DNA of 64,000 nt from a virus (lineage: Duplodnaviria > Caudoviricetes). Shown piece after piece: positions 1 to 64,000 of this stretch (positions are counted from its first letter, which is position 1; each line of letters opens with the position of its first letter). A model generated the notes under the pieces. It saw only the letters and a list, made by a program, of their open reading frames with translations. It was not told the origin of the DNA and did not search any database. Where the stretch lies: positions 32,001 to 96,000 of the IMG/VR virus record IMGVR_UViG_3300005714_000005; one strand, given 5' to 3'. A program made the translations under genes and the position numbers.

Positions 1-306
1 CTTGTATCGTTGATATGGATGAACTTAAAGCCTTACAAACTTTAAGTCAAGCAGAATTAAAAGGTCAAAAGAATGGCGAATACTACATCTCAATAGACGT
101 TGCCCGAAGTGCAAAGACTTCTAACAATGCTAGTGCAATTGCTATCTTGCGGGTCAGACGAGATGCACGAGGTAAAGTTCGTGAGATACAAGCGGTCAAT
201 CTAGTAAAATTACCAAACGGACTAAACTTTAAACAACAAACTGTAATTTTAAAACGCCTATGTAATCTATTTGAGCCTGAAGCATTGATAGTAGATATTA
301 ATGGGT
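1..306 (+). CDS. terL: Terminase large subunit, C-terminal nuclease domain, exon upstream of group I intron (5' part outside window)
   Basis: RNase H-like motifs ISIDVA and IVDING; lies just upstream of portal. Joining 306 to 1151 gives DINGLGKGLMD in frame. Confidence 0.85.
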
Positions 307-1150
307 TAAATCTAGCCCCTTTGTATAGCAATATACACCGAAAAACTCTTTTAATTCATGGGAACTCTCAATCTTTAATTGAGACAATCATGAGCGAAGC
401 TAAAATTCAATGTTATATTTTCAATGGAAAGAAGTGACTATATGAAAGAAGTATGGAAACCGATAAAGAACTACGAAGGTTATTACGAAGTTTCAAATAA
501 GGGTAAAGTAAGAACAGTTACAAGATTTGTTCCGAATAGTGGCAAACATGGAATGTGGTATGAATCACGTATTCTCAAATTCAATATAGATAAAGACGGA
601 TACTGCACAGTTGCTTTACAGAGAGAAGGAAAAGTAAAGCGATGTAAAGTGCATAGATTGGTGCTATCTACTTTTGACAATTATGAGAGTGATTTACAAG
701 TAAACCACATTGACGGAAATAAACTCAATAACTGTTTAAGCAACCTTGAATGGGTAACTAGTAGTGAAAATATCAAACACGCATATAGTATTGGACTTAA
801 AACCCAATCAGGTTCAAAGAATAACGGTTCTAAACTAACTGAGGAGCAAGTTATTCAAATGTGTGATTTCTTCAAATACACAACTTTTACTAATAAACAA
901 ATCGCCGATATGTTTGACATAAAAAGCGATGAAACGATTAGAAAAATTAGAAAAAGAAAAGCGTGGACACACGTGACACAAAACATTGAATTTTAGAACG
1001 TGCAACGACTATCCCGAAAGGGAGTACACTCAAGCGAGTGGAAATGGAGAGTACCCAACTTGGGTAAAGATATAGTCTGGACTATGTGGTGACATATAGA
1101 AGTTCATAAGAGAACTGGCAAGGTGGTAGCGTACCTTGTTGAACACATTG
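307..1150 (+). mobile_element. Group I intron in terL
   Basis: 5' exon ends in U with P1 GGGU/GCCC; core elements GCAACGACTA (~1002) and AAGATATAGTCT (~1067); terminal G at 1150; splicing restores the frame. Confidence 0.9.
442..996 (+). CDS. Intron-encoded NUMOD4-HNH homing endonuclease
   Basis: EVWKPIKNYEGYYEVSNKGKVR (NUMOD4); VHRLV...VNHIDGNKLNN...NLEW (HNH). Confidence 0.9.
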   Translation: MKEVWKPIKNYEGYYEVSNKGKVRTVTRFVPNSGKHGMWYESRILKFNIDKDGYCTVALQREGKVKRCKVHRLVLSTFDNYESDLQVNHIDGNKLNNCLSNLEWVTSSENIKHAYSIGLKTQSGSKNNGSKLTEEQVIQMCDFFKYTTFTNKQIADMFDIKSDETIRKIRKRKAWTHVTQNIEF

Positions 1151-1674
1151 TAGGTAAGGGACTTATGGATTATATTTTAGACGAAATTACATTAGAAGAT
1201 GGTACGGTATTGGAGGCTTACGACATGATTAATACTGACTACCGAAGTGAATATCGAAATGCTAAACGCTGTGTTTATGGTATTGAAGCACAATCTAACA
1301 ATACAGAAATGATTGTGCAATTTCAAAACATTGTAGGAACAAAAATCCTACGACTATTAGAACCTTTTGATGTTAATAAAGCTATCGACATTCCCGATGA
1401 AGATTATCTAGTGAGTGATATTTTACCGTTTTTACGAACTGAGAATTTTATCGGTGAAGTGCAAAACTTAACTGTTGAGGAAATTCAAGGTAGTGGTAAA
1501 TTAAAAGTCGGTCAACTCGTTAGAGCAGATAAGGATATTTTCTCGGCAGTTCAGATGGGTTCGTGGTATATCATGAAACATAAGAATGTTGGCTATGAGG
1601 AAGAGCAAGATATTGATTATCATGCAGTATTCAAATCTCTTATGAGAAAGCCTGATATTTATAAACATAGATAG
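1151..1674 (+). CDS. terL: Terminase large subunit, last exon
   Basis: In-frame continuation after intron; C-terminal KDIFSA nuclease motif; followed by portal. Confidence 0.85.
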
Positions 1675-1683
1675 GAAAGGAGT

Positions 1684-3258
1684 GTGAGAAGAATGGAAAC
1701 TAATGAGATGCTAGAAGGTTTAAAAGTATTTGATGAGAATGTTGATAACTATACGGAAGCAGACAGATACGAAGATTTATTAACTTTCTCTAAACGATTA
1801 GAGGTACAAAATCGTAGACGTATGGACTCTTGGATTTCACGCCAAGCACAACAACGCTATGTGAAATACAATGATGAACAAGTTAAGCAATTCTTACAAG
1901 ACCCTCGTGCTCATGAAAAAGAGTTACGTCAATTAAGTCGTCAATTAGAAAATACAAGTCAAATTTATCAACGTATCGTAGGATATTTGCCAAGTTTAGC
2001 AATTATCAACCCTATCATTTTACCAACCTATCAAGCACAACGATTAAAAACAATTGATGTGCAATATGAGAAAGCAATGGAATATTTAACTTTATTAAAT
2101 TTACCAAAAGAATTGCTAAAAGTCTATCGTACCGTATTCCGAGAAGATGTATTCTATGGATTGGAATATGAAAGCGAAGATATGTATAGTATTCGACAAC
2201 TAGACCCTGATTACTGTCGTATTAGTGGAGTTGAGCATGGTGCTTATACATATCAAATGGATATGACTTTCTTCTGCAAGACAAAGAATTACGATGTTGA
2301 TACAACATTACTTGCAGAATATGACCAGTATATTGATGGTTTCTTTACCAAAGCATTTAACAACTATCGTAAAGATGGTAGCAAACAATGGGTTGACATT
2401 CCTGCTCAAAATTCAATTTGTATCAAGTTGAAAGAGGAATTGGATTATTGCTACCCACCTTATGCAAGTATTTATAAAGATATTCAATCAATTGAAGATT
2501 TTAAAGCATTAAATAAAATTGCAGAGGAACAAGCAAACTATAAAATTATTGGTTTCAAAATCCCAACTTTCTCAGGTAATAATGCGAAGAATAATCAACA
2601 AGACGCATTCTCTATCAAAGTTGAAACTGCAACAATGTTCTACGAATTAGCTCGTACTGCTATTGCAGATTCTATTGGTATCTTCTACTCGCCAATGGAT
2701 TGGGATAGTGTCAACTTCAATGACGGTACTACCAATACACGAAATCGAGTAAAAGAATCAACAGACCAACTATATGATAGTTTGGGAATTAGTCGTTTAG
2801 TATTCAATAGTGATAATGCCACAACTTTACAATATTCAATCAAATGTGATGAGGCATTGTTATTTGCACTAAACCGACAAATTGAAACTTGGATTACTCG
2901 TAAGTTTATTTATAAGCACAAAGGAAATTTCGTTTGTGAGATTTTAGACTTGACAATCTTCAATCGTAAAGATATGGCAGATACATTCCTAAAAGGCGCT
3001 CAAAGTGGAGTTCCAACAGTTGTCAAAACTTGGATTGCTATGGGTGGTCGTCAAGAAAACTTAATGGCTTATAATTTCTTACAAAATAATATTCTAAAAG
3101 TTCAAGATAACTTCATTCCACTTTCTACCTCATATACACAAAGTTCAAAGGATAGTGAGAGTGGTAGACCAACTGAGGAAAATCCAAATTCTGAGGTGAC
3201 AATTGAAAATCGCAATCGAGGTACTGATGCAGAAAAGACTGCGATGAATAATGCTTAA
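1684..3258 (+). CDS. Portal protein
   Basis: 524 aa directly after terL; C-terminal PLSTSYTQS...GRP motif typical of SPbeta-like portals. Confidence 0.8.
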   Translation: MRRMETNEMLEGLKVFDENVDNYTEADRYEDLLTFSKRLEVQNRRRMDSWISRQAQQRYVKYNDEQVKQFLQDPRAHEKELRQLSRQLENTSQIYQRIVGYLPSLAIINPIILPTYQAQRLKTIDVQYEKAMEYLTLLNLPKELLKVYRTVFREDVFYGLEYESEDMYSIRQLDPDYCRISGVEHGAYTYQMDMTFFCKTKNYDVDTTLLAEYDQYIDGFFTKAFNNYRKDGSKQWVDIPAQNSICIKLKEELDYCYPPYASIYKDIQSIEDFKALNKIAEEQANYKIIGFKIPTFSGNNAKNNQQDAFSIKVETATMFYELARTAIADSIGIFYSPMDWDSVNFNDGTTNTRNRVKESTDQLYDSLGISRLVFNSDNATTLQYSIKCDEALLFALNRQIETWITRKFIYKHKGNFVCEILDLTIFNRKDMADTFLKGAQSGVPTVVKTWIAMGGRQENLMAYNFLQNNILKVQDNFIPLSTSYTQSSKDSESGRPTEENPNSEVTIENRNRGTDAEKTAMNNA

Positions 3259-3277
3259 TTTGAAAGGAGGTGAGAGT

Positions 3278-4510
3278 ATGGAGGAAATGAAGTCAAGAGT
3301 AAATTTCTTAGGAACTGCCAATTTCTCTAATTTCAAAGCAACTTCTAATCCCTCTTTTCATAAAGCGACTCTACGTATTATGGCTATTGATAAAATTGCC
3401 AATAAATATAAATTTACTGAGAAATCAGTAGAGAATGCTCTGAGTAGTATCGACAATGTACCATTAGCTACTTTCTTTGATGAACGAGCAAATAACTTAG
3501 GCGACCATGATGACCGTATGCGAGAAGGTCAACGTACCTATGGTGTGGGGACTATTGCAGAAAGTTGTGAAAAGTGGATTGAAGAAGTTGAAGAAAATGG
3601 AGTTGTTGATAAGTACCTTTCTAGTGAGGTTATCTTATGGAAACGTCAAGAGAAAGAGTACGACTTTATCAGACGACATAAGGAATTAAGTGTAAGTATG
3701 GAAGTGCAACCAACTAAGGCATATCGAAACAAAGATGGGATTATTGTTGTAGAGGATTTCTACTTTACAGCAGTTACTATCTTGGGTATCGGTATTAACC
3801 CTGCATTTGGTGGTGCTTCAATTACATTTAGCCAACAAGATGAACAGTATCAACAAATGATGACTGAATTAAAAGAATTTGAAAATGGAGGGTTTTCTAT
3901 GGAAGAAAATCAAATTGTGAACGAACCTATCACAACTCCTGAACCAATTGAGCCAATCGTTGAACCTAATGAACCAACTGAACCTATTACTGAAGAACCA
4001 AAGGTGCAGGAAGATACAAAAACTGAACCTATTGCAGAGCCAGTAGCAGAACCAAAGGTTGAGCCTGATAAGGTAGATTATAAAGCTCAAATGGAACAAA
4101 TGGAAGTTGAATATTCTAAAACAATTCGTGACTTAACACAAGAGAAAGATACATTATCTCAACAAATTCAAACTTTAGCAAGTGAGAAAACTGCACTAGA
4201 GGAAGAATTAAATTCTCTTCGTGAATACAAAAACACGATTGAAAAAGAACAACGTACTAATGCTCAAAATGAAGTATTAGAACGCTATGCAGACTTAAAA
4301 GATTATGAGGGATATGAGGACTTAATGGGTCGATTAGATACATTAAGTGCAGAAGAATTAGAAAATAATCTTCTTATCTTATTAGGTCGTGCAGAACGTG
4401 CAAAACGTGAAAAACAACGAGGTAACAAACCTACACAAGCTAAGATTAACATTACTACTGCAAATAGTCAACAGGTGACACAAGTACACCCTCGATATGG
4501 AATTATCTAG
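3278..4510 (+). CDS. Prohead protease / scaffold protein
   Basis: Follows portal; protease-like LSVSME...F.AVTILG N-domain, Pro/Glu-rich linker, coiled-coil C-terminus; RBS AAGGAGG before ATG 3278. Confidence 0.7.
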   Translation: MEEMKSRVNFLGTANFSNFKATSNPSFHKATLRIMAIDKIANKYKFTEKSVENALSSIDNVPLATFFDERANNLGDHDDRMREGQRTYGVGTIAESCEKWIEEVEENGVVDKYLSSEVILWKRQEKEYDFIRRHKELSVSMEVQPTKAYRNKDGIIVVEDFYFTAVTILGIGINPAFGGASITFSQQDEQYQQMMTELKEFENGGFSMEENQIVNEPITTPEPIEPIVEPNEPTEPITEEPKVQEDTKTEPIAEPVAEPKVEPDKVDYKAQMEQMEVEYSKTIRDLTQEKDTLSQQIQTLASEKTALEEELNSLREYKNTIEKEQRTNAQNEVLERYADLKDYEGYEDLMGRLDTLSAEELENNLLILLGRAERAKREKQRGNKPTQAKINITTANSQQVTQVHPRYGII

Positions 4511-4572
4511 TAAGCAGTATTCAATGTATATAAAAACAATCTCAAAAGAGAACTGAAGGAGGAATTTGCAAT

Positions 4573-5145
4573 ATGGCAAACATTTTATATTTCAACTTAA
4601 CAAATGTTAAAGAAGCAAAAGGTGGTCGCCCACAAACAGTTATGTTCACAGGGGCAGAATTAAAACCTAATGGGTCAATCGTAACTTTAGGTGATACTAA
4701 AGAAAACAAAGGAGCTGCTCGTGAATTAGACCATGTTCATGACGTAACTTTCGGAGCTTTAGACAAAGTAATTGGTGCATGGGTAATTGCGGCACCTGAA
4801 ATCGTAGCACAACAATATCGTTTAATTGATGACAAAGCATGGCAATTTGCTTTAGAACCAAATGAAACTTATGCAGCTTACCAATTGCAAGCTTTAGACC
4901 GTTTAGAGTATTCAGAAGGATACTTCAAAACTGCTGTTTCAACTTTAAAAGTTGGAGATTATGTAAAAATCGATGCTCAAGGAAAATTCGAAAAAGGAAC
5001 TAATGCACAAGATTCTGCTTTTCGTATTGTAAGCATTTTAGACGTTACTAAACCAGTAGTTTTAGCGGCCAACGCTACAAAAGACCAACCTGCTGCTTTC
5101 ATTCCACAATTAGGAAAAATGGTTAAATTAGAGGTAGTACGATAG
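4573..5145 (+). CDS. Head structural protein (possible decoration/cement)
   Basis: Between scaffold and major capsid; highly expressed codon style; strong RBS. Confidence 0.55.
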   Translation: MANILYFNLTNVKEAKGGRPQTVMFTGAELKPNGSIVTLGDTKENKGAARELDHVHDVTFGALDKVIGAWVIAAPEIVAQQYRLIDDKAWQFALEPNETYAAYQLQALDRLEYSEGYFKTAVSTLKVGDYVKIDAQGKFEKGTNAQDSAFRIVSILDVTKPVVLAANATKDQPAAFIPQLGKMVKLEVVR

Positions 5146-5183
5146 TCTTAGGACATCGTTACTTGAAGGAGGAATAAATACAT

Positions 5184-6227
5184 ATGATGACTACAACACA
5201 AATCGCAAACTTAATGATTGACAATTACAAAGGTGTAGCACCTGCTCACTTTTCAAATGGATTAACTGCCGAACAACAAATTTCAGAAGCTATGTTCTCT
5301 GCAATGGGAATTGCACCAACTACTGACACTACTGAAATCATCAAAGCATTCCGTAAAGAATCTGTTCGTAACGCAGTATTCTCAATCGTAGAAGAAGTTG
5401 TTCAAGATGGAATTATCCACGAAGCATGGCAAAACCCATTCTTCCAATTATTCGTTGAATCTCGTTCTCAAAAACGTGGAGACAAAACTACATTCTATGT
5501 AAAATCTAAAAAAGAAGTTGTTGTATCTCGTGTTGCTAAAGATGCTCAAGTTTCTGTTGACCGTCAACGCCCAACTGATGGAGCAGAATTAGACGTTAAA
5601 GTTGAAACTTACGCTATCTCTGTATACGAATACATCGCTCGTATCTTAACTGGTCGTGCAGAATGGAGCGATTTAGTAATGGCATTATACGAAGCAGTAG
5701 AACGTTTTATTGCTGAAAAATGTTATGCTACTTTCTTAGCAGTATGCGAGAACTTACCAACTCAATTCATTCACAACGGAACTTATGACCGTAAGAAAAT
5801 CAAAAAAGCTATTCGTGACGTTAAAATGGCTTCAGGAGCAACTTCAGTTACTTTATTAGGTACTGGTTTAGCTTTAGACTATTTAGCAGACGAAAGTGGA
5901 ATTGACTACATGAAATCAGAAAAAGCTCGTGTAGAAATGATGGAATATGGTCGTGTTGGTCGTTGGTACGGAGAAACTGTTGTTGAATTACCAAACGCAT
6001 TCAAACAAGGTACAGGTTTAAAAGAAACTGTAATGAAAGATGACGTTATCTTCATCGTTCCTAACACAGTTGAAAAACCAGTTAAATTAATTACAGAAAA
6101 CGTCTTAATCGACTTCGATAACTCAGGTTTACGTGTAGACGAAACTTTAGAATTATCTATGAAGTTCTCATTTGGTGTGTCTGTAATCACAGGTAATGTG
6201 CTTGGGTTAATCTCAGGAATTAAGTAA
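5184..6227 (+). CDS. Major capsid protein
   Basis: 347 aa; position; strongly biased codon usage; followed by intrinsic terminator. Confidence 0.8.
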   Translation: MMTTTQIANLMIDNYKGVAPAHFSNGLTAEQQISEAMFSAMGIAPTTDTTEIIKAFRKESVRNAVFSIVEEVVQDGIIHEAWQNPFFQLFVESRSQKRGDKTTFYVKSKKEVVVSRVAKDAQVSVDRQRPTDGAELDVKVETYAISVYEYIARILTGRAEWSDLVMALYEAVERFIAEKCYATFLAVCENLPTQFIHNGTYDRKKIKKAIRDVKMASGATSVTLLGTGLALDYLADESGIDYMKSEKARVEMMEYGRVGRWYGETVVELPNAFKQGTGLKETVMKDDVIFIVPNTVEKPVKLITENVLIDFDNSGLRVDETLELSMKFSFGVSVITGNVLGLISGIK

Positions 6228-6247
6228 TCAACGATTATCAATTGATA

Positions 6248-6275
6248 GAGGAGTATAACTTTATACTCCTTTTTT
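6248..6275 (+). terminator. Intrinsic terminator after capsid gene
   Basis: AGGAGTATAA/TTATACTCCT stem followed by T run. Confidence 0.8.
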
Positions 6276-6285
6276 GAATTGATAA

Positions 6286-6314
6286 TTGACTTTTGTGAAC
6301 TAATTGTTTATAAT
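6286..6314 (+). promoter_or_regulatory. SigmaA-type promoter
   Basis: TTGACT-N17-TATAAT. Confidence 0.8.
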
Positions 6315-6347
6315 ATGATTATACAACAATTAAAGGAGAGATGAATA

Positions 6348-6518
6348 GTGGAAAAACAAGGTAAATTAATCATTAGCCCAATCGTAGCAAAGAAATTATT
6401 AGATATGGACAATACAATCATTGATTTAAAACCAAATAAACGCAATCCAAGAGAAACAGTATTTGTGTTTGAGGTTACAAATAAACTAAGCTCAGATTTA
6501 AAATTATTGAGTAAGTAA
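6348..6518 (+). CDS. Small protein, DUF5659-like (56 aa, not in ORF track)
   Basis: RBS AAAGGAG, GTG start; ...IVAKKLLDMDNTIIDLKPNKRNPRETVFVFE pattern. Confidence 0.6.
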   Translation: MEKQGKLIISPIVAKKLLDMDNTIIDLKPNKRNPRETVFVFEVTNKLSSDLKLLSK

Positions 6519-6542
6519 AGCATTTTGAAAAGGAGAGAAAAT

Positions 6543-6797
6543 ATGAAAGAATTGGTAATTAAGACTTTATTCTATATTTGGTTTCTTTTCACTTTTAGTG
6601 TAATCTTATTCATTCCTTTCTATACATTAGGTACATTTGTAGCGATAGTGGGGTTAATGGTGGGTAAGAATTACACAGTATTGGCAATTGCTAAAGTGTG
6701 TTTCTTCATCTCTAGTGTTATATCACTATTTGTAATGTGTACAGGTGGAGATGCAATCGAGAAGTGTTATGAAGAAACTCGGAATAAAAAGAAATAA
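6543..6797 (+). CDS. Small membrane protein (2-3 TM)
   Basis: RBS AAGGAG; long hydrophobic stretches. Confidence 0.6.
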   Translation: MKELVIKTLFYIWFLFTFSVILFIPFYTLGTFVAIVGLMVGKNYTVLAIAKVCFFISSVISLFVMCTGGDAIEKCYEETRNKKK

Positions 6798-6802
6798 TAC
6801 AT

Positions 6803-6829
6803 AAAAGAGACCTCTTAGTAGGTCTTTTT
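6803..6829 (+). terminator. Intrinsic terminator
   Basis: AGAGACCT/AGGTCTTT stem with T run. Confidence 0.6.
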
Positions 6830-6855
6830 GATTTGTCTGAAAGGTGGTGAGAACT

Positions 6856-7038
6856 ATGAAGCCACACATTGTAGTTATCTATAATATTTACCAAGCTAAT
6901 GCTTTTGTTAAAAATGGAGCAAAGGTGCTTGGATTTAAGAAAAAAGAAGAAACGAAACATATTGGCATCTTGTTTGAAAATGATGAATTATTCCAAACAC
7001 TAATGGAAAAATGGCGTAATTATGAATTGCCTAAATAA
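6856..7038 (+). CDS. Small hypothetical protein (DUF5659-like)
   Basis: RBS AAGGTGG; IYNIYQANAFVKNG...ILFE pattern. Confidence 0.5.
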   Translation: MKPHIVVIYNIYQANAFVKNGAKVLGFKKKEETKHIGILFENDELFQTLMEKWRNYELPK

Positions 7039-7057
7039 TATGAAAGGATTTGATACT

Positions 7058-7801
7058 ATGTCTGAAAAAGTAGAAACAACAGAGGTAAAGAAACCTCGTA
7101 AAAAAGCTACAACAACAAAATCTACTACTGCTAAAGCTAAAGAAGAAGTTGTTGAACAAGTAGCACCTCAACCTCAAATGACACCTGACATGATGGCTAT
7201 GTTTGCACAATTTGCACAATTCATGCAAATGCAACAACAAGCACAAGTTGCTCAACCTGTTGTTGAGGTAGAGAAGAAACCAACACGAGTAAAGAAAATT
7301 AAATCTACATCTACAAAAGGTATGACTAAACAAGCAGTTAGACGCAAGTGGAAAGGTACAGAGGTTTACTTAACAAGTGTAGTCCCTGGTACGGTATCTT
7401 ACAAAGGTAAACTTGATACTTATGGGTGGGATTATTTAGGAGATAGCCAACCTGTATCAATTGAAGATGTAATCTCTATGCCTGACTCTTTCTTAAAGAA
7501 ACCTTTATTAGAAATTAGTGAAGGTGACAATGAGGAAGAATTATTAGATGATTTAATCACTTGTTTAGGATTAGAGTCAATGTATGAGCATTTGTTCATT
7601 TTAGATACTTTAGAAAATGATATTGAGAATATTAACATGGAGAAATTAAAAGAAGTCCTAGCTACCTCAAAAGAGGAAGGTCATGATTTAGAAGTTGAAG
7701 TAACTGCTATTGTTCAATCAAAAATCAACAATAAAGAGTTATTAAACTATCATGCTATTTCAGAATTTGAGAAATTGTTAGGTCGTTCATTCAATAAGTA
7801 A
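7058..7801 (+). CDS. Hypothetical virion morphogenesis protein
   Basis: RBS GAAAGG; low-complexity K/T and Q/M N-terminus; located in head-tail block. Confidence 0.55.
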   Translation: MSEKVETTEVKKPRKKATTTKSTTAKAKEEVVEQVAPQPQMTPDMMAMFAQFAQFMQMQQQAQVAQPVVEVEKKPTRVKKIKSTSTKGMTKQAVRRKWKGTEVYLTSVVPGTVSYKGKLDTYGWDYLGDSQPVSIEDVISMPDSFLKKPLLEISEGDNEEELLDDLITCLGLESMYEHLFILDTLENDIENINMEKLKEVLATSKEEGHDLEVEVTAIVQSKINNKELLNYHAISEFEKLLGRSFNK

Positions 7802-7823
7802 TTCTCCATTCACTTGAAAGGAG

Positions 7824-8258
7824 TTGATATTATTGGAAAAGATTTATTCCATGTTCTTACGGTTAATGACCGACTATAAAGATTTACTATTTACAGAAGA
7901 AGAAGCTAAAGAGGAATTTGCAGAAATCTTAGAAAATGCTTTAATTGAAGTACAAATCAAGGGTGCATTAGAAGATTTAACTTTCATTGGTGGTCAATTC
8001 AATCGTGACTTGACTGCCAATGAGCAATATATCTTAGCTCACTCATGCGTATTAATTTGGGTGCAACCAATGGTTAATAGTGCAGAATTATTAGCCGCAC
8101 AGTTGACTTCAACAGATTATTCACAATTCTCAAACTCAAATCGACTATCGGCTGCTATTCGATTAAACAACAATATCTCTACAAAATTATATACTCTATT
8201 ATCAGAATATGATTGTCGAGTTAGCTTTAAGGCACTCAAAAAGAAATTGGGTGATTAA
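7824..8258 (+). CDS. Putative head-tail adaptor
   Basis: 144 aa helical protein at the start of the neck block. Confidence 0.5.
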   Translation: MILLEKIYSMFLRLMTDYKDLLFTEEEAKEEFAEILENALIEVQIKGALEDLTFIGGQFNRDLTANEQYILAHSCVLIWVQPMVNSAELLAAQLTSTDYSQFSNSNRLSAAIRLNNNISTKLYTLLSEYDCRVSFKALKKKLGD

Positions 8259-8260
8259 TC

Positions 8261-9235
8261 ATGGCAACAAGTCGAGAAAGATATATGAAACGACTCATGG
8301 GAACTCCTGATGCAGTTCGTACTCATAGACGTTCACAAAATGATTTCAATAATAATTTCTCATTCCGAATGGCAGATGGTTTTAGAGAGGCTAAGATTTT
8401 AAGTCGTAAACACTATGACGCTAATTCAGAACAATGGGAAGATTTTGAAATTTTATTAAAGCATAGCAAGAAAAAAGAAGAAAAGAAAGTTATCACTCGC
8501 ACAGGTGTTGAATTACCAACAGGTAGCTACATTCAGTACGGTGATAATATCGTCATCATCTCAGGTCAATTCATGGAAGAAGATGACGTAATGCCAACTT
8601 ATCATGCTTACAAATGTCTACAAAAGTTATATATTAAGGGTTGCCCTTATGTATTCCCAATGTCTACTTCAAACAGTTCATATTCAACTAAAGGGGTAAG
8701 AGATACAGGGACAGTTGAGTTGATTGATGCACGAAATAAGGCGTATATTCAACGCAATAAATTTACTGTTCGATTCTTTCAAAACCACAAGAACTATCGA
8801 ATTGCTATTGGTGACGAAGAAGTGACAACCTATTATATTGTAACCGAGTGTGATGATTCTTCAACGCCAGGTATGTTTACATTAACCTTAAAGGCAGATG
8901 AAAAACATCCTAATGATAAGGGGTTATATGCTTACAATGAAAATCCTATTGACTTCTCTGATTTAATCCCAACACAAGGGAATGGACAAGAAGTTGAGGG
9001 TATTGTTTCACCTGAGTTATCATGTGAGACATATCAAAAATTAAATATCCAATTTGAGTTAATTTGCAATAAGAAAATTAAATCTTATCAATTACCTCAA
9101 GGTATAGATTTTATCAGTCTAAGCAAAGACCAACACACATTAATTGTAAACCCTACTGAAAAAGGTGTCAAGACTATTAGTGTAACAGATAATGACAATA
9201 AAACCGTTAGCAAGAAAATTGTTGTAAAGGGGTGA
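8261..9235 (+). CDS. Putative head closure / neck protein
   Basis: Position; beta-rich sequence with Ig-like C-terminus. Confidence 0.45.
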   Translation: MATSRERYMKRLMGTPDAVRTHRRSQNDFNNNFSFRMADGFREAKILSRKHYDANSEQWEDFEILLKHSKKKEEKKVITRTGVELPTGSYIQYGDNIVIISGQFMEEDDVMPTYHAYKCLQKLYIKGCPYVFPMSTSNSSYSTKGVRDTGTVELIDARNKAYIQRNKFTVRFFQNHKNYRIAIGDEEVTTYYIVTECDDSSTPGMFTLTLKADEKHPNDKGLYAYNENPIDFSDLIPTQGNGQEVEGIVSPELSCETYQKLNIQFELICNKKIKSYQLPQGIDFISLSKDQHTLIVNPTEKGVKTISVTDNDNKTVSKKIVVKG

Positions 9236-9239
9236 GTGA

Positions 9240-9857
9240 ATGCGACAATTTGAGTTTACCAAAAGTAACAAGATTAGACGTATTCAACCTCTTACACGAT
9301 TTATTTGTGAAACATTAGATTGTCAAGAGGTTAGACGTTTATGCAGATATTACACGCTAGACCCACTAGAAGATTTTGCTTTGGATTATTTAGATAATGA
9401 GGTTGAACAACCCGACCTACAAGATAGCTTAATGGAAGAAGTCATTCGTGATAAACATGTTAGTCAAGGTGCAGATAAGGAAATTATCATTCCTTATATG
9501 TTTACCAAAGACGTATTAACAAATAAACGAATGGCTATTTTTGTATACTGTGACAAAGTTGATTTAAGTCAATATGACGAAGATGCAGATTTAGTATTCA
9601 TGGTAGATATTGCTTATTCAATCGACATTGATAAATTAACAGATTATCAACAACGTTGTTGGGCTATTGCCGAAATCGTTAGTGAGAAATTTGATAAATA
9701 TGTCATGAAAGATGAAAAATATTTACCTATCGTTGGAGCAGTAGAGTTTAATCTATCTAGTCGAATTATCCATAGTAAACTAGCAAGTAATACAACAATG
9801 GGAATTATCTCAATTCCTATTATAGTCCATACGAAAGCTATGCGTAGTAGACGCTAG
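9240..9857 (+). CDS. Putative tail completion protein
   Basis: Position in neck block upstream of the tail tube gene. Confidence 0.4.
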   Translation: MRQFEFTKSNKIRRIQPLTRFICETLDCQEVRRLCRYYTLDPLEDFALDYLDNEVEQPDLQDSLMEEVIRDKHVSQGADKEIIIPYMFTKDVLTNKRMAIFVYCDKVDLSQYDEDADLVFMVDIAYSIDIDKLTDYQQRCWAIAEIVSEKFDKYVMKDEKYLPIVGAVEFNLSSRIIHSKLASNTTMGIISIPIIVHTKAMRSRR

Positions 9858-9865
9858 GTGATAAA

Positions 9866-10624
9866 ATGGGAAAAGAAAACTATTTGAAATATTATTTGAA
9901 TCAACCAATAGAAACTTCTGTTGGTAAACCTCTCTATTGTATACTACTCAAAGATTGGGAAAATTATATAAAAATAGCAAGTAAATACTTGACAATTTGC
10001 GATTTGTTTCTAAGGAGACGTTTAGAATTGTCAGAGGAAATCAAGCTATTTGATTATATCATATTGGTTGCTATCAATGAGAATGATATTGGAAATTTAG
10101 AACAAATGTTTAGTCTAGCTTTCCGAGAACCTGTCAGATGTTTTGCTATGTTTAAACAAGGTAAAATTGACATTGAGCGAACATTCTTTGCAGTAGGAGA
10201 TTTTGACGAAAAGAAATATGTCATCAATCGTGATAACTACGAAGAAATTAGAGAAATCATGATGGAGCAATCTCTACTACATGACCCTCTAGTTGGTAAG
10301 AATGAATTGTCTCAAAAGTTGATTGACAAGGCAATAGAGAAAAAAGCAAGAAGTATGAGTAATGGTAAAAAATCAAGTACGGAAGCTATGTTGGTATTAA
10401 ACTCAACTGCATTCCCCATTGATTTAGAAACCTATACATTCTATCAACTTCAAGCTCAATATGAAATATTAAATCGCAAGGAAAATGCACTTGCGGTACA
10501 TATTTATCGTTCACAAGGAGCTAAGATAGACCCTATCATGCTCAATGAGGATTTATCTATACATGACAATCCTTATTCATTTGAAAAATTATTCAGAGTG
10601 GACAATAAACAACTTGGTGGATAA
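9866..10624 (+). CDS. Hypothetical tail assembly protein
   Basis: Position; INRDNYEEIREIMMEQ and TFYQ patterns resemble chaperone-like genes of this phage type. Confidence 0.4.
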   Translation: MGKENYLKYYLNQPIETSVGKPLYCILLKDWENYIKIASKYLTICDLFLRRRLELSEEIKLFDYIILVAINENDIGNLEQMFSLAFREPVRCFAMFKQGKIDIERTFFAVGDFDEKKYVINRDNYEEIREIMMEQSLLHDPLVGKNELSQKLIDKAIEKKARSMSNGKKSSTEAMLVLNSTAFPIDLETYTFYQLQAQYEILNRKENALAVHIYRSQGAKIDPIMLNEDLSIHDNPYSFEKLFRVDNKQLGG

Positions 10625-10690
10625 AGTCAAGATGACTTTATATATAGTGTCTATGACACAAATTTAAAAACAAGAAAGGATGATGTTTTA

Positions 10691-11437
10691 ATGGGTGCTT
10701 ATTCAGAGTATTTATTAGATGTTGCTAACATCTCAATCATTGACAATGCTACACAAATGCAATTAGCAACTGCTACATTAAAAACACACAATATTTCTCA
10801 ATCAGTTGATACTTCTGACATTCGTGGGGGTCAAGGAAATGAGTTATTAACTCGTATCAAATCAAACAAAACTGTAACTATCACTATCGAAGATGTTTGT
10901 CACAATCGTGATTTCTTAGCTTTAGCTATGGGTTCTACTGTTGAGAAAGCTAAAACAAACTTCGTAGGACATACAGTAGCTAAAGAATACACTATCGAAA
11001 CAGCAAATGAAATCACTTTAAGCCCTGCACCAAAAGCATCAACTGCTACTATCAAGTGTTGGGATTCTAAAGGAAAAGCTGTTGACGGAAATTGGGCAAC
11101 TAACAAATTAACAGTTACAGGCGCTCAAAAAGGCGAAGTATATACTGTCGGTTCTTATGAGTATGAAGTAAAAACTGGAGACTTTGTTGCAATTTCTTCT
11201 AACAAATTCTCAGGAACTTATACATTAGTAATGGAAGAGCCTGTAGTTGACTTAGACTTAAATGTAATTGCTTACAAAAAATCAGTATTTCCTCGTGTAC
11301 AAGCAGATGATTCATTTGAATTATCAGGAAGCTCTGAGCGTTCAGAGAAAACTATCTCTTACACATTTACTGCATTAAAAACTAAAGGTTCTAATGAATT
11401 AGGATACTTCTACTATGAACCAGTACCAGGTATCTAG
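10691..11437 (+). CDS. Major tail (tube) protein
   Basis: 248 aa; IRGGQGN motif; highly expressed codon style; followed by long hairpin. Confidence 0.75.
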   Translation: MGAYSEYLLDVANISIIDNATQMQLATATLKTHNISQSVDTSDIRGGQGNELLTRIKSNKTVTITIEDVCHNRDFLALAMGSTVEKAKTNFVGHTVAKEYTIETANEITLSPAPKASTATIKCWDSKGKAVDGNWATNKLTVTGAQKGEVYTVGSYEYEVKTGDFVAISSNKFSGTYTLVMEEPVVDLDLNVIAYKKSVFPRVQADDSFELSGSSERSEKTISYTFTALKTKGSNELGYFYYEPVPGI

Positions 11438-11482
11438 TTAGTTTGTAGTACCCATCTTTTTTGGTGGGTATTATCAAGCTAA
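11438..11482 (+). terminator. Long hairpin after tail tube gene (terminator or processing site)
   Basis: TTAGTTTG-TAGTACCCATC pairs with GGTGGGTATTA-CAAGCTAA. Confidence 0.55.
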
Positions 11483-11516
11483 TTATTATTTTCTGAAAAA
11501 TGAAAGGATGATATGA

Positions 11517-12071
11517 ATGAAATTAGCAAAATTAGGATTTAAGAAATTACGTTGTGTAGTTTATACACAAGATGGACAAGTAATGGTTTCACATAAAGAA
11601 GAACATATGCAACGCATTATTGATACATACGGAGCAGATTGTGTTGAGATTTATAATCCAACAGAAAATGTACGCTCTCAAATTTTAGAATTATTAGAAG
11701 GTGGGCGTAAAGGATTTGAAAAAGTTGAATTAGGTAATATGGCTTTGTTAAAATCAATTGCTTTATTAACAAATATCGACTTTGGAGATTTAACAGATGA
11801 AGAAGCACAAGCTATTGTTAATAACCCAGGTGACATTCTTGAAGCAGTAAGTAATGAAGTATCTGCAATTCATATCGCATTATTACGTGGGCAATTCACA
11901 ATTGCACAGTCATTAGCGACAATGCCTGAAGCTATCAAGAAACCGATGGTCGAAGAATTAGTAAAAAGCACAATGACTGAGGAAGAAATTCAAAAGCAAC
12001 AAGAAATTAAAGAATTAGAAAAACAAATGAAACTATTAGAAGAAAAGAAGAAAGCCTTAAAAGGTGAATAG
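11517..12071 (+). CDS. Putative tail assembly chaperone
   Basis: Between tail tube and tape measure; C-terminal coiled coil. Confidence 0.5.
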   Translation: MKLAKLGFKKLRCVVYTQDGQVMVSHKEEHMQRIIDTYGADCVEIYNPTENVRSQILELLEGGRKGFEKVELGNMALLKSIALLTNIDFGDLTDEEAQAIVNNPGDILEAVSNEVSAIHIALLRGQFTIAQSLATMPEAIKKPMVEELVKSTMTEEEIQKQQEIKELEKQMKLLEEKKKALKGE

Positions 12072-12073
12072 TT

Positions 12074-12550
12074 ATGAATAATGACCTTAAAGCCTTTAAT
12101 AAACAAATTGTAAATCAATTCTACAAAGACTTGTATGCAGTATTGAATAGTAATGAATGTAAAAGATATTTCATTGAATTAATGACTCAATCAATTGAGG
12201 AAGAAGTTTATGACCGTTATTCACCTAAACAGTATGAGCGTAGACGTGAAGATGGCGGTTTGATTGATGAGAAGAATTATACCTACAGTGTGAAATTTGA
12301 TAAAGATGGCATTACCGTCTACATGAAGAATATCACACGAGGCGTAGGTCGTGCTTTCATGATTGATGAAGGAATTGTCGAAGGAATAGGCTTTTATGAT
12401 TGGGAAAAGAGTAACATTTATAAACTTCAACAAAATGGGGGATTCCCTCGTGACTTCTATACATACATGGAAATTTTAGTAGAAGATGATATTAAGTTTA
12501 AAAATATAATTCATAAGCAAATGGGCAAAAAAGGTTGGAAATTAATCTGA
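12074..12550 (+). CDS. Hypothetical tail protein
   Basis: VYDRYSPKQYERR...GGL and PRDF motifs; position before tape measure. Confidence 0.5.
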   Translation: MNNDLKAFNKQIVNQFYKDLYAVLNSNECKRYFIELMTQSIEEEVYDRYSPKQYERRREDGGLIDEKNYTYSVKFDKDGITVYMKNITRGVGRAFMIDEGIVEGIGFYDWEKSNIYKLQQNGGFPRDFYTYMEILVEDDIKFKNIIHKQMGKKGWKLI

Positions 12551-12646
12551 AGGGGAGAGACACGAAATTAGGACACATTAGGTCTAATTACCATGTGTTT
12601 CTCCCCTTTTCTTTTTCGCTCAAGAAAGGAAGTGAGGACACATGGC
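12550..12646 (+). promoter_or_regulatory. Structured leader of tape measure gene (terminator-like hairpin / RBS sequestrator)
   Basis: 14-bp stem 12550-12563 / 12595-12608 plus U tract; 12591-12598 is also complementary to 12638-12645 covering the AUG. Confidence 0.6.
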
Positions 12647-15600
12647 TATTGGATTTAGCTATACGCTATCACCTGATGAGTCCAAATCAATGGCTGAGTT
12701 ACAGAAGTTTATTGATAAAGTTTCAAACAAGAAAATAGATATAAAATTAAATTTAGGTGATTTAATAGGCAAGGGTGCGGGCATTCAAGTTGGTGATGAA
12801 GTAGGTAAGAGCATTGGAGACGGAATTGCCAAAGGTGTTGAACAAAGCACAGAAAAAGTTCGCCAAGCAACTGATAGACAAATCAAGCTAGTACAAGACA
12901 GATTAAACAATAGTTTAAATAATTTAACACTTCGAGCTGACAGTAAAGGATTGCAAGGATTATTGCCCGTTGATGATATTATAGCTCAGATTGATAAGCT
13001 AGGTCAATCAGGAGAAAGTCTTAGACAAATAAATTTAACTGCGGCAGAAATTCGTGCAGAGTTGCAAATGTGGGGACAAGCCTTAAATAATGATAGCAAA
13101 GAATTAGAAGAAGTTGTAGGACTTGCAGGTGAATTAGCCGATAAAGTTGCCAAACAAAAGGAAACTGCTTTAAACAATCAAGCATTACAACAACAGATAA
13201 AACTCAAACAAGCAGATATTGAGAAAGAAGTAGAGCGAATTAGATTAACTAAGGAATATTTGCAATTATCTGAAAAAGAGAAATTGGCTTTCGATAAAAA
13301 AGCAGAAGCTATGCAAATAGAAGCCTATGCAATGGAAGGTGTATCTCAACAATTTGAGGAATATACACACCAATTAAAAGAGGAAGAGCAGTTAATGACT
13401 GCCAAACGAATTGATGACGTAGCAGATGCTTATGACAAATTGAGTGGCACAATCCAAAACTTAGTTGTACGTTATGCTTCATTACAATTGGTACTTCACA
13501 AAATGAAAGAATATTTTCAAGAAGCAGTCCAATATGTATATGATATTGATGACGCTTATACTGACGTTGCAGTATCAATGGATATTACACGAGAAGAATT
13601 TGCTAAGTGGACAGAAGATGCGAAAGAAATAGCCTATGCAAATGGGGTAGCAACAACTTCTATCATGGACATGGTTAAAATCTACGCTTCTGCGGGTGAG
13701 GAAATTGGTGATATTTCAGATAAACTTGCAGGTACTGCCATGATTCAGAATATCACTCAATTTGATACTGAAACTACTACCAACATTGTAAACTCAATTA
13801 TCGCACAGTTCAAGCTATTAGACAAGGAAATTAATGGTACAACAGGAAATGTTGCAAATGCAATTGAGTACATGGGTGATAGATTAATTGCAATTTCCAA
13901 TGAATTATCTATTGACAACATTAAAGGTATTCAAGAGATGGCAAATGCCATTGATGACGCAGGTTCGGTAATCAATGCTAGCGGTGGTACTATGGAATGG
14001 TACATGGGTGTTACGAGTGCATTAGCCGAAGCGACTAACTCAACGGGAAGCGAGATCGGGGCAACGATGCGAATGGTAACTGCTCGTACTCTTCGTCAGG
14101 GTGAAGCTGTATCAGAACTTGAAGCATCAGGTGAAGATTTAGAATTTGCCATGTCTAAAGCCGAGGATGCTTTAAAAGGTATTGGTGTAACAATTCGTGG
14201 TGAAACTGCCGACTCATTAAGAGGTATCGAAGAAATTATTGATGACGTAGCAGATGCTTGGGATACTTTATCGGATTCACAACGTCAAGCAGTATCAGAA
14301 GCAATGGCAGGTACTCAACGTTCTTCTATGTTTTTCGCATTAATTGAGAACTATGAGAAAGTAAAAGAACTACGCGAGATTGGTCTAAATGCAGAAGATG
14401 AATTAGCTAAAGCTAACCAAGTTCGTGTTGAATCGTTAGCAGGTTTGCAAGGTCAGTTAGAAGTAACAAAACAAGCACTTTATGCAACTCTCCTAAGCCA
14501 AGATGATATGATGGGCATCTTAAAAGGTAGCGACTTCTTATTACAAGGATTAACAAAAGTTGTTGCATTTATCAAAGATCATGCAGTAGTCATTATTGGC
14601 ACACTTGTAACTAGCTTTACTGCCTTAGAATTAAAAATGTATTCATTGGGCAAAGGTGGGGCAATTTTAGCTGCACAAAATAAAATAGCTTCATTCGTAA
14701 AAGCTATTGGAACTTTAATGCAACAGTTAGGATTGGCAACAACAGTTCTCGGTGGTTTTTGGGGAGCTATGGCTATCACAGGTGGCATAGCAGTAGGAAT
14801 AAGTGCATTTACTGCATTGAATAATAAAATAAAAGAAACAAAAGAAACCATTGAGGGAGTAACGGAAGTTACTGAAAACCTAAATGATACATTAGAAAAA
14901 GTCGAAATGACAGGTAAGTTGGTAGACCAATATAAAAAAGCTAATGAAGAATTAGAAACTATGTTGGTTGGTACAGACGAATATGCCGAGAAGCAAGAAG
15001 AAATCATTAGCTTAAAACAACAGTTAATGAAATATTCTCCTGAGTATAAGTCATTATTGGAAAACGAAACTTTAGAGTTAGAAAAACAATACAACATCAT
15101 GAAAGGTATGTTGGACTTAGAGTCTAGGGAAGCTATTCAAGAAGCAATCGACAATTTACCTAAAGCAAGTACAGGAATCGAAACCAAACGTGCAAGAGGT
15201 ATTGTAGGTAATCTTGATGACGTTGAACAACTACTGCAAAATTTTGTAAAAGCAAAAGAAGATTATGAGGCATTGGTAGCAAATCAAGCTAATGTTCCAA
15301 TTGAGCAAATGAGAGAATATCAAAATCAAATGGAAATAGCAAGAAAGAATATGGAGCAATCTGAAAAAGATTTCCGAGATTCAATGTCGCCATTATCAGA
15401 TTCTTTATCTTGGGTAGAAAATTATAATGAAGCCATTAAAAAAGGTATAGAAACATTTGCAGATATTGGTGGTCGTAATCCTATTGAGTTACCTGACGGA
15501 ACAGTAGAAAAATATCAAGATATTGCAAGTTTATATTATGACATCAAGGGAATGGCAGAAGAAACTACAGAAAATGCTAAGGAACAAGCCTCAGTATTAG

Positions 15601-18600
15601 AAAGTATTAAAAATATGGAAGTGGGTAAAACTTTCAAACTTGACAACCTAAATTCAGAAGGCTTAAATCAGTTAATTGGCGAACTTGGCAGAGTTAAAAA
15701 TAGTGGAGAAGAAGCTGAATTAATTCTCAAGAAAATGAAAAGTGCATTTAGCGATATACCTGAAGATATAGAAACCTTAGCAGATGCTATTGATTATCTA
15801 AATGATAAAATCAAAGATACTACTGAAGCGTCAAAATTAAAAGAATTGAATGACGATTATATCAAATTGGGAGAGAATATGCAAGAAGCCCAAAAGCTAC
15901 TAAACTCTCTATTAGACACTCCTTCTATTGATACATTAAGAAGAGCATTTGATTCAGATTTACTGAATGACTTCAATGGTTCATTTACTGATACTGTTGC
16001 GATAGCAGACCATCTTACAAATAAAATTAGAGAGATGGAAGATGCAATGTACTCTGCTACTGCAAACATGGCATTGGCAAATAATCAAGCGTGGGATGAC
16101 ATGACATCTAAAATGGCAGAATCGCTAGGTACAAGTGTAAATGACTTTCAAGATTTTGTCAACAAAGTTAATGGTTTAAGACAAGTTGATTTGAAAAATT
16201 GTGAAAATGCAACACAGGCTCAGAATTTAATGGAAGCTCAATTGGCTACGAATGGTATGAAATACTATGTAGAGATGATTAACTCTAAGGCTAGTAATCG
16301 TCAAACAGATATGCAAAATGTTATTGAGTTCTTAAATACACAAGGAGCAAAAGAAGCTCAAACTGTACAACAACTAGCAGATATGTGGGCAGCATTTTAC
16401 AAAGCAAAAGCAGACGCCATCAATGCAGAAATTCAAGAGTTCAACAAGAAAGTTGGAGAGATGAACAAGATGGGGCATAGCCTTGATTCTTGGGAAGGCT
16501 TCGAAGACATGATTATGGGTAAAAATGGTGTCTCTAAAACAGCTAAACATCAGTATTCAAAACTCCAAGAACAGTTGACTTCTTTAAATAACTTAAACTC
16601 AAGTTTCACAAACTATTTCGCAGGAATTAAAGATACATTCAAAGGAATAACTGGTGGATTATCACAATCTTTAGCAAGTACCGAAAAATTAACAAACTTT
16701 ATCAAAAACTACGGTAAAGATTCGAAGAAGAAGAAAGATAGTTCCAAAGATAAAAATAAAGATAAAGATAAAAAAGAAATAGCGGATTTAGATTTAAAAA
16801 TTGATAAATTTAGAGAGTATGAAGAGGCGGTCAACAGAGCTTCTGAGGCTCTACAAAGAAATCAAGAAGCCCAACGTATGGTAAGTTCTAAATCTGAACT
16901 GAAGAAACTCTTAACAGATGAAATCGACCTGATGAAGAAGAAAAAAGAGTCATTAGGTAAATTACAAGAAGAATACAAAAAAGAGCAAGAGTTCTTAAAA
17001 AGTCGTCTTGAAATATCAGGACTTATCTTCAAGGGTGATGAAATAGCAGGAGATAAGATTACTGGTGGTTCGGTGGCAGACCGTTTAAAAGATGCAGAAA
17101 AATGGTCTAATGCTGCTTCAGGTAAAGAAAAAGAGTGGCGTATAAATGATACTGTAAACTTCCAAAAGAACATTGATGCTTACTACGAATTAATGAACCA
17201 ATTGGGGAAAGTCACTTCTGAATACAATGACATGGTTTTTGAAATTGAGCAAACGAAGAAAGCTCATGAAGAACTTCTAAAACAGATTGAGAATTTGGTT
17301 GATAGATACTATGAACTAGAAGATGCGATTAGTGATACAGGTCGTGCATTAGATAGATTCAGACGTAAAAAAGATGACTTGACTACAGTTGAGGAAGCCA
17401 TTGCATATCATAAGGAAGAAAACAAACTAATCCAAGATAAAATCAATGCCTACGAAAAACTTTTAGCAGAGCAAAATAAAGCTAAGGAAGAAAGTAGAAA
17501 AGAGTTAGCTTCAAAAGGATTCAAGTTTGATGAATTTGGCAATGTTATCAATTATAAAGACAGAATTAAAGAACTACAAGACTATGCAAATACATTAGCA
17601 GGCAATGCTCAAAAAGCTCAGATTGAACACATTGAGTCATTGAATGAGATGATTAACAAGTATACTGACTTAACCAATAGTGCAATTCCTAAAACTGAAG
17701 ATGCTATTCTTGACTTAAAAGATGAAATTAAAGATGCTAATAAAGAATTTGAGGAAATGATTAAAACAGTTGAGAAACTTGGTGAGAAATACTATGGCTT
17801 AACTGTATTGCTAAATAAAATTGACTCTGCTTTAGCATTGAATAAAACTTTACAAGAGAGTGCAACTGGTGAAAGACGAGTTGAGCTATTGAATGAAGAA
17901 ATCAAGTTAATCAGAGAGAAACAAAGTTTACTAATGCAACAAAAAGAAGCATACGAACAAACTGCTAGTTCTCTCAAAGGTCAATTAGTGGAATATGGTG
18001 TTGCTTTCAAAGAAGATAGAACTATTAGCAACTACGAGTGGTTGGCAGAAATGTATGAGAAACGTGCTAATGCCTTAGTTGGTGAAGCAAGAGATAAAGT
18101 ATTGAAAGAATACGAAAAACTTGTTGAATTGATGAAAGAGTATGACGAAGTGACTTTAGATAGCTTACCTCATCTTACTCAAGAATGGGAGAAATATTCA
18201 AACACTATCAAAGACATTGAAAAAAGTAAACTTGAGTCAATCACCAATGTTGAGAAAAAGATAACAAGTGCTTTAGAAAGTGAATTGACTAAACGATACA
18301 ATCGTATCAAAGAGTCTATTCAAAAACAAAAAGACTTGTACAATAAACAGTATCAACAAGAAGATTGGGATAAGAAGTTATCTGCTGAACAACGTAAGCT
18401 AGACGAAATCAAGCAACAAATGGTGGAGTTATCAAGAGATACATCTGCCTCAGGTCAAGCCAAACTTGAGCAACTGAAACAAGAATATCAACAACAGTTA
18501 GATGCTATCAATGACATGATTAGAGAAAATGAGAAAGAGTTAGGTAATCAACGTTTTGATGAAGAAATCAATAAGATTGAAGAAGAACTCAAAGACGCTA

Positions 18601-19019
18601 TTTCTCCTGAGAATCTTGCCAACATGGTAAATCAAGCATTAGTATCAGGATTTGCAACTGTTGGAGACGAGGTTGTAGAATTAAATGCTCTCATGACTGA
18701 TTGGTTAAACAAAACAGGTGATGGTTTATATTCTATTGGTGACTACTTGAAAAATGAATTGATTGCTAGTTTACAAGAGGCTAAGATTTTAATGCAAGAT
18801 GTAGGAATAACTGGCGATATTGCAAGTCGTTCAATGAGAACTATCGTAGACGCAGACGTTAATCCTAGAGGTAGAAATACAGGAGTAGTCTTTAATGCAC
18901 CTTTCCTAGAAATTCAAGGAAATATTACAGAAGAAGTATTCCCACGAGTTCAATCTATGATTCAAACTGCTAAAAATGAAATCATTACCGATATTGAAAG
19001 AGTTATTAATCAAAATTAA
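12642..19019 (+). CDS. Tail tape measure protein
   Basis: 2125 aa; helical, Ala/Glu/Lys-rich; TP901-like core region; hydrophobic segment near aa 650-730. Confidence 0.9.
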   Translation: MAIGFSYTLSPDESKSMAELQKFIDKVSNKKIDIKLNLGDLIGKGAGIQVGDEVGKSIGDGIAKGVEQSTEKVRQATDRQIKLVQDRLNNSLNNLTLRADSKGLQGLLPVDDIIAQIDKLGQSGESLRQINLTAAEIRAELQMWGQALNNDSKELEEVVGLAGELADKVAKQKETALNNQALQQQIKLKQADIEKEVERIRLTKEYLQLSEKEKLAFDKKAEAMQIEAYAMEGVSQQFEEYTHQLKEEEQLMTAKRIDDVADAYDKLSGTIQNLVVRYASLQLVLHKMKEYFQEAVQYVYDIDDAYTDVAVSMDITREEFAKWTEDAKEIAYANGVATTSIMDMVKIYASAGEEIGDISDKLAGTAMIQNITQFDTETTTNIVNSIIAQFKLLDKEINGTTGNVANAIEYMGDRLIAISNELSIDNIKGIQEMANAIDDAGSVINASGGTMEWYMGVTSALAEATNSTGSEIGATMRMVTARTLRQGEAVSELEASGEDLEFAMSKAEDALKGIGVTIRGETADSLRGIEEIIDDVADAWDTLSDSQRQAVSEAMAGTQRSSMFFALIENYEKVKELREIGLNAEDELAKANQVRVESLAGLQGQLEVTKQALYATLLSQDDMMGILKGSDFLLQGLTKVVAFIKDHAVVIIGTLVTSFTALELKMYSLGKGGAILAAQNKIASFVKAIGTLMQQLGLATTVLGGFWGAMAITGGIAVGISAFTALNNKIKETKETIEGVTEVTENLNDTLEKVEMTGKLVDQYKKANEELETMLVGTDEYAEKQEEIISLKQQLMKYSPEYKSLLENETLELEKQYNIMKGMLDLESREAIQEAIDNLPKASTGIETKRARGIVGNLDDVEQLLQNFVKAKEDYEALVANQANVPIEQMREYQNQMEIARKNMEQSEKDFRDSMSPLSDSLSWVENYNEAIKKGIETFADIGGRNPIELPDGTVEKYQDIASLYYDIKGMAEETTENAKEQASVLESIKNMEVGKTFKLDNLNSEGLNQLIGELGRVKNSGEEAELILKKMKSAFSDIPEDIETLADAIDYLNDKIKDTTEASKLKELNDDYIKLGENMQEAQKLLNSLLDTPSIDTLRRAFDSDLLNDFNGSFTDTVAIADHLTNKIREMEDAMYSATANMALANNQAWDDMTSKMAESLGTSVNDFQDFVNKVNGLRQVDLKNCENATQAQNLMEAQLATNGMKYYVEMINSKASNRQTDMQNVIEFLNTQGAKEAQTVQQLADMWAAFYKAKADAINAEIQEFNKKVGEMNKMGHSLDSWEGFEDMIMGKNGVSKTAKHQYSKLQEQLTSLNNLNSSFTNYFAGIKDTFKGITGGLSQSLASTEKLTNFIKNYGKDSKKKKDSSKDKNKDKDKKEIADLDLKIDKFREYEEAVNRASEALQRNQEAQRMVSSKSELKKLLTDEIDLMKKKKESLGKLQEEYKKEQEFLKSRLEISGLIFKGDEIAGDKITGGSVADRLKDAEKWSNAASGKEKEWRINDTVNFQKNIDAYYELMNQLGKVTSEYNDMVFEIEQTKKAHEELLKQIENLVDRYYELEDAISDTGRALDRFRRKKDDLTTVEEAIAYHKEENKLIQDKINAYEKLLAEQNKAKEESRKELASKGFKFDEFGNVINYKDRIKELQDYANTLAGNAQKAQIEHIESLNEMINKYTDLTNSAIPKTEDAILDLKDEIKDANKEFEEMIKTVEKLGEKYYGLTVLLNKIDSALALNKTLQESATGERRVELLNEEIKLIREKQSLLMQQKEAYEQTASSLKGQLVEYGVAFKEDRTISNYEWLAEMYEKRANALVGEARDKVLKEYEKLVELMKEYDEVTLDSLPHLTQEWEKYSNTIKDIEKSKLESITNVEKKITSALESELTKRYNRIKESIQKQKDLYNKQYQQEDWDKKLSAEQRKLDEIKQQMVELSRDTSASGQAKLEQLKQEYQQQLDAINDMIRENEKELGNQRFDEEINKIEEELKDAISPENLANMVNQALVSGFATVGDEVVELNALMTDWLNKTGDGLYSIGDYLKNELIASLQEAKILMQDVGITGDIASRSMRTIVDADVNPRGRNTGVVFNAPFLEIQGNITEEVFPRVQSMIQTAKNEIITDIERVINQN

Positions 19020-19042
19020 GAGAGGGTAACACCTCTCTTTTT
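19018..19042 (+). terminator. Intrinsic terminator after tape measure
   Basis: AAGAGAGG/CCTCTCTT stem with T run. Confidence 0.7.
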
Positions 19043-19067
19043 ATTATTACAAGAAAGGGGGTAGGAA

Positions 19068-22000
19068 TTGAAAATGTTTAGACCTATTTATTTTAAAGAA
19101 AATGATTGTAAACTAATCCTAATGAAGAATAGACATGAGGAGCTAATTGAGATTAATCTTGATGTCAATGAGGTTGAAAAAGTTACCTTTAACGTAGAAG
19201 AACCTGCTACAATGATTATCAACGTGCCAATGTATATTAATCGTTTCATGGGTTCAACAGACCAAAAAATTAAAAACCCTGTGTTTGATTTAATCAAAGG
19301 GAAAATGCAACTTGTATTAGAAATCAATAATGACAAGTATAAATTTTTTGTTGACTCAATCAAAGAAAATGAGAAAAAGGAAGGTTCAGTAAAAACCATA
19401 ACTTGTCGTGAGTGGCAACAAACTCTAAGCAAGATTAATTGCAACATGAAAGAGGGAGTTATTACAAGACAACTTTATAGAGGAACTAATCAACTTGAAG
19501 TTGGGGAAGGTATGTTGGATTTATTTGTTAATAGTTGCAAAGGTTGGAGTGTTGGTCATGTAGACCAAAAAGCTCAACAAGAATTAACAATGACTGCATC
19601 TTCAGAAAAGGTAATTCTTTATGAAAATTTAACTATTGACGAAGTTAAGGTCAATACAACAGACGAACCAAATAATTGGTTATTCAATCGTGACATATCT
19701 ATCAACATTGGTGATAAACCTTTAAATATGACAATCAGTTGGGATACTACTGTTTATGATACAAACGGAAAAGTTTACATCAATGCAACAAATGAACACA
19801 ATTTCTCTAACCTACCTTATGCAGTTAAAAATATTAAAGCAGAGTATATTGTTACACCTCGCTATCCTTACGGTATTAAGTATACTATAACCTATATCAA
19901 CGATACAACAGAAGAATTTAGTTTTGCATTTATCAACTGTAAAGGGTTGAAACTTGTAGCCAAGACAGTTAATGTTGTATATGAATTAGGAGATTTTGTT
20001 GAGAATTGGGTAACTAAATATCGTAGCTTTCAAGCTCAAACAACTTCATGGCTAACAATGTTATCTCAAATTGAAGAAATGTTTGATTGTATTATCACAT
20101 TCGATTCTTATAATCAAATTATCAATGCTTATGACAAATCAACCTTTGGGAAAGAAACAGGTTTATATTTATCATATGATAATGCCTTAAAGGAAATTAC
20201 AAAGGAAAAGAAAATAGAAGATATTGTTACACGCTTGGTTGTAGAAAGCAATAATACTTCTATTGCAAGCGTCAACCCTTTGGGTACAGACTATATTGAG
20301 TCATTCAAATATTTCCAAAATGCAGGTATTATGTCTAATGAATTAACTTATGCTATGGAGCAATATGATAAGCTATTAGCATTAAAAGACAAAGAATTTG
20401 ATACTATTAAGATAGACTTATATGCTAAAAATCAACAGATTACATTGGTAACAGGTCGATTAACTTCTTTAGAAAATAAGCTCACAGCAGAAAATGCTAT
20501 TTTGAGTTCATATATCAAATTCAAAAATGATGCACCTGAGAATGAGAAAGACGCTTGGGCTAAGAAACAAGCTGAACAACAAGCAATCGTTGCTGATTTG
20601 GAACTTCAAATCGCACTAGCTAAAAAAGAGTTAGAGAAATTAAATAAAGAAGCAGATGCTTTACAAAAATCATTAACTCAAATTGGGATTGATATTAAAA
20701 AGGAAAATGCGGTATTCAATGGAGAGAAGTTATTCTCTGAAGCATTATTGCTAGAATTATCAGACTATATCATAGAGTCAACTATATCTGATGAGGTGTA
20801 TTTAACTTCAACCGCTTTATATAATCATGCGAAAAAGACATTAGATGATATGCAATCGGTAGTAGTCGATTTCTCAATAGCAGATGCAAATGTGGATTTC
20901 CTAAATAGATTACGCACCCCAAATGGATTTGGTGATTTCATCTTCTTGGGAGCAAAAGTTGATATTGAGGATAGAAGTGGAGAATTGGTTGGTACAGATG
21001 GTAGAGTTATTCTTTATGGATTTGACTATAATCCTAAACTCAATAGAATTACCAACTTGCAATTCACCAACAACAAAGAAAAACCAGTATCGGCATTAAA
21101 GGCAATTGGAAATATTCGACAAGCAGTAAATGCTACCAAATCATTAACAGATTTCTATAAATCTACTTGGGAGCAAACAAGAGATCAAGTCATAGACGTT
21201 GGGAATATTATCAACAATGGTTTAGACTTGGCAGCTCAAAAGATACGCTCGCAGACTTCTAAAAATATTATTGACATGACAGAAGCAGGTATCTTCCTAA
21301 TTGATGCTAAAGACACTAAAAATCAATTGGGTATGATTAATGATTTAATTTGCATGACCGATGACAAATGGAAAACAAGTCGTATCGCTATTTCACCTGA
21401 AGGAATTATAGCAGACCAATTAATTGGTAGAGTTATCTTAGGTCAAGAATTGTATATCTCTAATGGAGATTTTGGATTTCTTGTAAGAGAAAATGGATTA
21501 ACAATTAGAGATAAAGCAGGCTCAGACAAAATCTTCTTAGGTTTAAACAATGGTGAGCCAACCTTTAAATTAGGAATGAATAAGCAACAAGACCACCTAA
21601 TGTGGGAAAATGGTGAGTTATCTATTCGTGCTAAGAAAATATCTATCGGTGCAGATGATGTAGTCACTAGCACTACGCTCAGTATCGAAGTAGGGAAAAT
21701 TCAGACTCAAATTAAGGATACTGAAAATTCATTGCAAAGTAGTATTACTCAAACTGCGAGTGATATTAGAACTGAAATTAAAGATACGAAAGATGGCTTA
21801 GAGTCAAGTATTAATCAGACTGCAAGTTCAATTCGTACAGAACTCAAAGATACGAAAAATGACCTAGAGAGTTCAATCACTCAAACTGCTAAGGATATTA
21901 GATTGGAAGTGTCTGACGTTAAATCAGGATTGGAAAGTAGCATTAGTCAAACCGCTAGTGATATTCGATTGGAAGTTAGCACAACTGATAGTAACTTACG

Positions 22001-23189
22001 TTCATTAATCAGTCAAACCAAATCAGATATTGAATTATCAGTATCTAACGAAGTTAAAGATTTACGTGCTTCAATCAAAGTCAATGCAGATAACATTACA
22101 TCTACGGTTGAAAACACCAAAAGAAGTGGTATCGAATTATTACCGCAAGGATTTAGGAGAAATTCTTCTAGTGGATACTTTAGTTCATACAATACACACC
22201 ATGTTAATGAGTGGGGATTGTACACTACTGGTAGGGAGTGGGTAGGTACTGATTTTATAGCAATAGACCCGTTGTTGCCACTTTCATATTATTTTTATGT
22301 TCAAAATACTGGTGGGAGAAATCCATTAACCTATGTTGGAATCGAGCAACACGACTGGAAAAAACAACCGATAGGTGCAAATGCGAGTACAATTTATTTC
22401 ATTCATGAAAAATTCACAGGTTATAAAACTGTGTCGGGTGTACTAGAAGCAGGAGCGTTAGATAGTAACACTAAATTCATCAAATTTAGATTTTTAACTA
22501 ACTGGGATGATAGCGGAATTGCTGAAAGTTATATTCACGAAATGTCGTTAAAGCAACTGGCAAACATAAACTCATCAACACAGATTGCACAAATGGATGA
22601 TAGAATTACTTCTACTGTCACTTCTATTAGTACGGTGGACGGGAAAGTTAATTCTGCTCAATCACAAATTGACCAACAAGCTACACAAATAGCATCGAAA
22701 GTGGATGTTAATGGTGTTAAGTCAATTATCCAACAAAATCCTGAGTCGGTACGAATTGGATTCAATGGCATATCTAACTATTTTGATTTAAATGCCCAAA
22801 GATTACGAGTTGGTCATGTCGATGGTTCATACACAGAAATTGGGCAACATGGTATCATGTACTTTGCACATGGGAGTGGGAATAGATACCACAATCTAAT
22901 GAAGCAAGGTTGGTTAGGACAAATTCAAGGAACTCAATGGAGCAGAACAATTTCCCTACCCCCTGAATTTAGAGGTAAAGCATTTTCAGTTATCGTAAGT
23001 GTTACCGAGGTAAATGCTATCAATACACATGATGTTATCAAACATTTTAAAGTTACTGTGCCTCATGATACTGTTGACTATGCCAATGGTACATTTATTA
23101 TCAATATGTCGGCAGTTGCCTATTGGGTGCCAGGTCAACAACTTGCTACTGCAATTCAAAGTGACATATCTTGGATAGCAATAGCTTAA
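19068..23189 (+). CDS. Tail tip / baseplate hub (Tal-like) protein with repeat stalk
   Basis: 1373 aa after tape measure; VNPLGTDYIE.F.YF motif; 22-aa repeats; AISPEGIIADQLIG motif. Confidence 0.75.
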   Translation: MKMFRPIYFKENDCKLILMKNRHEELIEINLDVNEVEKVTFNVEEPATMIINVPMYINRFMGSTDQKIKNPVFDLIKGKMQLVLEINNDKYKFFVDSIKENEKKEGSVKTITCREWQQTLSKINCNMKEGVITRQLYRGTNQLEVGEGMLDLFVNSCKGWSVGHVDQKAQQELTMTASSEKVILYENLTIDEVKVNTTDEPNNWLFNRDISINIGDKPLNMTISWDTTVYDTNGKVYINATNEHNFSNLPYAVKNIKAEYIVTPRYPYGIKYTITYINDTTEEFSFAFINCKGLKLVAKTVNVVYELGDFVENWVTKYRSFQAQTTSWLTMLSQIEEMFDCIITFDSYNQIINAYDKSTFGKETGLYLSYDNALKEITKEKKIEDIVTRLVVESNNTSIASVNPLGTDYIESFKYFQNAGIMSNELTYAMEQYDKLLALKDKEFDTIKIDLYAKNQQITLVTGRLTSLENKLTAENAILSSYIKFKNDAPENEKDAWAKKQAEQQAIVADLELQIALAKKELEKLNKEADALQKSLTQIGIDIKKENAVFNGEKLFSEALLLELSDYIIESTISDEVYLTSTALYNHAKKTLDDMQSVVVDFSIADANVDFLNRLRTPNGFGDFIFLGAKVDIEDRSGELVGTDGRVILYGFDYNPKLNRITNLQFTNNKEKPVSALKAIGNIRQAVNATKSLTDFYKSTWEQTRDQVIDVGNIINNGLDLAAQKIRSQTSKNIIDMTEAGIFLIDAKDTKNQLGMINDLICMTDDKWKTSRIAISPEGIIADQLIGRVILGQELYISNGDFGFLVRENGLTIRDKAGSDKIFLGLNNGEPTFKLGMNKQQDHLMWENGELSIRAKKISIGADDVVTSTTLSIEVGKIQTQIKDTENSLQSSITQTASDIRTEIKDTKDGLESSINQTASSIRTELKDTKNDLESSITQTAKDIRLEVSDVKSGLESSISQTASDIRLEVSTTDSNLRSLISQTKSDIELSVSNEVKDLRASIKVNADNITSTVENTKRSGIELLPQGFRRNSSSGYFSSYNTHHVNEWGLYTTGREWVGTDFIAIDPLLPLSYYFYVQNTGGRNPLTYVGIEQHDWKKQPIGANASTIYFIHEKFTGYKTVSGVLEAGALDSNTKFIKFRFLTNWDDSGIAESYIHEMSLKQLANINSSTQIAQMDDRITSTVTSISTVDGKVNSAQSQIDQQATQIASKVDVNGVKSIIQQNPESVRIGFNGISNYFDLNAQRLRVGHVDGSYTEIGQHGIMYFAHGSGNRYHNLMKQGWLGQIQGTQWSRTISLPPEFRGKAFSVIVSVTEVNAINTHDVIKHFKVTVPHDTVDYANGTFIINMSAVAYWVPGQQLATAIQSDISWIAIA
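21700..22115 (+). repeat. Tandem ~66-bp (22-aa) coding repeats, KDTxxxLESSIxQTASDIRxEI
   Basis: About six degenerate copies visible in DNA and protein. Confidence 0.75.
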
Positions 23190-23204
23190 TAAAGGAGAAG
23201 AGAA

Positions 23205-23459
23205 ATGAAAGTTTTATACGATACAATGACGATTTACTATCGACTAGAAACAGGTACTATCAAAGAAATTCATAGTGGTTCTTGTGATATGTCTGTTTTT
23301 GGTGAAGAAAAGTCTGATTACGAGAAAATTTGGGGTTGTGTTGTAGTTGATTATGACGAATATGTACGACTTAACCCAAGTCAATTTTTAATTGATTTAA
23401 ACAAGAAAGATATTGTCTATACACAATCAACTTCAATAAACAAATATAGAAGTTTATAA
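23205..23459 (+). CDS. Small tail-associated protein
   Basis: RBS AAAGGAG; 84 aa after tail tip gene. Confidence 0.55.
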   Translation: MKVLYDTMTIYYRLETGTIKEIHSGSCDMSVFGEEKSDYEKIWGCVVVDYDEYVRLNPSQFLIDLNKKDIVYTQSTSINKYRSL

Positions 23460-23481
23460 AATTTGAAAAGAGGAATAAAAT

Positions 23482-23637
23482 ATGAACCATACACAAGAGG
23501 AATTGATTCAAGCAATCAAAACATTAGCACAACAAAATGCTAATTTAAGTATCGAAAATGCTTTACTGCAAGCAAAATTAGAAAGCGCTTATAGAAATAT
23601 TGATGAATTATCACAAAATCAAGAAGAAACTAAATAA
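23482..23637 (+). CDS. Small coiled-coil protein (51 aa, not in ORF track)
   Basis: RBS AGAGG; MNHTQEELIQAIKTLAQQNANLSIENALLQAKLE... Confidence 0.6.
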   Translation: MNHTQEELIQAIKTLAQQNANLSIENALLQAKLESAYRNIDELSQNQEETK

Positions 23638-23651
23638 GGTGGTTAAATAAC

Positions 23652-24446
23652 ATGGCACAATTTAGACACACGAAGTTTTCTTTTGATGGGATAAGTTGTG
23701 ACGAGTTTGGTTTAGTAATGGTGAGTGTTGATAACGATGAGCCAACGAAACAAATTGGTGTTAAACGCTCACCCTCACTAACCGAGGCTAGTTATGGTAG
23801 ATTCTCGTTTGATGGAATTGCTACTGAAACGCCTACCTTTACTTTTACTTTGTTAAAATGTTCAGATAACTATGACCCACAACCATTCACACAAGATGAA
23901 CTTTTTAAAATCAATAGTTGGTTATTCAAGACCAAAGAATTTAGACCTTTTATTTCACAAGAAAATCCTGGTATCGTTTACTACGGAATGTTCGTAGGTG
24001 GTAACCTATGGCAAAATGAAGCTAATGAGGGATATTTAGAAGTGGAATTTCAATTAAATACCTCTCATGCCTATGGTGTCATTCAAAAAATTATTAAGTA
24101 TGTAGATGGCACAAATGAATTTTCAATTAATTGTAAAGATAACGTAAATGGCTACTCTTTGCCTGATTTTGAATTTCATTTGCAAGATACCGAAACAGAG
24201 TTCAAAGTTCAGAATTTAACAACTGGGCAAGAGATGAAATATTTTGACTTAGATGAAAAAAGCCGAGAGGGGTATCTTTATAATGACGGTTGCCAACATA
24301 CGGTTAGCTTAATTGACTCAACTGTAAATATGCGACCAAAATGTAATAAGAATTATCTAAGATTAGAATATGGAAATAACGATATAAAAATTATAGGTAA
24401 AGGTACTTTCATTATTTACGTACAACCTAAAGTAGCTTTACAATAA
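23652..24446 (+). CDS. Distal tail protein (Dit-like)
   Basis: FSFDGISCDEFGL N-terminus and YLRLEYGNNDIKI.G C-terminus typical of Dit. Confidence 0.7.
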   Translation: MAQFRHTKFSFDGISCDEFGLVMVSVDNDEPTKQIGVKRSPSLTEASYGRFSFDGIATETPTFTFTLLKCSDNYDPQPFTQDELFKINSWLFKTKEFRPFISQENPGIVYYGMFVGGNLWQNEANEGYLEVEFQLNTSHAYGVIQKIIKYVDGTNEFSINCKDNVNGYSLPDFEFHLQDTETEFKVQNLTTGQEMKYFDLDEKSREGYLYNDGCQHTVSLIDSTVNMRPKCNKNYLRLEYGNNDIKIIGKGTFIIYVQPKVALQ

Positions 24447-24478
24447 TTACAAAATATTTAAAAAGAAAGGGTGATAAA

Positions 24479-26224
24479 ATGAGCTATCTTGATGAGGAAA
24501 GTATTCTTTTTAAATTAAATACAGATAGAGATGGAAACCCAACATCGACAATCACTACCGAACAACAACAAGTAGATACGTTAAAGAACTTAATCCAACT
24601 TGTCCAACTTCCTGACCATCTTCAAAATATTGAAGTAACAGATTCAAAAGGGCAACGAATGATACAAGTTAGAAATACTGATGCAGTATTAAAAGATAAT
24701 GAAATTCGTGTTAGTTTCAATCAAGGTTTAATTTTCTTCTCACCTAATCGCAAGGGAGAAACATTTACTATCAAGTATTATGCACGAGGAATAGAGTTAA
24801 TTTCAACCAATCGTTTATTCTCTCCTGAGCAACCAGGGATTCCTTTTGGAGATGTTATTCAACAAGTGCATCAATCTTTAGATACTCTAAAAGGTGTCAT
24901 TGATGATGCTAGAGATGAATTAAACATTATTGAAGAAACTCATGGTGGTCTTATTCCTGCATATAATCACCTAAAAGAAGCAACTGCTGAGGGTGAGAGA
25001 GTAAATGCAACTGTGAAAGCCACAAATGAAACTGCAAAGCAAACAAATACAACTCTTATTGGCAATATTAGCACAGGTAGGCAAGTAAGTCAAGACCTTG
25101 CAAGCAAGAGCAATGTAGGCGGTCAAATAATTAAAAATTTACAAGACTCTACTGCAACCGCTAATCAAACAAATTCTACCTTAAATGCAACAATTCAAAC
25201 TGGAAATGGAGTACATACAACTTTAACCAATGATATTAAGACTGCTAGAGAAGTTGATACAAAATTAGTAGCCGATACAAATGAGGCTAAGGCAGTTAAT
25301 AAAAAGTTAGAAAGCAATACAGACGAAATTGTTCGTTGGAAAGATTATAGCAACGATACAATCAATGTCAACTATCCTCGCTTAGACATTGAGGTGCAAT
25401 CACTTAATGCTAAGGTTAAAGTATTAGAAGATGACTCTATTGAAAGCACACCTTACAATAATCAAATGGTTGATGCAATCTTTCCAAATTTACATTTAAA
25501 TGTAGACAAGTTAGATAAGAAAGTAAATGATACAAAACAAGCAGTTGACATGAATGTGATTGAAGTTAATAAATTAAAACAATCTGTTGATACGCTTAAC
25601 AAGCACAATCATAATAGCACATATCTAGGTATAAATGCAACTGCACAAAATAGCTTAAAATTGGGTGGGGCTTCTGCTTCTGTCGCACCAACTCCTAATA
25701 CAATTGTTAAACGTGATGCACAAGGTCGTATTAATGTTGCTGTAGCTTCTGCTAATGTTTCTTTCTTAGACGAAACAGGTGAAATTGAAAGCGAGAATAT
25801 TTCAGATGCTATCAAAGAGATTTGGGGTAAGACAAAGCAAGGCGTTGAAACTCGACAAAGAACAAATGAAAAATTATCAGAGTGTGGAAATTGGACTCCT
25901 ACAAGTTGTGACAACTCTGCAATTTCTATTTTAAATAGCAAAGGTAATTATACAAGAATCCAAAATCAAATCAATCTAGTTGGTGAGATTACTTTTTCTA
26001 TTGAAGAAGAGATTGACACTTTTGAAATTGAAGGATTGCCTTTTGCTTTAGGTGAGTCAGATTGTGATTATGTTGGAACTTGTGTAGATATTGATAATTC
26101 AATTATATCACCTATTTACATTTTATCAAAAGATAATGAGAAAATCACTATCGACCTAAAACATGACGACATTCAGAAATCAGAATTGATTACTCTACGC
26201 TTCACATTAACTTATTCTATTTAA
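24479..26224 (+). CDS. Tail fibre / upper baseplate protein
   Basis: Coiled-coil stalk; C-terminal GNWTP...GNYTRI...IEGLPF head domain. Confidence 0.6.
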   Translation: MSYLDEESILFKLNTDRDGNPTSTITTEQQQVDTLKNLIQLVQLPDHLQNIEVTDSKGQRMIQVRNTDAVLKDNEIRVSFNQGLIFFSPNRKGETFTIKYYARGIELISTNRLFSPEQPGIPFGDVIQQVHQSLDTLKGVIDDARDELNIIEETHGGLIPAYNHLKEATAEGERVNATVKATNETAKQTNTTLIGNISTGRQVSQDLASKSNVGGQIIKNLQDSTATANQTNSTLNATIQTGNGVHTTLTNDIKTAREVDTKLVADTNEAKAVNKKLESNTDEIVRWKDYSNDTINVNYPRLDIEVQSLNAKVKVLEDDSIESTPYNNQMVDAIFPNLHLNVDKLDKKVNDTKQAVDMNVIEVNKLKQSVDTLNKHNHNSTYLGINATAQNSLKLGGASASVAPTPNTIVKRDAQGRINVAVASANVSFLDETGEIESENISDAIKEIWGKTKQGVETRQRTNEKLSECGNWTPTSCDNSAISILNSKGNYTRIQNQINLVGEITFSIEEEIDTFEIEGLPFALGESDCDYVGTCVDIDNSIISPIYILSKDNEKITIDLKHDDIQKSELITLRFTLTYSI

Positions 26225-26239
26225 TAAGGAGGAATACAT

Positions 26240-26542
26240 ATGGTAAATACAAAAACAATTCAATTATCAATTGTTCAAGAAACAGTTCAATTGCTTGAAA
26301 CTACTGAAAGTGGTATTTTACAAGTGCATGAGATTACACGCAATATTGACCAATCAACAGGAACGGTATATGGTGAATCTCATTGGCGTACAACTTTAGC
26401 ACCTACTGATACTGAGGAAGGTTTAGCTCAAGCACAAGAAATTTTAACAGAGAAAAATTTTGAGATTGCTTTATTACTATGGGACGAAGAAGTTGTAACT
26501 TCCTATCGTACTTTACAAGAAAAAGAAGAATTATCACGTTAA
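26240..26542 (+). CDS. Small tail fibre-associated protein
   Basis: RBS AAGGAGG; follows fibre gene. Confidence 0.5.
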   Translation: MVNTKTIQLSIVQETVQLLETTESGILQVHEITRNIDQSTGTVYGESHWRTTLAPTDTEEGLAQAQEILTEKNFEIALLLWDEEVVTSYRTLQEKEELSR

Positions 26543-26547
26543 TTAAA

Positions 26548-26576
26548 AGTCTTGGCTATATGTCAAGACTCATTTT
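26548..26576 (+). terminator. Hairpin / weak terminator
   Basis: AGTCTTGGC/GTCAAGACT stem. Confidence 0.45.
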
Positions 26577-26597
26577 ATTAAGAAAGGAGTTGTTTAG

Positions 26598-29189
26598 ATG
26601 GCACAATATCAAGGAAGAATTGCTAAGTTGGCAGATAAGGATAATAATACGGTTGTTCCTATCACCAATGCAAGAGCAGTTGAGGTAAGTAAAAATCGCA
26701 ACCTTGAGGCAATTGTTGATAAAGTTGACGATATGGAAAATGTTGCTCAACGAGTTTTCAATAATTCAATTACGCCAATAATCACGCCAATTCAAACTTC
26801 TGTACAACGACTAGACGGTATTGAAGCTAAAGCTAATGCCAATACTACAAAAGTCAACCAACTTGAACAAAAGCAAACTTCTGATAAAAATGAACTTGCC
26901 AACACGTTAAATGGTGTAAAGCAAAATGTCCAAACTATTGAGGGTAATGTTACCAATACTACTAATACCGTAACTCAACATACTCAACAGATTGCAGATT
27001 TAGAATATAGCGTTGGTGAAGTTTTGCCTAAAGCAGAGGAAGCGGTTGCTAAAGTTGATGGAATTTTAGGTGAGAAATATATTGATTGTATTGCACAAGG
27101 GAAGATGACACAAGTTGGTAAGCAATCAGATGGCAAAGTAGTTGCTATTGATAATTCATTTGCAAAGAGCGCCATGTTGAAAGGTCAGACTTTGGTGAAT
27201 TTAATAACTTCACAAACACCAATTAGAACAGGTTCGAACTATAAAGATTACTCAATCGGGTATATAAAAGCTAATCAAAAATATTTAGCAATTTTTAATG
27301 CGGAATCATCTTCTAGTTTGTTAAGATGTGGGATTTTGAAAACAACAGGAGAATGGAATAGCGAAAACCTAATTGTAACAACAGGATTAAATAAGGTTGT
27401 ATTAACAGCTACAACAGATGTGCAAGTAGGTTTTAGGGTTAGATATGGCGATTCAGAAGTATCCCACACGTTAAATGTTTCGAATGTTAGACTTATCGAA
27501 TATCAAGACGGAATGGAAAATTGGGATATTCCTTATTTTGAGGGAATGGCTAGTGTTAAAAATCTTGTTGTGACAAGTACAGGAAAGAACTTAATATCGT
27601 ACTTACCGCCAACCGTAGCTAGTGGAATGACTTTAACACAAACCGATGTTAAGTCAGAATTAGCTATTAGTGGCACTTGCACCGCTAGTAATTATGATTA
27701 TTATTTTGCACGTTCTACTCCTGGCGCTGTGATTGATACTGAAGTTACAAGACTATTAGTTAATGCACCTGTTGGGACAAAATTTGTCTTGTCAAACAAT
27801 TTGGGGAAAGAATGTTATTTTGGAGTAAGTAGAAATGGTTCATCTACAATAACATGGATAGCAGGTAAAGTTGGCTATGAAGTAAAAGCTGGGGATATTA
27901 ATGTTCAAGCATTTGTTCGTTTTAAGCAAGGTGACACCTACAGTGGAGAAAGATTAAAAATCCAATTGGAGATAAGTCCATCTGTTACAACTTACGAACC
28001 ATACAAATCACACATCACATCTTCAACAGAGGAAATTATCCTACGTTCGTTACCAAATGGTGTATGTGATACATTAAACTTGGTTACAGGTGAATATGTG
28101 CAACGTATTGGTGAGGTTGTGTTAAGTGGTGGTGAAAATTGGACTCCTTCAAGTAGCGTATCTAATACAGAGCTTCTTCGATTTGATTTAAACATGGGGA
28201 TTTTGAAGGGCTATGGGAAAGTTTTGTTGTGCGATAAGTTTCCGTATCTCTATATACATAATCTTGTCGGAGGAAGCTCGACCGTCAATCAAGAATGTGT
28301 GTCAAACCACAGTACAAACGAAAGTCTAAACCTCGTTATTAGAAAAGATAGACTAGCACCACAAAATATCGATGGTTTTAGGACATGGCTAAAAGCCAAC
28401 CCAGTAACAATCCAATACGAACTAGCAACACCTGTCACTAAAAAAGTTAAATTATCAAATTCGCCATTTATGTTCAAAGATGGGCATATTATTTTATCTA
28501 GTGCTAATGATTTATTACCTACTTTTACTTATACTGCAACTGTTGGTATCAAAGGTCAAGTAGAAACATTAAGCAATGTAGTAAGCAATATCAAGATAGA
28601 AGATGGTGTCGTAGCTCCAAGTCCTAATACCCTCGCTAGACGCAACAACGAGGGAAACATCTATGCAAAAGATAAATTTATTTTTGAAGATGGGAAAGCC
28701 ATAAAAGTAAATGGCGAACGTATTCAATGGGGAAATACAGCAGATTGGCACAATATTCACGATAGCCAATCGCTACCTGTTGAAAAAGGCGTTTGGACAC
28801 CTAGATTTGAGGGTGTGCTAGGTGGAGTGTGTAATACTTATGACATTCAAGAGGGAATTTATTGTCGCATAGACAAGTTGGTGCATATTCAACTGAAGTT
28901 AAGTGTTAATGATTATAAAGTATGTCAAGGTGTCTTTTGTGTTAGAGGATTGCCATTTACACCAGGTAATGCACACACCGCACTTTCGATTGGAGTAATT
29001 AACAATTTAAAAACAACACTAGACAATGCTTCTGTAAATGCCTATATAGACGCCTCTACCGATAAGATAATACTTGGATTTAATGAAATAAGAGATGGGT
29101 CAATGCACTATCAATTTGAAAATCCACAAGTTGCCAATCCCGCAAAACCTATACTTTTAATAATTGCAGGAACATATATGATTGACTAA
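26598..29189 (+). CDS. Tail fibre / receptor-binding protein
   Basis: 863 aa; LKGQTLVNL, LRSLPNGVCD, YELATP motifs of Bacillota phage fibres; C-terminal GVWTP...GLPF head. Confidence 0.7.
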   Translation: MAQYQGRIAKLADKDNNTVVPITNARAVEVSKNRNLEAIVDKVDDMENVAQRVFNNSITPIITPIQTSVQRLDGIEAKANANTTKVNQLEQKQTSDKNELANTLNGVKQNVQTIEGNVTNTTNTVTQHTQQIADLEYSVGEVLPKAEEAVAKVDGILGEKYIDCIAQGKMTQVGKQSDGKVVAIDNSFAKSAMLKGQTLVNLITSQTPIRTGSNYKDYSIGYIKANQKYLAIFNAESSSSLLRCGILKTTGEWNSENLIVTTGLNKVVLTATTDVQVGFRVRYGDSEVSHTLNVSNVRLIEYQDGMENWDIPYFEGMASVKNLVVTSTGKNLISYLPPTVASGMTLTQTDVKSELAISGTCTASNYDYYFARSTPGAVIDTEVTRLLVNAPVGTKFVLSNNLGKECYFGVSRNGSSTITWIAGKVGYEVKAGDINVQAFVRFKQGDTYSGERLKIQLEISPSVTTYEPYKSHITSSTEEIILRSLPNGVCDTLNLVTGEYVQRIGEVVLSGGENWTPSSSVSNTELLRFDLNMGILKGYGKVLLCDKFPYLYIHNLVGGSSTVNQECVSNHSTNESLNLVIRKDRLAPQNIDGFRTWLKANPVTIQYELATPVTKKVKLSNSPFMFKDGHIILSSANDLLPTFTYTATVGIKGQVETLSNVVSNIKIEDGVVAPSPNTLARRNNEGNIYAKDKFIFEDGKAIKVNGERIQWGNTADWHNIHDSQSLPVEKGVWTPRFEGVLGGVCNTYDIQEGIYCRIDKLVHIQLKLSVNDYKVCQGVFCVRGLPFTPGNAHTALSIGVINNLKTTLDNASVNAYIDASTDKIILGFNEIRDGSMHYQFENPQVANPAKPILLIIAGTYMID

Positions 29190-29217
29190 TTATTCTCTCG
29201 AAAAGAGGAGGTAGAAA

Positions 29218-29439
29218 ATGCAAGGACAAATTGTAGTACATAAAAACAAGAAAACGCAACAAGTTGAATTTCCTGTAACGGTTGAACAAGCTATTGTTTC
29301 AAGCAAAGGAGTAAACCTAGCCGATACATTAGATGAACTCAGAGGAGAGATAAATACTTTAACGGTGCAACTTCGACATTTGGAAGTGGCATTACGAAGT
29401 ATTTCAGAGAATGAAGAGGAATACAAAAAGACCACCTAA
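29218..29439 (+). CDS. Small tail-associated protein
   Basis: FPVTVEQAI...GVNL resembles the N-terminus of the 26598 protein; RBS GAGGAGG. Confidence 0.5.
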   Translation: MQGQIVVHKNKKTQQVEFPVTVEQAIVSSKGVNLADTLDELRGEINTLTVQLRHLEVALRSISENEEEYKKTT

Positions 29440-29450
29440 ATAGTGGTCTT
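29425..29450 (-). terminator. Intrinsic terminator (U tract on - strand)
   Basis: AAGACCAC/GTGGTCTT stem; T run only on - strand. Confidence 0.65.
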
Positions 29451-29570
29451 CCCTAATAAAAAGCGTTAAAAAGTAATAAAAGTAGATTGAGTAAGTAGTG
29501 TGAATTATATAATACAAAGGAGAAAAATATTATATGTAAGCAAGATAGATGGAAAGTCAACTTGCTTACA
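29425..29570 (-). ncRNA. Candidate ~145-nt antisense small RNA
   Basis: Upstream - strand promoter, 10-bp 5' hairpin, UUCUCCUUU tract, intrinsic terminator with U tract; no ORF. Confidence 0.5.
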
Positions 29571-29575
29571 ATATT

Positions 29576-29605
29576 ATTATATCACACTACTCTATAATTA
29601 TGCAA
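29576..29605 (-). promoter_or_regulatory. SigmaA-type promoter for candidate sRNA
   Basis: TTGCAT-N18-(TG-n)TATAAT; TATAATAATATTGTAAG is identical to the dnaE promoter; AT-rich upstream tract. Confidence 0.6.
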
Positions 29606-29659
29606 CATAAATTAAATAAAATTAATAAATTAATAAATTTTTAAAATAGAGGTGATTTC

Positions 29660-29833
29660 ATGATTAAGAAAATCGGGGCAAATCCATACGGTGTAGTTGA
29701 ATTCACTGCTTCAACAGTGGCGGAAATTGACGACTTACCAAAGAATGTTGGTCAAGGAAGTTACTGCCTAGTATTGGAAAATTCAGAGGTATATATGTTT
29801 GATGAGGCAACCTCAACTTGGGGAAAATTATAG
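29660..29833 (+). CDS. Small tail-associated protein (57 aa, not in ORF track)
   Basis: RBS GAGGTG; ...DDLPKNVGQGSYCLVLENSEVYMFDE...W pattern. Confidence 0.6.
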   Translation: MIKKIGANPYGVVEFTASTVAEIDDLPKNVGQGSYCLVLENSEVYMFDEATSTWGKL

Positions 29834-29850
29834 GAAAAGAGGTGAAGTAA

Positions 29851-30459
29851 ATGGATATTGTAACTTACGCCTTATGTAAGAAAATGGCAAGTGGTAAAGG
29901 TGAAAAAGGGGATAAGGGAGATAAAGGAGATAGAGGTGAACAAGGTCTGCCTGGTAGAGATGGTGCTGATGGTGTCACTCCCAATTTACAAGTTGGTACT
30001 GTTACAACTCTACCTAGTGGTCAAAATGCTACGGTAACACAAAGTGGTACAAAGGAAGACCCAATTTTCAATTTCTCTATTCCTCGTGGAGATAAGGGAA
30101 TTTATGTTGGTGCTAAAGATACTGCACCCCCAACAGTTGATATTGTAATTGACCATTCTGACATGGGGCTATATTCTGATGAATTAGTAAATACACCTAT
30201 TGTGGGCAATACCTTAACTTTAACTACTCGTAAAAATCAAACAACCACTATGCAAAATAACACAACCATTGTATTGCCTAATGTAAATTCATTCACAGAG
30301 ATTCATCTATTCTTTAGCACAACAAGTGAATTAACATTACAATTACCTGTCGATGTTAAATGGCAAACTCAACCGACTATCGAAGCTAATAAAGTGTATG
30401 AATTTATTTTCACATATGCAACCACTTGGCTTGGAGGGGCGGTATGCTACAATGACTAA
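29851..30459 (+). CDS. Collagen-like tail accessory protein
   Basis: MDIVTYALCKK; GxKGDK collagen repeats; GVTPNL.VGTVTTL...F.IPRG module. Confidence 0.65.
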   Translation: MDIVTYALCKKMASGKGEKGDKGDKGDRGEQGLPGRDGADGVTPNLQVGTVTTLPSGQNATVTQSGTKEDPIFNFSIPRGDKGIYVGAKDTAPPTVDIVIDHSDMGLYSDELVNTPIVGNTLTLTTRKNQTTTMQNNTTIVLPNVNSFTEIHLFFSTTSELTLQLPVDVKWQTQPTIEANKVYEFIFTYATTWLGGAVCYND

Positions 30460-31111
30460 GAAATTATTAATGAATAATTATTCTGAAAATGGATTAATGC
30501 CTGTCATGGATGGTTTGATTTGTTGGTTAGATGGTAGAGATGGTGAATTTGGTGATACCGTATGGGTAGATAGAAGTGGAAATGGGAATGACGCAACAGT
30601 GACAAACTGTGTGTGGACTGGGAAAGCTCTGAAAACAACTTCAGATTTAAGTGAATTTTTAGTTAGTAAAGAGATGATTAGTGGCGACAACAATCCCTAT
30701 ACATTGGAGATATATTTTTCTCGTTATGCAACAGATAGACCAAACGTAGCAGAGAATGTCATAATGGCTAATTCAGTAAAAGAATGGGGTTACTCAACCT
30801 CTCTTTATATTCGAGGGAATAAGTTGTTTTATGACGTAGGAAAACAAACTTTGGTTGATAACTCCGAGTTTAACAAGCCTTATCAAGTAGCTATTAGCAA
30901 AGTCCACCTCACAAGCAGGAAATCATTTGTTAATGGCAACTTTATTCAAGAGCGAGATGGATTCGTTGTAAAAGGGATTTCATTTTTGGGAAATTGGGAC
31001 TCAACAAAAGCAAAATGCGATTATTACTCAATTAGATTATACAATCGTGCCTTGACAGAAGAAGAAATCCAACAAAATTACCTATACGAACAATCAATTG
31101 AAAGAGGGTGA
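30452..31111 (+). CDS. LamG / concanavalin A-like domain protein
   Basis: GLICWLDG...W.DRSGNGN and IRLYNRALTEEEIQQNY motifs. Confidence 0.7.
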   Translation: MTKKLLMNNYSENGLMPVMDGLICWLDGRDGEFGDTVWVDRSGNGNDATVTNCVWTGKALKTTSDLSEFLVSKEMISGDNNPYTLEIYFSRYATDRPNVAENVIMANSVKEWGYSTSLYIRGNKLFYDVGKQTLVDNSEFNKPYQVAISKVHLTSRKSFVNGNFIQERDGFVVKGISFLGNWDSTKAKCDYYSIRLYNRALTEEEIQQNYLYEQSIERG

Positions 31112-31117
31112 TAACAA

Positions 31118-31666
31118 ATGTACGCTAAATTAGAAAATAACAAATTAACTTATGCACCAAAAAATTATAAAACTCCTACTCATTTAATCCTAAACTTTAA
31201 TAGTAATATTACACTTATGGAGGAACATGGATTTAAGGAAGTAGTGGATATTAAACCTGAATATGATAACTCTACCCACTATTTGTCGGTAGATAGCTAT
31301 ACAGAAGATGAAAATTCTATCACAATCAACTACACAATTAAAGATATTGAGCCTATTATTCAAGAGCCAACTTTAGAGGATAGAGTCTCACAATTAGAAA
31401 CCAAAACCAAAGAGCAAGAAGTTGAAATTGAAATGAATCAAGATGCAATTAATTTCCTACTATTCCAAGCATTAGGAGTTGAGGGTAAACAAACGAAAGG
31501 GGCGAATACAATGGCAGCCTATTTAGCAAATCAAATTCTTAAAGGTAAATTATCATATGAATTAGTAGTTAAACGATACCCTGAGTTTAAAGAGGATATT
31601 GATACAATCTTAATCCTTGAAGGGCGAGAAGATTTAATTAAAGAGGAAAATTTAATGAAGCGATAA
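31118..31666 (+). CDS. Tail accessory protein (possible internal start at 31511)
   Basis: MYAKLENNKLTYAP N-terminus; C-terminal MAAYLANQILKGKL..Y domain preceded by its own SD. Confidence 0.55.
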   Translation: MYAKLENNKLTYAPKNYKTPTHLILNFNSNITLMEEHGFKEVVDIKPEYDNSTHYLSVDSYTEDENSITINYTIKDIEPIIQEPTLEDRVSQLETKTKEQEVEIEMNQDAINFLLFQALGVEGKQTKGANTMAAYLANQILKGKLSYELVVKRYPEFKEDIDTILILEGREDLIKEENLMKR

Positions 31667-31708
31667 TTCAATAGACATACCTTAAAGCAAGAAAGGAGGA
31701 ATTTCTAT

Positions 31709-33655
31709 ATGTCTATTTATGTAAGAGATGAACATGGCGTGTTACAAGCTCTGAAAATCCCTGCATACAAGGGTGAAAAAGGGGAGGCAGGGGTAACACC
31801 TAATCTTACGATTGGGAATGTTACAACCCTACCTTATGACCAACAAGCCACTGTTGTAATCAGAGGGGATAAGGAAAATCCTATCATTGACTTTGGTATT
31901 CCTAAAGGTCAAGATGGAACTGGAGTTGGGGGAAATAATGTCTTTGATACAGACATTCAGTTCGTTCCTGACCCAATTAAGCAAATTGCAGAAACACCTA
32001 ATGGAACTCCAATTGGTTTCATTATGGATAGATACGCTCGTGTTGAAGCCTACAAATCAATTAAGAGAATAGGTGTCCAAGTGCGAGGATTTGATGGGCA
32101 AAATACTATTGCTTCAAATGTTAAAGCATTTGCAATTAACGCAGATACTCATGAGGTTATGGAGTTATTACATGACCAAACAGGAACAACCCCTATTGAA
32201 TTAATTGATGGTAAAACATTTGCCATGATTAATGTAAACAAAACTTATAATGTCAATACTGTCTTTGCTTTCGGTATTTCTCGTTCAGGGAGCTATGGAA
32301 ATGGTAGTGGTTTAGCAGTACAAGAAGGAACGAATAAAAACTTAATGGCTTCTGCCAATGCCCCAACAGTAGGGACAAGATTAGCAGAATGGACAAGTTC
32401 AAATTGGACTATGGGTGTATATTTTGAATTTAATTCAACAATGGCAGGTAGCTTAACGCAAGAGGTTGCTAATGAGGTTGCTAAAATCAACAACTCAACC
32501 GAAGAATATGCACTATTCAGTACAGCTAGGGGTGACTTTGATAACTCAACTGCTTTTCGTATTCCTGCTATTGTAGTTACGCCTAAAGGTACGATTATTG
32601 CTGCATCTGACATCAGACGTAAAACTGCATTTGACCAATCGTTAATTGACAATGGTATCTCACGTTCAACAGACGGAGGTAAAACATGGACTCAAAAAGT
32701 TGTTATGAGAAATAGTGGAGTTAGTGACTGGTCTCGTGCAATGGACTCTACTATGCTATCTGCTAAGAATGGTGATGTTTATATCTTGTGTGGTGCTTGG
32801 GATAGTAATCGTGGCAATTGGGAAACATCAACTTCAACACCTGACCCTGATTGGAAAGTACGATTAGCAAAGTCTACTGATGATGGAGTAACATGGACTG
32901 AAACTGATATTTCAAGAACGACTTTAAACCAACCACAAGATACAGTATCTTGGTTAGGTGGAGTTGGTACAGGTATTGAAATGTCAGACGGTACATTAGT
33001 ATTCCCAATCCAAATATGTAGACGAGACGGAAATGCAAACTATGTAACTGCGGGTATTATCTACTCTAAAGACAATGGGGCAACATGGACTATGAGTGCA
33101 AGTTTTACACCTCGTAATAACCGCATCTCAGAAAACATGGTGGCAGAAGTTGAAAATGGCATGTTGATATTAACTGGTCGGAATGAGTCAAGTGGAGTTC
33201 GTCCTGCTTACTACACAAGAGATTTAGGTGCTACATGGCAAACTCATAGCTTTATGCACAATTTAATCCATACCAATGCTCGTCCATGTCAAGGTTCATT
33301 CATTACGTTTGATACTTTAGGTGGTCGTAGAGTTGGATTAGTATCAACACCGACTTCGGGTGGAGGAACTCGTAGAGATTTAGGTGTTACCCTAATTGAC
33401 TTCAATGGTCAAAAGACTAAATTGCTAAAAGTATTCTTCCCAACACCATATACAGGTGGGGGTTATTCTTCACTTGCAACAGGATTCCGTAATGGGAAAC
33501 GAATCTTAGTGGTAGCCTATGAAGCACAAGGTCAAATTCATTATCAAGATTTAACGTATTTATTAACCGACATTGAAATGCTTACTAATGGCAATGTAAA
33601 TTTAACAATAGTAACAAATGACGAAATTGACACAATTATTGGTGCATTAAATTAG
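31709..33655 (+). CDS. Tail-anchored exo-alpha-sialidase (GH33)
   Basis: FRIP motif; four Asp boxes (SRSTDGGKTW, KSTDDGVTW, YSKDNGATW, TRDLGATW); RAMDS, WLGGVG, SEN, CQGS, GGGYS motifs; N-terminal collagen/anchor module. Confidence 0.85.
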   Translation: MSIYVRDEHGVLQALKIPAYKGEKGEAGVTPNLTIGNVTTLPYDQQATVVIRGDKENPIIDFGIPKGQDGTGVGGNNVFDTDIQFVPDPIKQIAETPNGTPIGFIMDRYARVEAYKSIKRIGVQVRGFDGQNTIASNVKAFAINADTHEVMELLHDQTGTTPIELIDGKTFAMINVNKTYNVNTVFAFGISRSGSYGNGSGLAVQEGTNKNLMASANAPTVGTRLAEWTSSNWTMGVYFEFNSTMAGSLTQEVANEVAKINNSTEEYALFSTARGDFDNSTAFRIPAIVVTPKGTIIAASDIRRKTAFDQSLIDNGISRSTDGGKTWTQKVVMRNSGVSDWSRAMDSTMLSAKNGDVYILCGAWDSNRGNWETSTSTPDPDWKVRLAKSTDDGVTWTETDISRTTLNQPQDTVSWLGGVGTGIEMSDGTLVFPIQICRRDGNANYVTAGIIYSKDNGATWTMSASFTPRNNRISENMVAEVENGMLILTGRNESSGVRPAYYTRDLGATWQTHSFMHNLIHTNARPCQGSFITFDTLGGRRVGLVSTPTSGGGTRRDLGVTLIDFNGQKTKLLKVFFPTPYTGGGYSSLATGFRNGKRILVVAYEAQGQIHYQDLTYLLTDIEMLTNGNVNLTIVTNDEIDTIIGALN

Positions 33656-33668
33656 GAGGACGATATTC

Positions 33669-34823
33669 ATGAATAACAAATTTATCAACGGAGAAAAATT
33701 ACAATATGCTTTCACTCAATTATGGGCTAAAATGAAAAACACATTTGCCCAAAAGAATGGGGAAAATACATTCACTAAGAAAAATACTTTTGACGAAGCT
33801 GTTATGATTAAACGTGAATCTATGTATATTCATAGTCCAATTAACAACAAGCCTGCCACATTAACAGGAATGCAAAAACTTGCAGGGTATCGTGGTTATA
33901 CTTCACACTCTAACGGAAATAACGGTTATGTAAAATCTGTTAAAGTTCGAGTTAAAGATGACTCTACTGTAGGACATACACTTCGTTATATTGATTTATG
34001 GGCGGTAGAGAAAAAAGATAATTTGGCACAAGACGTTATTGTTGGTAAAATGTATGATTCTTCAGTAACTTGGCTAGCTGTAAAGGAAGAAGAAGGATTT
34101 GGTAAATACGTTGAAATCTTCGTTAATCGCAAATTCGAGAATGAAACATATTTCTTAGTTGAGCATAGCAATAGTGTTACGTATACAAAACCAACTGACG
34201 AAGATGATAATGACATTGTTTATGCACGAAAAGGTACAGTTCCTGAAGTGGGCACTTCAGGTCTTACATCAGAAAGTAAGCGTTATTTATTACAATATGG
34301 TTTAGTTGGAGAAAGCATGAACATTGCTCGTGAGTTAGAAAAAATCTCTAATGGTACTGGGAAACTTGTTTCAAGTGTCAATACTATTAAACCAAACGAT
34401 AAAGGTGATGTTACTGTTGCACCAAAAGACATTCCTGGTTTATTAAGCGACAATGGTAAAATCCACCCTACTCTTGTTCCTGATGTTGCAATTACAAAAG
34501 TTACGGTGGTCGATACAGAGAAAGAAGCTATGGAACTTAGCTCAAGTATCGGGGATATTGTAATCCGCAATGACTTGAATGGTGAATCTTATATCTGTAA
34601 GAATCCACAAGGAGGCACATTCGCAGAACGTTTCATTCGTGTAGGTAGTGCAAGTGATGCAGTTAAAACAATCAACAATCAAGCAGCCAGTGCAGGTAAC
34701 GTTGATTTAGGATTAAAAGCAACTACAACTCAACTTGAATTAACTGTAAATAGCCAAACTGTCGCTACTTTACCTATTATCACAGACCAAGAAGTAAACA
34801 ACATTATCAACGGTCTTAACTAA
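33669..34823 (+). CDS. Tail accessory fibre protein
   Basis: VSSVN..GDVTV, GKIHPTLVP and GDIVIRND fibre motifs. Confidence 0.6.
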   Translation: MNNKFINGEKLQYAFTQLWAKMKNTFAQKNGENTFTKKNTFDEAVMIKRESMYIHSPINNKPATLTGMQKLAGYRGYTSHSNGNNGYVKSVKVRVKDDSTVGHTLRYIDLWAVEKKDNLAQDVIVGKMYDSSVTWLAVKEEEGFGKYVEIFVNRKFENETYFLVEHSNSVTYTKPTDEDDNDIVYARKGTVPEVGTSGLTSESKRYLLQYGLVGESMNIARELEKISNGTGKLVSSVNTIKPNDKGDVTVAPKDIPGLLSDNGKIHPTLVPDVAITKVTVVDTEKEAMELSSSIGDIVIRNDLNGESYICKNPQGGTFAERFIRVGSASDAVKTINNQAASAGNVDLGLKATTTQLELTVNSQTVATLPIITDQEVNNIINGLN

Positions 34824-34869
34824 TTTTAAATAATATCTAAGAACAAAAATATAAAAGGGAGGAAACGGA

Positions 34870-36495
34870 ATGTCTATCGTAGATAAGTCACATCTTCAAG
34901 ATGTGGCTTTAGGTATTTGGAATAAAATCCAAATGAAATTAAATGCTTATGTCCATAAGACAAAGGAGAACGTAGTCGTAGGTAAGACTGTGCTATTCGA
35001 TGGGTACATATCAGGTAATGTCCTAGCTACTTTAAATAATCCAAAAGCAACAGGCTACATTAAAACTGACTCAGCTTTCTTTGTCTGCGAACAATTATTA
35101 GTGTCTGCCAACCAAAAGGTTGGTCAGATTACTATTGGAATTGTCGACAGTAAACAAGTTGGTGATATTGTCACAGGAGTAAACATTGGAGTGGTTAGAC
35201 GCTCCGATAAAAAAGTTTTAGAATATCTAATGCGAAATGGCGTTGGTGTTGCTCATAAGAATACGATAAGCGATTTAGGTTGCGATAGAGCAATTACAAT
35301 CAACGTTGATAAATCATGGTCAGATGACGTTTACCTAATGGTTGGTGCTAATGGGGCATTATGGGGAGATCGTGATAACAACTATGGCGGAGATGCTCTT
35401 GGTGGTCTAACATTACCTGCTGTGGGTAGTACAATTCAACTTAACCGAAATGGTAACTATGTTGGTAAAGCTATTATTCATGGTGATGGAATTGCATTGC
35501 GAGATTTAGCAAACTCTAGTGTCAATGGAGTTACAAAAGATGAGTTTAATCAATTCAAGGGTGAAAATCAACAAGCTCATCAAACAATGACAAATAGTAT
35601 CAATAGTGCTAATAGCAATATCACATCACAAGGTCAACGTATTGGTAGCTTGGAGAGTGGTACTGCTAAATTAAATGCTCGCAATAGATTTACTGCTCAA
35701 AATACTTTTATGGAAAGAAATCCTATTGTTGAGAAATATGCTTCAATCAAAGATATTTTTACAGCAGATGGAGTAGACTCATTCTTAGCGGGTGGGCTAT
35801 ACTGTTGTAATCCACAGGCGGGTATTACAGATTATAACGCCCATATTTCTGCAATAGTTGTTCCTATTAAAGATTCACAACCAGGAGATACAGTTGAGGC
35901 TTCATACTTCACAGTTAATGCTACTACTAGACAATTAACAAGTGATATTCTTGAAGCTAAAACACATACAGTTTTAGATGTGCAGTATAAAGGTGAATAT
36001 TGTATTGCTCTTAATGTAGACAGAACTTTTAACTATCCTGTTTCTTTCGGAATCCGAGTTATGGATAAAGTTTTAGTAGGTAGACGAATTGGTATGTTGA
36101 AACAAGATTTACCAAACCAAGTCAACAACAATGCTTGGAGTTATTATATCAAGCCTACAAATGGACAATACATAGGAAATTATAATGCAAAGTTTACAGT
36201 TCCTTATATGATTGCTCGAAGAATTAGCTCAGAACTTATTACCAAATATGACATCAACATCATGAATAATCCTACAGGTGAGATTAAATTCTTAGCTTAT
36301 GATGCAGGTGAAGTTACAGAAATCAATGGGCGTACTTGGTTGAGATGTGATGGGCAATCAGTGCCAACTTCGGAGTATAATGAATTATGTAAAGCTATTC
36401 AACCTGTATCAGAAGATGGTTCAGAAGTATCGGTAGATTTCAAATTACCAAGTAATAATTCACCTGTTGGGTATACTTACATTTGTGCTAAATAA
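34870..36495 (+). CDS. Tail fibre protein with C-terminal tail-collar domain
   Basis: PTGEI...WLRCDGQSV..SEY.EL...FKLP collar motif; two internal beta domains. Confidence 0.7.
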   Translation: MSIVDKSHLQDVALGIWNKIQMKLNAYVHKTKENVVVGKTVLFDGYISGNVLATLNNPKATGYIKTDSAFFVCEQLLVSANQKVGQITIGIVDSKQVGDIVTGVNIGVVRRSDKKVLEYLMRNGVGVAHKNTISDLGCDRAITINVDKSWSDDVYLMVGANGALWGDRDNNYGGDALGGLTLPAVGSTIQLNRNGNYVGKAIIHGDGIALRDLANSSVNGVTKDEFNQFKGENQQAHQTMTNSINSANSNITSQGQRIGSLESGTAKLNARNRFTAQNTFMERNPIVEKYASIKDIFTADGVDSFLAGGLYCCNPQAGITDYNAHISAIVVPIKDSQPGDTVEASYFTVNATTRQLTSDILEAKTHTVLDVQYKGEYCIALNVDRTFNYPVSFGIRVMDKVLVGRRIGMLKQDLPNQVNNNAWSYYIKPTNGQYIGNYNAKFTVPYMIARRISSELITKYDINIMNNPTGEIKFLAYDAGEVTEINGRTWLRCDGQSVPTSEYNELCKAIQPVSEDGSEVSVDFKLPSNNSPVGYTYICAK

Positions 36496-36521
36496 GATTT
36501 CATTAGCAAGGGGGTGAGATA

Positions 36522-37160
36522 ATGAAACTTACTCAAGAACAATATGAACTTTGCACATTTCTGAATGATTGCGTTTATAATGAATTGGCTTATCCACCTA
36601 CTATGAATATGACTAATCGTATTGTTAAAGGAAGTGGTTTGAGGGTTGAGATTTTTGACTTCCCTCAGACCACTTTTGTTATATTCTGTGGTACGAATAG
36701 AGGTAGTTGGAGAGATTGGCTAACCAATTTCAAAGTTGGATTTGGTTTTGGATTAGTACCTAACCAACATAGACAAGCATTAGCAATCGTTCGTGATGAA
36801 TTATGCAAAGCTCAATTTAAAGGCAAAGATTTAATTGTCGCAGGACACTCATTGGGTTCAGGACTGATGGAGTATAGTATTGCCAACTTAGGTAATACAG
36901 AATACGACAACTATATAGGAATTGGGTACAATGGTTGTGGAGTTAAACATTTGGGTGGATATGCAAAAGAGGGGAAAATTCTTAATATCGTCACAACTCG
37001 TGATATTCTAAACGGTATTACTAGCAAATTGCCAGGAAAGAAATATATGAAACACTATGGGGAAATCCAATATGTTAAAGATAATAGCACTTGGAATCCT
37101 ATCAAGTCACACTCTAACTTTTCAGTTATGATGGACTATAAAATTAACGAAGGAGAATGA
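36522..37160 (+). CDS. Alpha/beta hydrolase (lipase class 3-like)
   Basis: FCGT...DWLTN lid, GHSLG nucleophile elbow, D (RDIL) and H (SHS) candidates. Confidence 0.75.
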   Translation: MKLTQEQYELCTFLNDCVYNELAYPPTMNMTNRIVKGSGLRVEIFDFPQTTFVIFCGTNRGSWRDWLTNFKVGFGFGLVPNQHRQALAIVRDELCKAQFKGKDLIVAGHSLGSGLMEYSIANLGNTEYDNYIGIGYNGCGVKHLGGYAKEGKILNIVTTRDILNGITSKLPGKKYMKHYGEIQYVKDNSTWNPIKSHSNFSVMMDYKINEGE

Positions 37161-37163
37161 AAT

Positions 37164-37751
37164 ATGAAAGAAGTATGGAAAGATATTTACTATACAGATG
37201 AAGTAACGGAAGAAATAATTGATTTTCGTGGATATTATCAAATTAGTAATTTGGGAAGAGTTAAAAGTTTGGCAAGAGTTCACTTTAGAAAAAATGGTGT
37301 AAAATTGTCAATACGAGAGAAAGTAATTAGCCCAGGCGATAATGGTCATGGCTACCTATTTGTCACTCTCTATAATGGCGAAAGCAAAAAGAGATTCTAT
37401 GTTCATAGGTTGGTTGGGCAAATGTTTCTCCAAAAAGAAGAGGGTAAAATCTATATAGACCATATTGATACCAATAGAACTAATAATTGTGTTGAGAATT
37501 TAAGATGGTGTACACAAAAAGAAAATGCAAACAATAGCCTCACGTTAAAACGCAATAGCGACTCAAAAGACAAAACTAGAGTTATTGCCATAAACGAAAA
37601 AGACTGCAAAGTTATAATGTTAAAGAGTATATCTGACGGAAAGAAAATCGGCTTTGACAAGGCAGCTATTTGGCGTTGTTGCAACGGAAAACAAAAGGAA
37701 CATTTGGGTTACAAATTTCAATATGTTGAGAAAAGAGGAATGATAGCATGA
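37164..37751 (+). CDS. Free-standing NUMOD4-HNH endonuclease
   Basis: EVWKDI...YQISNLGRVKS; VHRLV...IDHIDTNRTNN; no intron core flanking it. Confidence 0.85.
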   Translation: MKEVWKDIYYTDEVTEEIIDFRGYYQISNLGRVKSLARVHFRKNGVKLSIREKVISPGDNGHGYLFVTLYNGESKKRFYVHRLVGQMFLQKEEGKIYIDHIDTNRTNNCVENLRWCTQKENANNSLTLKRNSDSKDKTRVIAINEKDCKVIMLKSISDGKKIGFDKAAIWRCCNGKQKEHLGYKFQYVEKRGMIA

Positions 37752-38482
37752 CTTACATATTTAAACAAGATTTAGTACCAAGTAACAAATATTCAATCAA
37801 AGCTCCTTATTCTATGATACCACAATATATCACAATCCACAACACTTCAAACTCTGCACCCGCACAAAACGAAATTAACTACATGAAAAACAATAATAAC
37901 CAAGTTTCTTATCACGTATGTATAGATGAGAAATACGTTATCCAAGCAATCCCTTTTAATCGTAATGCATGGCACGCAGGAGATGGTGCTTATGGTAGTG
38001 GAAATCGCAAATCTATCGGCATTGAAATTGCACGTTCGACTGGCGACATTAATCTATTTAAACAGGCAGAAGCTAACTGTGCTAAATATGTAGCTACTCT
38101 ATTAAAACAATATGGTTGGGGAATTGACCGAGTTAAACGTCATAAAGACTGGTCTGGCAAATACTGTCCTCACAAAACGATGGATTTAGGTTGGGATAGA
38201 TTTTTAAATATGATTAAAGCAGAATTGAATGCTTTAAACAAACTTACTCAACCAACACCTAGCAAACCAACACAAGACACTTCATTCAAAGTTAAGGTTA
38301 TTGCTAAAGAATTAAATGTGCGTAAATCTGCTTCATTTGATAGTGCAGTAGTGACTACTGTTAAGAAAGGTGAAGTGTACACTATTGTTGAGGTTAAGAA
38401 TGGATTAGGTTTATTGAAATCTTACAAAGACAAACGTGACGGTTGGATTTCAATACACTCTGCCTATGTGCAAAAAGTTTAA
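37748..38482 (+). CDS. Endolysin, N-acetylmuramoyl-L-alanine amidase (Amidase_2 + SH3b)
   Basis: ITIHNT, SYH, AWHAGDG, SIGIEI, HKDWSGKYCP; LNVRK...GWIS SH3b. Confidence 0.9.
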   Translation: MTYIFKQDLVPSNKYSIKAPYSMIPQYITIHNTSNSAPAQNEINYMKNNNNQVSYHVCIDEKYVIQAIPFNRNAWHAGDGAYGSGNRKSIGIEIARSTGDINLFKQAEANCAKYVATLLKQYGWGIDRVKRHKDWSGKYCPHKTMDLGWDRFLNMIKAELNALNKLTQPTPSKPTQDTSFKVKVIAKELNVRKSASFDSAVVTTVKKGEVYTIVEVKNGLGLLKSYKDKRDGWISIHSAYVQKV

Positions 38483-38495
38483 TATGAATAAATAA

Positions 38496-38527
38496 AAATA
38501 GACATCCTTAGTGGTGTCTATTTATTT
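38496..38527 (+). terminator. Intrinsic terminator after endolysin
   Basis: AAATAGACATC/GGTGTCTATTT stem. Confidence 0.6.
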
Positions 38528-38554
38528 GAATATATAATTTGAAAGGTGATTTTT

Positions 38555-39373
38555 ATGCTATACGATACAACAATTTCAATCAAGTCGAAAAATTTCATAT
38601 TCCTAAATGAGAGAAAGAAAGTCCTTATGTCATTTGATGATGACTTCATTTTCTCAATTGGAAATCAAAACAAAAATCTAGTGATAGATTATATGCAATT
38701 CTTAGCCTATACGGATTTGACTCTAAAGACTTGTACCAATATCAAATACAACATCACATTATTCTTTACTTGGAATCGTGACCATAACAAATGCAAAAAT
38801 TTCAAACAGATTACAATGAGTCAAGCTAGAGAGTTTTTCCTATGGGTGAAAGATAATGGGTATTCATACACTAGAGCAAAAATCATGCGTACAGATATTG
38901 TAGGATTAGCAGACTTTGGAGAGTTTGTATTAGGTCGTGAGCCATTTAGCAAAGGAAATATGACTAACCAATGGTATGGATATACGAACTTTTGGCGAGA
39001 AGTTGATATTATGCAACGTGAAGATTTAAGCAAATTAAATGAGCCAAATAGTGTATCATTTCCAAAGGAAAAGTTAGAAACGTTGAGAATGTATTTATCA
39101 ATGAAACATGACTATTTAGGATTGGTCATTTTAGACTATGCTCACTTAGGTGCAGATATTTTAACTTTACGTATTGATAGTGAAGATTTCAATCCTGCCA
39201 AGAAATATACGGAGCAATATTTACGTTGGCGTGAGAGAAATGGCATTATCCTACCTGATGTGCTATTGATGAAAAATGATAATGGAGATTATATCCCAAT
39301 GGGATTGGTAGAGTTGAGAGCCTATACAAGAATGTTCTCAGTCTTTCTAGGGAAGGAGTTTGTTATATGCTAA
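38555..39373 (+). CDS. Tyrosine-recombinase-like protein (core-binding domain, catalytic domain apparently degenerate)
   Basis: NKNLVIDYMQFL...T..N.KYNITLFFTW...F..I resembles integrase N-terminal SAM-like domain; no R..HxxR..Y set recognisable. Confidence 0.4.
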   Translation: MLYDTTISIKSKNFIFLNERKKVLMSFDDDFIFSIGNQNKNLVIDYMQFLAYTDLTLKTCTNIKYNITLFFTWNRDHNKCKNFKQITMSQAREFFLWVKDNGYSYTRAKIMRTDIVGLADFGEFVLGREPFSKGNMTNQWYGYTNFWREVDIMQREDLSKLNEPNSVSFPKEKLETLRMYLSMKHDYLGLVILDYAHLGADILTLRIDSEDFNPAKKYTEQYLRWRERNGIILPDVLLMKNDNGDYIPMGLVELRAYTRMFSVFLGKEFVIC

Positions 39374-39411
39374 GAGGGGTGATTTATAAATAGAAGGGAA
39401 GTGCGTTTGCT

Positions 39412-39771
39412 TTGATAGATAATATGCCACTCATTGAGGAACGATTACTAGACTATGGTGTGTTGGGGATAATTTGTATTATTTTAATCATAGCTATTGT
39501 TTGCTTATATACGAGACAACAGAAATTCATGGAAGAAAGACAAGAAGCTATGGAAGCACGAATGGACAAAATTGAACTAAACCAAAGAGAGACAAATGAA
39601 ACGTTTAGTAGGGTAGTCGAAATTTTTACAGCAACAACCAAGAATTTTGAGGGGCAAAATAGTCTGCTCAATGATATGAAAATGCAAAATGAAAAAGTCC
39701 AATGGGAACTTGGCGTAATTAATCAAAAGGTTGACAAGATTCAAGAGAAACAAGATAAACTAACCAAATAG
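39412..39771 (+). CDS. Putative holin (single TM + coiled coil, BhlA-like)
   Basis: N-terminal hydrophobic helix YGVLGIICIILIIAIVCLY then coiled coil; near endolysin. Confidence 0.55.
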   Translation: MIDNMPLIEERLLDYGVLGIICIILIIAIVCLYTRQQKFMEERQEAMEARMDKIELNQRETNETFSRVVEIFTATTKNFEGQNSLLNDMKMQNEKVQWELGVINQKVDKIQEKQDKLTK

Positions 39772-39789
39772 GATTAAGGAGAATTTGAA

Positions 39790-40035
39790 GTGGTAAAGAC
39801 CAAAGAAAATCACAGAAACAAAAAGAAAACACCTCGTACTCATGAGGAATTGGATTTTAGTAAGTTTAACGATATAGTTAAACATAAAACTAAACCAAAC
39901 TACAAAGGTAAAGAACGTACTTTACTCGATAAAGAGCGTGAAGAACGAGGAGATTTCAAGAAACATAAGGGGAAACAAAATAAGCAAAGCAGTAAGAATG
40001 GGTACAAAGGCAATAAACCGAAATATAATAAATAA
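39790..40035 (+). CDS. Small Lys-rich basic protein
   Basis: RBS AAGGAG; 81 aa, very basic. Confidence 0.55.
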   Translation: MVKTKENHRNKKKTPRTHEELDFSKFNDIVKHKTKPNYKGKERTLLDKEREERGDFKKHKGKQNKQSSKNGYKGNKPKYNK

Positions 40036-40038
40036 ATC

Positions 40039-40084
40039 AAAAGGGATAGATACTTTAATTAGTGTCTATCCCTTACCTTTTTTG
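40039..40084. terminator. Bidirectional terminator where late and early arms converge
   Basis: 14-bp stem AAGGGATAGATACT/AGTGTCTATCCCTT with A/T tracts on both sides. Confidence 0.8.
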
Positions 40085-40088
40085 CGTT

Positions 40089-40913
40089 TTACATTGTAAA
40101 ATATTTAATTAAATCATCGTGGAATAAATCAATTGCTTGTTGGGTTACTTTACTTGAGTTAAAGTAAACTTTACCGTATTCACAAAGAAAATTATTGGCA
40201 CGAATTTTTATTTTTTTATCTTGATGGTCATATTGAATATAATATTTAGATTGACTAGAATCATTCCAATCAATCTCATTCCCACTATTCTCATCACTAA
40301 AGCGTTGTAACTTGCGGAATAAAGTTTGCTTGAAATCAATTTCCTCTGCTTTTTCTTTAGTTGAAAAATAGTTGGCTCTATCGTACATATCATCGCAAGT
40401 CGCATCATTAAGCTCCCACAAGTCACCAAAATCTCGGCTATTGATAATGGTGAATTTCTCCTCCTTGCTTTCGTCAACTCGTTCCCAACCTGTTAAATTC
40501 TTAGGCTCAATATATTCTTCATATTTGGCAGAGAAACTGAAGTTGCTATCAATATACCACTTAGCTTCATCATCAAAATAATTTTTATAGTAGACATATC
40601 CTTCTTCAATTTTGTAAATAAGGATACCACCTATTTCAAGTACCATTTTACCTTCTTTCATTAAATCAACAGCTTCAAGCCCACTTAATGTTTTATTATC
40701 TTCTTTCATATCTTTCTCCTCACTTTCATTAACAATTTCAAATTTCCAAAGGCGACCATTTAAAGTAACTTCTGACTTATTTCCACGATTATTCATAACC
40801 AAATACCAATTTCTGCAAAAACTATCTGTTTCGACAAACACACCCTCATAAATATCGCCAACTGTGAAGAATACATTATCACTATTTTTACTATAAGTAC
40901 ACTTAAATTTCAT
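40089..40913 (-). CDS. Hypothetical protein
   Basis: 274-aa ORF with RBS AAGGAG. Confidence 0.6.
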   Translation of the reverse strand: MKFKCTYSKNSDNVFFTVGDIYEGVFVETDSFCRNWYLVMNNRGNKSEVTLNGRLWKFEIVNESEEKDMKEDNKTLSGLEAVDLMKEGKMVLEIGGILIYKIEEGYVYYKNYFDDEAKWYIDSNFSFSAKYEEYIEPKNLTGWERVDESKEEKFTIINSRDFGDLWELNDATCDDMYDRANYFSTKEKAEEIDFKQTLFRKLQRFSDENSGNEIDWNDSSQSKYYIQYDHQDKKIKIRANNFLCEYGKVYFNSSKVTQQAIDLFHDDLIKYFTM

Positions 40914-40952
40914 ATGTATCTCTCCTTTTTAGTTGACTAGGGAATTTTAACC

Positions 40953-41756
40953 CTAGTCAATGTATTCCCATCTGCAACCGAGATATGTCTTTCTTTCTCC
41001 TCGGCAAACTCGTCTTATTCCTTGCTTTGCCAATTTAGGGTTGTCAAATTGCTTGCTTGCAACATTAACATTTGTAAATTCTTCACCAGTTTCAACATTT
41101 CTTACTTTCCTCATTTTGGCTTCTGTGCGAATCCTATAATTTTTGTACTCTTCTTCTCCCATTTTTCTTCCTTTGTTCGCTTTTGAAATCTTCTCTTTTG
41201 TTTCTTCTGTATGTCTTATCCCCTTACGAGCCTCAGACATTCTCTTTCTAGCTTCTTCGCTTATGGGATTCTGTTTATAATATTCTTTTAAGCCCTTTGA
41301 TATATTTTCTGCGTGTTGTTTCGTCTTGGGTTTCTTATTGCTTTTTGAAATCTTGTCTTTTTGTTCTTGCGGCATTACATAGCCTTTATGAGAATTAGAC
41401 AATCTCCTTCTTTCTTCTTCGGAAAATTTATAGCCTTTAACTCCTTGACCGCCAACAGTTAAATTGTATCCGTTTGGCTCAAAAGTGTTTAATTGACGTA
41501 TATAGAATATTTCTTTTTCATGTAATTCTTCTCTACTATACCCAATGTCCAATTCCTCAATAGTGAAATTCTTTTCGCCAAATTCTTTTATCGCTTTATG
41601 AATAAGCGTATCTACTTTTTTATGTTTATGTTTTAAGAATCTTTCTCTTAGAGTTTTTGTTGTTTGTCCAACATATCGCTTCCCATTTAGCAAGTTGGTT
41701 ATTACATAAACTCTGCCATATACATTTTGTCCTTTCTCTGTACTCAACCTTTCCAA
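40953..41756 (-). CDS. Free-standing GIY-YIG endonuclease with NUMOD3 repeats
   Basis: VYVITNLLNGKRYVGQT; GYNLTVGG; HTEETKEKISKA repeats. Confidence 0.85.
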   Translation of the reverse strand: MERLSTEKGQNVYGRVYVITNLLNGKRYVGQTTKTLRERFLKHKHKKVDTLIHKAIKEFGEKNFTIEELDIGYSREELHEKEIFYIRQLNTFEPNGYNLTVGGQGVKGYKFSEEERRRLSNSHKGYVMPQEQKDKISKSNKKPKTKQHAENISKGLKEYYKQNPISEEARKRMSEARKGIRHTEETKEKISKANKGRKMGEEEYKNYRIRTEAKMRKVRNVETGEEFTNVNVASKQFDNPKLAKQGIRRVCRGERKTYLGCRWEYID

Positions 41757-42418
41757 CCCTTTCTAATAAATTTCCAATCCACACCCTCAATATCAAGTTC
41801 GATATTGGGCGAAGAAACCCACAAATCAATCTTGTTAGCAGTATCGCAAGCAGAACAAGCATCAAGAATAATCGCATTCTTAACTTCTCCACTTGGGAAT
41901 TTCATCTCAATGATTGATCCGTAGATATTCCATATTCCCTTATCATTTTGCCCGCTAGCCATAACTTCATTTAAACTAATAGCAACTATCCGAGCATAAC
42001 CATATTCTTCATCATCATAATGGAAAATGCCATCAATATTTTCTATCTTGGGGCTAGTATAATAAAATCCTGCTCCAACTGATTTTTCATTTTCAAATGT
42101 TCCATAATACGTTTGACGATAACCTCTACGATTAAAACTATCTAACCATTCTTGATATTGACGTTCTTTTTCTTCTTCTGCTAATCGAATAGCCTCTTGT
42201 TCTTCTGCATATTCATAATATCCTTGCACATATTCTAGTGTATCCAAGTCAAGAAGCTCACGAGAATAACTAGGTGCAAGAATATCCTCTATGATTTGCT
42301 CTATTTGTTTTTCCTCAACTTGGGAGTATGGTAAACTCCGTTGGGTGGCATCTTCAGACACCACACTATCTTGACATAAAGTTGCAGATAGTGCTATACA
42401 AAGTGGCACACTTACCAT
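41744..42418 (-). CDS. Secreted 3D/DPBB-like domain protein
   Basis: N-terminal hydrophobic signal; TYY...IVA...YGSII...ILDACSAC...KIDLW. Confidence 0.4.
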   Translation of the reverse strand: MVSVPLCIALSATLCQDSVVSEDATQRSLPYSQVEEKQIEQIIEDILAPSYSRELLDLDTLEYVQGYYEYAEEQEAIRLAEEEKERQYQEWLDSFNRRGYRQTYYGTFENEKSVGAGFYYTSPKIENIDGIFHYDDEEYGYARIVAISLNEVMASGQNDKGIWNIYGSIIEMKFPSGEVKNAIILDACSACDTANKIDLWVSSPNIELDIEGVDWKFIRKGWKG

Positions 42419-42460
42419 TGTATACCCACTCCTTTCCTTGATTTAAAATTTATTTAATGT

Positions 42461-43009
42461 TTATTTCCCACTTGAGCCTAATGCTCCTACACCTCGTTCA
42501 GAAGTGAATGTAAGTAGTTGGTCATAAGGAATTTCTGCAAGATTGAACTTAGGCACAGGTAACATAATGAATTGTGCAATTGCTTTGTTGCTTGGGTAAA
42601 CCACTGTTTTATGATAAACTTTATTGAGTTGTTCAATCATGGCTTTAAACTCATCTGTTGCAACAACTTCTGCATTTTTAACCAAAACAATAGGATAGTC
42701 ATTTCCATTCCCAATCGGACAGAACCATTCACCTCGGAATGAACCCTCAATAACACCTGAATGTTGTGTCATATTTTGAGTTCCTGTTGAACCACGTTCT
42801 TTCAAGATTGCTACATAATCAGTAGAGAAACAAGTTGCAATACCTGTTGGAATTAATTCTACCTCATGTGGTTTGATTACAAGATAATCTGCATTTAGAC
42901 AAGCATAAATGTCATAACCTGCATCACAATCACGTTTAGATGGAATAATTGCTTCAGGCTTAACCTTTGCGAATAAAATTGTATCATTGCTTACTGTTGC
43001 TAAATTCAT
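42461..43009 (-). CDS. dut: dUTPase (trimeric)
   Basis: AGYDI, IPTGI, ERGS, GVIEGSFRGE, ERGVGALGSSG motifs. Confidence 0.9.
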   Translation of the reverse strand: MNLATVSNDTILFAKVKPEAIIPSKRDCDAGYDIYACLNADYLVIKPHEVELIPTGIATCFSTDYVAILKERGSTGTQNMTQHSGVIEGSFRGEWFCPIGNGNDYPIVLVKNAEVVATDEFKAMIEQLNKVYHKTVVYPSNKAIAQFIMLPVPKFNLAEIPYDQLLTFTSERGVGALGSSGK

Positions 43010-43063
43010 ATGTATCATTTCCTTTCCTGTATTAATATTCCCACCAACCACCCTACATTTAAT

Positions 43064-43092
43064 ATTATAAACTATTGAAATATAAATGTCAA
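43064..43092 (-). promoter_or_regulatory. SigmaA-type early promoter (dut)
   Basis: TTGACA-N17-TATAAT. Confidence 0.8.
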
Positions 43093-43111
43093 CTATTTTG
43101 TTAAAATATTT

Positions 43112-43729
43112 TTAGTTTTCGATAATAATCCACTTATCTGTGATTTCATAGTATGCCAAGTCGGTAACTTCCCAATATGAAAATTCATCGCCATAAGAAC
43201 GTTTTAAGCTATCATTGTGTAGCTTATAGTAAAATCCTGTTAAGTCAGATTTGATAATCTTTCCTTCCTCTAATGCAAGTTGAGCTTCTTGAAAATCTAC
43301 TTGTTTCACCTCTTGTTTCTTGAAGAATAAATCCTTATTTGTTAAACTTAAACAACCTGATTTATCCCCAATTCTAAGGATTCCTTCTTCACAATTAATG
43401 AATTTATTCCCACACTCATAAATCTCACCCTCTTGAATGTTGTTGATTACTTCTCGCCAAGTGAGAGAAGTTTTATCTTTGTCAATATCTCTAACCCATG
43501 TTACTGTTGTATGATGTCCTGGCTCTCTACCAAAAACAAGACTACTAATCTCGTGTTCAAAATAAATAGGCTCTCCCTCAAAATAGTTCTTTTTCGTAGG
43601 TTTATCACCTGAAACCCATGAATACCCGTATTCTTCGCATTCAATTAAAAAATCTTTCATATCATCTTCTGTAACACACTTAACCTCAAATTCTCCATTT
43701 TCAAATCCTAACCAATTAAAGTATTTCAT
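43112..43729 (-). CDS. Hypothetical protein
   Basis: ~205-aa ORF with RBS AAGGAG. Confidence 0.55.
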   Translation of the reverse strand: MKYFNWLGFENGEFEVKCVTEDDMKDFLIECEEYGYSWVSGDKPTKKNYFEGEPIYFEHEISSLVFGREPGHHTTVTWVRDIDKDKTSLTWREVINNIQEGEIYECGNKFINCEEGILRIGDKSGCLSLTNKDLFFKKQEVKQVDFQEAQLALEEGKIIKSDLTGFYYKLHNDSLKRSYGDEFSYWEVTDLAYYEITDKWIIIEN

Positions 43730-43743
43730 ATATATCATTCTCC

Positions 43744-44379
43744 TTATTTATTATATTTATATGTATTGGTAATTTCATGGTAGCACGATTGACAAGTTGA
43801 CATATAGTAGTCATCACCCTCAATGTCACCAACTTGAATAGCATCTCCCTCGCATAAAGGTTGACCATTGATATATCTCACATGAGTTGTCGCTTTATTT
43901 GTACAATTCTTAATCGAACATTTACTTTTGATTTCTTCTGTACTATCTGCTAAGACTAGCAACTCTTGGCTAGCTTCAAATAGTTCATTAAGGTAGCTTG
44001 TCTTTAGTCCATAGCAGAATACCTTGACATTATATCGACTACGAGTTAATTCCCACAATTGTTGAATATGCTCTTTGGTAGCAAAATTAATTTCATCTAC
44101 AAAGATACACACATCGTCAAGTTTACCACCTTGAGACAAATGTTGCCCCATTAGAGAGAATACAAACTTAAACAAGTTAGTATCTTTATCAAATACATGA
44201 CATGGCAACTCACTCTTGATTGCACGAGATTTAATTGTATTCTCTGAGCGAGTATCAATTGATGGTTTCAACACGAATGTCGTTGATCCCGATTGCTCAA
44301 ATTGATGTTGCTTACAGATGAGTTGTCCACTTTTTAGGCTAGACATTGTGCCATAGAAATAGTATAATTTACCTTTCAT
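43744..44379 (-). CDS. tdk: Thymidine kinase
   Basis: YGTMSSLKS P-loop, KPSIDTR, FVDE, YGLKT, Zn-lasso cysteines. Confidence 0.9.
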   Translation of the reverse strand: MKGKLYYFYGTMSSLKSGQLICKQHQFEQSGSTTFVLKPSIDTRSENTIKSRAIKSELPCHVFDKDTNLFKFVFSLMGQHLSQGGKLDDVCIFVDEINFATKEHIQQLWELTRSRYNVKVFCYGLKTSYLNELFEASQELLVLADSTEEIKSKCSIKNCTNKATTHVRYINGQPLCEGDAIQVGDIEGDDYYMSTCQSCYHEITNTYKYNK

Positions 44380-44416
44380 GTTTTCCTCCTGATATTATGA
44401 CTTGTTTTATATTTAT

Positions 44417-44445
44417 ATTATATACTATAAGTTTATAAATGTCAA
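44417..44445 (-). promoter_or_regulatory. SigmaA-type early promoter (tdk)
   Basis: TTGACA-N17-TATAAT. Confidence 0.8.
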
Positions 44446-44452
44446 CCATTTT

Positions 44453-45070
44453 TTATATTTTATATGTATAATTTAATCCCATTAGATTACTCAACTTTTG
44501 CTTCAATTGTACTTCTTTCTTGCGAAGATATGAATTGGTATTCAATCCCATTAATACACGTAACTCATCTCGACTGACTTGCTTAATGTATTTATAGTAG
44601 AATAGCTTTTGCTCGCTGTTGTTAAGTTGCTCATAAGCCCACCAAATATTTTTATCTCCATCGTTGAGAATATATTCATAATCATTCAATCCGTTGTGTA
44701 GATAATCTTCAATTGTTCCATCTTCACTTCCACTTTTGCCAAACACAGGGGTTGCAATTGAGATAGTTAAATCACTAGGAACTCGTTTAGCTCTACCTCG
44801 TCTATCAAACTCGTGCGATAACTCTCCCCTAACTTTCCAATAAACATGGGTAGAGAATTTAGCTTCTTTACTACAATCAAAAGTATCAATTGCTTTAATA
44901 ACACCCATGTAGCATATACTTGCTAAATCTTCGTCAAATACCCCATCATTGTGGGCAATAACAGTTTTTCTAATCATACCTTTAACAGACAGGAAAAGTT
45001 GAGTTTTAGCGTCTTCATCTCCCCTCTGTGCTTTACTCACCATTTCATTTGTAACTTCAATTTGTTCCAT
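44453..45070 (-). CDS. RNA polymerase sigma factor (sigma70 family, sporulation-sigma-like)
   Basis: AQRGDEDAK..L; EDL....GVIKAIDTFD....KFST region 2. Confidence 0.8.
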   Translation of the reverse strand: MEQIEVTNEMVSKAQRGDEDAKTQLFLSVKGMIRKTVIAHNDGVFDEDLASICYMGVIKAIDTFDCSKEAKFSTHVYWKVRGELSHEFDRRGRAKRVPSDLTISIATPVFGKSGSEDGTIEDYLHNGLNDYEYILNDGDKNIWWAYEQLNNSEQKLFYYKYIKQVSRDELRVLMGLNTNSYLRKKEVQLKQKLSNLMGLNYTYKI

Positions 45071-45109
45071 CTTTCATTTCCTCCATTTATTATCTTATTG
45101 ACATTTATA

Positions 45110-45138
45110 ATTATAAACAAAAAGAGTAGAAAAGTCAA
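45110..45138 (-). promoter_or_regulatory. SigmaA-type promoter (sigma gene), overlapped by a terminator hairpin
   Basis: TTGACT-N17-TATAAT; GAGTAGAAA/TTTCTACTC stem at 45124-45150. Confidence 0.75.
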
Positions 45139-45158
45139 CCCTTTCTACTCAAAATAGT

Positions 45159-45470
45159 TTATAAAATTTCAACTTCTTCGTCAAGATTATCAATTACATA
45201 TTCAATAACTTCGTCTATGTCATCTTCACTACCCATATATTCACCGTCCCAAGTATAGTGAGTTACAGTAAAAGTTTCGATGTCATTAGCCCCAAGAAAA
45301 CAATCTTGACAATAGTATAAGTCACCCTGTTTGTAATGTGCTAGCGTAAGATTACATGAAGAACACTCATACCCATACTCTTCACAATCCCCTTGAATTG
45401 GTGGGGTTACCCTTTTGAAACATTCTTCTCTATGATACCAATAGCAATTTTCACAGTTCTTCATTCTCAT
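45159..45470 (-). CDS. Cys-rich hypothetical protein
   Basis: CxxC motifs; RBS AAGGAG. Confidence 0.55.
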   Translation of the reverse strand: MRMKNCENCYWYHREECFKRVTPPIQGDCEEYGYECSSCNLTLAHYKQGDLYYCQDCFLGANDIETFTVTHYTWDGEYMGSEDDIDEVIEYVIDNLDEEVEIL

Positions 45471-45476
45471 CTCTCC

Positions 45477-45980
45477 TTAATTATTTAATTCATGTAATAC
45501 AACTTCGCCTTTAGCTAGTGATTGTTGGATATCAATAATTCGTTGGTTACTAGAACCACGATAGTTTAACTTGGGATTATACAATTCTTGCACAAACTCC
45601 CCATCAACCAAGACATCTAAGTATTGGCTCAACTCAAGCAACTTAACTTCTTCGGCTTGTTTATTGCTCCATAGCCATATTTTAACAGTTGGTAATTCTG
45701 TTTTTACTCTTTTTACTAATTTTGTTAATAGAGGAATATTTACCAACTCTAGGGGTTCTCCTCCAAGTATTGATAAATCCCTCTTAACAAAGTTATTGTC
45801 TTTCAATAAGGCAATAATATAGTCAATGGTATCCTCTGTGAATGGTTTGCCCAATTTAAAATCCCATGTTTCTTTGTTGAAACAATGGGGGCAACGCTTT
45901 GAGCAACCTTGCACCCAAAGACTTACTCTTATTCCTGTTCCATTGGTAGTGTCAAACTCCTTTATTCTATTGTATCTCAT
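45477..45980 (-). CDS. nrdG: Anaerobic ribonucleotide reductase activase
   Basis: NGTGIRVSLWVQGCSKRCPHCFN radical SAM motif; LGGEP; RGSSNQR. Confidence 0.95.
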   Translation of the reverse strand: MRYNRIKEFDTTNGTGIRVSLWVQGCSKRCPHCFNKETWDFKLGKPFTEDTIDYIIALLKDNNFVKRDLSILGGEPLELVNIPLLTKLVKRVKTELPTVKIWLWSNKQAEEVKLLELSQYLDVLVDGEFVQELYNPKLNYRGSSNQRIIDIQQSLAKGEVVLHELNN

Positions 45981-45989
45981 ACATATCTC

Positions 45990-46950
45990 CTATAAATGTT
46001 TTACTCGATTTGTAATATCAAGCATACGACTATGACACCATTTTGTTTCAGAAATATAGCCACAAGTTCGTCTTACAACAGAAAGTTTATCTTGATTCTT
46101 CTCCCCACATTGAGGACAATACCATTTTAAATCTTCGTCTACTGACATAACTCCGTCAAAGCCACAAGTTGAACAAGTATCTGATTCGGTATTGATTTCT
46201 GCATAGATATTATTTTCATACATAAATTGAAGTAATTGAACCACAGCAGGAATGTTATGAGTCATATTATCAATCTCAATATATGTTATAGTTCCACCTA
46301 GACTATATTGAGCAAACTCTTGTTCACGCTTTAATTTTTCAAAAGCATTGATGTGTTGTTTAATATCAATATGATAACTATTGATTAAATAACCCTTATC
46401 TGTAATTCCTTCAATATCTCCAAATTGTTGTTGCAACTTATCTGAGAATTGACCTGCGGTTGACTCGCTCGGTGTCCCATAAAGAGCGAACAATAATCCT
46501 GTTTCTTTTTTGATTTTATCTTTGTAGTCATTCATAAATTGCATAATCTCTAAAGCAAAGGCACGACCTTCTTCCTCGACTAAAGTGTGTCCTGTCATAT
46601 ATTTAACAGTTTCATGTAGACCAATATAGCCAATAGTTACCGTAAAATTACGCTCATCAATTGCCTTGATAATATCATCTTCAGGGTTTAATCGAGCAAT
46701 TGCTCCATACTGCCATAAGATAGGGGCAGTTTTTGCTTTTACGCCTTTCATCTTTTCATAACGCAAAATTCCCATTTCTTTGCTTAAATCCATGCGATTT
46801 GCTAAAATGCTAAAGAATTTGTCTTTATCTTTTTTTGAAGTTAAAGCAACATGAGGTAATGAGATTGTTGTCACACCTAAATTCCCACGACCATACATAT
46901 CAAATGTACCATCTTTACGTTGAACGGGTGTTAAAAAAGCTCTACATCCC
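45990..46950 (-). CDS. nrdD: Anaerobic ribonucleoside-triphosphate reductase, exon 2
   Basis: Spliced junction gives YPCMGCRAFL; GRGNLGV, TPSES, RRTCGY glycyl-radical motif. Confidence 0.9.
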
Positions 46951-47803
46951 CGATACGTTCAACTAGACTCGCTAGGTCTAGCCAGTTCTCACATGAACTT
47001 CTATGTGTCACCACATAGTCCAGACTATATCACATTCTTATACTCCATTAGCAAATATAAGAATCCCACCGTTTCCACTCGCTCGAGTGTACTCTACTTG
47101 CTTCTTCATTTAAGTATTTCTCTTAAATTATGCTTTCGATAGTCGTTTGGCATTTCTATTTGTTGCTACCATTTACTTTAATTTTCAATATACTCTATGC
47201 TAAGAATTCCATGATTTCTATATCCCATTGTTTTCTTTTGTAACCAATGTTTCACACAGCCATCTGTAACTCCAAGTATATCTGCTAGTTGTTGTTTGAA
47301 ATCAAAATCAGCAACCTTTCCATTTTCAAACTCCACTCTAAATGGTTTATATTCTTTTGTGTTTATTTCTTTTCTACTGTGTCTCTCGTTTTCTAATCTT
47401 GATGTCCATTCTAGGTTTTCGATTGAATTGTTTGACTTATCTCCATCAATATGATTAACTTCATCATAATTATTTGGATTATCTATAAAGTGTAATGCAA
47501 CTAATCTATGTCTAAAAAATCTCTGTTTTCTATTTGTCTTTTTGTCATATAAACAGACTCTATAATATCCACCATTGTTTATGTCGCCCTTTATTTTATT
47601 TTTTGTTTTAATATTCAATACTTCACCATTTTGATTCACACAGTATAAATCTTCCCAATCTTTAATTGGTTTCCACATATGTTTCACCTCACTTTTTTGA
47701 GGTAGCAACAAATAATTTAGCACAGGATTATCTTAATTGTAAGACGTTCCCTGTTTAGATGGGTTTTCGATAAGTGTCACCACTTAAAGGCACAAGTTAC
47801 TTT
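46951..47803 (-). mobile_element. Group I intron in nrdD
   Basis: P1 GCAU/GUGC, core AAACGACTA and GATATAGTCT, terminal G; spliced CDS 2124 nt (707 aa). Confidence 0.9.
47178..47678 (-). CDS. Intron-encoded HNH homing endonuclease
   Basis: MWKPIKDWE; HRLVA...VNHIDGDKSNN...NLEW. Confidence 0.9.
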   Translation of the reverse strand: MWKPIKDWEDLYCVNQNGEVLNIKTKNKIKGDINNGGYYRVCLYDKKTNRKQRFFRHRLVALHFIDNPNNYDEVNHIDGDKSNNSIENLEWTSRLENERHSRKEINTKEYKPFRVEFENGKVADFDFKQQLADILGVTDGCVKHWLQKKTMGYRNHGILSIEYIEN

Positions 47804-48966
47804 ATGCAAGGATAAGCAGTTCCATATAATTCTTTCATCACTCTAACACTAATGTAGTCAGGTGATAAACGTTTAGCAGTAGATAAAGCACTTAATTCAG
47901 TCAGATAGTAATATTTACTACCCCCATATGTATTATTTTCATCTAAGAAATAAAGTAGCTTAGGGAATGTTTGAGAAGTCTTTATTCCAAACTCATTTTC
48001 AATTCCTTTAATTCGTTGTTTTAAAAACTCCTCAATTAGCATAGCAGTTTCTTCTTCATACTCAGGATTCTCAGAAATATACATTGCTAGAGAAACAAAA
48101 GGTGCTTGACCATTTGTACCTGAAATCGTTGAGATTTGATAGTTAAATAATTGAACTGAGTGCTTGATTTCACGTTTTAAGCGTTTCATTACTACTTCTT
48201 CAAAATTGTCACATGCTAGACCATCTTCAATTAATTCTCGTTTAATTCGCTCCTTCTCAATGCGAACAAAAGGGGCTAAATGACTCAACGTCATAGTTTG
48301 CCCTCCATAAGTGCAACTTGACACTTGGGCAGATATTTGAGTTGCAACTGTCATGGCAGTTCTTAAAGATTTTGGTTTACGAATTGCCTTCTTGTTGATA
48401 ACAGTTCCGTTTTGCAACATATCTTCAAGGTTAATAAGCTCACAATTGTAAATACCATTCATATAGTAATCAAGGTCGTGTATCTTAATTGCCCCCATGT
48501 TGTGTGCTTGTACAATATGAGGAGGTATCATATAATTTGTAGCAACGATTTTACTAACTTCACCTGCAATTAAGTCACGTTGGGTAGAAGCCAATTCTGC
48601 TTGTTTGTTTGAATTTTCAGACATTACATCTTCATTTGTCATCTCTACCAATCCAATAACACTTTGAATTAGCTTATCATTCTTATTAGTACGCTTGTAT
48701 GACTGAACTGAACGATAACCCTCATATGCTCGTGCCACTTCCATTCGGTCAAATTCAATTAAGCACTCAAATACCTTTTTCTCAACATCGTAGATAGAAG
48801 GAGTGTTTTTTGCTAGTTCAAAGCAATCCTCAATTTGAGTAGCAACTTCTTTAGCAATATCTTCTTCAATATAGCCAACACCATATTTCATGGCTTTGAT
48901 AATTGCTACCTCAATTTTTGTTTTGTCGAATTGAACAGTTTCTCCATTTCGTTTAATAATCTGCAT
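47804..48966 (-). CDS. nrdD: Anaerobic ribonucleoside-triphosphate reductase, exon 1
   Basis: ATP cone (IIKRNG...FD..KI), ENSNK, IHDLDY, NC, YGGQT, TFPKL. Confidence 0.9.
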
Positions 48967-49019
48967 ATCATCATTCCTTTCTTATTAAAAACTCCACCCT
49001 ACCACCCTTTACATTTATA

Positions 49020-49048
49020 ATTATATACTTAAAGTTGATAAATGTAAA
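49020..49048 (-). promoter_or_regulatory. SigmaA-type early promoter (nrdD)
   Basis: TTTACA-N17-TATAAT. Confidence 0.75.
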
Positions 49049-49065
49049 CTAAATTAGTCAACTTT

Positions 49066-49860
49066 TTAAATTTCAACAGAAGAAAGTCTCTCCTCTGCAA
49101 TCTTGCAATATTCCTCACTAATTTCAAAACCTATGTATTTTCGATTGGACAACTTAGCCATTTTGGCAGTTGTTCCACTTCCCATGAATGGGTCAAGAAT
49201 AACGTCTCCTTCATTTGACCAGGAGAAGATATGGTCATGAGCCAACTGTTCAGGGAAGATTGCAGGGTGTTTATGTGCAACTTTGTCTTTTGAGGCGAAG
49301 CCGCCTCCCACGGTATATTTCCATATGTTATTTCTAGGTGAGAAATCAGGAACAGGCTTGATTTTAGAAGTTTCTTTTAAGTCATTATCCACTCCACGTT
49401 GGGTGTTCTTTCCCCAATTCGTATGTCCTGCCCATTTGTTGGGCTTGTCGCAAATCAGGTTTGCTGTCTTAGGTTTCCCTTTGCTAAAAACAAACATATA
49501 TTCAAATATTTGAGTGTATCTGTTTCCATTTCTTTTAGCAGGAAAAGAACTCGTGTTTTTCTCATATATCATTGTATCATGTAATTTAAAACCATTATCG
49601 AGAAAAGATAGAGCTTGCCTAAATGAAGTTCCAGTTTCTGAGCCATTTTTAACTTGGTCGCCAACTACCCAAACGACCACCCCTCCCACTTTCAGAACAC
49701 GATACAACTCTTTTGCTATGTCATCAACGTTAAAAGAGAAACCATTGTATTTTCTAATATTGTCATAAGGTGGCGAAGTTACTACTAAGTCCACAGTTTC
49801 GTTTTGTAATTGCTTCATACCTTCTAAACAATCCATATTATAGATTTTGTTTAATTCCAT
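49066..49860 (-). CDS. DNA amino-methyltransferase (beta class, probably m4C)
   Basis: TSPPY catalytic motif before DPFMGSGT SAM-binding motif; HPAIFP. Confidence 0.9.
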   Translation of the reverse strand: MELNKIYNMDCLEGMKQLQNETVDLVVTSPPYDNIRKYNGFSFNVDDIAKELYRVLKVGGVVVWVVGDQVKNGSETGTSFRQALSFLDNGFKLHDTMIYEKNTSSFPAKRNGNRYTQIFEYMFVFSKGKPKTANLICDKPNKWAGHTNWGKNTQRGVDNDLKETSKIKPVPDFSPRNNIWKYTVGGGFASKDKVAHKHPAIFPEQLAHDHIFSWSNEGDVILDPFMGSGTTAKMAKLSNRKYIGFEISEEYCKIAEERLSSVEI

Positions 49861-49871
49861 ATTTCTTCCTC

Positions 49872-52140
49872 CTAAATTTCACCTAGCAACATATGGTATA
49901 GGAATGTTCGCTTGTGTTTAATGTTACTTGTTCTAATTGCTCTATTCATAGCTTTTGTTTCCACAATTAGAGTACACTTCTTCTTAGCACGAGTAACTAA
50001 CGTGTACAATTGCTCACGATTGAGCATAGTGAAGTGTGAATAGTCAAGACAACCAATTAGATAAGGAATACCACTACCTTGCGATTTATGTGTGGTAATT
50101 GCATAGCCTAAGTCGATAGAGGTCAAGTCCTTAGCACCAACTTCAACTTTACCTATATTATAGAAGTCAATTAAGGCATCTTCTAATTCTGAGCCTAAAC
50201 GCTCAACTTCACCCATATTACCATTGAAAATATTTGGATCAGTTTTATAGTTATTCTTCAAGTTGATAACCTTATCACCTTTGTAGATAGTATAAGGTTC
50301 TTTCTTAGTTCCTAATTCAATGCCTTGCCCTCGTCTACGAGGTGATAGCACAATATCTTGCACAAGTTGATTAACTTTATAACATGACGTACCATTTGAC
50401 TTGGTAGGCAATACAACGCCTATCTGAGATATATCTTTACATTCTTTGTACATCTCTTTAAACTCTTGAATAATCAAATCAATAGATGGTTTTGTTTCAC
50501 CTTTTTCACATGAGAATCCGATGACTTTTAAATCTTGTAATTCACCTAAGATTTCCTCACCAACCCAAGAATCTTTATATCGACATTTACCTTGAGCAAC
50601 TTCAATAGAGAAAGGGATAATACCTGACTTAGCACCTTGTCGATGAATTTTATCAAACGTAACACAAGGAACAATTTCACTATCAATTAAATCTGTCATG
50701 ACATTGCCAACACCAATAGACTCCAACTGATTGGTATCACCCAACATAACTAACTTGCTACCTGTTGGAATAGCTTTGATTAAACTCAAGAATAATTGAG
50801 CATCAACCATTGAAGTTTCATCTAGGATTATCATATTATACTCTAGTGGATTCTTTTCATTTCTAGTAAATCCATCACGACCAGGATTGTAACCTAATAA
50901 TCGATGAATTGTATGCCCCTCTTGACCTGTAATATCGGTTAAGTTGACAGAGGCTTTACCACTTAAAGCAGTTTGAGCAAATGTATATCCGTCATCAAGA
51001 CATGATAGCACACCTGCAACTGCGGAACTTTTACCTACTCCTGGCGTACCCCCTGATAATTGTGACATTTGAATCTGCAATAGCAAATACACCTTCTAAT
51101 TGTCGCTCAGTAAATTCCCAACCTTGACGTTTCTCTTGTTGCTTAATGCGACTCATAGCAACTTCTCTATCTAGTTGAATATTGTTGTCACCATTTTGCA
51201 AACGTTGAATATGATAGGCAATTTCTTTTTCCATTGAATAATATTCTTCAAGGGCAAATACGTCACCCTCATCATTTGGGATATGAATAACCTTGCCATC
51301 TTTAATCAATTGCTCTAGGCAATCATCCATTAACTCTAAATCTTTCAAATCCAATTGGTCGACAATTGCACTTTCCAACAATTCTAAAGTTGTGTATGTA
51401 TGCCCACTCTCTCCAATATTCTCAAAGTGATATAATATGTATGCTCGAATAGTTCGTGGGTCATTGGCAGGGATACCAAATTTCTGAGCAATCTCATCTG
51501 CTTTAGAAAATCCAATACCCTTTACTTCCTCTGCTAATACATAAGGATTACGTTTGATTTTCTCTAATGCGACATCAGGCGACTTATAATGAGATACTAA
51601 CCTTTGCACCATATTAGGTGTTAAGCCAGTAGACACCAACTCAATATGTGAAGCACCACAATCTTTACACTCTAGGTATCTATCAATCATTTTTTGAGCA
51701 GTTTTAGCACCAACCCCTTTAACTTTGCATAAGGCTTGAATATCTTCATTCGCAAAAGCAGTAAATGGGTCATCAAGAGCATTATACATTTCTTCAATTT
51801 GTCTATCTGTTAAGAAAATAGACAAGAAATCACGTTTCTGATTTTCATTCTCCATAGGTCGAAATTCTTGACTATACGATACTTCATATTGCCACTCGCC
51901 ATATTGCTCATTGTACACTTTCTTACCATGAATCAAATAGGTTGAGTTGTCATCTCGCATAAATACTTGATTACCAATAAGACTAACTTCACCTCTATTG
52001 GATTCAAATCCTTCTTCCTTAGCAGGTTCAATAATTTCAACTCGGTTAATCTGCCAAGCACCTGACTCAACTTCTCTCAATTTCTTAGGATGAAATCGTC
52101 TGATAAACTTAACTTTAAATTTATATACTGTTTCTTCCAC
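49872..52140 (-). pseudogene. recD2: RecD2-like SF1B helicase interrupted by a 1-nt frameshift at Walker A
   Basis: N-part 51031-52140 (HhH GVGAKTA, NPY, GIGF..AD) and C-part (GVGKSS, TIHRLL, DETSM, LGD..QL, YAITTHKSQGS) are one frame apart; repaired length 755 aa. Confidence 0.75.
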
Positions 52141-52174
52141 TCTCTCACCTCTCCTTATTAATGTTTACATTGTT

Positions 52175-52203
52175 ATTATATACTCCTAGTTTATAAAAGT
52201 CAA
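52175..52203 (-). promoter_or_regulatory. SigmaA-type early promoter (recD2)
   Basis: TTGACT-N17-TATAAT. Confidence 0.8.
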
Positions 52204-52265
52204 CTAAAATGTGAATAAAATTTTAAAAAGTTGAATATAATAATTTTTACCTAAGTAGATAAAAT

Positions 52266-52292
52266 AAAAAGATAGGAAATTAATCCTATCTT
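52266..52292 (-). terminator. Intrinsic terminator
   Basis: AAGATAGGA/TCCTATCTT stem, T run on - strand. Confidence 0.7.
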
Positions 52293-52551
52293 ACTCACAC
52301 ACCATAGCACTACTCATATCTAGCCAAGATACAAAATCCTTTTGATTAAAATCATATTTCTCAATGGCTTTCAATTCTCCACTTTCATAGTAGTGTAATA
52401 ATACATCGTATTCGCCATCTTTGAGGAAATCATGTTTCTCAATAACATCATAGGCGAAATCAATGTTATCGGGCGTAACTGCTGTTAGCACAACTGTTTC
52501 ATATTCTAGTTTATATTTCTCTTTCGCAATTAATACAAATACTTCATTCAT
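52291..52551 (-). CDS. Hypothetical protein
   Basis: 86 aa; RBS AAGGAGG. Confidence 0.55.
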   Translation of the reverse strand: MNEVFVLIAKEKYKLEYETVVLTAVTPDNIDFAYDVIEKHDFLKDGEYDVLLHYYESGELKAIEKYDFNQKDFVSWLDMSSAMVCE

Positions 52552-52566
52552 ATGTATCTCCTCCTT

Positions 52567-53292
52567 TTAATATAGCCATTCATTTTCTAAATAGCAGAAT
52601 GCGTATACTGCCCCACCAGTTAAACCTAACCATAGAATCCAAAACATAACCAACCCCACAGTTCCTCTGCTAATCAAATAATCATAAGTGCCTTGTGTTG
52701 ATATATTCTCATAGAGTTTAACATTTTTGCCAATGTTATTATCTTTCAAATTGGTAAAAATCGTACCTTGCAATTGACTAGGAGTTCCATAGTATTTATA
52801 TCTGACTTTTGAACTTGTCTTAATTGTTGTTATGTAGTTTGTACCAGGTGTTACAAATTGATTAAAATCAAACTCAATACCTAAGAAAGTTACCTTGTCA
52901 ACTTTTCTATACTCTTTATCAACAGCATCCCAAGTCCAATATGTTTCAGTTCGATAGCAAGTTGATTTACCACATTGGTAGCTTACCGTTCTTGTGTGTT
53001 GAGTATATCTTTCTTTTACTTTCTTGAGGTACATATATTCACCCTCAATTTCGTTATAGGTGACTGGCTCTAAAGCAACCAGTTCACCATAAACGAAAGC
53101 ATTTCCTACATTGGTATTCATTCCATATTCAAATAAATCTTTACTTTCAATATGAATTGCCTTATTGTAGATTTCATTTTTATCAATTGTGTGTTGTTTA
53201 ATTGCACCATGTATCCACAATCCAATTAACAACATAAAACACACAATACCAATACTTACAATTATTTCTCTCTTTGTAATCTCCATAATCAT
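52567..53292 (-). CDS. Membrane protein with N- and C-terminal TM helices
   Basis: Two hydrophobic helices flanking a soluble domain; coupled to lemA. Confidence 0.65.
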   Translation of the reverse strand: MIMEITKREIIVSIGIVCFMLLIGLWIHGAIKQHTIDKNEIYNKAIHIESKDLFEYGMNTNVGNAFVYGELVALEPVTYNEIEGEYMYLKKVKERYTQHTRTVSYQCGKSTCYRTETYWTWDAVDKEYRKVDKVTFLGIEFDFNQFVTPGTNYITTIKTSSKVRYKYYGTPSQLQGTIFTNLKDNNIGKNVKLYENISTQGTYDYLISRGTVGLVMFWILWLGLTGGAVYAFCYLENEWLY

Positions 53293-53296
53293 TTAC

Positions 53297-53842
53297 CTAG
53301 TTACCAAACAAGTTTGTTGGAGCATCGGATGGAGCATTATATTCTAAATAGTTAAACTCAATAGGTTCATAACCTAACATATCTAAGAACATACGATTAG
53401 GGAATTTCTTGACATAACGATTATATTCTTTAATTTGTTTGTTATAGTTACTACGATATTGAGCAATTAAGTTCTCAGTTACACTTAATTCATTCATTAG
53501 AGTTTTATAGTTTTCATTTGCTTTTAACTCAGGATATGCTTCTGCAACAGCAGAAATTAATGTATTAACTTCACTAATATCGCCTTTAGATTGACCACGA
53601 GCTTCAACAACTTTTTGTAAAGTTTCTGCTTCATGTTTGTCATAGTTTTTAACTGTATCAACTAAGTTGTAAATTAAGTCAACTCGGCGTTTCTCTTGAA
53701 CCTCAATGTCTGAATTAGCTGCTTTAACTTGTTCCTCTAAGACAAAAGCATTATTTTGATACCCATTCACAAAGAATACACCTAAAATTCCAACAAATAG
53801 AATAGTTGCAATACTAATTAATACCAGTTTTAATCCATTCAT
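53297..53842 (-). CDS. lemA: LemA family protein
   Basis: N-terminal TM; KRR.DLI.NLV.TVK.Y..HE; EAYPELKANENY; EN.IA..R..YN; FPN. Confidence 0.9.
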   Translation of the reverse strand: MNGLKLVLISIATILFVGILGVFFVNGYQNNAFVLEEQVKAANSDIEVQEKRRVDLIYNLVDTVKNYDKHEAETLQKVVEARGQSKGDISEVNTLISAVAEAYPELKANENYKTLMNELSVTENLIAQYRSNYNKQIKEYNRYVKKFPNRMFLDMLGYEPIEFNYLEYNAPSDAPTNLFGN

Positions 53843-53858
53843 AATATCACTTCTCCTT

Positions 53859-54146
53859 TTACATAGTTTGATTGTACATAGAACGCATAATATCCTCTAA
53901 GAACTCAAATCCATAATATTCCTTAACTGGGAATAACAAACGTGAATTAGTCCATTTAGAATGCTTGATAGTCAAGATAATTTTATCTGTTGAGTATTCA
54001 GATTTATCATTTTCTTCATATAGGCAAGACACAATAAATTCTAAATCTCCATCTTCACTTTCCTCTGCAAAACGTTCCTCTTGAATTTTATCAACTGCAT
54101 ATTGAATTGCTTCAATAATATCAAATCCCATAAATGACATATTCAT
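53859..54146 (-). CDS. Hypothetical protein
   Basis: 95 aa; RBS GAGGAG. Confidence 0.55.
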   Translation of the reverse strand: MNMSFMGFDIIEAIQYAVDKIQEERFAEESEDGDLEFIVSCLYEENDKSEYSTDKIILTIKHSKWTNSRLLFPVKEYYGFEFLEDIMRSMYNQTM

Positions 54147-54153
54147 CTCTCCT

Positions 54154-54732
54154 CTACTTACTTAAAATTTGTTGAACTCTGCCACTACGAACTTGAGCAT
54201 CTAGTTCTAATTTCTTTAATTCAATTTGTTTATCAATCATTTCTTTTTCATGTGCTTTAAGCAATTCAACTGTTGCTAATTCGTAGGCTTGTTCGTTACT
54301 CATGCCACAGTTTATAAGGGCAGTATATCGACCACAAATTTCAGATACGCCAACAATCCCCTTACAAAATTCTTCAACATCTAATGTGTAAGAGTTGTCC
54401 ATATTGACCATTTTGATAGGCTCTAGCACAATAGGCTTTGTATTGGGTTTGCTTGTTGATACTTCTTCAAGCCCATCTTCAACTTCCTCAAGCTCGTCTT
54501 CTTCACCCATGACTTCTTCTACTACGCTTAGAATATTATGCAAGCCATTGTCACCAATTTCCTCAACGATGGCTTTGATGATTGGTGACAATTCTTCATT
54601 TGTTAATTGCTCAGTCATAACTGCAAACTCTAAATATGTAGTTCCTGTTAAGTCAATCTCTTGACCATCAATTCCAAACACTATAACCCCATTTAATTCT
54701 TCGATAACACTATTCATAGTTAATTTAGCCAT
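54154..54732 (-). CDS. Acidic hypothetical protein
   Basis: Start at MAKLTM with RBS AAGGAG. Confidence 0.55.
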   Translation of the reverse strand: MAKLTMNSVIEELNGVIVFGIDGQEIDLTGTTYLEFAVMTEQLTNEELSPIIKAIVEEIGDNGLHNILSVVEEVMGEEDELEEVEDGLEEVSTSKPNTKPIVLEPIKMVNMDNSYTLDVEEFCKGIVGVSEICGRYTALINCGMSNEQAYELATVELLKAHEKEMIDKQIELKKLELDAQVRSGRVQQILSK

Positions 54733-54745
54733 ATATACTCTCTCC

Positions 54746-55333
54746 TTATAAGTTCTCAATTTTATGTGCAATTCCTTTTTCAATCGAATCCTGTGCATTG
54801 TACCAAATATCTGTATTGGTTACATATGGTCGTTGAATTTCTTCTTCTGTCATGCTAGTATTAGCACGTAGGTAGTCATTAACTTTGCTTTCTAACATTT
54901 TGTTAAATGCTAAGTCAACTTCCATTTCTTTGAAAGTTCCTCGTGTCATAGACGAACCCTGATGATTTAGCAAGAAAGCAAATTCACCAACAGTTCGATG
55001 AGTTCCACTAGCGTATAATATGAAGCCACAAGACGCCGCAAGTGAATTACAATGTGTATGAATTGTATAACCATTTGCTTTCATTGTTTCAATTGTTTCT
55101 AATAGGGCGAATAATGCTAGAACCGAACCACCCTCAGAACAAATGGTAATTCTTATGTATAATTCCTCTTTTGGTGTTTTCACCAAGCTATCGTATTCTC
55201 GTACCTTATTGAGTAAATCAATAATCTCATAACAATACTCACGAGTAAATGCCTTATTGAAATGGATATTTCGTGTGTCTAACACTTGCACAATATCATT
55301 TAATGTATCTTGTTGCATAAGTAATGGATTCAT
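54746..55333 (-). CDS. clpP: ClpP-like serine protease
   Basis: ICSEGGSV, AASCG (Ser), LNHQ (His), DIWYNAQDSIEKGIAHKI. Confidence 0.75.
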   Translation of the reverse strand: MNPLLMQQDTLNDIVQVLDTRNIHFNKAFTREYCYEIIDLLNKVREYDSLVKTPKEELYIRITICSEGGSVLALFALLETIETMKANGYTIHTHCNSLAASCGFILYASGTHRTVGEFAFLLNHQGSSMTRGTFKEMEVDLAFNKMLESKVNDYLRANTSMTEEEIQRPYVTNTDIWYNAQDSIEKGIAHKIENL

Positions 55334-55825
55334 ATTCTCACCCCTTGTTAATATGGTCTGTTGCTTCTTGAATTGATAAACCTTCAATCAATACTAAATA
55401 TTTAAACTTTGCTAAAATATCTTGTGCAATTTTCTTAGCGACTTCAATATCATTTGCATGAATATCTCGTGCAACTAGACTAGGATTTTTACTCAATGAA
55501 CGTTCTCTTAAATTCATTTGTTTAATTTCATCATAGTGTTTTATATCATCTTTATGGACAAAAACACTTCTAGTTTCAAGGCTATCTTTCTCTAAGTCAA
55601 TATAAGCTTTCCAATGTTTATACAACTTGGTTTTTGGAAAATCTTGATTACCTTGTTTGATAGGAATTACATAAAGGTTGTCACCATATCTAGTTCCACC
55701 ATTACTATTGTGATAATAGCAATATTGTTGTGCTTCTTCCTCGTTTTCAAAATAACACTCTACATTCCAATCTGAATAGCAACCATAAAATACTCCATAT
55801 ATCATTTTCATATTCTCACCCCTTG
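55329..55825. repeat. 19-bp exact direct repeat (55329-55347 and 55807-55825)
   Basis: TTCATATTCTCACCCCTTG at both gene junctions. Confidence 0.8.
55338..55811 (-). CDS. Hypothetical protein
   Basis: MKMIYGVFYGCYSDW...; RBS AAGGGGTG. Confidence 0.55.
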   Translation of the reverse strand: MKMIYGVFYGCYSDWNVECYFENEEEAQQYCYYHNSNGGTRYGDNLYVIPIKQGNQDFPKTKLYKHWKAYIDLEKDSLETRSVFVHKDDIKHYDEIKQMNLRERSLSKNPSLVARDIHANDIEVAKKIAQDILAKFKYLVLIEGLSIQEATDHINKG

Positions 55826-56025
55826 AAATTTTTAACTTTGTAATCACCATGACGTTTCATATTCTCTTGACATAATCGGTTATAGTGATTATCGTTAAAA
55901 TCTAATTCTTTCTTCTTATTTAATTTATCACGTTTATATGTATGAATCACTTTTGCTACAACATACTTTTGACAACTTGCATGACAACCCACATAACGTT
56001 CTGTACAATCTTTACAACATTTCAT
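55816..56025 (-). CDS. Small Cys/His-rich protein
   Basis: CCKDCTERYVGCHASC; first gene after promoter. Confidence 0.6.
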   Translation of the reverse strand: MKCCKDCTERYVGCHASCQKYVVAKVIHTYKRDKLNKKKELDFNDNHYNRLCQENMKRHGDYKVKNFKG

Positions 56026-56076
56026 TTTATTTCTTCTCTCCTTGTGTTTAATTTATTTAACTGCCTTACATTTATT

Positions 56077-56105
56077 ATTATATACTAGGAGTTTACAAAA
56101 GTAAA
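56077..56105 (-). promoter_or_regulatory. SigmaA-type early promoter with perfect palindrome GTTTAC-N4-GTAAAC
   Basis: TTTACT-N17-TATAAT. Confidence 0.75.
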
Positions 56106-56133
56106 CCCCTAATTTAAACTTTTTTAATATTTT

Positions 56134-57701
56134 TTAATCTTCTGTGCGATAACGTTCGTCTTGCAACAAGCATACACCATCTTCATATATCTTTTCAATT
56201 AAGCTAGTTGAGTGTGACCACAATCCGTTCTTGTATGACTTCACTCTAAAAATATCACCATTGCGAATACCACGAATCATGAGTAAATTACCTCGTTGAA
56301 ACCATGACTTCTCGACAACTTTATTCTTACCTGTTTCTTCATCAGGAATAGAAATAGACTTGTCATAGAAAGCAAACTGCCCTGCTTGGTATTTACAATT
56401 GACAACCCCAAATTCAGTTAATAGGGTTAGGGTATGTTTATTTTTATTCTTACCTAAGACAACTCCACAAATTTGTTCAATTTTGAATTTAGGAATACGG
56501 ATAACTTCACCCGTTTCCTTGTTAGTCTTTTCCCAATAATCCTCAATTACAGGTTCGGTTGGTAATTCAAAGTGGTTGGCAATATTGTAGTATTCCTTAT
56601 TGATATGACTCAATTCATGGTCACTATAGTACATGGCTAGACTTTCAAATTCCCAAGAGGCAACAGTACCCTCTGCATGGGCTTTTTTGACGTCTCTGAA
56701 CAACGATTCATTGTAGGCTTGTAATAACTCATCACTACGCATAAAGTCCAACAGACGACCAATCTTACGCTTATAGATAGCTTCAAATGAATCTTTGCTT
56801 GTTGCTCCACTTTCTACCCAAATAGCACTTGAATAGTATTGTCCGTCATCTTCTACATACTCCCAATGTTTACCTTGTTGTAACTCAGGGAACATATTGA
56901 AGAAAGCATCAACAACTTCTTGGGTATCAACTTCATCTACACCATCTAATAGATACCACTTTTTAGATTTCGTAACTTTATATCCATCAACTTTATGAAA
57001 TGGTAATTTACCATCATCAACCTTAACACCTTGACGTAAATATTCTCGGAAATCATAATACATTAATTCCTCATCATATTCACTAGGGATTAAACCACGT
57101 TGGATTAATTGATCTAGGTTTGAAGCAGTAATTGCTTTCTTATTAGGATATTCCATATGTAGATACTCATCAAGCAACTCAACTCGTGTCTTGTTGGGTT
57201 CAATCGTATCAAATGAACCTGCTTTGATTAGATTAATCATTTGCTCTTTGCTAATTAATGCTTTCTTTTGCACCTTGCCATCTTTGTTGATTACCTCTTG
57301 CTTTGTTAAGTGCAATCTATCATGAAAATCTTTCATTGACGTATAAGGTCGATTAGCAATAATAATCTCGGCAGTTTTATTATTGATTGATGATATACCC
57401 TTTAGACCAAAGATAATTGAGTTTGTTTGTTCATCGGGAATGAAACCTGTTAATGCTTTGTTAATGTCAGGCAAAGCAATAGTTACACCTTGTTTTTGTA
57501 AAGTTGCAATTGCTCCACCCATAGCTTCACGGTCAGTACCATTCTCTTTATTCTCACCCTCAGTCGTTTCACGTTCAATAGCACCTGACTCTGTAAGCAA
57601 TACAGAAGTTGCCCAATAGATAGGTGGGAATGAAGTAGCATAATAAGCCTCTTGTAATGCAATTTGACTATAAGGGATACAATGATGCTTACTAAATCCA
57701 T
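56134..57701 (-). CDS. dnaE: DNA polymerase III alpha subunit, exon 3
   Basis: Junction restores QEGYGFSKHH; LPDIN, FGLKGISSI, LIKAGSFD, C-terminal OB fold. Confidence 0.9.
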
Positions 57702-58764
57702 CGTTTATACCCCCTCTTTCGAGGTACTTTAACACTAATTTAATAGTGGGACTAGACTATATCTTCTTATGTGCTTATTAATTATAATATACTTTAGCAA
57801 ATACCCATTTATAACCCCATACTGTTTTTCGTTTGCCTAAACAACAATGTGAGATTGCTCCATTATCTCTCTTTCCTAACTCCTTATAGGCTTCAGTTAT
57901 TAGAGGATAATGTTTAATAAAATTACCTTCTAAGTCAAGTTGAACGCAACCATCTGAACATAACCATTTATCATAAACGTCTTTAACAGGTTCATTATCA
58001 ATGTCAACTCTTCTCCATTGATATTCATAATGAACACCACCATCAAAGACTAATTTATTATTATATTGATTTTCTCTTATTCCTAGTTGTCTCATGGCTT
58101 CGCTTATTGAAATATATCTGCCTATGTATTGACCTCTTAGATCATAAACATCAACTTCTTTTTGATGTGAGCATAGTTTATTATCCATAGCATGACGCAT
58201 ATTTTCTTCAGCAGTACACCACTCAAGGTTGGTTACACAATTGTTTTTCTTATTGCCATCTATGTGATTTACATAGCGTTTATTATCTTTATTTTCAATA
58301 AAATATTCTGCCACTAAACGATGGGCGTATAGATAATATTTATTTGAATCACACGCTATACAATATTGACAATAATCTGATTTCTTATTAACTTTTGGTG
58401 TTAATACACCTTGTGTTTTCCAATGTAGTTTGTCAACTCGTCTACATCTTCCCAAAGAAGAAATTTCATATAAGGTTTCTTTGCTTTCAATATAAATTCT
58501 TTTCCACTCTTCCAATTTATTTTCCTTTCCTAAACACATAAGTTGTGGCACTTCCAAACAAGGACTTTCACCTTGAATGTACTCTCTTCCGAGATAGTCG
58601 TTGCACGTTTCTGTCAATAACAGACTTCGCACAGGATTACCATATCATTTCTGACTTAGGCTTCCCCTGTTAGCTCATTAATTCATCATCATTTCCTATG
58701 ATTACTCAGTCGTTTAATGAACACCCTATATTTATAGGTTCACCACAAATGGGCTATTTGCTTA
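57702..58764 (-). mobile_element. Group I intron 2 in dnaE
   Basis: P1 GGGU/GCCC; GCAACGACTA upstream and AAGATATAGTCT downstream of the ORF; terminal G. Confidence 0.9.
57778..58515 (-). CDS. Intron-encoded HNH endonuclease with NUMOD1-like repeats
   Basis: EEWKRI...YEISSLGR; HRLVA...VNHIDGNKKNN; likely TTG start at 58515. Confidence 0.85.
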   Translation of the reverse strand: MEEWKRIYIESKETLYEISSLGRCRRVDKLHWKTQGVLTPKVNKKSDYCQYCIACDSNKYYLYAHRLVAEYFIENKDNKRYVNHIDGNKKNNCVTNLEWCTAEENMRHAMDNKLCSHQKEVDVYDLRGQYIGRYISISEAMRQLGIRENQYNNKLVFDGGVHYEYQWRRVDIDNEPVKDVYDKWLCSDGCVQLDLEGNFIKHYPLITEAYKELGKRDNGAISHCCLGKRKTVWGYKWVFAKVYYN

Positions 58765-60000
58765 ACCCCTCTTGCATCTTAATTTGAACATTCATTACAT
58801 AATCTAGCAATACTTTTCGATTTCCTAAAGCTAGACCACATTTATAATATTCTTCCTTAGACTTCTTGATTTTGGCTTTATCTTTTTTACTGATTGCCTT
58901 ACGTAAAGAGTTGGCTTGAGGAATTGTAAAACCTGCTACACGTTTATCCATACATAGCAACATCATACCCTCTTGATTAGATAAAGTACCACAATCGTAA
59001 TCCAAGTGTTCGTGCATAGCTTGGCGTTCTTCTTCATTAAGTCCATAGTCAATCATTTCTTGTTCCCATTGCTCAGGATTTTCACGTAAACGAATGTAGC
59101 GTTCAGCAGGTTGTTCGCCATCTTCTGCAACAAGTCGCATTAGTGAATTGGTATTGGCAAGTTCGACTAGAGAACGTGGCTTGATTGTTTGTAGGGTTTT
59201 CATACCGATAGGTGTCTCGTATTGAAATGCTTTAAGTAATTGTCCACTACCTAAAATGTCATATAATCTACTATCTTCAAAATCCATAACATTAGGGTGA
59301 ATGTTATGACGATAGGTTTCTTTTAAACTACCTTTATCTTCCATATGCCCATATTCAACCAATAATTCCAATGTATTCTGAATCATTGAAGCACCTTCAG
59401 TCTTGAGGAAATCCAGTTTAATCCCACCACAAGCCTCGACATCCTCTAACGCATATTGAGTAGTGATAGCACCATTTTTTGAAGTCATTAGGGCGGTACA
59501 ATCTATAATATCCATATGAGGAACAACTCCACCTGGATGAACTCCACGACCGTTAATTAATCCCTCGATACCCTTGATTGCTTCATATAGACCTTCATAC
59601 TTATCTATCTCTCTGACAAACTCTTTAATAGGTTCATATTCCAATTCTTCATTACCAAACACAACATTTTGCAATGAGCGTACTGTACCTCGGTCAGTAG
59701 GTATTAGACTTGATAAATACATACCAATATCGCTACCAATTTCTAAACCACGACAAGCAGTTTGAATGGCAGACTTTAAGGTTTCTGTTTTGTAAGTACC
59801 TACATGAACTAACTCACCACCAATGCTTTGCATATATTTACGACATTCATCAAATACAATTTCTGCCCTACTTGAATTAATATCTATATCTATATCGGCA
59901 ATTTCAATTTTATTCTTTTCAATGAAACGCCAATGTTCTAATGGTAAAGGTTGCTTCAATGGATTGATTTGCACGATTTCTAAGAGATAATTTAGAATAA
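58765..60000 (-). CDS. dnaE: DNA polymerase III alpha subunit, exon 2
   Basis: ADIDID catalytic motif, GVHPGG, KLDFL, FQYE, NQE. Confidence 0.9.
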
Positions 60001-61081
60001 CAAGTCACCCCAAAGTTTCCTTTGGGCTTGGACTATCTCTTCAACACAGATGTGTTGTCTTGCGCTTCGAGGTGTGGTTAATTCACCCCTACTCTACTCA
60101 CTCACAAGAGCTTTCGATAGTCTCTACATTACTTTTCTATCTTCCATCTGTAGCCATATCTAACTTGGTTTGATTGTATCCCTTGTCTTATTGAAGTAAC
60201 AAATATTTTATAAGTTGTGGTTGTCAAACCTCTTTTAATACAATGGTCATAAGCTTCTTTTCTGTTGTTAAATATTAAACATTCACTAGCATTTTCAGCA
60301 ATAATAGTAACTTGTTCTATTTTCGCCTCAGACAAATTCTTTTTATGTTCTTCAGATTTGGGTTTATTGGTCAGAGATTTGGCAATATTTTGTTTCCATT
60401 CTTCAGTTCTTTCAACTGATTTCATTTTCTCTATGGTTTCTTGCTTATGCTTACTTCCAGTTCTTCTTTCTATGTGAAGTTTTTTCCGCTCCTCTGTCCA
60501 TTTAACTCCCATGTTTTTCTTAACTGCACTTAATTTAGCCCTTTGCTCAGGCGTTCTTCTCTTGCCTTTGTTTGCCTGTGAAATCTTTTGCTTAATATCT
60601 TCTGACAATTTATAGCCCTCTCCACCAGGAGTCATATTATAATGCTCTTGGCTTAAATATGTATTGTATTTGGCAATATAGTATATTTCTCTTTCTGAAG
60701 CTTCTTCCTCGGAAAGCCCTTCTTCTAATATCTCCCACTTGAAAGCCTCTTCAGGATATTTTCGCAAAGCACGACAGAAAGCCGATTGCCGCCCTCTCTT
60801 GCTATCTATATAATGTTTTCTCCTTCTCTCTTTTAGAGTTTGACTTGTCTTACCAATATACATATGCCCATTTATTTTATTAACAACTAGATAAACTAAA
60901 CTCATGTTTTCCTCCTTTTCTTATAAAGGAAGATAGAAAAATAACACGGTATTACCACTATCCTTTTTAAGGACTTAGGCTCTCTTACCAGACAATTTAC
61001 GTCTATGACCGTTAGCAACTCTTTTGAGTTACACCACAGAACCACTGTGTTCACAAGATTTATACTGAGCCTATAACCTTA
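60001..61081 (-). mobile_element. Group I intron 1 in dnaE
   Basis: P1 CUGGGU/GCUCAG; GTAGAGACTA and GAGATAGTCC core; junction restores RGSAAGFILNYLL. Confidence 0.9.
60129..60905 (-). CDS. Intron-encoded GIY-YIG endonuclease with NUMOD3 repeats
   Basis: VYLVVNKINGHMYIGKT; YNMTPGGEG; KSEEHKKNLSEA. Confidence 0.9.
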   Translation of the reverse strand: MSLVYLVVNKINGHMYIGKTSQTLKERRRKHYIDSKRGRQSAFCRALRKYPEEAFKWEILEEGLSEEEASEREIYYIAKYNTYLSQEHYNMTPGGEGYKLSEDIKQKISQANKGKRRTPEQRAKLSAVKKNMGVKWTEERKKLHIERRTGSKHKQETIEKMKSVERTEEWKQNIAKSLTNKPKSEEHKKNLSEAKIEQVTIIAENASECLIFNNRKEAYDHCIKRGLTTTTYKIFVTSIRQGIQSNQVRYGYRWKIEK

Positions 61082-62435
61082 ACCCAGCTGCTGAACCACG
61101 AGAAATAGCAAGAATTGAATTAGCATCATTCCAAATAATATCAATAAACTTATTCATAAGAATGAAGTATGCAGACATATTCAGATTACCAAATTTGGCA
61201 ATACCCAATATTTCTTCAAATTCCATGTTGACACGTTTGAACGTTTCCCACCATTCTTTTTTATCTGAAATCAAGAATGTATCACTCGCTCCTTGCATAG
61301 CTAATGACATCAAATAACCGTCATATAGATTTTCACTCTCCCAAGCATCTAAGCATAATGAGAAATCCATTTCATTGTCATAGAGCATGTCCAATATTTC
61401 TTCATTCTTAAACCACTCTCCTTCAGGCGGTAAAGGAATTTCACATACTTGCTGTGGTTTACGAATATCATATGTAGTAATTGACTCTTTGATTTTCCAT
61501 GTATTCATGATACATTCATCAACAAACTCTGCACCCAAATAGAAATCCAAGTGTTTATGTATTTCTTCTGAACTCATGTGATAGGTTGTTTCATAGAAAT
61601 CATCACGCTCACGAGCATTAGACTTTTCCTCATTCTTATCGGCAGTTAAGAAGATACTATGTAACCATTTATATTCTGCACTTAGGAAGTGAGCATCAGT
61701 TGCAATTGTAGCTTGAACACCTCTATCACGAATCCAAGTGTTGACTACTTCTTGCTCAGTAATGATTTCTTCACCATTTTCGTCATATTTGCGTAAATGA
61801 GGTTGCATTTCTAAATAGAAATTCTCTTTACCAAATACACCTTGACACCAATAAATAAAATCATTTACTTTATCATATTCTTCTGCTAAAATATGCTTGG
61901 CAGTAAATCCACCTAAACAACTTGAAGTAGCTACCAAATGACCAGGATTACTACCAACAATTTCTTCAAGGTCTGAGTAGTAAGTGGGTTTTCGTTCAAC
62001 ACCTTTCCAAGTAAAGATACGTGACCAAGCACGAGTTGACAATTCTTTTAATTGTCTATGCCCAATTTCATCCTTTGCTAACAAGATAAAGTGGTAGAAA
62101 GTTACTCGCTCTTTATTCGCCATGCGTTGGTATATATCTTCATCAACAAGATAGATTTCATTACCTAAAATCAACTTGAAGTCTTGAGGAATATCTCCAT
62201 TCTTTTTAAGTTTCTCCCATGCTTGAATTGCTTTTACATGACCACCTACTGACTCATGATCTGTAAAGGCAACTGCTTTCTGACCTAGACTAGCTACATA
62301 TTTCATAACTTTCTCTGCCTTGTTAATACTATCTCGGAAACCAATAATATTGCTATAGTCAGTATGTGAGTGTAGGTTTACAAAATAATCTACCAATGCT
62401 TCGAGGTAGGTTGTAAAACAGTCTTTATTGTTCAA
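61082..62435 (-). CDS. dnaE: DNA polymerase III alpha subunit, exon 1 (PHP domain)
   Basis: LHSHTDYS, AFTDH, GNEIY, HFILLAK, TDAHF, AYF, RGSAAG; spliced CDS 4158 nt (1385 aa). Confidence 0.9.
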
Positions 62436-62469
62436 CTCAACTCATCTCCTCTCTTTAACTTACAATATT

Positions 62470-62498
62470 ATTATATACTCGAGGTTTACAAAAGTCAA
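62470..62498 (-). promoter_or_regulatory. SigmaA-type early promoter (dnaE)
   Basis: TTGACT-N17-TATAAT. Confidence 0.8.
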
Positions 62499-62580
62499 CT
62501 AGATTTTTATCAAAAACAAATAAAATTTAATTTTATGTGAATAAATATAGAAATGTTTGCATATAATAAATGAGCATAAG

Positions 62581-62603
62581 AAAAGAGAGGGCTACGCCTC
62601 TCT
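62581..62603 (-). terminator. Intrinsic terminator after recJ
   Basis: AGAGAGG/CCTCTCT stem, T run on - strand. Confidence 0.65.
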
Positions 62604-63156
62604 ACTTAACTCCAAATTTTCGTCTACGTCTACCACTATCTGCATTAATAGGTCGTGTGACAAACTCTTTAATGCTTACTTGTGGGTAGTTTTTACCATT
62701 AAATTCATTAACCTCAAATGTACCAATGACAGTTACTTCAATCTTTTTATTACCTACACTATCAGTACCTAATCCACGAGTTTGTTTACTATTCTCACAT
62801 ACAAATTCCTTATAAACATCGGCAGAAGTGAATGGTCGTACAAAGGTGATTTCCTCACCATTGACATTAGTTGTAAATTTCATCATGGTTTGAGTCTTAC
62901 CCAATCGTTGCACATCGGCAGTTTCAATTTCAATATTCTTAATAACAAAGATAGGTTTCTCCATACCTTTGCCACCAAAGATAGACATAACTTTACCAAC
63001 TCGCTCAATATGTCGATTTTTAAGTTTAGTAACATCAATCTCCATGTCAACATGATATACAGGTGTTAAATCTTGCCCTTCTAATTGAGCATTACACCAC
63101 TCTTGAAGTTGAGTTGCATTATTTCTATCAAATGTGATCCCAAATGCTCCTTGATG
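62602..63156 (-). CDS. recJ: RecJ-like ssDNA exonuclease, last exon
   Basis: Exon begins HQGAFGI (DHHA1 GH..A.G motif); FGGKGMEKP.F; EVNEFNG...PQV.I OB fold; 555 nt in frame to stop. Confidence 0.75.
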   Translation of the reverse strand, partial: HQGAFGITFDRNNATQLQEWCNAQLEGQDLTPVYHVDMEIDVTKLKNRHIERVGKVMSIFGGKGMEKPIFVIKNIEIETADVQRLGKTQTMMKFTTNVNGEEITFVRPFTSADVYKEFVCENSKQTRGLGTDSVGNKKIEVTVIGTFEVNEFNGKNYPQVSIKEFVTRPINADSGRRRRKFGVK

Positions 63157-64000
63157 CGTGTGAATCCTATGTTTCCATAGGCACAGACTATCTCTTAATC
63201 ATCTCAAAGATGACCACACCCTTTTCGAGCAACGTGTGAATAGTTACCCTACTTCGCTACTAAGCGAATAGTCGTTACAGGTTATTAAAACTTTATACTA
63301 TCTACTTTTGTTTTCTAATAGGATAATCATACCCCTCTATTCTTGACCAATCACGTCTTCCATAGTTAATATTGTCAAGCATGGCTCTTGTTAAACCATG
63401 CTTAATTTTAATATCACCCAATGTCAACTCTGACGTAAGCAAATCAATTACGATTTCCTCTATTTTAGCTTGTGTAGGTCTTTTGGATAGAGGTTTAGTT
63501 TCTTTTCGCAAAGGGTATACTTCATTTTCATCGCAATGATGTTTTCCTATGTTAATCATCGTTATGGACGACCTAGACACCCCATACTTCTTAGAAAGTT
63601 CTTTCTGAGTTAGATTTGTTTCTTTTAAGTCCTTTTTGATTAATTGTACCAACTCTTTATCAAGGTCTTTGTCTTTTACTCTTAATGGATAATTATACTC
63701 TTCTATTTTGTGATTTCTTCCTACTCTACAATCATCTATATAATTCATCTTTACTTCGCACATCTCGGCTATTTCTTCTTCTGCAAAAGTAGTCCAATAA
63801 AGTAAATCTGACACCATGAGAAATGTTGATTTCGGATAGTGTAAAAACTCCGTTCTTGGTGGCTCTTCTCCTCCTTTTGTGGAGTTGTATCCATTTCTAA
63901 AAGTGTCATAGAACTCAATAAAATAAATCTCCATCTCACAATAATTCTCATACTCTCCAAGAGATTCCGTTATAAAGTTTTCCATTCCATATTTTACAAT
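63157..64000 (-). mobile_element. Group I intron in recJ (5' end outside window)
   Basis: GTAACGACTA and GAGATAGTCT core elements, P9 hairpin, terminal G at 63157. Confidence 0.8.
63302..64000 (-). CDS. Intron-encoded GIY-YIG endonuclease (C-terminal part) with repeated HTH-like domains
   Basis: KYGMENF...E.YFI...GYNSTKGGE; three repeats ending YPLR/YPIR. Confidence 0.75.
   Translation of the reverse strand: MVKYGMENFITESLGEYENYCEMEIYFIEFYDTFRNGYNSTKGGEEPPRTEFLHYPKSTFLMVSDLLYWTTFAEEEIAEMCEVKMNYIDDCRVGRNHKIEEYNYPLRVKDKDLDKELVQLIKKDLKETNLTQKELSKKYGVSRSSITMINIGKHHCDENEVYPLRKETKPLSKRPTQAKIEEIVIDLLTSELTLGDIKIKHGLTRAMLDNINYGRRDWSRIEGYDYPIRKQK

Follow-up and report, generated by a model that had tools for sequence, protein, structure and literature searches.

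A predicted tail fibre with a NanH-type GH33 exo-sialidase domain in a large siphovirus of Bacillota

The GH58 tailspikes of K1 phages, such as K1F endoNF and phi92 endoN92, carry a sialic-acid-cleaving propeller on a tail appendage and perform endo-cleavage of polysialic acid. Bacterial NanH enzymes of family GH33 are free proteins of about 380-400 aa that are secreted or encoded as prophage cargo; for example, NanH of Salmonella Typhimurium is encoded by the prophage Fels-1. Among isolated phages, GH33 is essentially absent, the only cases being this Fels-1 cargo enzyme and one faecal contig. GH33 annotations have also been tied to tail proteins of other phages, with a hypothesised role in host interaction, but they are given at the family level only and concern hosts and phage types that differ from the present one. 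In this work, we describe a GH33 domain that is part of a predicted tail fibre.

The window is a stretch of 64,000 nucleotides from a 105,750-bp IMG/VR record of a large uncultivated phage. The phage is a large siphovirus of Bacillota, and a Gram-positive host is indicated by the endolysin, which closes the tail module. The endolysin homologues are all metagenomic, and the relatives of the portal protein reach 30-33% identity at best. The whole record contains a single GH33 match, which is in ORF 31709-33655 (plus strand, 648 aa, Shine-Dalgarno sequence AGGAGG), here called the sialidase fibre. Its gene lies between the Dit/tail genes and the endolysin gene, in one plus-strand block whose end is a terminator at 40041-40074, and forms one late operon with the genes for a LamG protein and a hydrolase (Table 1). 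The 182-aa protein encoded just upstream has no match in Pfam or NCBIfam and may serve in fibre assembly or as an adaptor. The homing endonuclease gene, which is inserted between the lipase and endolysin genes and is missing at the same site in the relative L002, is context and lies outside the fibre set.

Table 1. Features of the tail-fibre region, in window positions
Feature	Position	Strand	Remarks
Short fibre, 202 aa	29851..30459	+	Pfam Collagen 6e-4; tail PHROGs
Stand-alone LamG/ConA-like lectin-fold protein, 219 aa from ATG at 30452	30452..31111	+	
182-aa protein	31118..31666	+	Sole match phrog_8908 (unknown function), 3e-15, aa 132-177
Sialidase fibre, aa 1-85: conserved N-terminus, short collagen-like stretch, one fibre module	31709..31963	+	Attachment/shaft part (predicted)
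Sialidase fibre, aa 86-260: orphan beta-rich domain	31964..32488	+	AF2 strands, low pLDDT 50-59
Sialidase fibre, aa 261-620: GH33 six-bladed beta-propeller, NanH-type exo-alpha-sialidase	32489..33568	+	Full catalytic set
Sialidase fibre, aa 621-648: C-terminal tail	33569..33655	+	Motif T-x-D/E-E-I/V-x-x-I-I-x-x-L-N, predicted helical
384-aa fibre protein	33669..34823	+	One shared beta-domain copy; same C-terminal tail motif as sialidase fibre
541-aa fibre protein	34870..36495	+	Two shared beta-domain copies; C-terminal tail-collar-like motif
Class-3 lipase/Tle-like phospholipase-fold alpha/beta hydrolase, 212 aa	36522..37160	+	GHSLG motif
HNH/NUMOD4 homing endonuclease	37164..37751	+	Pfam HNH_3 7e-12, NUMOD4 9e-11
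Endolysin, Amidase_2 + SH3_3	37748..38482	+	~50% identical to its counterparts in SPbeta and large Bacillus siphoviruses

The catalytic part of the sialidase fibre closely follows bacterial NanH. Pfam detects BNR_3 (3.9e-32) and BNR_2 (5.7e-15), and the solved structures matched are NanH of C. perfringens (8ub5, E 8.1e-78; also 8um0 and 9dku) and of Salmonella (2sil/3sil, 6e-55). Clostridial NanH enzymes are 42-47% identical to it, and Salmonella NanH is 36% identical. In an alignment with Fels-1/Salmonella NanH, all 12 catalytic and pocket residues are kept: NanH R37, D62, M99, D100, W121 and W128 correspond to R284, D309, M345, D346, W364 and W371 of the fibre, and L175, E231, R246, R309, Y342 and E361 to L416, E475, R491, R555, Y586 and E605. 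The Arg triad, the Tyr/Glu nucleophile pair, the Asp acid/base and the acetamido pocket are present, together with the RIP motif and the six-bladed propeller. The AF2 model of this domain has a pLDDT of about 80-93 and superimposes on 8ub5 with a Foldseek TMt of 0.87 (rmsd 2.2 A, 42% identity), whereas the N-terminal and middle parts are modelled with low confidence. An earlier, sequence-only reading had claimed an apparently complete NanH-type motif set with FRIP at 32555-32566 and four Asp boxes, of GH33 rather than the GH58 type of K1 phages. All of this is borne out: FRIP is at exactly that position (aa 283-286), and the Asp boxes are at aa 320, 389, 453 and 503. The gene is under purifying selection, with dN/dS values against the 83%-identical P0002 of L002 of 0.077 for GH33, 0.12 for the middle beta domain and 0.11 overall.

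The protein differs from both groups of known enzymes. Compared with NanH, about 260 aa of fibre N-terminus and beta domain replace the signal peptide, and a tail of 28 aa extends the C-terminus; clostridial homologues begin with signal peptides at the place of the fibre N-terminus, and none was found in the phage protein. Compared with the GH58 tailspikes, which belong to another CAZy family, it is predicted to remove terminal residues in exo fashion and belongs to a phage of a Gram-positive host; the End_beta_propel and Peptidase_S74 chaperone domains of those tailspikes were not detected in it. Given its probable location on the virion, it would be their functional analogue.

Similar proteins recur in other phages. 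At least 14 diverged metagenomic fibre-type proteins (P0002-P0006, P0015-P0019, P0022-P0024 and one at the IMG/VR locus L011) combine intact GH33 catalytic residues with phage fibre or baseplate modules. Their N-terminal anchors (DUF3751/tail-collar fibre, BppU_N or phrog_18023) and domain orders differ from those of the sialidase fibre, although some share its beta domain and C-terminal motif. Catalytic-domain identity to it is 37-47%, except for P0002 (87%, 83% over the whole protein), and the set comprises at least 2-3 deep lineages. In L003 and L011, no further tail gene separates the fibre-type GH33 gene from the lysis genes. The fusion of a complete GH33 enzyme to a tail fibre is real here, and rare among known phages.

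The sequence-only reading had also described the sialidase as fused to a tail anchor and flanked by fibres with repeated beta domains, and both statements agree with our results. Residues 22-88 are 48% identical to residues 35-101 of the short fibre (E 3e-15), and this module also matches tail PHROGs and a protein of the C. perfringens phage CPS1. At E<=1e-3, 1,947 proteins match the N-terminal part, frequently with copies in tandem. A number of these align from residue 1 and range from 150 to 1,198 aa, and no GH33 domain was found in ten such proteins of differing length. Since the first 80 or so residues are common to many proteins of very different lengths, they appear to be an interchangeable attachment part. 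The beta domain is common to three consecutive genes, as judged from transitive local-alignment similarity (z 5.6-16 against shuffles). In particular, the sialidase middle domain matches aa 300-440 of the 541-aa fibre (z 6.7) and aa 830-960 of P0015 (z 5.6); P0015 is matched by the beta domains of the 384-aa fibre (z 7.7; z 11 to P0003) and the 541-aa fibre (z 16). The C-terminal motif is found in the 384-aa fibre and in P0003, P0005, P0006 and P0015. Otherwise, the 384-aa fibre has weak, viral fibre-like neighbours in the Atlas, while the 541-aa fibre has a Pfam Collar hit under the cut-off (4e-4) and no match among 50,697 phage records.

These shared parts bear on whether the protein belongs to the particle at all, since the gene could instead be lysogenic-conversion cargo like Fels-1 nanH, which itself adjoins tail-fibre genes. 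In the prophage-like locus L004, moreover, a multidomain GH33 gene comes 3' of the endolysin gene, a cargo-like position that counts against a structural role. This explanation is nevertheless very improbable, because the present protein has a fibre N-terminus instead of a signal peptide, shares modules and the C-terminal motif with adjacent fibre genes, and is encoded on the same strand within the tail block, with tight spacing and a strong Shine-Dalgarno sequence.

A further proposal of the sequence-only reading was an influenza-like cassette. In full, this would have the LamG protein as the sialic-acid binder, the GH33 fibre as the cleaving enzyme and the GxSxG protein as a remover of O-acetyl groups. 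The LamG protein itself is real: although Pfam detects no LamG domain in the window protein, PF13385 is present in many of the 76 homologues, and the fold of its AF2 model is that of a ConA-like lectin (pLDDT 89.6). The family profile matches 4qvs (2e-8) and the sialic-acid-binding CBM40 of pneumococcal NanA (4c1w, 1e-7), the model resembles the lectin-like domain of trans-sialidase, as in T. cruzi (Foldseek TMq 0.73), and one homologue also carries PF02973. These likenesses, and the common late operon, favour the cassette. However, the sialic acid in CBM40 is bound by Glu195, Arg197 and Arg274 (PMC4546082), and the phage family lacks the hairpin insertion with the first two and, in the profile alignment, has no Arg at the position of the third. 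In addition, LamG is here a separate gene and probably encodes the distal partner of the short fibre, whose stop it overlaps by 8 nt. The short fibre consists of a few collagen-like GXY triplets, one module of about 50 aa ('TPN..G.VTTL...NP...F.IP.G') and a conserved C-terminal domain of about 95 aa. This domain has 55-65% identity to its counterparts in L007 and L009, which likewise have a LamG gene next in order. Three other phage tail modules (L007, L009 and L010) share this order of immediately adjacent genes, with an overlap in two of them, and no sialidase was seen in any.

The hydrolase fits the cassette no better. The GxSxG motif is present as claimed, but the esterase role is not supported: the protein matches Lipase_3 (0.023) and the SA1320 family (5e-5), and its Atlas neighbours are Tle-like phospholipase clusters (feature score 0.97, structure TM 0.85). 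The fold is not that of an SGNH sialate O-acetylesterase, and the gene adjoins that of the endolysin. In L002, the orthologue has a PF26363 domain and lies directly 5' of the endolysin gene, and the enzyme probably assists entry or lysis and is not sialidase-specific. Rather than a lectin/esterase set serving the sialidase, the late operon contains the LamG protein and the lipase as components in their own right, and the cassette has hardly any probability left.

We favour, with a probability of roughly 0.6, a structural tail fibre with a distal NanH-type exo-sialidase that modifies a receptor by acting on a sialic-acid-type sugar of the bacterial host. Such a target is plausible in that NeuB-family nonulosonate synthases are common: of 14 control genomes, 9 have one, B. 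subtilis among them. On the other hand, an exo-acting enzyme takes off terminal residues only, unlike classical depolymerases.

The main question is the substrate. The nearest catalytic-domain relatives are secreted clostridial enzymes that act on animal glycans, so that a mucin substrate fits equally well. A virion sialidase could trim mucin or epithelial sialoglycans for diffusion or detachment, or supply the host bacterium with freed sialic acid; the sequence-only reading had proposed sialylated mucus or host-surface nonulosonates as the target. The retained Neu5Ac pocket agrees with this, as does the gut-type origin of related proteins (MT835944 from human faeces and Clostridium MAGs, one of them from goat rectum), and reviews propose host-independent glycan binding by phage virions (PMC9853417). 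Against it, the gene is placed among receptor-binding fibre genes with which it shares modules. Moreover, a search for mucin-binding Ig-like, CBM40 and CBM32 domains detected none. To our knowledge, every characterised tail-borne glycosidase targets the bacterial surface. Action on animal glycans is therefore rather unlikely.

Alternatively, the propeller might act on another nonulosonate (legionaminic or pseudaminic acid, or Kdn), or mainly bind with high affinity and little turnover. Legionaminic and pseudaminic acids are commoner than Neu5Ac on Gram-positive surface glycans, and the spread of NeuB-family synthases would suit them too. However, the catalytic and pocket residues of NanH are all kept, and the catalytic residues are invariant in the 14 fibre-type homologues at 37-87% identity; this invariance and the dN/dS of 0.077 favour continued hydrolysis of a Neu5Ac-like substrate, which makes this possibility doubtful. 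Such a substrate is the most likely one because the acetamido pocket (M99, D100, W121, W128 and L175 in NanH numbering) is intact.

For the favoured receptor-modifying fibre, the following mechanism can be proposed. The N-terminal 85 or so residues would attach the fibre, presumably a trimer, to the tail tip; the beta domain, possibly carbohydrate-binding, would come next; and the propeller would recognise and remove a terminal sialic-acid-type nonulosonate, most probably from a surface glycan of the host bacterium (capsule, wall polysaccharide, S-layer or flagellin glycan). In this way it would make the fibre a receptor-modifying or receptor-destroying enzyme, with which the virion would bind reversibly and then strip the cap, and uncapping would give access to a secondary receptor for the adjacent fibres, which are non-enzymatic.

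The best supported reading of the sialidase gene is that it encodes a structural tail fibre with an exo-sialidase head, a protein whose virion location, activity, oligomeric state and substrate we infer.

The record that contains the window is linear and 105,750 bp long, with an estimated completeness of 68% (CheckV), and the window covers its bases 32001-96000. GC content is 31-37% across the window, and the coding strand changes from plus to minus at about 40 kb. By PHROG and Pfam matches, the portal and virion protein genes are followed by a 2,125-aa ORF where the tape measure would lie, and then by a 1,373-aa minor tail protein, a Dit-like protein and more tail proteins. After these come the fibre cluster, a homing HNH endonuclease and an endolysin with Amidase_2 and SH3_3 domains. 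Large siphoviruses that infect Brevibacillus, Bacillus, Lactococcus, Enterococcus and Clostridioides have portal proteins 30-33% identical (maximum 33%) to the one here. The endolysin shares about 50% identity with endolysins of large Bacillus siphoviruses and SPbeta; its database homologues were all metagenome proteins. On the basis of the gene order and of these portal and endolysin relatives, the element is assigned as a large uncultivated siphovirus with a predicted Gram-positive (Bacillota) host. A megablast search with the 7.3-kb fibre region against 50,697 phage records gave no matches. A gap of about 400 nt without ORFs lies immediately 5' of the fibre cluster, and a promoter and terminator scan that included this gap showed no enrichment over shuffled sequence. 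The homing endonuclease gene (HNH/NUMOD4) lies between the lipase and endolysin genes; the locus L002, which encodes the 83%-identical sialidase relative P0002, has no gene at this position. Directly 3' of its endolysin gene, L002 encodes a 507-aa metallo-beta-lactamase/beta-CASP (RNase J-like) protein; after the endolysin in the window there is no ORF of 507 aa, the next one having 275 aa.

Coordinates of the fibre-cluster features and of features at comparison loci (window positions unless a locus is named)
Feature	Position	Remark
ORF-free gap	29440-29850	
Short fibre, collagen-like (ORF 29851)	29851-30459	
LamG protein	30452-31111	from ATG 30452; overlaps the short-fibre stop by 8 nt
Short-fibre/LamG module, window	29851-31111	
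Short-fibre/LamG module, L007	L007:8181-9798	
Short-fibre/LamG module, L009	L009:8253-9663	
Short-fibre/LamG module, L010	L010:8175-9735	
Sialidase fibre	31709-33655	648 aa; ribosome-binding site AGGAGG
FRIP motif	32555-32566	
C-terminal motif, sialidase fibre	33569-33655	protein end
384-aa fibre (ORF 33669)	33669-34823	
C-terminal motif, 384-aa fibre	34740-34823	protein end
Fibre ORF 34870	34870-36495	
GxSxG hydrolase	36522-37160	
HNH/NUMOD4 homing endonuclease	37164-37751	4-nt overlap with endolysin start
507-aa RNase J-like protein	L002:6647-8170	
Fels-1 nanH	L005:2067-3215	

The sequence-only reading had described an apparently complete NanH-type motif set in this gene, and the description is borne out: in the alignment with the NanH of Salmonella phage Fels-1, every catalytic and substrate-pocket residue is kept. 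The FRIP motif lies exactly where it had been placed, and the four Asp boxes (S-x-D-x-G-x-T-W) were found at residues 320, 389, 453 and 503. The arginine triad (R284, R491, R555) and the stabilising E605 are invariant with respect to Fels-1 NanH and clostridial NanH; these correspond to R37, R246, R309 and E361 in the literature numbering of Salmonella NanH, which falls exactly on invariant alignment columns. By alignment to the same Fels-1-encoded enzyme, D309 is the acid/base and Y586/E475 the nucleophile pair, and the acetamido pocket (M345, D346, W364, W371, L416) is intact. Pfam reports BNR_3 (3.9e-32) and BNR_2, and residues 261-617 match C. perfringens NanH (8ub5) at E 8e-78 and Salmonella NanH at 6e-55. 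The AlphaFold (AF2) model of this region is a six-bladed beta-propeller with pLDDT of about 80-93, which Foldseek superposes on 8ub5 with TMt 0.87 and rmsd 2.2 A over 358 columns. Assignment to GH33 rather than to the GH58 class also stands: the Pfam matches are only of the BNR_3/BNR_2 type, the best structural matches are GH33 enzymes, and neither the endosialidase propeller PF12217 nor the Peptidase_S74 chaperone was found in the protein by Pfam. The predicted fold, the RIP motif with the Arg triad, the Tyr/Glu/Asp residues and the Asp boxes thus all agree in placing it in the NanH type of CAZy family GH33. Comparison with P0002, which comes from another sample, gives dN/dS values of 0.077 (GH33 domain) and 0.11 (whole protein) at a dS of about 0.95; judged from sequence, the domain is a selectively maintained enzyme and not the remnant of one.

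The fusion of this enzyme to a tail anchor was likewise confirmed, since its gene lies within the tail module and its N-terminal module is common to other tail fibre proteins. Clostridial homologues start with a signal peptide, in the place of which the window protein has about 260 residues. Residues 22-88 are 48% identical to part of the short fibre (E 3e-15), and also match PHROG tail families and a protein encoded downstream of the collar genes in the C. perfringens podovirus CPS1. An exhaustive search with residues 1-262 returned 1,947 proteins at E<=1e-3, nearly all of them matching only in a module of about 50 aa that follows collagen-like triplets and is often repeated many times in tandem. 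Some of the proteins align from residue 1 for about 80 residues and diverge beyond that, with total lengths of 150-1,198 aa; the GH33 domain was not found in ten of these proteins. This variation in length, together with these ten proteins, suggests that the N-terminus serves for attachment and that different heads can be joined to it.

Direct searches gave almost no relatives of the middle part (residues ~86-260), which is modelled as beta-rich at low confidence. Pfam and NCBIfam returned nothing for this domain, the 182-aa ORF, the 384-aa ORF or the LamG ORF, and the 384-aa fibre has no clear Atlas neighbour. In shuffle-controlled local alignments, the middle domain resembles residues 300-440 of ORF 34870 (z 6.7) and residues 830-960 of the homologous GH33 fibre protein P0015 (z 5.6); the 384-aa fibre resembles P0015 (z 7.7) and another such protein, P0003 (z 11); and residues 55-185 of ORF 34870 resemble P0015 (z 16). 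These pairwise links, established through P0015 and P0003, therefore define one domain type with four copies in three consecutive fibre genes, as had been supposed for fibres with repeated beta domains; with an HMM of the sialidase middle domain by itself, the matches were no more than marginal. In other phages this domain is found on either side of GH33. A role in carbohydrate binding would be a guess. The C-terminal 28 residues of the sialidase carry a motif of about 15 residues, T-x-D/E-E-I/V-x-x-I-I/L-x-x-L-N/G/T, which is predicted by the model to be helical. It ends two adjacent fibre proteins in the window and also the otherwise unrelated GH33 fibre proteins P0003, P0005, P0006 and P0015, and may be a docking, trimerisation or chaperone signal.

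The sequence-only reading had gone further and joined the sialidase to the LamG protein and the esterase as an influenza-like haemagglutinin/neuraminidase/esterase cassette. For the LamG protein, the "LamG/lectin-like" designation is right as far as the fold is concerned. Pfam does not detect LamG in the ORF itself; about 76 homologues were found, all metagenomic, and many of them carry PF13385, one also PF02973. The family profile matches the LamG S-layer protein 4qvs (2e-8), the CBM40 of pneumococcal NanA 4c1w (1e-7) and the lectin-like domain of trans-sialidase, and the model (pLDDT 89.6) has its best structural matches in the lectin-like domains of trans-sialidases (TMq up to 0.73). These homologue domains, profile matches and the confident model support a ConA/LamG-like beta-sandwich, but not the ligand set of CBM40, which in NanA numbering is Glu195/Arg197/Arg274/Tyr182 (PMC4546082). 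In one HMM alignment of the profile to 4c1w at E 1e-7, the phage family has no counterpart of the inserted hairpin with Glu195/Arg197, and its consensus residue opposite Arg274 is not Arg.

The LamG gene also has a different partner. The tail modules L007, L009 and L010 carry a LamG gene of the same family directly 3' of a collagen-like short-fibre gene, with the two genes overlapping in L007 and L009, and the fetched stretches of these three loci contain no sialidase. The C-terminal domain of the short fibre is 55-65% identical between the window and L007 and L009, and the pair of short fibre and stand-alone LamG is conserved in both siphovirus-like and myovirus-like tail modules. Since LamG is paired with the short fibre in modules whose fetched stretches show no sialidase, and the CBM40 ligands are absent by profile alignment, it belongs with ORF 29851 and not with the sialidase. 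Two further proteins, P0020 (734 aa) and P0021 (1,081 aa), have GH33 at the N-terminus and PF13385 LamG domains after it. Some relatives thus combine GH33 and LamG in one protein, although in the window they are separate and unlinked.

As for the esterase, the GxSxG hydrolase is real (GHSLG), but it is not an SGNH sialate esterase: its matches are to Lipase_3 and SA1320, both weak, and its L002 orthologue, directly 5' of the endolysin, matches PF26363, a Tle-like phospholipase family of alpha/beta-hydrolases. The Atlas places it among Tle-like phospholipase/class-3 lipase clusters (features 0.97, structure TM 0.85), its neighbours being small viral clusters of ~205-215 aa. Neither the fold nor the motif blocks of an SGNH/GDSL sialate O-acetylesterase (HEF/NanS-like) were found in the ORF. 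Its gene follows the last fibre gene of this Gram-positive phage and precedes the lysis genes. By sequence comparison nothing appears to tie the hydrolase to the sialidase, and its target may be membrane lipids, at entry or at lysis. With LamG paired to the short fibre and lacking the CBM40 ligands, and with a hydrolase that is not a sialate esterase, the three-part cassette finds no support.

Many long proteins in a large protein database share the catalytic domain. All 14 fibre-type proteins that were aligned (37-87% identity) keep the Arg triad, the Asp, the Tyr/Glu pair and the equivalent of E361. The phage anchors include a P2-type tail-collar fibre N-terminus (P0019), BppU_N (P0023) and the phrog_18023 tail fibre (P0022 and the locus L011). 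The GH33 gene comes last among the tail genes of L003 and L011, ahead of the holin and endolysin genes; in the prophage-like L004 it lies 3' of the endolysin, near the prophage end. A tblastn search with the sialidase against 50,697 isolated or deposited phage records found only Fels-1 NanH, one putative human-faecal contig and CPS1, the last by its N-terminal match alone. The Fels-1 gene, the classical Salmonella nanH, is free cargo immediately beside tail-fibre and fibre-assembly genes; it lies at the prophage end, adjoins a transposase fragment and is labelled only as a hypothetical protein in the record. No PHROG family spans the catalytic domain, and in IMG/VR a single-protein scan gave no matches and a profile scan one further locus. 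When one genome from each of 185,579 species was scanned by motif, only ordinary Clostridium NanH-type genes of 365-491 aa and longer Pasteurellaceae and Streptobacillus sialidases came up, without any fusion to phage parts.

A quick ML tree, rooted on Bacteroidota-type enzymes and with several long branches that make its details unsafe, splits the fibre-type GH33s into no fewer than two or three deep lineages. A well-supported clade among these comprises 13 long proteins, eight of them confirmed as fibre-type and the remaining five of ~850 aa. The other fibre-type proteins, the window protein with P0002 among them, are grouped without resolution with the Pasteurellaceae clade and that of the clostridial small NanH, and Fels-1 NanH branches just outside. 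Because the tree intermixes small-NanH groups with deep fibre lineages, phage fibres might be a long-standing reservoir of the small NanH of Clostridium, Salmonella (Fels-1) and Pasteurellaceae, although we regard this as quite improbable.

To our knowledge, the only well-studied phage enzymes that cleave sialic acid are the GH58 endosialidases of K1 coliphages. Our literature search brought up no functional work on GH33 exo-sialidases of phage tails. GH33 was enriched in the viral genomes of an anaerobic-digester metagenome, where a role in host interaction was suggested (PMC9377139), an archaeal virus with a potential sialidase domain is mentioned in a review (PMC13437554), and reviews of phages and mucus treat only GH58 endosialidases (PMC9853417).

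In the structural-fibre reading, the head would most probably take a terminal Neu5Ac-like residue off a glycan on the surface of the host bacterium. With this cap gone, the virion could bind reversibly and move on to a secondary receptor that the neighbouring fibres recognise. Alternatively, the virion sialidase could act on animal sialoglycans such as mucus, besides or instead of the bacterial host, with movement by binding and release. This is conceivable because the closest cellular enzymes act on animal glycans and the host is known only as Gram-positive (Bacillota), but we consider it unlikely; if true, the protein would be the first structural phage enzyme directed at an animal glycan.

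Enzymatic receptor-binding proteins decide which bacteria a phage reaches. The arrangement of GH33 on a fibre recurs on several unrelated anchors in metagenomes, and phage fibres provide a concrete means for small NanH sialidases to pass from one bacterium to another. The window protein offers a compact sialidase scaffold that is presumably multimerised by nature. For the host, an intact GH33 fibre in a phage of Gram-positive bacteria suggests that Bacillota surfaces carry sialic-acid-type caps which serve as phage receptors or shields.

Follow-up and report, generated by a model that had tools for sequence, protein, structure and literature searches.

Recurring terminal tags most likely clip separate proteins of a phage end to end into one swappable tail fibre

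The long tail fibre of phage T4 is encoded by consecutive genes (gp34-gp35-gp36-gp37) whose products are consecutive segments, joined non-covalently, so that gene order is fibre order; each of its joints is different, one having a separate hinge protein. In TP901-1, a siphophage of Gram-positive bacteria, the receptor-binding trimer is a distinct protein suspended from a baseplate protein at its C-terminal part (BppU-BppL). The structure of the baseplate appendage of 80alpha (FibL/FibU), also a Gram-positive siphophage, contains coiled coils and a collagen-like fibre (PMC7048315). Among T5-like phages, a report on DT57C describes LtfA and LtfB, products of consecutive genes, as segments of one fibre joined non-covalently, end to end (PMC10713586). 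For KP32, K11 and KP34, podophages of Klebsiella, two reports describe a short conserved N-terminal peptide that docks a secondary onto a primary receptor-binding protein and permits plug-and-play exchange (PMC6872550, PMC13352976).

In this work, we analyzed a stretch of 64,000 nucleotides of a Caudoviricetes record (IMG/VR IMGVR_UViG_3300005714_000005, positions 32,001 to 96,000), here called the window, in which three fibre genes follow each other on one strand, 13 and 46 nt apart (Table 1). The proximal protein comprises a collagen-like N-terminal anchor, a jelly-roll domain, a putative GH33/BNR sialidase propeller and a C-terminal peptide (C-peptide); the predicted sialidase matches PF13859 (BNR_3) above the curated threshold (E 3.9e-32, 112 bits against a cut-off of 27), and there is a second Pfam match to PF13088 (BNR_2; E 5.7e-15). 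The middle protein consists of an N-terminal helix (N-helix), a jelly-roll domain, a small conserved domain and C-terminal strands with a C-peptide, and the distal protein of an N-helix, two jelly-roll-like domains and a tail-collar-like C-terminal end, without a C-peptide. An earlier note on this DNA had described this last protein as ending in a tail-collar domain. Its own Collar (PF07484) score is sub-threshold (20.7 bits against a cut-off of 24); the homologous distal protein of locus L016 passes with 54.3 bits, and the C-terminal 72 residues of the window protein align at 46% with the distal protein of L019, to which it is 54% identical from residue 3 on. Fusion of the window genes by read-through or frameshift was rejected, as each of the three occupies a frame of its own and ribosome-binding sites lie in between.

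Table 1 Features of the fibre genes and their terminal tags (positions in the window)
Feature	Position	Strand	Basis
Proximal fibre protein, 648 aa	31709..33655	+	ORF; Pfam BNR_3, BNR_2; homologues in L002-L005
C-peptide 1, last ~19 residues of the putative sialidase protein	33596..33652	+	ORF end, pattern scans
Middle fibre protein, 384 aa	33669..34823	+	ORF; AlphaFold2 model; 582 relatives
N-helix 1 (middle protein, residues 5-27)	33681..33749	+	Helix 8-25 predicted (AlphaFold2); 16-member alignment
C-peptide 2 (middle protein, residues 363-384)	34755..34820	+	Strand 363-370 and helix 373-382 predicted (AlphaFold2)
Distal fibre protein, 541 aa	34870..36495	+	ORF; 54% identity to L019 distal protein
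N-helix 2 (distal protein, residues 3-25)	34876..34944	+	ORF start; match to L019 distal protein
Tail-collar-like C-terminal domain, chain end	36277..36492	+	Pfam PF07484, 20.7 bits; 46% identity to L019 distal C-terminus

The sialidase and the 384-aa protein have a C-peptide of about 15 residues in common at their ends. In the former it is laid out as a short strand, then T-x-x-E-I-D-x-I-I-x-x-L-N, then the stop; in its general form, one to three predicted beta-strands lead into an amphipathic helix of 10-12 residues with the pattern T-x-x-[ED]-[VIA]-x-x-[IL]-[IK]-x-x-[FL], which lies 1-3 residues short of the carboxyl end. The two window copies agree in 7 of 16 residues and 25 of 48 bases, and four of the seven common residues are written with different codons. 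The second copy is kept in 6/6 homologues. The strictly terminal position of the motif was observed directly: in 58/58 cases its end lies within 1-5 residues of the C-terminus, and in L002 the first C-peptide still stands at the very C-terminus despite the insertion of a further domain, about 240 aa long, ahead of it.

The N-helix, amphipathic and 18 residues long, has its hydrophobic residues in a heptad-like pattern and ends in L-W-x-K-x-K; in the window, the middle and distal proteins both open with an amphipathic helix that has L-W-x-K at its centre. Of its positions, 10 columns, including the W and the two K, are invariant in the alignment of 16 members (22-47% identity). The two N-helices of the window have only 4/22 residues in common and are recognisable as the same module only through their relatives, such as L016, where the middle and distal proteins are 56% identical over their first 34 residues and have nothing else in common. 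As to secondary structure, the tags are predicted as helices, preceded by a strand in the C-peptide, in the AlphaFold2 model of the middle protein (mean pLDDT 79; Table 1). The earlier note had claimed a C-peptide/N-helix pair at two successive gene junctions, and this was borne out by the ORF ends, which are as it quoted them, and by the clear likeness of the C-peptides; its further statement that the same N-helix opens both downstream genes stands through the relatives in L016 and L019 and not from the window alone. An origin of the tags by recent duplication or by gene conversion was rejected on account of these base and residue counts and of the scans for DNA repeats at the window junctions, which detected none.

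The order of the tags along the genome follows a rule, observed directly. Across all neighbourhoods retrieved, a gene ending in a C-peptide is followed by a gene opening with an N-helix at 19 junctions in 11 lineages, with spacers of 11-61 nt, and each N-helix gene in these 11 lineages has a C-peptide gene directly upstream, with no exception. The sole exception on the other side is a C-peptide gene of L006 (337 aa), which precedes a small PQSR adaptor that itself ends in a C-peptide and has no N-helix. These loci were neighbourhoods of relatives picked only by body homology, together with loci obtained from DNA patterns, and lineages were counted by eye, not by tree, because many loci come from few related gut-metagenome phages. 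In a one-sided test on JGI metagenome contigs, where the DNA pattern described nothing but a C-peptide and its stop codon, there were 14 matches, 12 of them real ORF ends, and 12/12 of these were followed by a gene opening with an N-helix. At both window junctions the C-peptide lies no more than 5 residues from the C-terminus and the next same-strand gene, within about 60 nt, opens with an L-W-x-K helix, which is our definition of the connector. Independence of the tags from gene adjacency was one refutation that the earlier note had proposed, and its idea survived. With about ten further phage lineages obeying this rule, the most likely role of the end-tags, judged by sequence, is to link separate proteins one after the other into a single fibre with exchangeable parts.

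Six-frame regular-expression scans of the window and the 105,750-base record found neither tag at other ORF ends or starts, even with loose patterns, and no internal copy of either motif was found in 156 proteins with lengths up to 3077 aa. The relatives of the middle protein obtained by profile search have combinatorial ends: the N-helix stands at the start of about 50 of 149 representatives, the C-peptide at the end of 58, and 31 have both. A tag is retained where the protein body differs, and in one phage two otherwise unrelated proteins have the same tag. Furthermore, (i) first genes of chains lack the N-helix, and their anchors are collagen-like in the window and elsewhere a twice-repeated PQSR-type or a GFF-plus-glycine-run motif, (ii) last genes lack the C-peptide and have a collar domain at the end, holin or lysin genes coming next, (iii) chains have from 2 to at least 4 genes, and (iv) partner proteins were directly observed to be exchanged between phages. 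The polarity of the end genes, the range of lengths and the partner swaps argue for a serial, extendable chain, in line with the earlier proposal that genes can be added to the fibre or swapped.

We consider it probable that the window genes encode successive, non-covalently joined segments of one tail appendage docked through helices. The C-terminal helices of each protein would pack against the N-terminal helices of the following one, and if both proteins were trimers the simplest joint would be a six-helix bundle, the trimeric state and the geometry being presumed. The sialidase protein would be fixed to the baseplate through its collagen-like N-terminus and would bear the 384-aa jelly-roll protein, on which in turn the 541-aa collar protein would sit and form the distal tip; we infer both the direct contact of the tags and this order of assembly. 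As the connector lies at the extreme ends, whole genes could therefore be inserted, lost or exchanged and the fibre would still assemble.

A read-through fold of a natural in-frame junction (monomer, 7 sequences) was of low confidence (pLDDT 54, pTM 0.29). The classes of C-peptide and N-helix co-vary: when partners were permuted within phages, the cognate assignment came fourth of 384 (rank 4), and this partner-swap ranking of the sequences hints at cognate tag classes, against which stands the near-identity of both L016 junctions; besides, the co-variation could stem from physical linkage of the tags, which lie within about 100 bases of each other on the DNA, and not from co-evolution. In L016 and in L019, both junctions of the phage have almost the same tags. 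If the tags dock, it would have to be explained how self-binding of the middle protein, or its being skipped by the adaptor, is prevented. It is possible, though doubtful, that the tag pair is a connector code, reusable and in part promiscuous, of uncultured Gram-positive-type phages with fibres of variable length, in which segment order would depend on slight differences between classes of tag, while middle segments with near-identical tags could be repeated or skipped. Were this so, a gene cassette could supply one phage with fibres that vary in length and composition, and adding the 25-residue N-helix would be enough to graft any receptor-binding protein onto it.

Several arrangements of the anchored proteins bear on whether the tags have a role between proteins at all. 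Minimal adaptors of 62-109 aa consist of an anchor motif and the C-terminal connector, nothing more, and a PQSR-plus-collar protein without either tag stands alone in L045. P0030 is a single-chain protein whose PQSR module (residues 11-52) runs straight into the body that otherwise follows an N-helix and, relative to the two-gene version, the connector of the adaptor and the N-helix are both absent, exactly at the join; likewise, profile matches to anchor-type proteins begin at query residue 24-26, just past the helix. It therefore seems unlikely that the tags act in cis, the C-helix as a foldon-like nucleus of trimerisation or folding and the N-helix as a coiled-coil start, in proteins attached separately to the baseplate and adjacent as tandem paralogues. 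Amphipathic helices of the trimerising kind, and the many family members bearing both (31/149), would be expected from tags of this type, but tandem paralogy leaves unexplained first genes without N-helix and last genes without C-peptide, distal collar proteins do without the C-peptide, the adaptors are anchor and connector only, and the single-chain form loses both tags together. Binding to a third party, with N-helices attached to one baseplate protein and C-peptides to a chaperone or the cell surface, for example, would be compatible with the likeness of the two L016 junctions; we find it quite improbable, as the strict one-to-one adjacency would need two unrelated explanations, the joint loss of tags in the fused form would be left unexplained and no conserved chaperone-like gene was seen alongside the chain. 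Finally, mosaic breakpoints at the tags (for instance, the anchor swap and domain insertion in L002) and differing bodies between the same tags could suggest that these are mainly recombination linkers for shuffling fibre modules, without a protein-protein role, which is very improbable given conservation in protein and not in DNA (52% base identity between the window C-peptides, mostly with different codons), a motif kept from 28% to 58% G+C and no DNA repeat detected. A linker role in recombination is compatible with docking.

Pfam and PHROGs cover neither tag, nor the small adaptor proteins. Among the cultured phages of INPHARED (DNA and protein), neither the trio nor the middle-protein family nor the adaptor had a relative, the only matches being weak and to the central conserved domain. 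In IMG/VR, protein, alignment and N-helix pattern scans gave chance matches only, and C-peptide pattern scans one true locus, L006. A pattern scan of GTDB species genomes found no relative, with only 2 partial matches in the 399 genomes of one class, and a gene flanking the L017 prophage matches a Ruminococcus MAG at only 37%. No sequence relative was found in the PDB, and Foldseek gave generic jelly-roll matches only, all with E above 0.001. The open-access literature text searched contained no description of a C-peptide/N-helix tag pair.

If the proteins are docked in series through their tags, gene ends would provide an annotation rule, by which one could read off how many fibre segments a metagenomic phage without family matches has and in what order they come. 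The connector would also explain gain and exchange of receptor-binding modules as whole genes, including the putative exo-sialidase found here, and it is a candidate handle for swapping receptor-binding proteins in phages of Gram-positive-type hosts, comparable to the docking peptides used for Klebsiella phages.

The likeness to the fibres of T4 and T5-like phages lies in consecutive genes giving consecutive segments, which here would follow from the adjacency rule only. Unlike in T4, one short tag pair is reused at each joint and the number of segments goes from 2 to at least 4; no relation of the window proteins to the gp34-gp37 families was found by Pfam or PHROG match or by PDB sequence relatives. 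The TP901-1 and 80alpha appendages differ from the chain described here in having one joint only, with no repeated tag pair described, and BppU_N was absent from the chain proteins in Pfam scans, being seen only in a separate upstream gene of L045. As with the Klebsiella receptor-binding proteins, a short conserved N-terminal element is present here, on otherwise unrelated proteins, an analogy of function and not homology: hosts and phage types differ, and the Klebsiella socket is an internal T4gp10-like domain that makes a branch, whereas here the socket would be the extreme C-terminus and the chain is predicted to be linear, with no T4gp10-like domain in the three window proteins by Pfam and PHROG scans. 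Whereas the principle of segmented or branched fibres is known, what appears to be new is a short connector, recognisable in sequence, that recurs at each joint and in many phages.

The sialidase, middle-protein and distal-protein genes lie on one strand, 3' of large tail ORFs, among them a very long tape-measure-like one, in a window of ~34% G+C (bases 32001-96000) from a 105,750-base IMG/VR virus record estimated as 68% complete. The gene ends quoted in the earlier note were the same in our ORF calls, and the tag pair it described, a C-terminal strand-plus-helix tag (C-peptide) followed in the next gene by an N-terminal amphipathic helix centred on L-W-x-K (N-helix), is present at both successive junctions of the trio. 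The tail-collar domain assigned to the last protein corresponds to a sub-threshold Pfam match in the window protein. For the middle protein, Pfam and PHROG scans gave no family match. A six-frame search of the window and of the whole record with loose regular expressions located C-peptides ending an ORF, and N-helices opening one, at these two junctions and nowhere else. The window C-peptides are identical to each other at 7/16 residues and 25/48 bases and the N-helices at no more than 4/22 residues, and the tags are not DNA repeats. Taken by itself, the window hints weakly that both N-helices are one element; it was the comparative data on relatives that settled their sameness.

Around the trio, the sialidase and a 202-aa protein both carry a collagen-like run and, after it, one and the same conserved domain (~45 residues), probably a common baseplate anchor, and therefore one attachment site may serve two different appendages. 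The gene of a 212-aa protein comes directly 3' of the distal gene, and a homing-endonuclease-like ORF lies between it and the endolysin gene.

Features of the window and gene orders at relative loci (L, fetched contigs; arrows, successive genes)
Locus	Position	Strand	Feature
Window	29851-30459		202-aa protein, collagen-like run and ~45-residue domain
Window	31709-33655	+	sialidase, 648 aa; collagen-like N-terminus (run and domain, 31709-31930); BNR/GH33 domain, Pfam BNR_3 E 3.9e-32
Window	33669-34823	+	middle protein, 384 aa
Window	34870-36495	+	distal protein, 541 aa
Window	36522-37751 region		212-aa protein, G-x-S-x-G hydrolase-like motif
Window	37164-37751		HNH/NUMOD-like homing-endonuclease ORF
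Window	37748-38482		amidase-SH3 endolysin
Middle protein model	residues 8-25; 52-213; 278-326; 347-370; 373-382		helix; jelly-roll (pLDDT ~90); small domain; strands; terminal helix
L006	2126-2314	-	adaptor
L016	9704-9982		adaptor
L020	50-379		adaptor
L052	8738-9049	-	adaptor
L019	8523-9479		IS-type transposase gene (rve domain), just 5' of adaptor
L054	1702-1840		distal N-helix gene, stops after ~45 codons
L006			tape measure, Dit, Tal -> 337 aa (C-peptide end) -> 62-aa PQSR adaptor (C-peptide end) -> 654 aa (N-helix start)
L016			92-aa adaptor (PQSR motif, glycine run, C-peptide) -> 445 aa (N-helix to C-peptide) -> 388 aa (N-helix to collar) -> holin
L017, L047			66-aa adaptor (GFF-glycine, C-peptide) -> ~440 aa -> ~1060 aa with collar end -> holin-like gene
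L019, L020			62/109-aa adaptor -> 434 aa -> 293 aa -> holin-like gene
L021			725-aa PQSR protein with C-peptide end -> 492-aa N-helix protein -> lysozyme
L044			chain of at least 4 genes (1283, 1457, 502, >147 aa)
L045			lone PQSR-plus-collar protein without either tag, 5' of lysozyme gene
L046			507 -> 529 -> 534 aa -> holin
L048 (54% G+C)			C-peptide variant upstream -> 810-aa N-helix protein

Trio order and both tag pairs are kept around all five middle-protein homologues (60-94% identity), which come from short metagenome contigs. In one relative, L002, a twice-repeated PQSR-type motif plus glycine run replaces the collagen module of the sialidase, which also has an additional domain of ~240 residues; despite the swapped anchor and added domain, the C-peptide is still at the extreme C-terminus, adjoining the next gene. 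The middle-protein family profile, searched against 1.84 billion representatives (E <= 0.001), gave 582 matches. Among 149 representatives, the N-terminus is an N-helix in ~50 and otherwise a PQSR-type repeat or a GFF-plus-glycine-run motif, the C-terminus is a C-peptide in 58 and a collar-type end in ~15, and N- and C-terminal types occur in combinations. The consensus sequences are [NK]-[IL]-V-K-x-x-Q-L-x-x-V-x-x-x-L-W-x-K-x-K (N-helix) and M-T-[DE]-x-E-V-x-x-I-[IK]-x-x-F (C-peptide), the latter ending 1-5 residues from the C-terminus in 58/58; no internal copy of either tag was found across 156 proteins, the longest having 3077 residues. The W and two K of the N-helix account for three of only 10 invariant columns in a 16-member alignment (22-47% identity), and the N-helix is a discrete module, since profile matches to other-anchor proteins start at query residue 24-26, just past it. 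Most of the 582 matches arose from a widespread module in the centre of the middle protein, at residues 263-369 (P-x-I-A-I-T, then G-D-V-V), as did weak tblastn matches to Xylella, Curtobacterium and Arthrobacter phage tail proteins.

Neighbourhoods were fetched for relatives picked on body homology and long contigs alone; a further locus, the high-G+C siphovirus L006, came from a DNA-pattern scan of IMG/VR. Co-occurrence of both motifs at adjacent gene ends across phage genomes, a check proposed in the earlier note, was borne out: counted at lineage level, 11 lineages gave 19 junctions that run from a C-peptide to an N-helix, plus one that runs from a C-peptide to a PQSR adaptor. Among the loci examined in these lineages, every N-helix gene came directly after a C-peptide gene, and none came after a collar-ended gene. 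JGI metagenome contigs were also scanned for the C-peptide plus stop codon pattern alone, leaving the downstream sequence unconstrained. Twelve of the 14 matches were real ORF ends, mainly from one lineage plus L056, and an N-helix gene began within 11-15 nt after all 12 (two cut by the contig end, one truncated). At seven of the 12, the upstream protein also ends in a C-peptide; six of these loci have a 103-107-aa adaptor there, and L053 has a larger protein. The early break in the distal gene of L054 reflects either a chimeric assembly or gene truncation.

The adaptors (62-109 aa) begin with a twice-repeated PQSR-type helix motif and a glycine run, which looks like a second docking code. In L052, L059 and L019, the gene just 5' of the adaptor has a long coiled coil at its end, and the upstream 337-aa protein of L006 ends in a C-peptide. 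Next to the transposase gene, the L019 adaptor is shortened to 62 aa, without the PQSR repeats of its otherwise identical 109-aa L020 copy. In P0030, a single-chain relative, residues 11-52 form a PQSR module with 40% identity to the L020 adaptor, and the part from residue 77 on corresponds to the L016 middle-protein body downstream of the N-helix (residue 39 onward in L016); the adaptor's C-terminal connector is missing, and so is the N-helix. The simplest reading is that, where two genes encode the fibre, the tag pair would do the peptide bond's job. Tags also recur on different bodies: the L016 middle and distal proteins are 56% identical across residues 1-34 with no likeness elsewhere, and the window and L019 distal proteins, 54% identical over 231 residues, stand in chains headed by different proteins (sialidase and adaptor, respectively). 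At junctions in L016, L019, L046, L049, L053 and L059, the two genes share a reading frame and are separated by one stop codon and a 12-18 nt spacer that contains the ribosome-binding site; read-through there would yield a covalent fusion. The window trio genes occupy three different frames.

The AlphaFold2 model of the middle protein (60 aligned relatives) had a mean pLDDT of 79; Foldseek returned generic jelly-roll folds only, every E above 0.001, and no sequence relative was found in PDB. Both tags are amphipathic (mean hydrophobic moments 0.42 and 0.38), hydrophobic residues of the N-helix show heptad-like spacing by inspection, and three C-terminal plus three N-terminal helices would form a helix bundle. 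For one natural junction, a monomer fold of the in-frame read-through, based on an alignment of 7 junctions, gave low confidence (pLDDT 54, pTM 0.29). Across 17 lineage-level junctions, C-peptide and N-helix similarities between lineages are correlated (r 0.44), true partners rank 4 of 384 when permuted within phages only, and an I-D after the acidic residue in the C-peptide goes with an aromatic residue 5-6 positions before W in the N-helix (4/4 vs 0/13), suggesting that tag pairs fall into cognate classes. DNA linkage would suffice to explain this co-variation, as no more than ~100 bases separate one tag from the other. Each of L016 and L019 has two junctions that are nearly identical.

As regards the fibre itself, comparative genomics supports the plug-and-socket chaining of separate fibre proteins put forward in the earlier note, and we consider it reasonably likely, judging from the sequences, that the trio tags dock directly onto each other. 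Pfam and PHROGs hold no family for adaptor, N-helix or C-peptide, and genome searches found no relatives in cultured phages. Searches of the open-access literature gave no description of the tag pair and analogues only; thus, as far as checked, this C-peptide/N-helix connector is new to the literature, while its principle is known from the docking-peptide and branching-domain systems of Klebsiella, the branched spikes of Ackermannviridae, T5-like fibres and the 80alpha baseplate.
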